DNA of 63,450 bases, filler included, from Octopus bimaculoides (taxonomy: Eukaryota), in NCBI RefSeq assembly GCF_001194135.2. It is 5 parts of 5 records of this genome, joined end to end, with 100 filler letters (N's around TTAATTAATTAA, not from the genome) between each part and the next. Parts side by side here need not be neighbours in the genome. Positions count along the whole stretch, not along the records: positions 1 to 16,492 come from NC_068991.1; 4 more parts are not named here. One strand, 5' to 3'. Both the position numbers and the translations under genes were made by a program. The stretch's first letter is position 1; each line of letters starts with the position of its first letter. The notes beneath the pieces were generated by a model that saw only the letters and a list, made by a program, of their open reading frames with translations, was not told the DNA's origin and did not search any database. Of this stretch, positions 1-63,450 are shown piece by piece.

Positions 1-17
1 ATATATATATATATATA

Positions 18-480
18 CAAAAAAGGGACAACAAATCATCCAGATAGACGAGAAAAAGAAAACAAGGACAGGTCATTCGGAGTTTTCTTTCCTCGATCGA
101 ACTCCAGATTATCTTTGCTATTTCGGCTGGTTAACCTCGAGATTGCTCCAATCCGGCCAGCCCCAAGGAAAAACTACGCTAAGAGCATTAGATTCCTTGG
201 AAGAAAGCACCGAATGTATACGAAACCAAGGGCAGAAAAAAACGAAGGAAAAACAGGATATAACAACAGGTGTCTTTCGACTAAGGACGAATTAAATTAA
301 GCTGGCGTGTGTGGAAGTAAAGCCTTACGGCAGGGATGCAAGATTTCACAGGAATAGAGAAGAATATAGATGTTGCACGGACAACGGCCGAACCAAGAAA
401 GAAAGGTCAGACTTGGCCGAACACCGGTCACGTGGGAAGAAAAGAGAGAGAGGTGAAGGCAGAGGGAAGAAGAAATAAGG
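18..480. repeat. Unclassified non-simple segment, probably an interspersed repeat, containing a branched hairpin
   Basis: GGCTGG(125-130)/CCAGCC(157-162) stem enclosing GATTG/CAATC hairpin; no credible ORF; no second copy in the window. Confidence 0.3.
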
Positions 481-702
481 AGGGGCTAGAAAAAATGATA
501 CGGACTCAGTGAAGTGAAAAGAGGAGGGAAGGTGAGCATGAAGAGAAGGCAATGAAATGTGAGAGAAGGGGAACGAAAGAACGAAGAGTGGAATGAACGA
601 AATAAGCGTGAAAGGGCTGATAGAAAGAAGGAAAGAATAAACAAAATGAAAGAAGTCGTACAAGATTTAGATAAGTATATGCTTACATAATATATATATA
701 TA

Positions 703-753
703 CAACGAGCTTCTTTCAATTTCCAGAACAATGTGTTTGGGAAGCAAGCTTCT
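703..753 (-). mobile_element. 3' remainder of SINE family A, internally deleted
   Basis: Minus strand AGAAGCTTGCTTCC-CAAACACATTGTTCT-GGAAATTGAAAGAAGCTCGTTG-(TA)n matches the post-target and terminal parts of family A copies at 29556-29718, 35551-35706 and 44581-44750. Confidence 0.8.
740..753 (-). repeat. Target-site duplication copy 3 (AGAAGCTTGCTTCC)
   Basis: Plus strand GGAAGCAAGCTTCT at 740-753, identical to 2915-2928. Confidence 0.85.
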
Positions 754-1419
754 TTATTTCATTAAATTGGCTATAATGGCCTTGCATAGAGAAAGAAGCT
801 GCGGGCTTGATACAGACATAATGTCATATGAGATGAGAAGTGAAAATGATGATTAATGGGGGAAACAGACAACGCCCGCCGATTGTTGTTTCCCGAAAAC
901 ATTGTTCTCTTATTTATCATACATAAGGCAATAAACCTCTTACAATTGTTCATAATTGTTCATTAAAACACAAAATTGAGGTACTACGCCTCGTACCCTG
1001 GTTAAAAACAGGATGAGGTTTCAAACCTCTTATCAATTCACCATATCGAGGCTTTCCAACTTCTTACCCATATTCCTCTTCGGTATCGCTTGGGACCCCG
1101 TACCCTGCCATTTCGTGCGCCTCACTCAAGCACAAAGCGGGTGACGTGTCGGGACCGCCCGGCCACAAGCGATATGGTGGCAGAGGATGACTTAATTCAC
1201 TTAAAAGTGAACAATTTTGACCGACTGTAGGCAGTCCAGAATCCAGTGAGGATTTCTTGTTTGTACAAAAAATAATACAGCAAACAACAAACCCCCACTG
1301 GACCCCAAAACAAAAGTCTTACCTTACAGCTGAGCTTCGTTTTCAATCAATATTTTGCTAGTTGTATACCAGCGTGACGACTTCTGCAGTGTAAGAACAG
1401 CACTGGCACAACCGGAAAC
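754..1419 (-). mobile_element. Short (666 bp) non-autonomous non-LTR element B
   Basis: Bounded on both sides by the target duplication; 3' end GCCATTATAGCCAATTTAATGAAATAA resembles that of element A; no long ORF. Confidence 0.7.
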
Positions 1420-1433
1420 GGAAGCAAGCCTCT
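1420..1433 (-). repeat. Target-site duplication copy 2 (AGAGGCTTGCTTCC, 1 mismatch)
   Basis: Plus strand GGAAGCAAGCCTCT at 1420-1433, followed by TTATTTCA as at 754-761. Confidence 0.8.
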
Positions 1434-2914
1434 TTATTTCAATATTTTTGCCATAAAGGCATTACACAGAGGGAACACTACAACACATGTGGGGACATAT
1501 AACAATTAAAAATATAAAAATAAAATATATAATGAATGATATATGAAAATGCACGTGAATAACAAATTAAAAATATGATAACATGAATGATATCTGNNNN
1601 NNNNNNNNNNNNNNNNNNNNNNNNNNNNNNNNNNNNNNNNNNNNNNNNNNNNNNNNNNNNNNNNNNNNNNNNNNNNNNNNNNNNNNNNNNNNNNNNNNNN
1701 NNNNNNNNNNNNNNNNNNNNNNNNNNNNNNNNNNNNNNNNNNNNNNNNNNNNNNNNNNNNNNNNNNNNNNNNNNNNNNNNNNNNNNNNNNNNNNNNNNNN
1801 NNNNNNNNNNNNNNNNNNNNNNNNNNNNNNNNNNNNNNNNNNNNNNCGGGAGGGGGTATCCTTTCTTTTTCTTTTTTTTCTCTTGTGGGGAAATGGGGTG
1901 GGTGGGTTTGGTGTCTGTATGGGGAGGGTGGGTCTGAGTGGTCTTGGGTGGGATGGAGTTGGACTGGGGTACCACATCATACTCAGTGTCTTTTCTTTTT
2001 TTCCTCTTTCTCCTTCTGCTCCCTGAAACTTTCCTGTCTTCCTCTTTTTCTCCTTTCCTCCGTCTGTCTTTTCTTCCTCTCTTTTCTCTTCCGTCTCCAC
2101 GACTGCATATTGAGCCCTTGTCCTCTATAGGGGGAAGTATGCTCTAATGTGGCCATTGTGGCCACACATTTAAAACAACGTGGTACTCTGTCCTCTACCC
2201 ACTCCCTCAGCACGTCTCTGCCAAGTTCTCGAGATGACCCGCCTCCGCTTGAATGATTAGTTCTTGTGTCCTTCCTTTCCACCCTCCTTCTTCTGTTTCT
2301 GTGGCTTGGAGGACAGCTACCTCCTCCTCGCTTCCAACAATTGCTTCTACCCTCACCTTGGAAGTCTTTCTTCCAAGGTATGTGTGCAGAAGCACTACCT
2401 CCTCTATTTTCACCGCCACACTCGCTAACCTCCTCGCCTCCTCTACTGTTCTAAATTGTACGGCCATTGTGCCATATTTTCTTCCTTTCGTCATGTATAT
2501 TATTTCTTTCGACTTTTCTCTTAGTGCTTTGTCCATTTCAGCTTCCACCTGCTTGGCCTTTCTCCCTTTTAGCAAGAACACCTTATAGGTGATCGTTCTT
2601 CTTTCCATTGGCTCCATAACTCCTTTGCGGGGAGACAGTTTCACTTCCCCTCCCACCTTCTGTACCATCTTCTCATATTCCTTCAGACCGGCCAAGTCCA
2701 ACTCCCTTCGCTTCATCTCCGTAACCCCAGCAAAACTCTTTGTCTTTTCCAACACTCCGTCCATCTCTATGACTGCCCTTACCAGCTCTTCCTCTGCTGA
2801 AGACAACTCAGACCCGCTAAAATCTGAGTACATTGTCTCTATTCTCAAAGCAGCAACAAACACCAACGTCCGACACAACTGACAAACCAAATGCACTCTG
2901 GGTGACGCATGCGC
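1434..2914 (-). mobile_element. Non-LTR retroelement A, Tx1/L1-like ORF1; ORF2 not visible
   Basis: Short 5' leader, decayed gag-like ORF1, 251-N gap (1597-1847), AT-rich 3' end ...GCCTTTATGGCAAAAATATTGAAATAA; flanked by target duplications. Confidence 0.75.
1983..2833 (-). pseudogene. ORF1 (nucleic-acid-binding, RRM-like plus CCHC zinc knuckle), frameshifted
   Basis: ATG at 2833 (MYSDFSGSELSSAEEE...); RRM-like YGTMAVQFRTVEEARRLA; after frameshifts EDRVPRCFKC-GHNGHIRAYFP (last Cys lost), then a K/R/E-rich tail. Confidence 0.7.
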
Positions 2915-2951
2915 GGAAGCAAGCTTCTCACCATACAGCCACGCCTGCGCC
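2915..2951 (-). mobile_element. 5' head of SINE family A plus target-site duplication copy 1 (2915-2928)
   Basis: Minus strand GGCGCAGGCGTGGCTGTATGGTG-AGAAGCTTGCTTCC; A-box-like TGGCTGTATGG; matches heads of other family A copies in the window. Confidence 0.85.
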
Positions 2952-2959
2952 AATGTGTT

Positions 2960-2964
<5 letters not shown>

Positions 2965-3032
<68 letters not shown>
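2965..3032. repeat. (TG)n microsatellite
   Basis: Directly visible. Confidence 0.98.
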
Positions 3033-3034
<2 letters not shown>

Positions 3035-3052
3035 ATATATCTATATATATTT

Positions 3053-3941
3053 GTAACGTAAGATAAAAGATCAGTTTCAATAAGCCATATACACTACAAT
3101 ATGTATTGAGCATTCCCCTGTGATGTTTTCGACACAATTTAACATTTGTTAATGTATATAGCTCTTTACGTCTTAACAGACAGTGTAAGCGGCGGAGAAT
3201 GTCTTAATTATGTACTCGTAGTCTTCTTCCTGCAGCTTCTCTCGTGGCTTCCTATATTTGATGAGCAAGTTCTGCTGCAAAATCTGCAAGCAAGGAAGGT
3301 GCTACAGGGCTGCAGTGAGCTATCTTTCTTTCTTTGGCATTTTACCTTGAGTTGTTTGACTCCTTTGTTCACTGAAATTTTCCATACTCTTCTGTCTTCA
3401 GCTAACTTTTCTCAACTCTTTGCATTGATGTGGCATTCGGTCAGGCTCCTCTTACACGTATACTTGAATCTCGGCTTTGGTCCTCCTCTGAATCTGCTAC
3501 CCTGAGCCAACTCACCATATAACAACTGCTTTGGAATTCCGTTGTCATCCATCCACTTCACATGCACAAGCCATCTTGGTCTCCTTTTGCACAGAATAGT
3601 TCTCATGCTCTGAAGTGCTGCCTGTTTCAGGACTTTTGTGTTTTTAGCTGTCCATATGGAACAAATAAACCTCCCTCAATACCGCCAAATTCCACTCAGT
3701 GGCCACATAGACTCTTGCGCCAGAAACAAAAACCCTAAATTCATTATATTCCCTTTCTATCAATGTAAAGACAGATTCTCCACACAAGAAAGAATCAACA
3801 AGGTGAATCTTTTCATAGAGAAATTCCAACCATTTCTTAACACACACACACCTCAGTGACCTTATTTCTCTATGAACAGACATAAACTTCCTGTTGGGAA
3901 AAAAAGAGTTCATAACTCTAACTAAAAACACTTGTCTCCCC
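3053..3941 (-). mobile_element. RTE-clade LINE, decayed 3' fragment
   Basis: RRPRWLVHVKWMDDNGIPKQLLYGELAQGSRFRGGPKPRFK; EKLAEDRRVWK; C-terminal CRFCSRTCSSNIGSHERSC zinc-finger-like motif; stops and frameshifts. Confidence 0.85.
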
Positions 3942-5067
3942 NNNNNNNNNNNNNNNNNNNNNNNNNNNNNNNNNNNNNNNNNNNNNNNNNNNNNNNNNNN
4001 NNNNNNNNNNNNNNNNNNNNNNNNNNNNNNNNNNNNNNNNNNNNNNNNNNNNNNNNNNNNNNNNNNNNNNNNNNNNNNNNNNNNNNNNNNNNNNNNNNNN
4101 NNNNNNNNNNNNNNNNNNNNNNNNNNNNNNNNNNNNNNNNNNNNNNNNNNNNNNNNNNNNNNNNNNNNNNNNNNNNNNNNNNNNNNNNNNNNNNNNNNNN
4201 NNNNNNNNNNNNNNNNNNNNNNNNNNNNNNNNNNNNNNNNNNNNNNNNNNNNNNNNNNNNNNNNNNNNNNNNNNNNNNNNNNNNNNNNNNNNNNNNNNNN
4301 NNNNNNNNNNNNNNNNNNNNNNNNNNNNNNNNNNNNNNNNNNNNNNNNNNNNNNNNNNNNNNNNNNNNNNNNNNNNNNNNNNNNNNNNNNNNNNNNNNNN
4401 NNNNNNNNNNNNNNNNNNNNNNNNNNNNNNNNNNNNNNNNNNNNNNNNNNNNNNNNNNNNNNNNNNNNNNNNNNNNNNNNNNNNNNNNNNNNNNNNNNNN
4501 NNNNNNNNNNNNNNNNNNNNNNNNNNNNNNNNNTATATATATATATATATATATATATATACGCTGGGCGTCCGTATAATGCACATCACTATTAATAGTG
4601 ATGTCATTTATTATCTTTAGTTGTAGTAGTAGTGGTTATTGTTAGTATTATCATCAACGACATTATTGTTATTACTATTATCAGTACTAATGTTCGTTGT
4701 TATCCTTGCTATTACTATCATCATTTACATATATTCATTGCTTGTATCTATCACTTCGATCGTGGCGTCACCCGAAGACACAGAGCAAGAAATATTATGG
4801 CAGCAACGTTGTACAATTTACATAAATATGAGCATTTGAAAGTGAGAGGGTGTGCGGATATACTTAAGTATATGTACACTCTATGTACCTATGAACGTAC
4901 ACACCCTCTCTCACACACACACATATTTGCGTGTATGTGTACATATATATATATATATACTATATCATGTATATATACCAATACCCATATGAACACAATG
5001 AAAACTTTCTACATACGAAATACTATATGAAGCTTTGTCTGGATCCTGTATTAATATCACTATCTTT

Positions 5068-5159
<92 letters not shown>

Positions 5160-5176
5160 GGTGGTGGTGGTGGTGG
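5068..5176. repeat. (GTA)n/(GTG)n compound microsatellite
   Basis: Directly visible. Confidence 0.95.
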
Positions 5177-5476
5177 TTGCTGCTGCGGCTGTTATTCTTG
5201 TAGAGGTTGACGTTTTTGCTGTGTGTCATCCATCGGTGGAAACGTGTTCTACAGTAACGAGTCAAAGATACCGGATCGATAACCACGACTGTCGGCGCCA
5301 TGATGTCCCTTCGTTTACCATTCTAACTTTTCTTTCCATATCACCGATAACCTCTACAACACTAACATTAACAGACCAATTTATGATAGCCACCACCACG
5401 GTCAACAACAACTTTACCACTATCGCCTCACCATAATCACCAAGAATATTGCTATCGTCAACATCAGTGAAATCAC

Positions 5477-5515
<39 letters not shown>

Positions 5516-5598
5516 CATCATCATCATCATCATCATCCTCATTACCATCGTCGTCGTCGTCATCACTACCATAGTCATTATTATTATTATTATTATTA

Positions 5599-5629
<31 letters not shown>

Positions 5630-5814
5630 CCTTTTTATGTTTTTTTTCCTTCTTTCTTCAAATTTTCTTCCATTTCCCGACGAATGTTTTCCGTACACCT
5701 ATGGCAGAGAAGCTCATTGTATGCATTTCCAGTTTACACACGCAAATTCACAGGTAAAATATGTATTTTAGAAAAAAATTAATAAATAAATAAATTCATG
5801 AACGGATGTTGCTT

Positions 5815-5990
5815 TCACAGCGATAATGCTCTTCTCAGTAGATGACTCGTTCCAGTTATCACGATTTTTTGCACTTCCTGTAGGGATGGTAAGCCTGGTA
5901 TCATTTTCAAATAGGTTTCAGTACCTTTTTTTTATCATTCCTAGAGATCCTACAATCACTGGTACGGTAGTCGCCTTGAGGTGCCACATT
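5815..5990 (-). mobile_element. R4/Dong-like RLE LINE 3' fragment, copy 1
   Basis: KMWHLKATTVPVIVGSLGMIKK..TETYLKMIPGLPSLQEVQKIVITGTSHLLRRALSL* (one frameshift in an A run). Confidence 0.8.
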
Positions 5991-6012
5991 TTATTAATAT
6001 TATTATTATTAT

Positions 6013-6051
<39 letters not shown>

Positions 6052-6062
6052 AAGTAGTGAAT

Positions 6063-6272
6063 TCACAGTGACAATGCTATTCTCAATACATGTGACGTAC
6101 CAGTTAAGAAAATCTTTTCCACTTCCTGTTTGGATGGTAAACCAGAGATCATTCTCAAATAATTTTCAGTTCTTTTTTTTTTTTATCATTCCAAGTGTTC
6201 CTACAATCACTGGTATTGTAACCATCTTGAGATGCTACATCTTTTCGATTTCGATTAGCAAAGCTTTATATT
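6063..6272 (-). mobile_element. R4/Dong-like RLE LINE 3' fragment, copy 2
   Basis: KYKALLIEIEKM*HLKMVTIPVIVGTLGMIKK...LTGTSHVLRIALSL*. Confidence 0.8.
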
Positions 6273-6563
6273 TTCTGTGCGCATGCATACGGAGAGCAGA
6301 TGCATATGTGCATTCATGCACATGCACGCGCGCACACATATACTTGTATGGTTATACACAAGGGATGATGTACAATGGGCATGAGTATGCAGGTAGTATG
6401 CATGGAGAAGTGTTCGGGATTGGTGATTTGCGGTGCTGTTAATGGGAGTTAATTTGTGACGGTAAACTTGATGCAGGCGGTGCTAAGGGTGGCTGGTACT
6501 AAGGAGGTACGAGAAGAAAATGCCCAACATGAAAACTTGTTCAAGGATGTTTATAACTAAACA

Positions 6564-6607
<44 letters not shown>

Positions 6608-7325
6608 TGGTGGTGGTAGTGGTGGTGGTGGTGGCGGTTAATTTGGCCTCTTTCCTTGATTACAAAGAATTATTACCATCGTAGACAATAAACTGACTGA
6701 TTCGGTAGAGGGTCGGATTAAAGCTTTGAGATATTTTTTCCAGTTCTGTACAATTTGAGTTTCAGTATCGCATTTTATCATGTCAGGATCAAGTAAAGTC
6801 AAGTAATACAGTCCCTAGAATCAACATACCTCCTTCCCCCTCCCCCACTAACTGCCATTACCAAAACATTGCTAGTATTGTGCCTTAAGTCGGAAACAAG
6901 TGTTGAACTGGGACTATCGTTAGAAAATGTTCAGCAACCAACACAACTCACAAGACAGTGAGGGGAGGGGTAAATAGACTTTGGAGTTTTCCATCTCTTA
7001 AATGGATATTCCAATTACGACTAGGTGTCCATTGCTCCGATGTGGTACTATTGCGCGTTCTTTCACCGTCTCCAGTACTTTGATGCCCTTGCGATGTATT
7101 ACTATGTAGTCATTGGCCTATAAGGTGAGCTGTAGCGTCGGTCAGTTGTAATAGAATTGTATGAAGCAGAGACTCCCTCTATATTAAGATTTCCTCTTTC
7201 CTAACAAAAGCAGATAATGTTAGGGGACCAGCGTGAGCGTTTCCATATGTTTGTCAAACTACATGCTTGAATGAAAGTCTTTATCAAAGAGGAATTAACA
7301 CTGCGATGCCAAATTTTGTCCATTT

Positions 7326-7387
7326 TCAAGAGAAGTCGCTACTAGTTACTTTTGAAGCCTTCTTTGAGCGGTCAGATGTTAGTTTAC
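7326..7387 (-). CDS. Candidate terminal coding exon of an unidentified gene
   Basis: Acceptor ttgtttcttttcag| then GT AAA CTA ... TGA = (G)KLTSDRSKKASKVTSSDFS*; no homology recognised. Confidence 0.25.
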
Positions 7388-7549
7388 CTGAAAAGAAACA
7401 ATGCAATTATAAATAAGGGGAGCTGAAATTAATGCATGCAAGATTTCACAGCTCTAGCACCACACCTTCACAGTCAGCCAATGAACTTTTCAGACCAACC
7501 CTCGTATTTTAATGTCTGAACTCTGTCTCTCTCCCTCCCTCCTTCCCTC

Positions 7550-7586
<37 letters not shown>

Positions 7587-8670
7587 TTATCTATCTATCT
7601 CTATGTATCTATCTCAATCTCTCTTCCCAATGTTCCCTCTCCCTCTTTCTTACTCTCTCTTCTTCCCTTTTACGAAGCCGCTTAATTCTATGAAAATCCC
7701 TGTCAAATCATATCAAATGAAAAAGAGAAAAGACGAAGACCTCTGTATGCACGCGTGCGCGCACGCGTGTATGATGAAAGGAAATGCTCAAACTAGGATC
7801 CGTAAAACAGAAATATTTCCAGTTCAGCTATGTAGCTTTGGCCGCACATAGTGATCTAACTAAAAGTTCAGTCGTGAAACTACTGTATTTTCAATGACGA
7901 CTCCAATCCGTGATATGGTTATGTAATAAGAAATTACAGTTTCTAAAGTTCAATTCTTTATAACTTCCGCCCTAACCACTTTTATCTAATACCTTTTCAA
8001 CTTCTTTAACACCTTTTTTCTTCCTTTCTTTTTTTTTCTTTTTTCTTTTACTAAGTCGGCTGAGGGCGTTAACTGGCTTATATCAAGACTGGTGTCAGTC
8101 GGGGTCACATAAATCTGTCAGATTTTTACTGTAAGACATCTTTGCCTTTTAAGTACAGTTATTTCAATGTAGCATAATCCACTTTTATGTCATTAAAATG
8201 TACTGTATAGACATAAGACGGTAAACTTTTACGTGAGTGAGCAAAATACCTGTGTAACATAACTCATCTCAGTCGCCCGGACATTGGTGGGAAGGATGGT
8301 GTTACTCGCTATATAGAATAATAGCGGGAGTAGATACTTTCAAACCAGATGTTTGAAACCTCTAATCCAGGTGATACCACTCTCAAAATTTTCAACTCCT
8401 ACAAAGATTATCTTGAACACGTGACAGAAGGGCTTGGAAGGGGATTATCAAAGCTATCTGAAAATGCAGAACAAAATTTGTCAACACCGTACAACAGCTA
8501 CACAGTGTTCACAAGAGGTGTTAGCATTTCTTATAAGTTCCATATCTTTGTCGCTGTAAAACTTGTGGTAAGATAAGTATGTTGATAATACACGACCAAG
8601 GAACGGCGGCAATATGGTGAAAGATTTTGAGGTGCTATAAAGAATCTGTGTAAAGGTTTCAATATATATG

Positions 8671-8715
<45 letters not shown>

Positions 8716-8782
8716 NNNNNNNNNNNNNNNNNNNNNCAGACAGACAGACAGACAGAGACAGACAGAGACAGACAGAGACAGA

Positions 8783-8827
<45 letters not shown>

Positions 8828-8999
8828 GTTTCGGGGCAAATTCGACGATCTTTATGTCTCCTCTTTTCACGAACATGTATTGGTGAACGGTCATCGGCAT
8901 AAAGATCAAAGTTGTAGTTGAGAAGTTAGCTGAGATGGATGATTCGTACCGCGTATCAAAATGCCGACATCAATGCTCTCTGGACGCAGTAAAGGCTGT

Positions 9000-9560
9000 A
9001 AGTTGTGACATGCACATGCAACGGTGATTACGAACCTGTGACCAGCAGGAAATTGATGGTCTTCGCGTGTGTTTCCCGTAAGGGTGACGTCATGCAGCCT
9101 AGCATCTTTGATCAGAGCCTTAGTCTCAATCAGACAGCTATGTAAAGCCATTGTAGACAACGGCGACTCCTTGACTGGAAAGGCTTGCTGCCGGAAGGAC
9201 ATGTGTGACAGCAGGGTTCGGCTTCTTGCCATACTTCCGGAAATAGTCAGAATTAAATTGTCGGGGAATTTCTACGAGTTCACTTGTGCCAATTCTTGGC
9301 CTGCTAATTGCCCCGATTATTATCCCATGGGTTACTGAGTGAGGTGCGATTGAGAAAGACCACAACTGCTTTGTCAGCAACACCAAGGCTGAGCTGGCGG
9401 GCAAGATCAAGTAGGTGTTCAAAAATCTTTCTAGAGACACGCTCAGGAACGCATGTGCCAGGTCCGGAGCTGTCTTAAGATTCTGATGGGAGCTGAGGGC
9501 AGCTACTTCGAATAAACTATTATCTCCCAGCCATAATCTAGTTGGCATTAAAATTTTTTT
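9000..9560 (+). mobile_element. Tc1/mariner (DD37D/maT-like) transposase, decayed C-terminal half
   Basis: LMVFACVSRKGDVMQP...GHV*QQGSASCHTS...NFYEFTCANSWPANCPDYYPMGY...RNACAR; multiple stops and frameshifts. Confidence 0.8.
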
Positions 9561-9689
9561 TTAAAGCTCTTACTTTTGGATATTTTGTAAACAAAGCGAC
9601 CATCAGTCACTGATTTGCAACAAGCAAAATAACTAGTTGGCTCATCCTCAGTCGCGAGCACCCGTCTAGTATTGAAAACCTATCAGGCT

Positions 9690-10771
9690 TCCTTATTTGC
9701 ATATTTGCCATTCGTGAGGTGAAGACACTTTAGAATTGTCTATTTAGCACTTCAAGTACCCCTGGGTCTGTAGTTAGTGAGCCGTCTTCTTCAAACAGTG
9801 GCCCTATCTTATGCTGCGAGGCAGATTCTTTCGCAAACTTGTAGAAAACTTTAGGATTAATTTTTATATTTTTCGACGCCTTGAATTTTTCTTTCTATCC
9901 TTACTGTTTCATGGGAGAGTTTGAGTTTATTTTCGATCTCTAAAAGTGCCTCTTTGAGGAGGGATTTCTTGTTGTCAGTAAGTTGTTATATTTAAGCGAT
10001 TGGAGATCTTTATTCTTGGTCTCATAAGGACTCTCCTGTCTTCAGGAATGATGTCTTTGTAAGTATGGCTCGATTCTCTGGAACAAATTCAATGCATATG
10101 ACTGACATTATTGACATAAATTTTTAAAGTTTCATATCAATGACTTGTACAGAGATACCTTTAAGCCAATTCTGCTGGAGTATCTGTTTTTCAATTGACT
10201 TCCAGTCAGCCTTATCGAAGTTCAAACAGGCTGAGGTTTGGGTGCCATCAGTATGGAATACATCATTAACTAGTTTTGGACCATATCTCATCAGTTTTAT
10301 CATATTGTGATAAAATTGTCTGAGAAGATTGTTGGTGATATTTTCATATTTTGGATAAGTTCCACATTGCTGTTGAATCAGAAGTCTGATGTGTTATTGT
10401 TTCTGATTGGGGAAAGTATGGCTTCCTCCATGAACAACATTTTCCTGTGATCAAGTAAAGATTCTGCTTCATTGCGCTTTTGTGGCCATCTGATGTTGCA
10501 CGGGTTGAAATCACACATCAGAAGTATATTAATGCATTGATCTAGTTTTGTTAGTTCTTCTTTTATCAGCATAAGGTTCTCCTCAAATTTACCATTGTGA
10601 TTTGCGGCATTGGTTTGGCGATTAAGTATGCATATTACCACATCAAGTTGCTTCAAATGCACTATGAGTATGTCACAGACTAAGCTTGAATGTGACAACA
10701 AGGTTAGTGGTGTAACATCTTTGCAGATGTACAACGCAACTCCACCTTGACTCCTTTCTTTTCTGTCTGCA
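9690..10771 (-). mobile_element. CR1/L2-group LINE fragment (APE endonuclease plus linker)
   Basis: RADRKERSQGGVALYI; LLMCDFNP; FDKADWKSIE; KINPKVFYKFAK...IGPLFEEDGSLTTDP...LNRQF*SVFT. Confidence 0.85.
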
Positions 10772-11093
10772 CGGACATGGTGATCTCATATCAAGATAAA
10801 CGGCGCATGATCTTACAAGTGGAGCCCAATTAGAATATTCTGCGGGCCGAATAACCCCTCCCGATCAAAAGGTCCCTGAATAAGGGTTGTTTAAGGATGT
10901 TGAGCGAAACACCCATGTTTCCAAAGGTGAATTACCCAAACCGCAAAGAACTCCTCTCAACACATGGCTATGATGCTCCCCCAGTACTTCTGCCCGTGAA
11001 CAGAGATGCACATATCGTCAGCCACTAAGGGACATGCTCAACTGGTTAAGATCAAACAACTGACAAGCAAATCTGTAGTATTTGCTGTAGCCC
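10772..11093. repeat. Interspersed repeat with a second copy at 32775-32935
   Basis: Shared CCCTGAATAAGG(G/T)TTGTTTAAGGATGTT...CACCCATG(T/C)TTCCAAAGGTGAATTA. Confidence 0.75.
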
Positions 11094-11094
11094 A

Positions 11095-11163
<69 letters not shown>

Positions 11164-11600
11164 CATTGTTGTTATTGTTTTTATTGTCGCTGTTGTAAAA
11201 GGTTCACTGTTAAATTAATGTGGAGTTTAATTACGTCACAGAAGGGGTAAACAATAGAAACCGGATCACAACGAATTCAGCCATAACGCAAACATTACAT
11301 ATACACAGAGAAGAGTTGTTCGTTAAATTTGTAGCAGGTAATTAATAATATCTCAATATTTTCCTCTGAAAGATATCGTTAGAATATATTTTATGAATTT
11401 TTCTGCCAAAAGATTCTGTTGACAGAAAATTAAATCGGAATTAAGTGGCAGAGGCAACATAACACCCCACATAATCTTAATCAGCTTTGTAGATACAAAA
11501 GTCATAGATCATAAATGATTGATAGAATGTGCTAATATATACACTTTCGTAAACTACAGAACGTAATTCCTGTTGTTCAAGCAATTCGACATATTTGTAT

Positions 11601-11797
11601 CTTTTATCTTTTACTTGTTTCAGTTATTAGGTCGCGGCCATGCTGGGGTACCGCACTGAAGGGCTTAGTCGAACAAATGAACCCGAATATTTTTTCTTAG
11701 TGTAGCATTTATCCACTTATGCAGAACTGCTAGCTTACGAGGATGTAAACAAACCAACACAGGCTGTCAAGCGGTAGTGGAGGACAACAAAGACACA
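11601..11797 (-). mobile_element. SINE body module C (probably the 3' half of family A)
   Basis: TCTTTTACTTGTTTCAGT...GCGGCCATGCTGG... shared with copies at 16165, 20481, 28176, 43555 and 54368. Confidence 0.8.
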
Positions 11798-11804
11798 CAT
11801 GGAT

Positions 11805-11845
<41 letters not shown>

Positions 11846-11933
11846 CATATGTATGTATGTGGAACCGTATGTATGTGGAACAGCATGTGAAACCGTTCAT
11901 CCCGACACATTCTTTTATTTCACCGTCTCTCTC

Positions 11934-12011
<78 letters not shown>

Positions 12012-12074
12012 TACATACACTCTCTCACCCTCTCTCCTTCTTTCTCTCTCTCTATTCTTTTTTCCTCTCATCAC

Positions 12075-12110
12075 TTTCTATCGAAGAACGTCGCCTCGAA
12101 ACGTCAAACA
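12075..12110 (+). ncRNA. Decayed minimal hammerhead motif
   Basis: TTT-CTATCGA-A-GAACGTCGCCTC-GAAACGTC-AAA; core has two substitutions relative to CTGANGA. Confidence 0.35.
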
Positions 12111-12380
12111 TTTTCCCATTTTTCTCGAGCCTCAACCTAATACACCTGCTGATTGTTCCCTCGCCTGTCTCTATCTTTTGTTTTCTGTATATATAATCCC
12201 ATCCCTCCAATCCCATCTAGGAGTGATAAACATCGATGTGAGTTATCTCACTTGCTCATGATTTTCAGGTGTGTTAACATTTGGTGCCTTGAGAGAGTAT
12301 TCTCCCCCGCACCAAATCACAGCGTGCCGGCAAATACACGGTGTTTTTACATTAAGTATATGTGGTTGATAATGTTTATT

Positions 12381-13813
12381 CTTTTCTACTCTAGGCACAA
12401 GGTCCGAAATTTGTGGGGCGGGGGCCAGTCGATTACATCGATCCCAGTACGCAACTGGTACTTAATTTATCGACCCCGAAAGAATGAAAGGTAAAGTCGA
12501 CCTCGGCGGAATTTTAACTCAGAACGTAAAGACAGACGAAATACCGCTAAGCATTTCGCTAAGCATCTCGCTAAGCATTTCGCTAAGCATTTCGCTAAGC
12601 ATCTCGCTAAGCATTTCGTTAAGCATTTCGCTAAGCATTTCGCTAAGCATTTCGCTAAGCATTTCGCTAAGCATTTCGNNNNNNNNNNNNNNNNNNNNNN
12701 NNNNNNNNNNNNNNNNNNNNNNNNNNNNNNNNNNNNNNNNNNNNNNNNNNNNNNNNNNNNNNNNNNNNNNNNNNNNNNNNNNNNNNNNNNNNNNNNNNNN
12801 NNNNNNNNNNNNNNNNNNNNNNNNNNNNNNNNNNNNNNNNNNNNNNNNNNNNNNNNNNNNNNNNNNNNNNNNNNNNNNNNNNNNNNNNNNNNNNNNNNNN
12901 NNNNNNNNNNNNNNNNNNNNNNNNNNNNNNNNNNNNNNNNNNNNNNNNNNNNNNNNNNNNNNNNNNNNNNNNNNNNNNNNNNNNNNNNNNNNNNNNNNNN
13001 NNNNNNNNNNNNNNNNNNNNNNNNNNNNNNNNNNNNNNNNNNNNNNNNNNNNNNNNNNNNNNNNNNNNNNNNNNNNNNNNNNNNNNNNNNNNNNNNNNNN
13101 NNNNNNNNNNNNNNNNNNNNNNNNNNNNNNNNNNNNNNNNNNNNNNNNNNNNNNNNNNNNNNNNNNNNNNNNNNNNNNNNNNNNNNNNNNNNNNNNNNNN
13201 NNNNNNNNNNNNNNNNNNNNNNNNNNNNNNNNNNNNNNNNNNNNNNNNNNNNNNNNNNNNNNNNNNNNNNNNNNNNNNNNNNNNNNNNNNNNNNNNNNNN
13301 NNNNNNNNNNNNNNNNNNNNNNNNNNNNNNNNNNNNNNNNNNNNNNNNNNNNNNNNNNNNNNNNNNNNNNNNNNNNNNNNNNNNNNNNNNNNNNNNNNNN
13401 NNNNNNNNNNNNNNNNNNNNNNNNNNNNNNNNNNNNNNNNNNNNNNNNNNNNNNNNNNNNNNNNNNNNNNNNNNNNNNNNNNNNNNNNNNNNNNNNNNNN
13501 NNNNNNNNNNNNNNNNNNNNNNNNNNNNNNNNNNNNNNNNNNNNNNNNNNNNNNNNNNNNNNNNNNNNNNNNNNNNNNNNNNNNNNNNNNNNNNNNNNNN
13601 NNNNNNNNNNNNNNNNNNNNNNNNNNNNNNNNNNNNNNNNNNNNTTTCGCTAAGCATTTCGCTAAGCATTTCGCTAAGCATTTCGCTAAGCATTTCGCTA
13701 AGCATTTCGCTAAGCATTTCGCTAAGCATTTCGCTAAGCATTTCGCTAAGCATTTCGCTAAGCATTTCGCTAAGCATTTCGGCGTGCTAACGTTTCTGCC
13801 AGCTTGCCGCCTT
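12381..13813 (-). mobile_element. SINE family B with 15-bp TSD and internal minisatellite
   Basis: TTGATAATGTTTATT at 12366-12380 and 13815-13829; B-box-like GTTAAAATTCC; body matches copies at 16721 and 55030. Confidence 0.9.
12547..13780. repeat. 12-bp minisatellite (GCTAAGCATTTC)n spanning a gap
   Basis: About 11 units left and about 11 units right of the N run 12679-13644. Confidence 0.95.
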
Positions 13814-14156
13814 ATTGATAATGTTTATTACACTAGCGGTGCTTCTATTTCATATTTGAATGTATTCTTGCATACCTGCACATTGTTTGCACGTTATGAG
13901 CAGGTAAGTCGTGGACTGTCAAAATGATCCATCTCCGATCCTGTTCGGGTACGTGATGTTGATAAGCCACAAAAATGGAGTTACATAAATGTCCATCACT
14001 CCTAGATGGGATTAGAAGTTGAGTTGTCTTGGCTGTCTATGAATTTCAAGTGTTTTAACACCTGGCACTTTGAGAGAGTATTCTCCACTGCACCAAATCA
14101 CAGTCTACCGGAAAAATACTCAAAGCATATATATAAAGTATATGTGGGTGATTATG

Positions 14157-14233
<77 letters not shown>

Positions 14234-14324
14234 TCATATTTTGAGTTCTATTGATCCTGTTTGTACTCCAAACACATACATATATTTCTCTAGATATCAG
14301 GAATTTTGAGGGTAAGAGAATTGT

Positions 14325-14462
14325 CGACAGAATCGATCTTACTATTTGACACTATATTTTATCGACCTCCAACAGGATGAAAGGTAAAATAGGCTTGGGT
14401 GGGATTTACACTATATAAAGAGCTAGGTATTTTTTCCGATGCACCAGCGATTCTGCTAATCC
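14325..14462 (-). mobile_element. SINE family B, old decayed copy
   Basis: ATCGACCTCCAACAGGATGAAAGGTAAA...GCGATTCTGCTA. Confidence 0.55.
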
Positions 14463-14738
14463 AGGGCGTTTCTGAAGCAGACATGAAAATTAACCATTTC
14501 CAGTAGTGGGCGAATAAAATGGAAAGTTTTTACCTAGTTAGCAAATTTATTCTCCCCTGGAAATCGAAACCGTGTGGTAGGCACAGTTTTCTGAGAATTT
14601 ATCACTCCACTAATGTCAATGTATTGTCTCTAGAATAACATCGACATATTTTTCGTAGAGGAAATTAAAGCTTGAAAGACGATTTGTCAAGTTGCTTCTG
14701 TGGATTTGTGACTCGCCAATGTGTGTCTCGTTAATCTG

Positions 14739-14790
14739 AGGTTAGGGTTAGGTTTAGGGTTAGGTTTAGGGTTAGGTTTAAGGGTTAGGG
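14739..14790 (+). repeat. Telomere-like (TTAGGG/TTAGGT) interstitial repeat
   Basis: GGTTAGGGTTAGGTTTAGGGTTAGGTTTAGGGTTAGGTTTAAGGGTTAGGG. Confidence 0.85.
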
Positions 14791-14884
14791 ACTCCGTGGG
14801 CATCTAAGATACACCCTTCGTAATATGATATCCATCACGCAATGCGTCATAGAGATAAATGTGAAAGAATTTCTTGTTATGAGG

Positions 14885-14919
<35 letters not shown>

Positions 14920-15629
14920 GGAAGGAGAAAGAAAGAAACAGAAAGAGAGAGAAAATATACAGTAAAAAATATGGATTCATAAAGTGGGAAGGCACAAAGA
15001 GTAAGTGAATAGAGAGTTAGAACGATAAGGAGAGACAAAGAGGTAGTGAGGCAGAGTGGAGGATTAGATAATGAGAGAGAGAGGTAGAGAGCGTGTGAGA
15101 GGAAGAGGGAGAGAAGGAGACAGCTGTAAAACTGGTCATTTAACACTATATGACAGATATAGTAGTGAGTGTGTGTGTGCGTGAGTGTGTGTGTTACTAA
15201 GAGAGAATGGAAGAGAGAGGAGAGAAGAAAGAGAAAAAGCAAGGCAGAGCTGTATGGACAGTTGTAAAGATATGGAGTGTTACAGTTAGACGGAGCGACT
15301 GTATGAGTGCATATATCTGTGGGACAGCAGGAAAGACGTTGGAAATGAATGAATGAATAAACAAACAAATAAATAAATAAATATATCTAGAGTTAGGAAA
15401 GGGAGATGGAAGAGAAAGGTAGATGGAAGAGAAAGGGAGATGGGAGAGAAAGGAAGACATGAAGGAAAGGCGGTGGTGCGGTATGTCGTAAAGACGGTTC
15501 CAACACATGCAGATTTCTGTCAATTTTTATATTGTGAATGTTGTGGTCACATCACGACGGCAAGAATATTAGTGGGGACAGCTAGAAACAAGAACAACGT
15601 TTATATTAACAATAACTACTACTACTACA

Positions 15630-15681
<52 letters not shown>

Positions 15682-16164
15682 AAAGAGATAAAAATTCAAC
15701 AAAAGGTAAACTATCAACTCCAAAATACGAACAAAACCACAAGAAGAAGAAGAAGAAGAAGAGGAGGAGGAGGAGGAGGAGGGGGAGGACTATGGCGACG
15801 ACGACAACAACAACAAAAACTACAGGATGAAGATGTACTGGGTTGAGTGCAAGTTGCGGGAACGGGCAGGTTCGGCCGTAAGATGATAATGAGATGTTGA
15901 TGAAGCGATTGGATGAGGTTAGCTACATCGATATACCAACATCTCACAGCGGGATACAGTTAGATAGCGGAAGGAAGACGTCTTACTCTGATTTTCTCGT
16001 TTTTGTTTTATTTTTCTTCGTTTTGTTTTGTTTGGTCTTTTTTCTGCATGTAAATTAATAAATAATAAAACAGAAATGTATTGTTAATACTGTTGTTATT
16101 ACTATTTATTATTATTGGCTTTTAATTATAACTATATGTATGCATGTATGTATTATGTTTTTCT

Positions 16165-16362
16165 TTTACTTATTTCAGTTGTTTGACTGCGGCCATGCTG
16201 AAGCACAGTCTTGGACGGTTTTAGTCGAACAAATCGACCCCAGGACTTATTTTTAAAGCTAAACACTTATTCTATCGGTCTTTATGCCGAACCGCTAAGC
16301 TACGAGGACGTAAATACGCCAACACTGGTTATCAAGCAGTGATAGTGGGGGAAAAAAAGACA
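16165..16362 (-). mobile_element. SINE body module C
   Basis: Similar to 11601-11797. Confidence 0.8.
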
Positions 16363-16386
16363 CAAACACACACGCACACACATACA

Positions 16387-16431
<45 letters not shown>

Positions 16432-16447
16432 GTATATATACATATAT

Positions 16448-16492
<45 letters not shown>

Positions 16493-16720
16493 NNNNNNNN
16501 NNNNNNNNNNNNNNNNNNNNNNNNNNNNNNNNNNNNTTAATTAATTAANNNNNNNNNNNNNNNNNNNNNNNNNNNNNNNNNNNNNNNNNNNNGTATATAT
16601 GGTTCGTAGGAATTTTAGTACGAAGCTGGGATTTTGTACAGGGGTTTGCTGTCAAAAACCCCGAAAGATTAAAAATTAGCTTATGGTGGTGCGTTGACAG
16701 GTTACCGAAAATTTTGATAT

Positions 16721-17005
16721 TCTTTATTACTCTGGACACAATACCCGAAATTTTTGTGGAAGGGGCCAGTCGAATAGATCAACCACAGTATGCAACTGGT
16801 ACTTAAATTAACGACCTCGAAACGATGAATGTCAAAGTCGACCTCGGCGGAATTTGAACTCAGAGCATAAAGACAGATGAAATACTGCCAAGCATTTCGT
16901 CCGGCGTGCTAATGTTTCTGCCAGACCGCCCCCCTTTTTTTTTTAATATTCTTTTCTACTCTAGGCACAAGGCCCGAAATTATTGGAGAGGGTCCAATCG
17001 ATTAA
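16721..17005 (-). mobile_element. SINE family B copy followed by a 3'-tail fragment of a second copy
   Basis: GTCGACCTCGGCGGAATTTGAACTCAGA; then CTTTTCTACTCTAGGCACAAGGCCCGAAAT. Confidence 0.85.
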
Positions 17006-17124
17006 GAAAAATGTTGAATAATGCGAAGGTAGGTTCTCTGCATATACAAAAGAGACTGGTCATGGTTGGAAGGTCTCTGATCACATCACCTTACCACTTA
17101 CATACCCTTGATTCCAACGAGGAA

Positions 17125-17430
17125 TGTCCTAGTTGATCCGATCAACAGAACAGCTTGATCGTGAAATTAACGTGCAAGTGGTTGAGTACTCCGCAGACAT
17201 GCATACCCTTCACGCAGTTCTCAGAAAGATTCTGTGTGACATAGAATGTGACAAGGCTGGCCTTTTGAATTACAGGCACCACTTATGTTTGCCAGCTGAG
17301 TGGACTAGAGAAACGTGAAATAAAGTGTCTTGCTCAAGGACACAGCGCGCCTCTAGGAATCGAACTCACTAGGAACCGAACTCACTAGGAATCGAACTCA
17401 TGGGCCCAGTACCCTAACCACTGAGCCACT
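17125..17430 (-). mobile_element. tRNA-derived SINE family D with triplicated B box
   Basis: Reverse complement of 44248-44575; CTAGGAA(T/C)CGAACTCA x3 at 17353-17400. Confidence 0.85.
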
Positions 17431-18084
17431 TCAATACTAGATACATATATCACGAAGCACCTTCCTCATCGTCCACTATTGTAACAACACACGTCCACTA
17501 TTGCACGTGCACATCACCTCACCAACACACGAACACCACAACAGGAACTCCGCCATTACACCGACACCTCACCAGTATTTCACTACCTTGGCACCACACC
17601 GATACTATAAACCAACAACAACAACAACGAGGAGGAGAACAGCATTATCAGCGCTACAGACAACGGTTCTCAGCAACCGCGAAGTGAAGCCAAAAATATA
17701 TAAATATATACATTTCCATTTGTTTACTCAACTTGAACCTGCGTCTCATACCTATTTCACAATTCTATTTACGGAGATGTTTAAAATCTCTCTAATCAAT
17801 TTATTACGCCTCGGTGAAGACAAAAACAAACAAACGAAAGAAGAACAGACTAGAGCCCTTAAGGTCTTCGTCCGATTGTTCTTTTAGACCTCACTTTTTC
17901 CCTAGATAGAGAAGAGAAAGAGAGAAACAGGGAGTGAAAGATGTGGGGGAGAAATGTTGGGACGGTTCATGGCTGGCTTTTGTTATCTATCTTCTCGAAC
18001 AAATATTGAATTCAGTAAATAAATTAAGATGATTAAATTCTGTGTAAGAATTACTGAAATTAATAGGGCAGTCGTCACGCTAAT

Positions 18085-18330
18085 TACCTAATTAAGGTAA
18101 CAACCTAGAAAGAATCATGAGCACGCCGGGTAAACGCTTAGTAGCATTTCGTTCATTACATTCTGGGTTCAAATTCCGCCCAGGTTGATCTGGCCTTTTG
18201 TTCTTGTGGCATTAAGTTGCGGATCGTAAATTTTTGAGATCGTAAGTTCCACCGAGGTTGTCGTATTTGCATTTCGTCTCCTTCCTAGGAGTCAACAAGA
18301 AGGGGCACGTTGTGACAATTTTCTTGCGAA
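18085..18330 (+). mobile_element. SINE family B, decayed, with partial internal duplication
   Basis: GCACGCCGGG...GGGTTCAAATTCCGCCCAGGTTGATC; second AAGTTCCACCGAGGTTG. Confidence 0.65.
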
Positions 18331-18712
18331 GACTTAGGGACGAGAGATACGGGGATACATACATCTTTACATCCATACACAGGTGAATCGATATATGTGT
18401 AGGTGGATATATGTTTATACATTCATTCATACATACATACATACACACATATGTATATGTGTGTGTGTATGTGTGTATACATACATGAATATGCATAAAA
18501 TAAATACATATACTTGATTTCTTTTCTTCTATCCTCTAAGTTCTTTCAGTCATTGGACGTCGGCCATGTTGTCATAGACACAATATGGCTGACGTCCATT
18601 CTTTACTACCCGTAACTCGGCGAAAAGCCGGGGAGGCGACAATCTGAGAAAGAGGGAAATAGAAAGAAACAGAAACGGAGAGGAGAAGAATACTGAGAAA
18701 GGGAAAGAAAGA

Positions 18713-18754
<42 letters not shown>

Positions 18755-18789
18755 GACAGACGGTGAGAGGCAGGGAGCTATTATTCATT

Positions 18790-18920
18790 TTCGGCAGTTA
18801 AGTCTGTAGCAACGTGAAATGAAATGCCCAACGAAACAAGACATTGTCCAGTTCAGTCCAGGAATCGAACCCACAACCTAACGACCATGTCCCCTACGTG
18901 CTATCCACTAGTCCACATAC
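18790..18920 (-). mobile_element. SINE family D head, decayed
   Basis: GCAACGTGAAATGAAATG...CCAGGAATCGAACCCAC. Confidence 0.55.
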
Positions 18921-18988
18921 ATATTTTTATAAGTATATACATATTCACACAGCGTTTCACTCTTTTTTCCTACCTCTAACTTGCACTA

Positions 18989-19019
<31 letters not shown>

Positions 19020-19141
19020 GTCTCTTTTTCTTCCTCTCCCATCTCTCTCCCTCTCTCTCTCCCTCCTCCATTCATGTGCATATCTCACATTATTCCTCTC
19101 ACTCCTCTCTCCTCTCTCTTTTCCTCTCTCTTTTCCTCTCA

Positions 19142-19176
<35 letters not shown>

Positions 19177-19544
19177 CACGTTTCTCGTAACGCTCAGTCA
19201 CTTCATCTCTTTTTGAATCTCACTTTATTTTCTTCTCTTCCTTTTTCTGTCTCCGTTTCCCCTCCTCTCTCTCTATCTGTCTGTCTCTGTCTGTCTCTTT
19301 CTCTCTGTCACTCTCTCCCCTTTCCCTCTCTCACATTTCTCTCTCTTTCTCTCCCTCCCTCTCTCTCCTCACTCTCTTCCTCTCTCTCCCTTCTTTCTCC
19401 TCGCCTCTCTTTCTATTGTTCACTCTCATTTGTGCTACACCCACATTCATCACTTTTAATTTTTGCTTTGTTTTGTTTTTTTTTAACATTATTTTATTAT
19501 ACCTTTTTTTTTTTTTTTTTACATTTTTCTTGTTTCCATTTCAG

Positions 19545-19568
19545 AGTTTTTGGGTCTAACCCAACTAG
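19545..19568 (+). other. Candidate 24-nt micro-exon
   Basis: Long polypyrimidine tract tttttcttgtttccatttcag|AGTTTTTGGGTCTAACCCAACTAG|gtaagc. Confidence 0.4.
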
Positions 19569-20184
19569 GTAAGCGCCAAAAATGGTACCATTTCCAGCAG
19601 AACTGAAGAAGAAAACGATAAAACAACGATGGTTCCAACAGGAAATAAAAATAGAAAGATAAAAAATAAAATAAAATAAAATGAAATAAAATAAAATAAA
19701 AATGTTTGGCAAAAATCTTATCATTTGCAGTCACGTCCTGATAAAAGCAACAACAACAACAACAACAACTACGAATAGAACGGTAACAGCAGCAACAACA
19801 TCGCTAAACAATACGCCGATGTCTTCATAAGCAAGGAATTCTAAATGAAATATGCCAAATCTACTGATAACTTTGATGGTAGCTTTGAATGGAATACGAT
19901 GATCAAGTAATGATATGAACGGAACCAGAGAAACCTAAGACAGCGGTCACAGAAATGTAGCAGCAGCAGCAGTAGTAGTTGTAGTGGTAGTAGTAGTAGT
20001 AGTAATTGATCTTCAACATGAGGCCAACCCTAACAGAGTGCGCAGACCCTATAACCCAATGCATTTTATCTGTGAACCATATCAACAACATTTCGAGCAA
20101 ATCTTGACTCGGACAGAAGTATCTGATCCTCAGGCTTCCTTTCTACACATCTCTGCCTGTCTGTCTGTCTCTCTATTTATCTAT

Positions 20185-20281
<97 letters not shown>

Positions 20282-20320
20282 TCTCTCTCTCATCCACTTT
20301 CTCTCTCTCACATACACTTT

Positions 20321-20360
20321 CTGATTCTGATGAAGGATTAGGTTTCCGAAACGTTAGTTT
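20321..20360 (+). ncRNA. Minimal type-I hammerhead motif (PLE-type)
   Basis: TGATT-CTGATGA-A-GGA-TTAGGTT-TCC-GAAACGTT-AGTT; intact core, 3-bp stem II, weak stem I. Confidence 0.55.
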
Positions 20361-20480
20361 CTAACTCTTCTCCTCACAGCTTCCAGTTAACTCTTACTTA
20401 GCGCGAATTTTTCTCTCGTTGTTTTGTCTCTCACCCGAGACCATCCTTGTCTCAGTTAATCAACAGATGTAGGATAATAT

Positions 20481-20677
20481 TTTTGCCAACTGCTTGACAA
20501 CCGATGTTGGTGTGTTTACGTTCCCATAACTGAGCTGTTCGGCAAAAGGGACCGATAGAATAAGTACTAGCCTTACAAAGAATAAATCCTGGGGTCGATT
20601 CGTTCGACTAAAAGCAGAGCTCTAGCATGGCCGCAGTCAAATGACGGAAACCAGTAAAAGAATAAAAGAAATGAAAA
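20481..20677 (+). mobile_element. SINE body module C
   Basis: TTGACAACCGATGTTGGTGTGTTTACG...GCATGGCCGCAGTCAAATGAC. Confidence 0.85.
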
Positions 20678-20689
20678 GAACAACAATTT

Positions 20690-21095
20690 TGGGGTGTGGG
20701 AAGGGGTAAATCGCTCACCTGGAAATGATTTTATCGACCTCGAAAGGACGAAAAAAGCAAAGGCGGCATTGGAAGAATTTGAACTCAGAACGTAAAAACG
20801 GACGAAATGCCGCTAAACATTTTGCCCGGTGCCTTAACGATTCTGCCACCTCACCACCTTACGCTTCGTCCGATATGGTTTCAAATTTTAGTTTCAAAAG
20901 ACCAGCGATTTGGGGAAAAGGCTAAGTCCATTACATCGAACCCAATATTCAGTTGGTATTTATTTTATCAACCCCGAAAGGATGAAAGCCAGAGGGGATC
21001 TCTAGTGAAATTGAACTCAGATCGTAAAGACAGATTGAAATGCTGACATGCATTTCGCTTAACGTCTTGACTATTACGCCAGCTCACCGCCTTAA
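20690..21095 (-). mobile_element. Two tandem SINE family B copies
   Basis: GAATTTGAACTCAGAACG at ~20776 and GAAATTGAACTCAGATCG at ~21007. Confidence 0.8.
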
Positions 21096-22049
21096 ACCTG
21101 GATTGTATTAAGCAGTTACTTGACTGATGCTGTTGCTATTGTGGTTGTTGATGGAGTTGATTCGCCTCAGGTCAGCTCTAATCAAGGAAACTATAATCGA
21201 AAGCATTCCAACAATGACCATCACTAAATATTTTTAGGCAATGAAGTACATTATCAGGTGAGTCCTTTTTTGCTTAAGACGGAAGGCTTTGATTTTGAAG
21301 GAGCTTTGGCTGCTGTTTCTAGCACACTCAGTGACCACATTGAGAGCTCTTTTGTTGACTCATCAGTGAGTGTGGTTATATGATAAGGTGATGACCTCAT
21401 TAAAATGATAGCGGATGTAATCAGCAGGGGGTCGTTGGCGTTAATTAGGACTTCAAATCTTTGACCCTCTCTCTCTCCGTCTATTTCTCCTTCACCCCTC
21501 CTCCTTTTTCTCTTTCTCCCTTTTCTCTCTTTTTTCTCTTTTTCTTTCTCTCACTCACTTTTACTTTCTTTCTCTCTCTCACTCTCTCTCTCTCACTGTC
21601 TCTGTCTCTCTCTCTGTCTGTCTCTCTCTCTCTCTCTCTATCTATCTGTCTGCCTGTCTATGTATTTATATCTGTCTGCCTGTCTCTTTGTCTGTCTTTA
21701 TCTACCATCTACCTATCTTTCTGTTTGTCTACTTATCTAGGTAGATCTGCAATAAATTTAATTTCATAAGACAATACACAAACAACTCAAATTTCAAGGT
21801 TTCAAATGCGATGTGACCCTAGGCAACACCATTTTAGTCTCCTGGAAGAGTTAATGAAGTTGCCATGTTATAGCTGTTTGTCTTGCTAGAAACAGCAGCT
21901 AAATCACTCACAAATCATGCCTTACTGTCTTAACAGGAAGAAAACGTTCGTCTTTTATATGCCTAAAACTAGAGTCATGCTTTGATTGGATTGGCTGCAA
22001 TGCTTTCATCTAAAAATACCCGGAAGTAAACAACAGCAACCTGCTGTTA

Positions 22050-22625
22050 TACGAGATAGAAGCGATAAACAGTGATGTGCACAAATACACACTTGTCACC
22101 AGCTGAAATATGCTTGAGGTGGATTCGAACCTGTAAGAAAATCATCCACTGAATTTTGGCATGGAGAAAATTTCTCACTGCGGACAGATAGATTTAAACA
22201 CACCAAATCAGTTCGCAGCGACTGCTAACCGGATTGAGGGACACAAGCATTTCGGGGTAATTATCCCTTCTTCAACACCAGACAATGGCAAGTTAGACGC
22301 TGTAAACTGACGAGAAAAACAAGTCTCTCTCGTTGTATCAGCGTCATTGTATGATGACAGGTCGCGCCGGTGGGCGGCTCACGTTAAATAGAATAAGAAA
22401 CGAAAGCACTTAGTAGCGATGTGTATAAATACAAAGTTGTGACCAATTGAAATATGCTTGAAGCATATTCGAACTCGTAAGAAAGCCATTCTGTGTATCT
22501 TGTCATGGAGAGAATTTTTAGCTCGAAGATAAATGAGTGTAAATTCACCGAATCAGCTCACAACGTCACTTGATCAGACTATGGGATGAATGCATTTCGG
22601 CGTGGTTATCTACTCTTCAGGTGCA
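22050..22625 (-). repeat. Diverged tandem duplication (period ~345 bp), each unit carrying a hammerhead-like motif
   Basis: 22065-22279 aligns with 22410-22624 (e.g. TGAAATATGCTTGA...ATTCGAAC..GTAAGAAA; GCATTTCGG...TTATC...TCTTCA). Confidence 0.75.
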
Positions 22626-22698
22626 GAGACCGGAAAGACCATCATATAACATGTTTGACATGCGCATTGTGTTTTTATTTAACACACACACACACACA

Positions 22699-22759
<61 letters not shown>

Positions 22760-22765
22760 GCACGC

Positions 22766-22805
<40 letters not shown>

Positions 22806-23292
22806 NNNNNNNNNNNNNNNNNNNNNNNNNNNNNNNNNNNNNNNNNNNNNNNNNNNNNNNNNNNNNNNNNNNNNNNNNNNNNNNNNNNNNNNNNNNNNNN
22901 NNNNNNNNNNNNNNNNNNNNNNNNNNNNNNNNNNNNNNNNNNNNNNNNNNNNNNNNNNNNNNNNNNNNNNNNNNNNNNNNNNNNNNNNNNNNNNNNNNNN
23001 NNNNNNNNNNNNNNNNNNNNNNNNNNNNNNNNNNNNNNNNNNNNNNNNNNNNNNNNNNNNNNNNNNNNNNNNNNNNNNNNNNNNNNNNNNNNNNNNNNNN
23101 NNNNNNNNNNNNNNNNNNNNNNNNNNNNNNNNNNNNNNNNNNNNNNNNNNNNNNNNNNNNNNNNNNNNNNNNNNNNNNNNNNNNNNNNNNNNNNNNNNNN
23201 NNNNNNNNNNNNNNNNNNNNNNNNNNNNNNNNNNNNNNNNNNNNNNNNNNNNNNNNNNNNNNNNNNNNNNNNNNNNNNNNNNNNNNNNNNNT

Positions 23293-23324
<32 letters not shown>

Positions 23325-23411
23325 TGATATATATACATAATACATGTATGTATGTATTTATATATGCATATATAATGTCTTTCTATTTATTTATCTGTCC
23401 ATATATATATA

Positions 23412-23443
<32 letters not shown>

Positions 23444-23484
23444 CGTGCGTATATATATATATACGTGTGTATATATATATATAT

Positions 23485-23515
<31 letters not shown>

Positions 23516-23538
23516 CGTGTGTGTGTGTATGTATATAC

Positions 23539-23577
<39 letters not shown>

Positions 23578-24017
23578 CACATTTATACATACATATATGC
23601 ATGTACGTACAAGTGTGTGCGTGCGTGTGTGTGTGTGTGTGTGTGTTTGTGTGTGCATATGTGTGTGCGCGTGTATGTGTAAGAATTTCGTATGACGGAA
23701 CTGCCGCGTTACTTCTCAGTATGTAGCCTTCAATGTATTTTTCATCCCAGCTGTTAATGTTTATAAAAGAAAATTCATTCCAATATTAATTAGTAGAGAT
23801 CCACATATACACATTAAATTGCATTATGTACATATCTGTAAATTATATTACGGATATAATATGCTGGAAACTTATGAGATTATATTATTTTGTTTGTCTT
23901 AACACGTCTCAAGTGCTAAAATTTATATGTAATCATTTTCTTACTGTTTTCTTATAATATTTGTTAAAATTTTAACATTCCTGTATTTGTTGTTTTTAAA
24001 TAATATTAATTAGCTTT

Positions 24018-24177
24018 TAAGGTGGGGAAATGCCAGAATTATTAGCACGTCGGGCGAAATGTTTAGCGGTATTTCGTCAGCTGCTACGGTCTGAGTTCAA
24101 ATTTCACCGAGGTCGACTTTGCCTTTCATCCTTTCGGGGTCGATAAATTAAGTACCAGTTGGGTACTGGGGGGGGGG
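24018..24177 (+). mobile_element. SINE family B
   Basis: GGCGAAATGTTTAGCGGTATTTCGTC...GAGTTCAAATTTCACCGAGGTCGACTTTGCC. Confidence 0.85.
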
Positions 24178-24956
24178 NNNNNNNNNNNNNNNNNNNNNNN
24201 NNNNNNNNNNNNNNNNNNNNNNNNNNNNNNNNNNNNNNNNNNNNNNNNNNNNNNNNNNNNNNNNNNNNNNNNNNNNNNNNNNNNNNNNNNNNNNNNNNNN
24301 NNNNNNNNNNNNNNNNNNNNNNNNNNNNNNNNNNNNNNNNNNNNNNNNNNNNNNNNNNNNNNNNNNNNNNNNNNNNNNNNNNNNNNNNNNNNNNNNNNNN
24401 NNNNNNNNNNNNNNNNNNNNNNNNNNNNNNNNNNNNNNNNNNNNNNNNNNNNNNNNNNNNNNNNNNNNNNNNNNNNNNNNNNNNNNNNNNNNNNNNNNNN
24501 NNNNNNNNNNNNNNNNNNNNNNNNNNNNNNNNNNNNNNNNNNNNNNNNNNNNNNNNNNNNNNNNNNNNNNNNNNNNNNNNNNNNNNNNNNNNNNNNNNNN
24601 NNNNNNNNNNNNNNNNNNNNNNNNNNNNNNNNNNNNNNNNNNNNNNNNNNNNNNNNNNNNNNNNNNNNNNNNNNNNNNNNNNNNNNNNNNNNNNNNNNNN
24701 NNNNNNNNNNNNNNNNNNNNNNNNNNNNNNNNNNNNNNNNNNNNNNNNNNNNNNNNNNNNNNNNNNNNNNNNNNNNNNNNNNNNNNNNNNNNNNNNNNNN
24801 NNNNNNNNNNNNNNNNNNNNNNNNNNNNNNNNNNNNNNNNNNNNNNNNNNNNNNNNNNNNNNNNNNNNNNNNNNNNNNNNNNNNNNNNNNNNNNNNNNNN
24901 NNNNNNNNNNNNNNNNNNNNNNNNNNNNNNNNNNNNNNNNNNNNNNNNNNNNNNNN

Positions 24957-25012
<56 letters not shown>

Positions 25013-25617
25013 TACATATACAAAATTATATATATATATACATGCACACTTTTACACATACAAGCATATACGTATGTAAGTATCCACGAATATCTACATG
25101 ATTTATCACACGCTGCATTGAAATGTACGATGCTAAATTATCTGCACTAATGTCACAAAAACCTAAATATTCCTAAAGAGCACACATACATAACTATAAT
25201 CTATGTCAGCAGACACAAATATATATCAATGTATATGTGTAAAGGCTTATATATACACGCCGGTTATAATATATACACATGTACATTCATATACCCACAC
25301 GTGCATCATTGTGCATGTCATACGTATACATGAAAACCTAATTACATACATATGTATTTGGATATGCTTATGCGCGCAAATATTCGTGTGCACGTGTACG
25401 AGTGTGCCTTTTTCCGTGTACGAACATATGATGAATATTCATTATGATGTTAAAAACATTCGAAGATGAATACCTTAATAACTTAATCTTTTGTAATCCA
25501 TTCAATCCACGGAAAGAATATGGAAATTTAGGAAAATGTACCCAAAGAAAACACAATTTCAAAACTCTGAAATTGAGCTTCGTATTGAGATGTGTATCGG
25601 TAGTGCTGCTCTTACAG

Positions 25618-25656
<39 letters not shown>

Positions 25657-25760
25657 AATGCGTGTGCGTGTCAATACGGTCATGTGTACAAAATTCTCTG
25701 CGTATGTATGTATATACATACAAACAAACATGTATATATGTACATATATGTAGATATGTA

Positions 25761-25805
<45 letters not shown>

Positions 25806-25822
25806 ATTATTATTATTACTAT

Positions 25823-25898
25823 TCAGGTTACTGACTGGAATCGAACTCGGAATCTTGGGGTTAGTATCCCGCGCTCTTAACTACTACGTCATATGCCC
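25823..25898 (-). mobile_element. tRNA-like (SINE-head) module with (TAA)n tail
   Basis: GGGCATATGACGTAGTAGTTAAGAGCGCGGG...GAGTTCGATTCCAG...; A- and B-box-like motifs; acceptor stem does not close. Confidence 0.7.
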
Positions 25899-25917
25899 TG
25901 GTTCTAAATTTCCCCAA

Positions 25918-25963
25918 GACACCTGATGAAGGCTGGAGGGTATATCAGCCGAAACGTTGTGTT
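25918..25963 (+). ncRNA. Minimal type-I hammerhead ribozyme motif (PLE/retrozyme type)
   Basis: GACAC-CTGATGA-A-GGCTG-GAGGGTATAT-CAGCC-GAA-ACGT-T-GTGTT; stem I GACAC/GTGTT, stem II GGCTG/CAGCC, palindromic helix III ACGT. Confidence 0.75.
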
Positions 25964-26037
25964 AAAAACAAACGAGAAGAGGACAAATATCCGTCAAATG
26001 TAAATAATGTAAATAATTTCTCATCTCTTAAATATAG

Positions 26038-26180
26038 AACTGGTACTTATTTAATCGACCCCGAAAGGATGAAAGTTAAAGTCGAGCTCGGTGGCACTTG
26101 AACTCAGAACGTAGCAACGGGAGAAATGCCGCTAAACATTTCCTCCGGCGTGCTAACGATTCTACCAGCTCACCACCTTG
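26038..26180 (-). mobile_element. SINE family B, 3'-truncated
   Basis: TGGTACTTATTTAATCGACCCCGAAAGGATGAAAG...CTCACCACCTT. Confidence 0.85.
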
Positions 26181-26809
26181 AGAGAGCATATCAAATAATG
26201 TGTAAAATAAACTAAGAATAATATAACTGCCCCTTATACCTCCATACCAGGTAACAAGCTGAAGAAATTATTGGTGACGTGCTCAACGAAAGCACACATT
26301 CACAGTCAGTAAGAGAAGTTATCTGAAAATAAAAACGGAGTAATTCGGGGTTCTAACCTACAGCCTACATTCGCGAGGTTCTGTATGATTACAATAGAAA
26401 ACAAGTTAATAGCAATACATGAATATACGATTTATATAATTATACAATGCGGCTGAGTAATATCATCGTTATAGTATAGAGACTGAAAGATGTCAAGAGG
26501 CACAAAGAATAGTTACAAAACAACATTATTCTACAAATTCTATATCAAAAACGTTTGAAATAAAAACGTATAGAGATACCATAACAACGTTTCAGATATT
26601 GTAACTAGTCAATGAATAAATAGACCGACTCATAGAATAATATACTAACAAATATAACATTATGAATATATGAAACATCACAGCTATTAAAATACATAAA
26701 AAATAAATGTACTGCATGAATCAAATGCGTTCTAAGTTATAAAATAGACGGGGAAAAGAAATAAGACAAAACTGCATAGAATCATAGGTTAACATTGATA
26801 ATACGATTT

Positions 26810-27015
26810 CAAATTTTGTCGCAAGGCCAGCAATTTTGTGGTAGTGTTATGTTAAGTCGATCATCTCGACCCCAGTATTTGAGTGGCATTAATTAAATCG
26901 ATCTCGGTAGGCTGAAAGGCAAAGTCGATCTGGGTGGAATTGAAATCAAAGCAATTAGAGAGATGCCGCCAACCATTTTGTCCGGCGTGCTAACGATTCT
27001 GCCAGCTTACCGCTT
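26810..27015 (-). mobile_element. SINE family B
   Basis: GGCAAAGTCGATCTGGGTGGAATTGAAATC...CCGGCGTGCTAACGATTCTGCCAGC. Confidence 0.75.
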
Positions 27016-27284
27016 TACTAACACACATATTATACTACGCAATGCTCACAAGCATAACGTTCTGAACATACATACATATTCACACTCACACACACACAAA
27101 CATACACACCCGTACATCCCCACATACACATACACATATATACGTACATACACACATATGCGCACATACATACGTATATACATACATACACACACATACA
27201 CACACAGATTCATACACGCACACATACGTACGTACGTATGTACATACATACATACATACATACATACATACGTAGTATATTAAA

Positions 27285-27788
27285 AGACTTCGGACAAAAA
27301 TCATGCCTCCTCATTGATATGACTGTCCCAATCGATATAAATGTATCTGTCAAGACCTACCAAAAACTGAAAAAGTATAAAGATCTTTAAATAGAAATTG
27401 GAAAAATGTGAAACTTCAAGACTAACACAATACCTGTTGTCATAAGAGCTTTAGGAATGATAGCAAAAGGGACAGATTGCTACCTAGCTCGTATACCAGG
27501 AAACCCCAAAATAGCAGAAATTCAAAAGATAGTGCTCATGGGAACTGTTCATATCCTACGTAAAAAACTTTCTATGTAATCTCAAATCTGTAAACAGACG
27601 CATAATTTCCTTATGTTTTCTTAAACATTCTCTCGAACAATACTTTGTGCAAAAACAAATATATGACACCCAAGGCATAACACCAACATGAACTTCTAAC
27701 TTGTTGTCTCTTGAGGTCTCTGGGTGAGACTTGGAGCCAACTTGTACAAATGCAAAGCAAAAGTCGACCATATAACAACAACAACAAC

Positions 27789-27822
<34 letters not shown>
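27285..27822 (+). mobile_element. R4/Dong-like RLE LINE 3' end with (CAA)n(TAA)n tail
   Basis: CLLIDMTVPIDINVSVKTYQKLKKYKDL*IEIGKM*NFKTNTIPVVIRALGMI...HILRKKLSM*, 3' UTR, then the tail. Confidence 0.85.
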
Positions 27823-27825
<3 letters not shown>

Positions 27826-27859
27826 TAAATAATGTAAAAGAGTAATGAGGGAGATTTGC

Positions 27860-28030
27860 AGTTCCGGGAATCATTTGACCGGGATTCGTAACTTTCTTTT
27901 TGTGCTTTGCTACTGAAGAAGGTTGAAAGGTAAGTTTTATCACAGAAAAAATTGAGCTCAGGTCAGAATTCATTGAACCAGAACAAATAACACGAACCGT
28001 TCTAACGATTTTGCCAGTTCACCGCCTTAA
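27860..28030 (-). mobile_element. SINE family B, decayed
   Basis: GAACCGTTCTAACGATTTTGCCAGTTCACCGCCTT. Confidence 0.5.
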
Positions 28031-28081
28031 TATATNNNNNNNNNNNNNNNNNNNNNNNNNNNNNNNNNNNNNNNNNNNNNN

Positions 28082-28128
<47 letters not shown>

Positions 28129-28175
28129 CAGACATAAACATATATGTGTTATGTGTAAGTGTCTGTGTGTGTGTT

Positions 28176-28410
28176 TGTGGTGTTTGTCCCACTACCGGTT
28201 GACAACCGGTGTGAGAGTGTTTACGTCCCCGTAACTTAGCGGTTCGGCAAAAGACACCGATATAATATGTACCAGGTTTTGAAAGAAACGAATATATATA
28301 TATATATATATATATGTATAAACACTGGCGACGACACATTTGACTAAACACAAAAATTCTTTAAGACGCTACTCCTGCATGGCCGCAGTTTAAAGACTGA
28401 AAACACTATT
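28176..28410 (+). mobile_element. SINE body module C with internal (TA)n
   Basis: GTTGACAACCGGTGTG...TTTACGTCCCCGTAACTTAGCGGTTCGGCAAAAG. Confidence 0.8.
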
Positions 28411-28592
28411 ATGTATATATTTTTTTTCTAAAATAATCCTACAGGGGTCTTAAAAGAATGTGTAGCTTTCCCATGGAATATTTGCGGGTTAGGAACAAAT
28501 GTGATATCAACAATAGTAAAACAGCAACAACAAGAACGACAAGAACAACAGCAACAACAATAACAAGATTTGCCTGTCTATTCAAATTTTTA

Positions 28593-28651
<59 letters not shown>

Positions 28652-29394
28652 TGTATGTATATGTATGTATATGTATGTTTTTGCTGTTGATTTTTACAGT
28701 AAATTGTGAAACCTCAGTGTTTAAACACAAGAACACAAGAATTAACCGATTTAGAAACATTATTGACACAAGAGTTGCACGCATTCGCAGTGAATGTTCG
28801 ACTTCAAAGTCACCGAAGCCAATTGTATATGTTTAAAAATCTATGTTTAAGTTGCTTTGATGTGTTCTTTGATATATGTTTTAAGGTATGTATTTAACGT
28901 CTGAGCTCACCCTCTCACTTTCCCTCCACCTCTCGCCTTTTCTCTGCCTTTGTCTCTGTTTCTCTGTATGAAAACGAAAGTGAAAGCAATTTCTAACATA
29001 ACTGTATAATCATACTGCAATGTGTACCAAATAATGTGACTAGCAGTCTCTCTGTCGGCCTTGGTGATAAGCATTCACTTGTTCGACCAAGTGAAAACCT
29101 ACGTGGGAAACTAACGGTGAAAATGGTGGAATTATTTCTCAGATATGCATAGCCGTTTCGCAGTTTTCAGGCTTGGGTGAATTAGTGCAGTGCAGTGCAT
29201 TGCAGCAAGCCGTCACTGGCGAGCGAGTAAGGCATGGTAGAATGGTAACATGGTAACATGTATAACGCTATGCTTTCGAAAATAGACATTTTTTTCCTCG
29301 GGTGCGTGTGTAGTGCCTAGCTAATATTGTCATGTCCTTGTTCCTGAACTACTTCACCCAGCTGGACATCTAGCATATGATCGCTACAGAGAGG

Positions 29395-29465
29395 AAGAGA
29401 CAAGCGGTTGACAAGCAATGCTGGGTGGGGGACAGACGCAGACACACAAAGACATACACACATAA

Positions 29466-29539
<74 letters not shown>

Positions 29540-29718
29540 ATGTATGTATATATATGACGGGAATCCTTCAGTTTCCGTCTACAAAATCCACTCACAAGGC
29601 TTTGGTCGTCCACAGGCTTTAGTAGAAGACACTTGCCAAAGGTTGCCACGTACTGGGACTGAAACCGGGATCATGTGGTTGACAAGCAAGCTCCTCACCA
29701 TACAGCCACCACTGCACC
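29395..29718 (-). mobile_element. SINE family A (head, microsatellite, start of module C); empty-target paralogue
   Basis: Minus strand GGCTGTATGGTGAGGAGCTTGCTTGTCAACCACATG...; contiguous with module C across (TA/TG)n. Confidence 0.85.
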
Positions 29719-30256
29719 TATCCACAGAACCACACCTGCGCATATCCACGCAGCCACGCTTGCTTGTCAAAAGCATTTTGATAAGGCTGAAAAGAATTCG
29801 ATATATGCATCATATGTGACGCATAGCCACCAGGTAAATACGTTCGGTGCATGAACATGTGATACACAGGAAAGGCAGGGTGTTAAATGCGCAATAGAAC
29901 TCCACGAGCAGAACTTCTAATATAAGGTATGGCAGAACAAAGGAAAATTCCAACAAACGAAGTGTGAGAGTTTATACTTTCGCCAACAACGAGTTTTTCA
30001 GTTGTTTATTATCGCCCTTCATCTGTAGCTCTTTTATGAACGAATATGCGTGATGCACGTGGCCATGGTTACTTAACGAAATCACCATCTTGCGATGCCA
30101 GTGTAGATTGCTTTCATACTATTTCGTTATAGATGAAATATTAATCTCTTAAAGGAAAGAAAAAATTCAACGTCAGAGAGAAAAGAGAAAAAACGAACAC
30201 CAATCGATTACATTAAAAATTTACATTCTATGTCACTTAAAAAAGTATATATACAA

Positions 30257-30293
<37 letters not shown>

Positions 30294-31322
30294 NNNNNNN
30301 NNNNNNNNNNNNNNNNNNNNNNNNNNNNNNNNNNNNNNNNNNNNNNNNNNNNNNNNNNNNNNNNNNNNNNNNNNNNNNNNNNNNNNNNNNNNNNNNNNNN
30401 NNNNNNNNNNNNNNNNNNNNNNNNNNNNNNNNNNNNNNNNNNNNNNNNNNNNNNNNNNNNNNNNNNNNNNNNNNNNNNNNNNNNNNNNNNNNNNNNNNNN
30501 NNNNNNNNNNNNNNNNNNNNNNNNNNNNNNNNNNNNNNNNNNNNNNNNNNNNNNNNNNNNNNNNNNNNNNNNNNNNNNNNNNNNNNNNNNNNNNNNNNNN
30601 NNNNNNNNNNNNNNNNNNNNNNNNNNNNNNNNNNNNNNNNNNNNNNNNNNNNNNNNNNNNNNNNNNNNNNNNNNNNNNNNNNNNNNNNNNNNNNNNNNNN
30701 NNNNNNNNNNNNNNNNNNNNNNNNNNNNNNNNNNATATATATATATACATAGATATAGGGAATTTTTCAAATTTCAAGTTTCCGTTTCCATATCCAAAAA
30801 TTAACAGGAAGCAGGAACAATTTGAAAAGAAAAACAACAATGAAAAATTACGTCGCCGATTTTTAGTATTTTTCATTAGTACAACTGTTCTCCGTTAGAT
30901 GTCACTGGTGCTGCTCGGTGCACAGTGCTGCAACTGGCAACTACTATAACGAATAGTTGCAGCTGTAAGGTCGGTGCAATATTTATACAGTGAAGAAACA
31001 CTTGAGAGCCATATGTTGGCCCGCGTCGCAGCGGAAGCTTCTTACACCGGATCTCACAGTCTTATGTGTGTCTTTGTCTCTCTGTTTGTCTAATTCTCTG
31101 CTTGTGCCCTATCTCATCCTCACCCCCTCTCTATTTCCGTCTCTTTTTATTTGTATCTCTCTCTCTCTCTCTCTCTTTTTTCCCTCTCTCACTCACTCTC
31201 TCTCGCTCTCTTTCTCTCTCACTCTCACTCACACTTTGTGTGTGTGCATGATGTCTCCCTGCCTATTTCAACATGCATTCCAATTTCTTTACTTTATGGC
31301 TCTCACTGGGTCTGTTCGTCTG

Positions 31323-31444
<122 letters not shown>

Positions 31445-31611
31445 TATATATGTATATGTATATGTATATGTGTGTATGTATATATGTACATAATATGTAT
31501 GCGTATGTATATATATATACATATACAAGTATGTACGTGTATATCATCAATCTGTATATGGATATATATATTTATATATGTATATGTTTGTGTAGATAGA
31601 TAGATAGATAC

Positions 31612-31649
<38 letters not shown>

Positions 31650-31984
31650 CTTTTTTATGTTTCATATGAGATCGATAAACTAAGTACGAAATCGAAACAA
31701 CGACCGGGTGGGAATATGTTATAATCGAAAAGAAGAAAGGAGACCCGTCACTTTGAGGACGGTATCTTCCATGAATGCAAATCCAATGAAAAATAATCAC
31801 GGAGTAAAAAAGTATTATGAAATTAAAAAAAAAAAAACTACAAAGAGAGAATAAAAACACACAAATAAACATAAATACTAAATTATAAACAAAACAATGG
31901 ACGAAAAACATTTAACAAAAGAACGATATCAGATTTAATTGATATTTAGATAAATATCAAAGTTCAGATTGTTATGGTGATGAT

Positions 31985-32071
31985 GAAGAAGAAGAAGAAG
32001 AAGAAGAAGAAGAAGAAGAAGAAGAAGAAGAAGAAGAAGAAGAAGAAGAAGAAGAAGAAGAAGAAGAAGAA
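31985..32071. repeat. (GAA)n microsatellite
   Basis: Directly visible. Confidence 0.98.
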
Positions 32072-32315
32072 GCTGAGGATGATGGCGATGATGTTGATGA
32101 AAAGTACATAACTGATGTTAAATGGTAGCTAATTTGCATATAGTTGCTAGGTAACCTCATCCGGTCAATATTTACTAACAAACACGAACATACATCAGCC
32201 TCATATTTTCTTGTTGTTTTTTTTTGGGGGGGGGGGCGGTTTACAGATTTGTTTTTGCTGTTGTTCTTCTTCTTCTTCATCTTGTAATAGTAGCTATTGT
32301 TAATGTTCTTGTAGC

Positions 32316-32387
<72 letters not shown>

Positions 32388-32389
32388 TT

Positions 32390-32590
32390 TGGCGCTAGGC
32401 CAGCAAGTTCGGAGAAGCGGATAGTCTATTAAATCGACTTCAGTGATCACTTGGTACTTATCTTATCGTTCTCAAAAGGATAAATGCCAAATTCAATCTC
32501 GGGAGAATTTGAACTCAGAACGTAAAAAAACGGACGAAATTCCGCAAAACATTTTTCCAGGCGGCTAAAGTTTCTGCAGTTACTCTCTTC
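32390..32590 (-). mobile_element. SINE family B
   Basis: GAATTTGAACTCAGAACGTAAAAAAACGGACGAAAT. Confidence 0.75.
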
Positions 32591-33029
32591 GTTGCTCCCA
32601 TTTTTGAAAGTTTGTGTTTTAGAAACTTATTTACGTAACTTATTTTGACACCTTTTTCCAGTTCTTTGTCAGCTATATGTGCGTCCCCACGTATGCGATC
32701 TATATAATTTTAGTTTCCTTTTTTTTATTTTATCCACTACAACAATGTCTGGTCTTCGGACACCTTTTAGGGAGTAATATTGGATTGTCAGATCCCACAG
32801 TTAGAATTTTCTTCAGGTCGAGTAGCCCATCCCGCTCAAAAGATCCCTGAATAAGGTTTGTTTAAGGATGTTCAGCAAAACACCCATGCTTCCAAAGGTG
32901 AATTATTTAAACCTCAAAGAATTCCTTCGATGACGAAGTTTTGAGCGATGATTACTACCGCTGTTGCCAATGACAACGTGAACAAAATGAACGTCAACGG
33001 GCGTCAAGAGTAAGAACAACGCCGCTGCC

Positions 33030-35000
33030 ACCACCACCATCACCACCACCACCACCACAGCTACCACCAATACTACAACCAAAACCACCAGCAACAACAA
33101 TAACAACACAGCTACTAGCACCACCACCACCACCATGAATAATAACAACATGACTATGACCGCCACCCCTCGGGCTACCAATACCTCAATTACCATCAAC
33201 ACCACCATCGCTGTTATTAACAATGTCATCATGCATCATCATCATCATCATCATTGTAGTCATGATCATCATCATCATCATCACCATCCCCTTCATACTA
33301 TCCGCCACCACTCATACTATCGCTCCAGTCGTGCCACCACCACCACCGCCACCATTGAGAGTATCAACACCACCACCGCCTTTAAACAGCCCAACACCAT
33401 CATCGTCGATCACTCTACCTCATGTGTCAACTCCACCACCGCCGTGAACGCCAACGTCACCACCATCGTCAACACACCGACAAACAACACCACCATCACC
33501 ACCGTCGTCCTCATCATCGTAATCAACACGAGCAAAGCAGCACTACCACCGCAACCACTACCACCACCACTACCAGCGCCACCACTGTCACCACCACTAC
33601 CATCACCACCGCAAACACAACCACCAGTACCATCATCACCACTAACATCACCATCACCACCACCACCAGCTTCACCACCACAAGCAACCGTTATCGCCAT
33701 CACCACCACCAACGCCACCACTGCCACCACCATGATCGCCACGACCAACATCACCATCACTCCAAACATCACCCCCACCATCACCACCACCACCACCACT
33801 AGTATCACAAACACAACCACCATCTACGCCACCACCACCACCACCACCACCAATACCACCACCACCACCACCGCCTCCNNNNNNNNNNNNNNNNNNNNNN
33901 NNNNNNNNNNNNNNNNNNNNNNNNNNNNNNNNNNNNNNNNNNNNNNNNACCACCACCACCACCACCACCACCACCATTCAGAATCAATCACTCAGGCATT
34001 ATCGATTCATTAAATGCTATGAGCTACTAAGATGTGACTTTTAAATATCGAATTTTATCAAAGCAGTTAACGATTATCAAATACAAGAACAACAACTAGA
34101 ATAATATGAACAACAGCGATTTAAGAAAGCCATCAATAGCATCAACAACAACAATAATGAAAAAATAAAAAAAGCAAAAGCAAAAGCAAAAGGCGATAAT
34201 AACCACAACAACAATAACAATAACAATGTCAGGAAGAAGAACAGTGGAAGAGAAATAAATGGAGTGTAGCCATCAACCACGGCAACAACAACAAATTGAC
34301 AACAACAACAATGGCGACGAGAATAATGGAGGCCATAACTAACAAGAAAACCGCTCCGCGATATTAAGCAGGAACAAGAACGATAACTGCGATGGTGAGG
34401 AGAAAAACCGGCAACAACAGCAACAACAACAATAGCAGCAGCAACTGGAGCAGCAGCAGCAACAATTACAACAACGACAGCAACAGCAGCAGCAACAGTT
34501 AAAACAACGACAGCAACAGGAGCAGCAGCAACAACAGCAGCAACACTTACAACAACGACAGCAGTAGCAGCAACTGAAGCAGCAGCAGCAACAGTTATAA
34601 CAACGACAGCAACAGGAGCAGCAGCAGCAACAACAACGGCAGCAACAACAGCAACAGGAGCAGCAGCAGCAATTACAAGAAAGACAGCAAACACAGCAGC
34701 AACAATAACAACAACAAGAACAACAGCACCTCCAACAGCAACACGAGCAGCAACAACAACAGCAGCAGCAACTGCAACCAGAAAGCAAAAAGTGTGCAGC
34801 AACAACAACAGCGACAGTAGTAGCAGCAGCAGCAGCAACAAGGACAACAACAACAACAACGACAACGACAGCAGCAATAGCAACAACAACAACAGTAAAA
34901 GCAACAACAACCACACCGGCATCAGCAGGCTCAGCAATAACAACAGCAGCAGCAGAAGCAACAACAACAAAAACAATATACAAAAAACATATACAAAAAA
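33030..35000. repeat. Low-complexity CAC/CAT and CAA/CAG trinucleotide-derived region
   Basis: Directly visible; ORFs here are compositional. Confidence 0.9.
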
Positions 35001-35257
35001 CAGCCAAACTAACAATCGAACATACCTCCATCATCAGTTGCCCCACGGATATCATTATGGTTTTGACACCTAGGCAGTACCATTCAATCCGGCGGTGTCA
35101 GCAAACAAACCAAAGAAACCACAACTTTCAAACACATTTACCCTCGTTTTTATGTTTTCGTTTTTCGTTTCTCATTGTGTTTAACGTTTTTTTTATGTTC
35201 TGTACCCATATATGCATGTATGTATACATATAGATGTAGGTATGTACATATATGTAT

Positions 35258-35290
<33 letters not shown>

Positions 35291-35550
35291 NNNNNNNNNN
35301 NNNNNNNNNNNNNNNNNNNNNNNNNNNNNNNNNNNNNNNNNNNNNNNNNNNNNNNNNNNNNNNNNNNNNNNNNNNNNNNNNNNNNNNNNNNNNNNNNNNN
35401 NNNNNNNNNNNNNNNNNNNNNNNNNNNNNNNNNNNNNNNNNNNNNNNNNNNNNNNNNNNNNNNNCTCGTTTTTATGTTTTCGTTTTTCGTTTCTCATTGT
35501 GTTTAACGTTTTTTTTATGTTCTGTACCCATATATGCATGTATGTATACA

Positions 35551-35706
35551 GGATGGGCTTCTTTTCAGTTTCTGTCTACCAAATCCACTCACAAGACTTT
35601 GGTTGGCCCAAGGCTATTGTAGATGACACTCGTCCCAGGTGCCACGCAGTGTGACTGAACTCGGAACCATATGGTTGAGAAGGAACCTTCTTACCACACA
35701 GCCAAG
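35551..35706 (-). mobile_element. SINE family A head; empty-target paralogue
   Basis: Minus strand GGCTGTGTGGTAAGAAGGTTCCTTCTCAACCATATGGTTCCGAGTTCAGTC. Confidence 0.85.
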
Positions 35707-36504
35707 CGATACTTGTAGCGAACTTATAAAGTGATATTTAAGTATTCGACTATCAGAGCATTGCATCGTAAAGCAGAAACAACTGTAAGCTATTGAAATT
35801 CATGAAATAATAGCTTATTCGTTGTCATAACAATTTCTTACTAGCGATCTGCACTGGCTTGATGCTTCGTTCCGAACCATACGTTTACTGAGGTCTAAAA
35901 CTGGGTTATTAATATCGCAATGACTAAACGAAATGTTGGCTTTCAAAGTTTTGCAGAAATGGTTTTAAGTTATTGTACAAAGCCAGCTATTTGGTCCCCT
36001 TCCTCACACAAACAAAAAAGAATCTATGAGATAAAGAGAAAGAAAATTAGGTAAATAAATAGACTGACAACCTTTTTGTTTTCCGACTGGTCTATAGACA
36101 GCTGAAAATATATCAAGTGAATGAATGAGCCTCTAAATTGATGCTTGCCTGGCTTGAAACAGTCTCGAAATTCCCTGAAATTCCACAATAATCTGCTTAT
36201 TAAAGAAATATGTGTTTAGTGTATACACGAATTTATCTTCGGTAAACGAAAAGACAGAATGGAGATGCATGGAATGTATTTGATTAAACTCCTTCGGAGT
36301 CAGAGCTGATTTGATGTTACATGATAAGTGAATAGATAGATAGGTGTATAAATTGTTACCAAGGTTAAAAAGCTAGAAAGCTAAATAGGTAGAAAAAAAT
36401 CGCTGGATCAATAGGCTTGCTTGATAAATAGCTGGATAGGTAATTAGCTAACTACCTAGCTAGTTAAGTAGGGAGGTAGATCGATAGATAGCTAGCTAGC
36501 TAGC

Positions 36505-36505
<1 letters not shown>

Positions 36506-36586
<81 letters not shown>
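36506..36586. repeat. (GATA)n microsatellite
   Basis: Directly visible. Confidence 0.98.
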
Positions 36587-36587
<1 letters not shown>

Positions 36588-37515
36588 GTTCAGCGTGATT
36601 TCCAAGTATAATCTTATATGCGCCTGAAGTAAAAAGCATTTTTTAATAGTACGAAACCGAGGCTAGAAGATTACTGCTAAATTCAAACCACCTTCATTTT
36701 AATGTCGGCAAAGAATTTTTATAGATATTTTCACATCATCTTGGATTAAGTTATTATCGAATTTGTTAGAGTATCCTACAATCGGATAACTTAAGCATGC
36801 TATAAACGTAGTATAGTTATTAAATGCATGCTCGCGGGGAAAACGAAACGGAAAACCAGAAAAGACTACAGAAGCAAAGCAAAAATAAAACACACACTCG
36901 TACGCACAGAAACAAAATGAAAGATAAAGTAAAGCAGGAAAAACCTAAGATGGCTGCCATTCTTTATTTGATACATTAAACATTCGAAGCGATGGAGAAG
37001 GGAATTCGCAACCGTTTTAAAAAGGGGGAAGTCACATGTCACAAATGATGTTTGTCTTGAAGAACAGAATGTTTGCCTTAGCGTTGTATGTAATAAGTTA
37101 CAGTGAGAGAAAGTTACTGAGGATGTTTTTTTTTTTCAAACTGTTTTTCTTCCTTCCTTCCTTCGTTTCTTTCTTTCTTTCTTTCTTTCTTTCGTTCTTT
37201 CTTTCATTCTTTCTTTCTTTCTGTTAATGGCTTATAAAGAACGTTGTACGTAACACCTACATATACTTCCTTGATTCTCAGCATTAGAATTATGCACTTC
37301 CTGCCCGTATTTCTGTCTGTCTGTCCGTCTGACTGCCTGGCTGGCTGGCTGGTCGGCTGGTTAATTGGTCGATTTGTTGGTTGGTCGGTTGGTCAGTTGA
37401 TTGGTTGGTTGGTTAGTTGGCCGTTTAGCCGTTCGGTCGCTCGGTTGATAAATGGGTGAATGGAAGTGGGGTAGGATAAACGAATGAATGGATGGATAGA
37501 TGGAAAGACGAATGA

Positions 37516-37547
<32 letters not shown>

Positions 37548-37682
37548 ATGGATGGCTGTATGGATGGATGGATACGGTGCAGTTTCATTTCATCAGAGGG
37601 CCTCAGTTAAGAAATTATGTTATCGTAACTTACTGCTTTCTTTAAAACCACGGAGCACTCTACCAGAATTCAAACTGAAGTA

Positions 37683-37722
<40 letters not shown>

Positions 37723-38219
37723 CAAAGATTACTTTCACCTTTAATCAAATAGTGGCCAAATCACATCTCATCAGTTAGTGAGAAATTAAAAATTACAAGT
37801 GGGAAATTAAGAATAAAGAAAAGCGGCGTCATGAGAAAAACTTGCAAATTGTCAAAAAAAAAAATAAAACAAAAGAGAACAATGCTTTTACGAAGACCTT
37901 TTCTAATGTGGCAGCAGGGGTCTGTCTATTGAGGATGGTTTACCTGCTGCGAGAAAATCAAGCGAAGGTGATCTTAAATTCCCGCGGCGATATCCATAGT
38001 CACGATGAAGATGGGAAAGATGCGGAGGGTGACGACTGAGGACTGTGACGATTGCGTTGTAATTGATTGACCCAAAGGTGAAGTTGGTGTCAGTGTATAT
38101 GATGAGAACAGTGAGGAAATTGCTGCTACTGTGTGGGGGAGTGTGTGGGACACAGGGGGACGAAGAGGACGGGAAGGGCGTAAGGATTAATATAATATAA
38201 TAATATATATTCCCGTAAC

Positions 38220-38236
38220 TAGCAGCGGTGAATAAA

Positions 38237-38283
<47 letters not shown>

Positions 38284-39253
38284 TATATATNNNNNNNNNN
38301 NNNNNNNNNNNNNNNNNNNNNNNNNNNNNNNNNNNNNNNNNNNNNNNNNNNNNNNNNNNNNNNNNNNNNNNNNNNNNNNNNNNNNNNNNNNNNNNNNNAT
38401 ATAAACACCGACATGGCATTTTCGCATATATTTATCAAAATTACATAAAAGTGTCTTGAAATACTAAAAAGTAATTTTTTTCAATAAAATCGTCATTGGC
38501 TTCAACCATGGCTTCCAGACGACTTCGGATTCTCCTGCAACACTTCTGGACGGTCTCCTTGATTAAGTTGATGAATGCTGCCATAATCTTTGCCTTCAGT
38601 TCATTTTTGGTTGGTGTCACAAGGAGTTTTGTTGGTTTCTCGGTCAACTGCGGCCCACACATAATAATGAAAGAGAATGCAGTCTGGGGAGTTAGGTGGC
38701 CAAATCTTAGGGTTAATATGGTCTCAGAAATTGTTTGACAGCCATGACTGGGTTCAGCTGCTTATGTGGCATGGTGCAGAGTCCTGTTGCCAGACATAAA
38801 GTGCTCCAACAGCCACCCTCTTGACCCAAGGCAGCACTACCTCCATCAGGCATTTGATGTAGGCCTCCGTACTGAGTCTGAGACCGTATGGGAAGATGAA
38901 CGGACGTCGCCATCATTAGTAATCACACCAAACGCCGTGGTACATGTCCTCAGATTGCACTGCCATCAGATTGCACTTTCATCATATTGCACAGTCCTGA
39001 GATTGCACTGTCCTCAGATCGACACCCAAACACTCTGAAATGTTCATATTGGAGCTTCCGGCGCAAATGCCAAGTAGTACAGCATGTCGTTTTCAAATTT
39101 CTGGCAGAGGAAATTCTATCATGGTGCTGTTTTTCTCACAGATGTTGCCCAACTGACCCTACTATACTGTATAGTCGACAGCATCAAAAACAACCCATGC
39201 GCATACGCAAAATTAAAAATATAACATGGTGACGATTTACCCATCGCACGCTG
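38220..39253 (-). mobile_element. DD37D Tc1/mariner internal-deletion derivative
   Basis: 5' end CAGCGTGCGATGGGTAAATCGTCACC; WQQDSAPCH..37 aa..(D>H) including WPPNSPDC; RRIRSRLEAMVEA; TIR-like GCGGTGAATAAACTGT near 38225. Confidence 0.85.
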
Positions 39254-40019
39254 CATGTATGTGTATGTGTGCGTGTATATATGCTTGTACTAGAAAGAGA
39301 GAGAGTGAGGCAGACAGACAGACAGAGACAGAGAGAGGGAGAATAAATTTAAGTGAGAGAGAGAAACTGATGAGAGTAACTATGAAGAGTTATACATATT
39401 CTTTGGGCATTGAAAACTGTTCTACTAAGTAGAGTCATCTTCTTCGATGAAGTTCAGTCAAAAATCGAGTGTCAGCGGCTATCTACAACTTCTTATATCT
39501 TCTATTCAATAACCAATATTTATCACAGGAAACATTGAGACCGGAAAATTCCAATCAATTGAAAATTCGGTTAGCTGAGTATCAATTATTAATACTATTT
39601 ATATTACACACTAAATACATATGAATATAGCATTCAAATTTTTTTTTTTTTGCGCATATAACAATATGATAAATTATATATGTATGTGTAACATAACACC
39701 TGTCGAATTGAGCACTCCATGTTTAAAAAGATTCGCTCTATGAGTTGTACCTCTGTCTGTGTATATGTGTTTGTACGTGTATGGTGTGTGCACTATTATC
39801 TGTGCATATGCATCTATCTATCTATGTATATAGCTAGCTATTCATTTATCGATCTATCTGCCTGTCTGTCTACTTGTGTGTGTGTGTGTGCATATGTGTG
39901 TGTGTGTGTGTTTGTGCGTACGTGTATGGTTTGTGCACTATTATCTTTGCATATGCATATATCTATCTATCTATCTATCTATCCATCTATCCATTTATCT
40001 ATCTATCTGCCTGTCTATC

Positions 40020-40067
<48 letters not shown>

Positions 40068-41527
40068 TACGTATTCCTCGTTGGAAGCACACCGAGGTTT
40101 GAGATGGGGGGAAAATTCATTCGCAGTGAGCAAACAGATTTCAGAAAGAAGAAAGCTTACGGACAGAAGAGATATGTTTAAGCAAATAGAGAAATGAAAA
40201 CTNNNNNNNNNNNNNNNNNNNNNNNNNNNNNNNNNNNNNNNNNNNNNNNNNNNNNNNNNNNNNNNNNNNNNNNNNNNNNNNNNNNNNNNNNNNNNNNNNN
40301 NNNNNNNNNNNNNNNNNNNNNNNNNNNNNNNNNNNNNNNNNNNNNNNNNNNNNNNNNNNNNNNNNNNNNNNNNNNNNNNNNNNNNNNNNNNNNNNNNNNN
40401 NNNNNNNNNNNNNNNNNNNNNNNNNNNNNNNNNNNNNNNNNNNNNNNNNNNNNNNNNNNNNNNNNNNNNNNNNNNNNNNNNNNNNNNNNNNNNNNNNNNN
40501 NNNNNNNNNNNNNNNNNNNNNNNNNNNNNNNNNNNNNNNNNNNNNNNNNNNNNNNNNNNNNNNNNNNNNNNNNNNNNNNNNNNNNNNNNNNNNNNNNNNN
40601 NNNNNNNNNNNNNNNNNNNNNNNNNNNNNNNNNNNNNNNNNNNNNNNNNNNNNNNNNNNNNNNNNNNNNNNNNNNNNNNNNNNNNNNNNNNNNNNNNNNN
40701 NNNNNNNNNNNNNNNNNNNNNNNNNNNNNNNNNNNNNNNNNNNNNNNNNNNNNNNNNNNNNNNNNNNNNNNNNNNNNNNNNNNNNNNNNNNNNNNNNNNN
40801 NNNNNNNNNNNNNNNNNNNNNNNNNNNNNNNNNNNNNNNNNNNNNNNNNNNNNNNNNNNNNNNNNNNNNNNNNNNNNNNNNNNNNNNNNNNNNNNNNNNN
40901 NNNNNNNNNNNNNNNNNNNNTATATATATGCGAGCATGTATGTGTGTATGTATATATGTATGTATGTACGTATATATGCGTACATGTATGTATGTACGCA
41001 TATATGTATGTATGTATGTATGCATGTGTATGTGTTTGCTGTGCGTGTTTGTAGGTATGTGTCTATGTGTGGTTGTATGTATTTATGTTGTATTTGTTTA
41101 TGTCTGTATGGGTGTGTGTGTCTGTGTATGTGTACGTACATGTATGTATATATACGTACACACACACAGACCACATACACACACACGTAAACGCAAGAGC
41201 ACCTTCATAAGTACCTATAGAAATACATACACATCTTCAGGTACACATAGTCTACAAAGACAATGTGTTGTCGACAGTTTCATTGATGCATACATGGTCG
41301 ATTATGTATTCAAATGTGCGTATGTATCGATAGGAAACAATGTTCCACTTGCTTACGGAAAACGACTTCTCGGCCGGATTCCAAAGGTGAGAGGAAACTT
41401 TTGGTTTGGGGTGTTGCTGCGCAAGGTAACTACTTCGAAGGAGATGAAGTTAAAACTTAGGTAAATAAGTTATTTTTTAGAAAATTACAAATTTTAAATC
41501 TCACAACGAAAGATATTTAGCAACAGT

Positions 41528-41827
41528 AATTTGTAGTAAAGATTGTTTGCCAACATAACATAACAGTCCTTGTTTAGGACGAATGTTGTTGTAATTAAGC
41601 CCCAGGAGACATCTGTGTCCTTATATTTTCAAATAAGGGAATCTAGCACCCCTACTCAGCTCAAAACAATATCTGTGTATCACAATTTCCTTGTTCGAAA
41701 ATATAAGGACACAGATTGTTTCGTAATGCCGGCTGGAGACGATGTCTCCTGGGACTAAATTACAGCAACATTCGTCCTAAACCAGGACTGCCTTGTTATG
41801 TTGGCAAACAATCTTTACTACAAGTTA
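41528..41827. mobile_element. MITE with ~85-bp terminal inverted repeats, probably TA-flanked
   Basis: 41531-41613 is the reverse complement of 41742-41823 at roughly 90% identity by eye. Confidence 0.85.
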
Positions 41828-41943
41828 TTTTTTTATTAAGCATAATTAGCCCAGGACCCTTTTAATACCACCTCATATCTGTCCTAAAATGTGAAACCGC
41901 TGTTTTTATTATTATTACACCACCACCACCAACACCACCACCA

Positions 41944-41978
<35 letters not shown>

Positions 41979-43554
41979 CGGTGACGGAGATCAGCACCAT
42001 ACTATGATGATCACCATCTCCACCACCACCGCCACCGCTACTACCGTCATAACAATTGCCACAACCACCATCCCCACCGGCACCACCACCAACGAAACAA
42101 TTTACACCACAACTTATGCTGCCACAACTGAGCTTCTCCACCGACACAAGGGGGACATCAACATGGACTACGCCGCCGCCATAATTACAGTCATCATCGC
42201 CGCCGCCACCACCACCATCCACCACCACCACCACCACCACNNNNNNNNNNNNNNNNNNNNNNNNNNNNNNNNNNNNNNNNNNNNNNNNNNNNNNNNNNNN
42301 NNNNNNNNNNNNNNNNNNNNNNNNNNNNNNNNNNNNNNNNNNNNNNNNNNNNNNNNNNNNNNNNNNNNNNNNNNNNNNNNNNNNNNNNNNNCGGAATGTA
42401 ATTACATTGTCAAAAATTCGCAGAAGAGGGGAAAAGTTAAAAATAGACAAAAATCAAATATGGCGGAATTGAAGCGCGGGAAAAAATAGCTTCAGTGTGG
42501 CTGAGGAATTAATTGTAAATGTCTGCGTCAAAGACGTCGAACTGGGCTACAACAACAACAACAACAACAACAACAACGATAACAATGGTAGCAGCATCAG
42601 CAGAAGCAGCAGCAGCACCATTGGTAGCAGTTTAAAGTGGACATTAACAACAGTCACAAGAACATTGATAGCATTATCATTTGCGTATCTTTCGAGTTAC
42701 CTGCATGCTTCTCTCTTTAAATGTTTCAATATGCGATGCATTGCGCCCCGCCGACAACTTATACATACATGCATACATATACACACACAAACACATACAT
42801 GCATACATGCATACCTGAATACACACATTATACACACACACACACACATGTGTGTGTGTGTGTGCGTATCGATCTACCAATTACAAGATCACACATCCCA
42901 TCGAAGTATATATAAGTATCCATCTCGTATCTATTTTCTACCTCCATACAGACACATACATACACACTCACACGGGCACACACACATAAACACACACACA
43001 TGTACCTGTGTGTGCGTGAATGTGGTTCTTTATATATATACAGATATTCACACATTCAAAAAACACACACACGTACATATATACTTATTCATGTATGTAT
43101 ATATATCTATATGCATATATATATATACNNNNNNNNNNNNNNNNNNNNNNNNNNNNNNNNNNNNNNNNNNNNNNNNNNNNNNNNNNNNNNNNNNNNNNNN
43201 NNNNNNNNNNNNNNNNNNNNNNNNNNNNNNNNNNNNNNNNNNNNNNNNNNNNNNNNNNNNNNNNNNNNNNNNNNNNNNNNNNNNNNNNNTATATATATAT
43301 ATATACATTTTTATATATGTGGGGGGGACGAGGTGCATGTGTGTGTATGGACAAATACATACACACAACTATGATAATGATATTTATATACTCCCAGTCC
43401 TGTAAATGCGTTACTATGTGCATGCATATGTGTGTGTGTGAGGTGTGTGTGTGAGGTGTGTGTGTGAGCGTAGTGTATATATATGTATGTGTGTGTGTGT
43501 GTAGGTTATGTTTCATCCATCTCAATAAGCTTGCATATCTGTCATATTACATAT

Positions 43555-43672
43555 CAGAATAAGTACCACGCCTACAAAAAATAGGTCCTTGGGTCGATTT
43601 CTTCAACTAGAACCCTTAAGGCTGAGCTCCGGCATGGCCACAATCAAGTGACTGAAACAAGTAAAAGAATAA
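43555..43672 (+). mobile_element. SINE body module C, partial
   Basis: AGAATAAGTACCACGCCTAC...GCATGGCCACAATCAAGTGACTGAAACAAGTAAAAGA. Confidence 0.75.
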
Positions 43673-44247
43673 AATGTATATTATATGGGAAAATGCTAGC
43701 AAGAGAAATATTATTCTTAAGATTATAAACCCAGAAAAGTACAGGACAGGTTATTACAGGTGGTTAAGTACGGAACTTGAAAACTTTTACTTAAAATACT
43801 GCAGCTAAGGATAAAATTTCGTATAAAATATTTAGATTTAGAAAATATCAGCTTTTATTAAAACTAAAAATTTTTCACAATCATTACTCCTATTTGTTAT
43901 TACTTGTTACTTCTATTGAAAATAACAAGATTAAAACACTTTTTGCACTTAAAAAATATTCATTTTTTTAAAATTATTAATTAACAATTAGAAATTTGAA
44001 AATAGGTTATAAAAAATAAGAGTAGTACATAATTAGCTAGTACAATAAATAGAACAATATTTGATATCCAAGTTTGAAACACTTTCGTGGATGGATTTAA
44101 ATGAACGATTTTCATTCACTTTCTTCTCCTTGTTTGAATGTGCAAAATAGATCGACCTAAGAAGGTGCCTCAATTTAAGTTCCTAATTCAATCGAATCTT
44201 GATTATATTTTATGCGTATTAATGTATGTGTTATGTAAGTATAGGAG

Positions 44248-44575
44248 TGAAGGCGCGTGGCTCAGTGGTTAGGGCATTCGGCTCGCGATTGTAAGGCCGT
44301 GAGTTCAATTCCTGGCGACGCGTTGTTTCCTTGAGCAATACAGTTTATTTCACGTTGCTCCAGTCCACTCAGCTGGCAAAAATGAGTAGTACCTGTATTT
44401 CAAAGGACCGGCCTTGTCACATTCTGTGTCACGCTGAATCTCCCTGAGAACTACGATTAGGGTACACGTGTCTGTGGAGTGCTCAGCCACTTTCACGTTA
44501 ATTTCACGAGCAAGCTGTTCCATTGATCGTATCAGCTGGGACCCTCCTCGTCGTAACCGACGGAGTGCTCCTTTT
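44248..44575 (+). mobile_element. tRNA-derived SINE family D, full length, 12-bp TSD
   Basis: GTGGCTCAGTGG (A box), GAGTTCAATTCC (B box); TAAGTATAGGAG at 44236-44247 and 44576-44587. Confidence 0.9.
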
Positions 44576-44580
44576 TAAGT

Positions 44581-44750
44581 ATAGGAGCAGGCGAGGCTGT
44601 GTGGTAGGAGATTGCCTTCCAATTACATGGGTCCGGGTTGAGTCCCGTTGCGTGGCACCTTCGGCAAGTGTCGTTTACAATAGCCTCGGGCTAACCAAAG
44701 GCCCAGTGGGTGGATTTGGTATAAGGAAACAGAAAGAAGCCTGTCGTATA
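44581..44750 (+). mobile_element. SINE family A head; diverged empty-target paralogue
   Basis: GGCTGTGTGGTAGGAGATTGCCTTCCAATTACATGGGTCCGGGTTGAGTCCC...GAAAGAAGCCTGTCG(TA)n. Confidence 0.85.
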
Positions 44751-44761
44751 TATACATGTAC

Positions 44762-44836
<75 letters not shown>

Positions 44837-45048
44837 TAGATAGATATATTGAACTTTGGGGAGGGGGCATTATGCCAATAATAATAATAAACACGCACTG
44901 TTTCTGTCCTTTCTTGTCATTGTTAGTTAATGGGTTAGTTACTCCGTTAAGTTAACCAGTTTATCTGTGTGACCAAAGTGTTTAACATATGAGTCTGAAA
45001 AACTAGTAAAAACGGTAAATCGCTAAATACACACACAAACACACACAC

Positions 45049-45090
<42 letters not shown>

Positions 45091-45498
45091 GCATGCATGT
45101 GTGTATGTACGTGTGTATATAATCACTGGCAATAGTAAAGTCACACGATGGAAAAGTGGCTTCGAGACCTCTTTAAATTCGAATTTCGCAAAGTGGTTTA
45201 GACTTGTCACATGAGATTGACTCATACAATAGAGTATTAATGTAATGATTTCCGAAAGTACATCAGACTGCAGTACGTTTCCAGAAATGCATTGTCTTCG
45301 GCAATNNNNNNNNNNNNNNNNNNNNNNNNNNNNNNNNNNNNNNNNNNNNNNNNNNNNNNNNNNNNNNNNNNNNNNNNNNNNNNNNNNNNNNNNNNNNNNN
45401 NNNNNNNNNNNNNNNNNNNNNNNNNNNNNNNNNNNNNNNNNNNNNNNNNNNNNNNNNNNNNNNNNNNNNNNNNNNNNNNNNNNNNNNNNNNNNNNNNN

Positions 45499-45537
<39 letters not shown>

Positions 45538-45539
45538 GA

Positions 45540-45573
<34 letters not shown>

Positions 45574-45717
45574 CAGATAGATATATTCATATATATTATA
45601 AACAATATATTCAAAAGCGAAATCGCAAGAATTCAATCCCTACTACCATCCACAACGGTCACTTTCAGAGCACTTGACCATTTAACATCCTACTATCATA
45701 GCACTCCCGTATTCTTC

Positions 45718-45749
<32 letters not shown>

Positions 45750-46609
45750 CTCTGCCAAAAATTCACAACGACCTCGAACCCACAAGAGTAAACAAGAGAG
45801 ACAGAGACAGCCAGAAACAAGGAAAATGCCCCTTGTATTTGACTACTATGCAAATATTCTTTTAAAATACTTTTCTTTTATTTTTGTCCAAAATTTAATT
45901 GTTTTCCAGACTTACAGTTGAAAATGTCTCAATGACCGAAACCGGTACTGAAATGTATTTTCTATAAAATTATTTTAGCTTTTTCTGCCTTGACGTATCT
46001 GTATTTGAAGTCACCTTCGGAGAGACTAATATTCCTTTTTGCTCGTTTCCCTTATTTAGCAGGACTTGGCTTCGTATAGCACTGAATCAGCCATGCATCC
46101 TTGGTCTAGTGGGCAACAATCTGGGGTCCTAAAGTTACACTCACATGTTTCAAATGCTGCTTGATCAATCTTCGGACAACAAGAACCCGTCAGCATTCTG
46201 TCAATGGTGTATTACAAAATCTAAGATTAGTTTAATACACGCTTTTTGTGCAGAAACCTATATATTATGCCTTTAATCGCATCACCGACTAATACATGAT
46301 ATGCAAATTAGCTTCGCTATTTCGGCTAACAACATAATTCTGATTGATTTATATAGTCATTGCTACAAACTTCTCTTCCTAAGCGAAAGATTGAAAGGTG
46401 GTTCTTTTCTGAAGAGTGACCAACCAGCCATGAAACGTTTCAGCACAATGTTCTTGTTTTTGTGTGAGCGAAGAGAATAACAACATACTTTCATTTTTGT
46501 TTAGTTTCCACAGTGTAGGTGTTGCAGAGTGTAACTTAACAGTAACATATATCTTAGATGTTCGAATACAAGATGTTTGTGCATAAAAGTCTTTAAATAG
46601 GTATGCATG

Positions 46610-46650
<41 letters not shown>

Positions 46651-60067: not shown

Positions 60068-60979
60068 AACGCGGTTAGCTTTGAACATTTTTGACAAAAT
60101 TTGGTATTATAGAAGTTATTTCCTCTTAGGGCTAGGGTTAGGGTCGTATTTGGATAATTTCAACCAATCAACGTCGTGTATTCGGTTGAAGAAAGCTACT
60201 GCTGTTTGCGATAACAATCGAAGAGGAACTACTAAATGTCACTACTCTGTTCTATTTTATTTATTGTTTACTGCCTGCGTTGCACGCTTTTTTTTTCATT
60301 TGGTTCTCGAAGAATCATCACCAGGAAAGGAGAACTATTATTTACATATACGTATTCGATTGCCCGCTATCGGTGTATTATTCACGCATAAATCCCACCG
60401 GTGTTTAAAAGACTTATAGAGCTACGAGTCCGCAGCTAACGTTTTTGTTGTTGACGTATATGTAGTTTCAAAACGCCTTATTTTTCAACTATGAGATGTA
60501 TTGTTATTGTCATGATTTTATCTTACTATAATCAACAACAAACAGATTTCGTCAATATAAAAGTCTTTATTAATTAAAAAATAACATTATTAAAACATGA
60601 AGGCAAAACAAAATAAATAACGGCTTATACACCGGAAAATACGGTAATTGTAGTGGCAGTAACAAACTGGCTCGCTGGTTGCTAGTTGATAATGTGGAAG
60701 GATGGGAAAAGACTAAGGAATGCACGGTACTGACTAGAAAGGAAGAAAGGATAAATGTTGCATCTTCTTCGCTCGTCACACGAATAGAACAGAGTGGTGA
60801 CATTTAGTAGAGGTGACCTGGAAGTCATTCCTCTTCGATTATTATCGCAAACAGCTGTAGATTTCTTCAAATGAATACATGTCGTTGATTGGTTGAAATT
60901 ACCGAAATACGACAACTTTAACACGAAATAACTTCTAAAATATCAAAGTTTGTCAAAACTTTTCTAAGTAAACCGTGTT
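60068..60979. repeat. Long inverted repeat, ~190-bp arms (60068-60256 / 60783-60979)
   Basis: AATTTCAACCAATCAACG...GCTGTTTGCGATAA(C/T)AATCGAAGAGGAA shared in opposite orientation. Confidence 0.85.
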
Positions 60980-61206
60980 CGGCTCCTCCACTCCTATTAC
61001 ATGAAACCCATAGCTTCCAAAAATGTTGTTCACAAGAACACAGCTTTGCTACACAACATGAAAATCAACATACTGAAAGCTGATTTTGTTAGGATAATGA
61101 ACAACGTGTCCCCACTATGAGACAAAGAAACATGTACAGAACTTCATGCACCGCATGCAATTCTCTGTTTAGCACATATGCATGTGTCAATGTCTAAAAA
61201 GATCTG

Positions 61207-61715
61207 CTAAGATATTCTGATACTGGAGGAGGTGTGTGCATGTATGAAAGACCAATCAACATGGGATAGCTCTCTTATGATTGCGTCCCAGTCGGCATCA
61301 TAAAGATCCACGGTATCAAATGGGTGGGCTGGGGAGAGGTCACTAGGGTTAGCCTTCTGCTGGTGGAATCTCAGGTAATTGTAAACAATATCATTGTCTG
61401 AGGGAAGGGTTTTTTCCACTGTAATATTGTATAATAGTGTGGTTATTAAACACAAGTTCTAAAATTTTATGATACCTTGTTGGTGCAAGGACAAGTTGGG
61501 ACAACAAAAACTCTTTCATAAAATCGAGAAGTAAATTTACTGTTTCTTTGTCAGCGGTTGAGATGAGAGTGCCTGATTACAAACTGTTTGTAGACCAATC
61601 AACACAGGGGAGATTAAAATATCCTATCATAATTATGTTATTAGAATGGGACTGTTGAATAAAGTACTTAATGTTGTTGAGGCATTCATTAAAACGCAGT
61701 AAAAAAGAATGTGTT
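61207..61715 (-). mobile_element. CR1/L2-group LINE APE fragment
   Basis: NIIMIGYFNLPCVDW...SQLVLAPTR...ILELVF; PSDNDIV; DADWDAIIRELSHVDW. Confidence 0.8.
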
Positions 61716-61729
61716 TTAATATTATATGC

Positions 61730-63060
61730 TTTCCCCTTTTGCTATACGTAAAGTTAATCTTATGTCGACATTTTTTTTCTCTCTCTTCAATACTGGTCAA
61801 TAATACCTCACTCAACTAGAGTATTTTCATAAACTCTGTTGTGCATAATAATCACATTTTATTACCTATTCTATATGACTTCGCTCTACAAATGATATTC
61901 GAATTAAGGGTGTATTCTATTTTATTAGATTTCAACTCCCATATGTATTTACTTAGACCCATCGAATTTAATGATTTGGAATTTTTGAAAGATTGATAAT
62001 GCTGGGAAATTCTTCTTTTAATTTCGTTCGCTGTGGATCCTATATATTCTTTCTTATTATCATTAGGGGTTAGTGAACATTTATAAATTGCGTTATCTAA
62101 TTATTATATATCCTACATTTGAATTTGTCTTTACATATAAATTTATTTAAAATACGATTATGTTTTTTGTTTGTTATATTTCTTCCACAGCTATCGTTAA
62201 TATTAGTTAAATTGTTATTATGGAATTTGTTAAATTTGACATTGTTTATTAGGGATATAATATTACTTACATTACTTGTTATAGAATAGCCCACTGTGAT
62301 AGTTTCGTTTGAGAATATTTTCGAGTACGTTGTCTTCTCGTTAAAGGATGTTTTTATTATGTTCAGAATTTCTTTAATTAAGTTGGTTTTTATTTGGACC
62401 TCATAAGGCATAATTAACAATATAATTTCCTTATGTTTATTATTATTATTAATATTACTATTATTATAATTCTTCTTATTATTTTTGTTCATTGTCAGTG
62501 TATTCTTCGTTGGTATATAATAATTATGCTTATTTCCATTCGAATTGTTGTTGGTATTATCCATACTATGATCATTTTATTATTATTTTTATTTATGCGT
62601 ATATTATAATTATTTTCATTCATTTCCTTATATTGTTTATTATTATATTTGCCATTACACCTATAGTTGGTTTGAGCGTTAGTATGATTACTAGTATTAT
62701 TATTGGGTCCGTAATTATTAAAGAATTTAATTTTTGTATTATATCCTGTTTCTTTTAATGAACTATTACAGTAAGAGGCATGTTTATTGAAAGTATCTAT
62801 ATCTGAGGCTAACATAGAAATTCTTTTACTTATATTTTCTATTGGTGTTTTTTTGACTGAGCTAGGATAGGTTCTATAGACATTAAAGTACTTAAGGTTC
62901 TCATTTAATTTATGGAATGGTTGGGTTTTATTAGTTACTAAGTTTAGGTTTGCATCTAAGTAGTTAACTACTTTCTCTATAAATATATCTAAACCATAAT
63001 TCTTAAAGAATTTGTATAGTTTTTTCTTTATATTTTCTAATGATCTATTAGACTAACAAC
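61730..63060 (-). mobile_element. Penelope-like element: RT C-terminus plus GIY-YIG endonuclease, decayed
   Basis: VNYLDANLNL...KRISMLASDIDTFNK...KETGY; IKTNLIKEILNII...VGYS; AIYKCSL...KEYIGSTANEIKRRISQH...LSKYIWELK...KCRHK. Confidence 0.9.
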
Positions 63061-63450
63061 AGGTAAGTTACATATATTTTTCAAATATCTTTTCAAATAA
63101 TTTTATTGTATTTTATAGTAGGATTTCTAAATGCTTATATCATTTTATAGTTATTATTATTTTATTGGTGTTGTGTCGACGCCCTCAGGCGAAGAAGTAG
63201 GACCTCCCAAGACATAAAAATAGAGGTAGTATGGCCGTGGTATGAGTGTTGAGTAGCAGTCGAGTAGCAGTTGTGTAGTGGTTGAGTAGAAAACATCCAA
63301 AGGTGCTAGGTAGCAGTAGCTTGAGACATAACAATTGGATATAACTTCCTATGTGCATTCCACACAATAAGGTTATCCCGAAATAGGAATTGCGGTTCTA
63401 TTGGTAAAATCCCAAATTTGTAATAATACTATATATATATATATATATAT

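What the first reader, a model, noticed from the sequence alone, without database searches (positions are those of the whole stretch)
703..2951. Two different retroelements inserted in tandem at one site inside a tRNA-derived SINE: candidate SINE-targeting retrotransposon system
Seen, on the minus strand: SINE-A head (2951-2929), T (2928-2915), element A (2914-1434), T' (1433-1420), element B (1419-754), T (753-740), SINE-A remainder, then (TA)n. T = AGAAGCTTGCTTCC and T' has one mismatch. Other family A copies in the window (29556, 35551, 44581) have this site single and uninterrupted. Established: Tx1-clade LINEs are often sequence-specific (U2 snRNA, tRNA arrays, microsatellites) and repeated insertion yields target-separated tandems. 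Inference: a site-specific family exploits a very abundant SINE as a self-renewing safe target. I am not aware of this being described in cephalopods but cannot check.
Basis: partly seen in the sequence, partly recalled or inferred. Interest (0 to 1): 0.9.

Follow-up and report, generated by a model that had tools for sequence, protein, structure and literature searches.

The report
Two LINE-derived elements stacked in an octopus SINE
Two different non-autonomous relatives of an octopus L1/Tx1-type jumping gene sit head-to-tail at exactly the same 14-15 bp site inside a short repeat (SINE), the known signature of sequence-targeted LINE insertion, here probably with a new kind of target.

Summary
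On the minus strand the order is SINE head, T, element A, T', element B, T, SINE remainder. The 14-mer occurs three times against 0.1 expected. Element A is a decayed ORF1-only derivative of an octopus L1/Tx1-type LINE, made of a 5'UTR, an RRM+CCHC ORF1 and a 3'UTR. Homologous short elements in O. sinensis and O. bimaculoides have the same architecture. They imply about 290 bp under the 250-N gap, so no ORF2 need be hidden there. Element B is non-coding and shares only A's terminal ~38 nt. Four related octopus loci show that this lineage behaves like known target-specific Tx1 elements: 12-17 bp duplications, head-to-tail arrays separated by short target sequences, and insertion into other repeats. 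T occurs uninterrupted in other copies of the SINE. Specificity of A and B for this SINE still rests on one locus. An unreported 11-nt direct repeat flanks the whole block, so the block may have moved as a unit. I found no published description in cephalopods or of a SINE as a Tx1 target. Verdict: new member of a known kind, moderate interest.

The parts
2954..3032 (-). (CA)n microsatellite immediately 5' of the structure (context)
2951..2961 (-). X copy 1: CAAACACATTG. Its last G is the first base of the SINE head
2929..2951 (-). SINE-A head, GGCGCAGGCGTGGCTGTATGGTG, with the A-box-like TGGCTGTATGG
   Evidence: Typical copies in L002 and L004:
2915..2928 (-). T copy 1, AGAAGCTTGCTTCC (target-site sequence, native to the SINE)
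2834..2914 (-). Element A 5'UTR (81 nt), starting GCGCATGCG
1847..2833 (-). Element A ORF1, decayed. It is open from ATG 2833 to the stop at 2207. It then continues through at least 3 frame changes (CCHC knuckle remnant RCFKC/GHNGHIRAY, P/T-rich region) up to the gap
1597..1846 (.). Assembly gap (250 N). Homologous short elements imply about 290 bp here, holding the ORF1 C-terminus and the start of the 3'UTR
1434..1596 (-). Element A 3'UTR and LINE-type tail, ending ...TGGCAAAAATATTGAAATAA
   Evidence: E 1.6e-8 with a model built without the window rows
1420..1433 (-). T' AGAGGCTTGCTTCC (one A>G change), sandwiched between A and B
754..1419 (-). Element B: 666-bp non-coding element. It starts GTTTCCGG, and its last 38 nt are 76% identical, in register, to A's tail
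740..753 (-). T copy 3, AGAAGCTTGCTTCC
729..739 (-). X copy 2, CAAACACATTG (the SINE sequence that follows T)
703..739 (-). SINE-A remainder, internally deleted (the B-box region is missing), followed by the (TA)n tail to about 688

Best explanation
A copy of the abundant octopus SINE (SINE-A) was hit twice at the same position by target-primed reverse transcription carried out by an L1/Tx1-type LINE. The machinery has an APE endonuclease, a reverse transcriptase and an RRM+CCHC ORF1.

Proposed mechanism:
1. The endonuclease nicks the bottom strand opposite ...GGTG^(A)AGAAGC.
2. It nicks the top strand 14-15 nt downstream, after ...GCTTCC^.
3. Each insertion therefore duplicates T.
4. The second insertion used one of the two T copies left by the first, which gives T-A-T'-B-T.

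The inserted RNAs were non-autonomous. A is an ORF1-only, ORF2-less ('half-LINE') derivative. B is a non-coding element that carries the same kind of 3' tail. Both were mobilised in trans by an autonomous partner that has not been found.

Shown: the anatomy; the lineage identity of A; the tail shared by A and B; and the target-specific, array-forming behaviour of related octopus elements.

Inferred: the nick positions; sequential insertion at this locus; and specificity of families A and B for the SINE-A site.
For: - T occurs three times and is significant.
- T is native to a SINE-A subfamily and is uninterrupted elsewhere (L004 3391 exact, 7291 with 1 mismatch).
- A's ORF1 has relatives only in Octopus species. 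Those relatives lie directly upstream of an ORF2 collinear with human L1 ORF2p over APE+RT (E 2e-71, against 1e-24 for R2).
- A's tail matches a profile of tails from other octopus loci (E 1.6e-8; it is the only hit that passes the inclusion threshold in the window).
- B's last 38 nt match A's last 38 nt in register at 29/38. No other 38-mer among 28,954 in the window reaches that.
- The tails of relatives are followed by unrelated flanks, so T is not part of the tail consensus.
- Relatives make perfect or near-perfect duplications of 12-17 nt (L005 2479/4186; L003 9762/10673 and 9512/9602).
- Relatives also form head-to-tail arrays separated by short target sequences. L002 holds 3 copies with a 5279-bp period. 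L005 holds 5 elements of different types separated by AACYGAATACTCGTCAT.
- ORF2-less relatives with the same architecture exist: L005 2495-4185 with an intact 462-aa ORF1, and L003 E1.
- Tx1 elements that target other transposons, and tandem insertions sandwiching a duplication, are documented (PMC4494074).
- O. vulgaris has 13 recently active L1-Tx1 families (PMC13282606).
Against: - There is only one locus. No second A or B copy could be retrieved, so flanks could not be tabulated.
- About 15 SINE-A copies in 87 kb of other octopus DNA are all unoccupied.
- None of the related elements examined sits in the SINE-A T site.
- An 11-nt direct repeat brackets head-T-A-T'-B-T. It is very unlikely by chance, and this model does not explain it.
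- B's tail is not found by the profile built without the window rows.
- A's two halves are joined only by scaffolding across the gap.
- No ORF2 of the A family was seen, so placement in the Tx1 clade is indirect.
Confidence: 0.55

Rival explanations
1. The whole block (SINE head, T, A, T', B, T) is one retrotransposed unit. It was copied from a donor SINE-A that already carried A and B. It inserted with an 11-bp target-site duplication (CAAACACATTG) into a 5'-truncated SINE-A fragment lying next to (CA)n. Priming was guided by read-through homology to the SINE sequence downstream of T. The T sandwiches were then made at the donor locus, not here.
For: - The exact 11-nt direct repeat sits immediately 5' of the head and immediately 3' of the last T.
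- The 10-mer occurs only 3 times in 208,534 positions of all DNA held, and two of those are these copies.
- The length is typical of L1-type duplications.
- L003 3760-3925 shows a 5'-truncated SINE-A joined to (CA)n near the same region. That is a precedent for the proposed empty target.
Against: - It needs an RNA that starts exactly at the SINE 5' end yet runs through A and B. Both contain T-runs that should stop Pol III (sequence).
- It needs the target fragment to begin exactly at the T|X boundary.
- The 11-mer is CA-rich and adjoins a (CA)n tract, which raises its chance or 'filler' probability.
- It still requires T-site insertions at the donor.
Confidence: 0.22
2. A single target-primed event with template switching. 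The reverse transcriptase copied B RNA, jumped to the 3' end of A RNA, and perhaps then to SINE RNA. Each RNA carried T at its 3' end because it was a read-through transcript from a T-site donor.
For: - Tx1-mobilised elements repeatedly acquire 5' additions of small RNAs (PMC4494074).
- All three units end in T.
- L005 649 shows a SINE-2 copy abutting a 5'-truncated SINE-2 without a visible duplication.
Against: - There are no extra or untemplated nucleotides at the junctions.
- Sequential insertion is the explanation favoured in the literature for identical structures.
- It still presupposes T-site donors.
Confidence: 0.08
3. Assembly artefact. The contigs either side of the gap come from different loci of the same repeat families and were mis-scaffolded, so 'element A' is not one element. 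Alternatively, repeats were collapsed.
For: - The gap 1597-1846 falls inside A.
- If the family always inserts in this SINE, any 5' junction contig and any 3' junction contig would look compatible.
- The window has four further gaps.
Against: - A3'-T'-B-T-SINE remainder is continuous sequence within one contig, so the tandem itself does not depend on the scaffold.
- Orientation, SINE halves and the 11/11 flanking repeat all agree across the gap.
- The gap estimate of 250 matches the ~290 bp predicted from homologous ORF1-only elements.
Confidence: 0.1
4. T is an intrinsic 3'-terminal part of elements A and B (for example a short hairpin), and its match to the SINE is incidental or reflects capture of SINE sequence. 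On this reading there is no target specificity.
For: - T can form a 4-bp stem with a CUUG loop, and T' keeps it through a G-U pair.
- From a single locus, 'T + element' and 'element + T' cannot be told apart.
Against: - The hairpin is weak (-1.9 kcal/mol, z -1.05).
- The tails of ten relatives end at ...AAAGAAATA and are followed by unrelated sequences.
- T is native to SINE-A copies that have no insert.
- Even on this reading, two elements landed precisely after the SINE's own T.
Confidence: 0.05

Closest known systems
Tx1-Mar LINEs and SINEU-3 inserted into Mariner-N4_AMi in crocodilians (Kojima 2015, PMC4494074)
   Same: An L1-superfamily LINE lineage plus its non-autonomous partners insert at one site of an abundant transposon. 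They make a ~16-bp duplication, and tandem insertions sandwich the duplication.
   Different: The host is a cephalopod. The target is a SINE (a retroposon), not a DNA transposon. The inserted units are an ORF1-only derivative and an unclassified non-coding element. Specificity here is seen at one locus only.
Tx1L in Tx1D (Xenopus); Keno in U2 snRNA genes; Kibi and Koshi in microsatellites (Tx1 clade, as summarised in PMC4494074)
   Same: APE-type LINEs with RRM/CCHC-type ORF1 and sequence-specific targets in repeated DNA.
   Different: No RT of the A family is available, so clade placement is not tested. The target sequence is unrelated.
HAL1 (half-L1) elements of mammals (from my own knowledge)
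   Same: A non-autonomous LINE derivative that keeps the 5'UTR, ORF1 and 3' end but lacks ORF2, and so depends on a full-length partner.
   Different: A different ORF1 type (RRM+CCHC rather than Transposase_22), and site-specific context.
R1/R2 and other rDNA-specific LINEs forming target-separated tandems (from my own knowledge; Eickbush and Fujiwara work cited in PMC4494074)
   Same: Repeated use of one target sequence. Read-through of target sequence may guide precise 3' junctions.
   Different: R2 uses a restriction-like endonuclease and a single ORF. The relatives here are APE-type and L1-like.

Membership tests
Tx1 clade / L1 superfamily non-LTR retrotransposon | RT domain groups with Tx1 in an RT phylogeny (RTclass1-type test) | not testable with these tools
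   A has no ORF2, and no reference Tx1 RT set was available. The ORF2 of a relative (L002 6058-9453) is collinear with human L1 ORF2p (E 2e-71), far better than with R2. L1-Tx1 is the only L1-like group among the recently active LINE groups listed for O. vulgaris.
Tx1 clade / L1 superfamily non-LTR retrotransposon | N-terminal APE endonuclease + RT + C-terminal CCHC in ORF2 | tested here: inconclusive
   Met in the relatives: L002 ORF2 residues 3-868 align to L1 ORF2p 6-891, and a CPRC...H...C motif is present. Absent from A itself, which is ORF2-less. The autonomous partner of A was not found.
Tx1 clade / L1 superfamily non-LTR retrotransposon | Type I ORF1 (RRM plus CCHC knuckle) | tested here: met
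   A's ORF1 aligns to octopus ORF1s that carry ...GRxPRC[FY]xCGxxGHxRAxCP. The knuckle is frameshifted in the window copy. An RRM fold was not confirmed (AlphaFold pLDDT 40.7). This ORF1 type is not exclusive to Tx1 (PMC5203782).
Target-specific LINE family (criterion of Kojima 2015: one sequence type in more than 20% of flanks) | Most or many copies flanked by the same target sequence | not testable with these tools
   No collection with octopus DNA could be searched by nucleotide pattern. Only 5 loci were reachable through proteins, and they hold no further A or B copy.
Target-specific LINE family | Tandem insertions sandwiching the target-site duplication | tested here: met
   T-A-T'-B-T in the window. 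Analogous arrays in L002 and L005.
LINE/non-autonomous partner pair sharing a 3' tail | Terminal tens of nucleotides shared between the partner elements | tested here: met
   A and B share 29/38 in register. A's tail matches the lineage profile, but B's does not. One SINE-2 subfamily ends in the same tail.
tRNA-derived SINE (the target, SINE-A) | Recognisable tRNA-related head with A and B boxes | tested here: inconclusive
   A-box-like TGGCTGTGTGG and B-box-like GGTTCAGTCCC are present in typical copies. ARAGORN and the Rfam tRNA model give no hit. The window copy has lost the B-box region.

The most novel reading that the evidence does not exclude
An octopus L1/Tx1 lineage has split into families that each home to one site in an abundant repeat: the T site of SINE-A, the GC^GGTATTT site of SINE-2, and a 17-nt site in the 5'UTR of sister LINEs. 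SINE-2 would be both a target and a partner, because one of its subfamilies carries the lineage's own 3' tail. SINE expansion would then keep supplying safe landing sites, and the lineage would build the nested and tandem repeat arrays typical of octopus genomes.
Probability: 0.3. Interest if true: 0.6.

Novelty: new member of a known kind. Interest (0 to 1): 0.4.

Why it matters
Target-specific LINEs that use other transposons as safe harbours are known from vertebrates. My literature searches found no cephalopod case and no case with a SINE as the target. If genome-wide flanks confirm it, three things would follow:

- It would help explain the nesting and tandem structure of octopus repeats, where SINEs and LINEs together make up about a quarter of the genome.
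- It would give a natural example of LINE endonuclease retargeting to a short, very abundant sequence.
- It would identify the LINE partner of one major octopus SINE through the shared 3' tail.

It does not reveal a new mechanism.

Tried and rejected
**Searches for more copies that found nothing**
- Protein-guided scan of metagenome contigs.
- Exact-pattern scans for the SINE/T site in metagenome and genome contigs. These collections appear to hold no octopus DNA.
- Exact-protein contig look-ups for the window ORF1, P0001, P0002, P0003, P0004, P0006 and P0008. None is on record.
- L001 is only a 940-bp exon contig.

**RNA and structure tests**
- Rfam over the whole window gave only microsatellite-type chance hits.
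- No tRNA was called in the window or in typical SINE copies.
- RNA folding of the tails, of T and of the joined SINE showed no significant structure.
- The AlphaFold model of ORF1 without an alignment was too poor (pLDDT 40.7) to use for a fold search.

**Leads that turned out uninformative**
- Long 'ORF1 relatives' that might have carried an ORF2 are chimeric gene models: P0036 = ORF1 + WDR64, P0003 = ORF1 + zinc fingers, P0001 = ORF1 + a cys-loop channel exon.
- BLAST of B against all loci found nothing.

**Ideas rejected**
- T as part of the tail consensus.
- The 11-nt flanking repeat as pure chance.
Full report
**1. Observation**

Read on the minus strand, the window shows this order:
- (CA)n, 3032-2954
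- GCA
- CAAACACATTG, 2961-2951
- SINE head GGCGCAGGCGTGGCTGTATGGTG, 2951-2929
- T = AGAAGCTTGCTTCC, 2928-2915
- element A, 2914-1434
- T' = AGAGGCTTGCTTCC, 1433-1420
- element B, 1419-754
- T, 753-740
- CAAACACATTG TTCTGG AAATTGAAAGAAGCTCGTTG, 739-703
- (TA)n

The 14-mer has three matches at up to 2 mismatches against 0.10 expected, and no shuffle reaches three. This piece holds no other copy of the SINE and no other copy of A or B.

**2. The gap**

The gap at 1597-1846 lies inside A. The side towards A's 5' end (2914-1847) holds an 81-nt leader and an ORF that starts MYSDFSG.... The ORF is open for 208 codons. It then continues, with at least three frame changes, through a CCHC knuckle remnant and a P/T-rich stretch right up to the gap (aligned to P0002). 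The other side (1596-1434) is AT-rich and non-coding. The reading frame therefore does not continue across the gap, and the two sides are different parts of an element.

Three results support the two sides belonging to one short element.
- A's last 52-70 nt match a profile built only from the 3' tails of related octopus elements. The match has E 1.6e-8 and is the only hit that passes the inclusion threshold in the window.
- Both sides align collinearly to an O. sinensis element, L005 2495-4185. That element is 1,691 bp and has an intact 462-aa ORF1. It has no ORF2, and a perfect 16-nt duplication flanks it. The alignment implies about 290 bp under the 250-N estimate.
- An O. bimaculoides element, L003 9774-10672, is also ORF2-less, with ORF1 joined to an A3-like 3'UTR.

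A is therefore most likely an ORF1-only 'half-LINE' of about 1.5 kb. A hidden ORF2 is not needed. The join itself is still only a scaffold link.

**3. What A and B are**

A's ORF1 has relatives only in Octopus species.
- P0003 (O. bimaculoides) is 75% identical.
- P0011 (O. vulgaris) and P0012 (O. bimaculoides) are about 37-38% identical.
- The search found 81 representative relatives in all, and all nine octopus-type relatives checked for source are from Octopus. A tenth checked hit, P0017, is a weak multi-stretch match from a tapeworm.

In O. vulgaris locus L002 the related ORF1 lies directly upstream of a 1,132-aa ORF2. This ORF2 is collinear with human L1 ORF2p across endonuclease and RT (E 2e-71). 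R2 proteins match the RT only (about 1e-24). An RRM+CCHC ORF1 is the type reported for Tx1-like elements, but it is not exclusive to them (PMC5203782). L1-Tx1 is the only L1-like group among the recently active LINE groups listed for O. vulgaris (PMC13282606). The lineage is therefore L1/Tx1-type. Strict Tx1 membership was not tested.

B has no ORF worth the name, no Rfam match, and no similarity to A except at the very end. There, the last 38 nt are 29/38 identical in register, and no other 38-mer among 28,954 in the window reaches that. The profile built without the window rows does not detect B's tail. B's link to the lineage therefore runs through A only.

**4. Is T target or element?**

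In ten related tails the consensus ends ...GCCCCTTGTGGGTAATAAAGAAATA. Unrelated sequences follow it: GGTATTT..., GGATGTG..., CCACACAAC..., AACTGAATAC..., CACTGATA.... T is therefore not part of the lineage's tail.

T is native to the SINE. O. vulgaris locus L004 has an intact copy reading ...GGCTGTGTGGTTA-AGAAGCTTGCTTCC-CAACCATGTAG..., and it also holds one-mismatch and two-mismatch variants. The commonest subfamily reads AGTAGCTTGCTTAC.

The profile places the end of A and B at GAAATA. The duplication may therefore be 15 nt, AAGA[A/G]GCTTGCTTCC.

**5. Behaviour of the lineage elsewhere**

All four large loci fetched through ORF1 relatives show the hallmarks of target-specific insertion.
- L002 (O. 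vulgaris) has three near-identical full-length copies (99.0-99.7%) head-to-tail with a 5,279-bp period. They are separated by 8-9 nt that resemble the left flank.
- L005 (O. sinensis) has five ORF1-bearing elements in one orientation. The first is the short element, with its 16-nt duplication. The full-length copies are separated by AAC[T/C]GAATACTCGTCAT. That sequence is itself part of a related LINE 5'UTR.
- L003 (O. bimaculoides) has the ORF2-less E1 with a 12-nt duplication, sitting in what looks like another LINE's 5'UTR. It also has a 74-nt tail fragment with a 16-nt duplication inside a second SINE, here called SINE-2.
- The junction tail|GGTATTT in SINE-2 recurs independently at L005 649.

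Kojima (PMC4494074) describes the same pattern for Tx1-Mar and SINEU-3 in crocodilians. There the elements insert into one site of a Mariner element with a 16-nt duplication. The tandem copies sandwiching the duplication were attributed to sequential insertion.

**6. Mechanism favoured**

The favoured mechanism is L1-type target-primed reverse transcription with staggered nicks 14-15 nt apart at the SINE-A site. It happened twice, and the second event re-used a duplicated T. A and B were supplied in trans with endonuclease and RT by an unseen autonomous partner that recognises their shared tail.

The anatomy and the lineage assignment are shown. The nick positions, the order of events and the family-level specificity are inferred.

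**7. What does not fit**

The 11-mer CAAACACATTG occurs immediately 5' of the SINE head and immediately 3' of the last T. The downstream copy is the SINE's own sequence (consensus CAACCACATGG). The 10-mer occurs only three times in 208,534 positions of all DNA held, and two of those are these copies. The arrangement looks like an 11-bp target-site duplication around the whole block.

A 5'-truncated SINE-A joined to (CA)n near this region exists in L003. An 'empty' target of that form is therefore plausible. The block may have been copied as one unit from a donor SINE that already held A and B.

This rival has its own difficulties. The RNA would have to start exactly at the SINE's 5' end, and T-runs would block Pol III. 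It also still needs T-site insertions at the donor. I give it about 0.2.

**8. Comparison and novelty**

The structure works like known target-specific Tx1 elements. The membership features I could test are:
- ORF1 type: met.
- Sandwiched duplications: met.
- Shared tail: met.
- APE+RT: met only in relatives.
- RT phylogeny and flank statistics: could not be tested.

Literature searches found no description in cephalopods. They also found no SINE among the listed Tx1 targets, which are DNA transposons, LTR elements, snRNA and 5S genes, and microsatellites.

I rate it a new member of a known kind. The concept is established. The host clade and the probable target are new. The evidence for family-level specificity is one locus.

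**9. Limits**

The decisive test, tabulating the flanks of A and B genome-wide, remains to be done.

Noticed in passing
window 2951-2961 and 729-739 (minus strand): An exact 11-nt direct repeat, CAAACACATTG, brackets the whole SINE head-T-A-T'-B-T block. It looks like a target-site duplication for the composite as one unit. It is not explained by simple sequential insertion.
   Followed up: partly
window 12381-13814 (minus strand): A copy of a second octopus SINE (SINE-2), flanked by a 15-nt duplication AATAAACATTATCAA (12366-12380, 13815-13829). Inside it, the 12-mer GAAATGCTTAGC is expanded into a long array: 22 or more copies read, plus a 966-N gap. The array ends exactly at the GC^GGTATTT position where tails of the LINE lineage are inserted in other SINE-2 copies.
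   Followed up: partly
L005 415-649, L004 16905-16974; window 12381-12530: One SINE-2 subfamily ends in the same 3' tail as the L1/Tx1-type LINEs (...TTTGTCCCCTCTGTGTTTAGCCCCTTGTGGGTAATAAAGAAATA). That implies a classical LINE/SINE partnership. The window's SINE-2 copy carries a different tail (...GGACCTTGTGCCTAGAGTAGAAAAGAAT), which suggests tail swapping.
   Followed up: partly
window ~2370-2380 (minus strand), proteins P0001 and P0003: A's ORF1 contains a consensus splice donor (AAG|GTGAGG after ...GRKTSK). P0001 is a transcript-like product in which a related ORF1 is spliced at exactly this point to an exon of a cys-loop ligand-gated channel (exon seen in L001). P0003 fuses the ORF1 to a C2H2 zinc-finger gene model. 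The element's 5' end therefore seems to act as an alternative first exon or promoter.
   Followed up: partly
L002 4445-19184 (O. vulgaris OX597840.1): A head-to-tail array of three full-length LINE copies, 99.0-99.7% identical, with intact or nearly intact ORF1 and ORF2. It looks recently active.
   Followed up: partly
L005 4202-20850 (O. sinensis CM016867.1): Full-length LINEs of at least two 5'UTR types alternate in one array. They are separated by a 17-nt sequence that is part of a sister LINE's 5'UTR, which suggests self- or sister-targeting.
   Followed up: partly
window 3230-3940 (minus strand): The decayed C-terminal end of an unrelated LINE ORF2 (...RPRWLVHVKWMDDNGIPKQLLYGEL... then a C2H2-like CRFCSRTCSSNIGSHERSC). 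Its 3'UTR runs into the (TA)n(CA)n that abuts the SINE head.
   Followed up: no
window ~9500-10900 (minus strand): A decayed 5' part (endonuclease and start of RT) of another LINE, with CR1/L2-like motifs (…LLMCDFN…, …NPKVFYKFAKE…IGPL…SVFT).
   Followed up: no
window 14740-14790: A short interstitial run of telomere-type hexamers (GGTTAG, about 8 copies).
   Followed up: no
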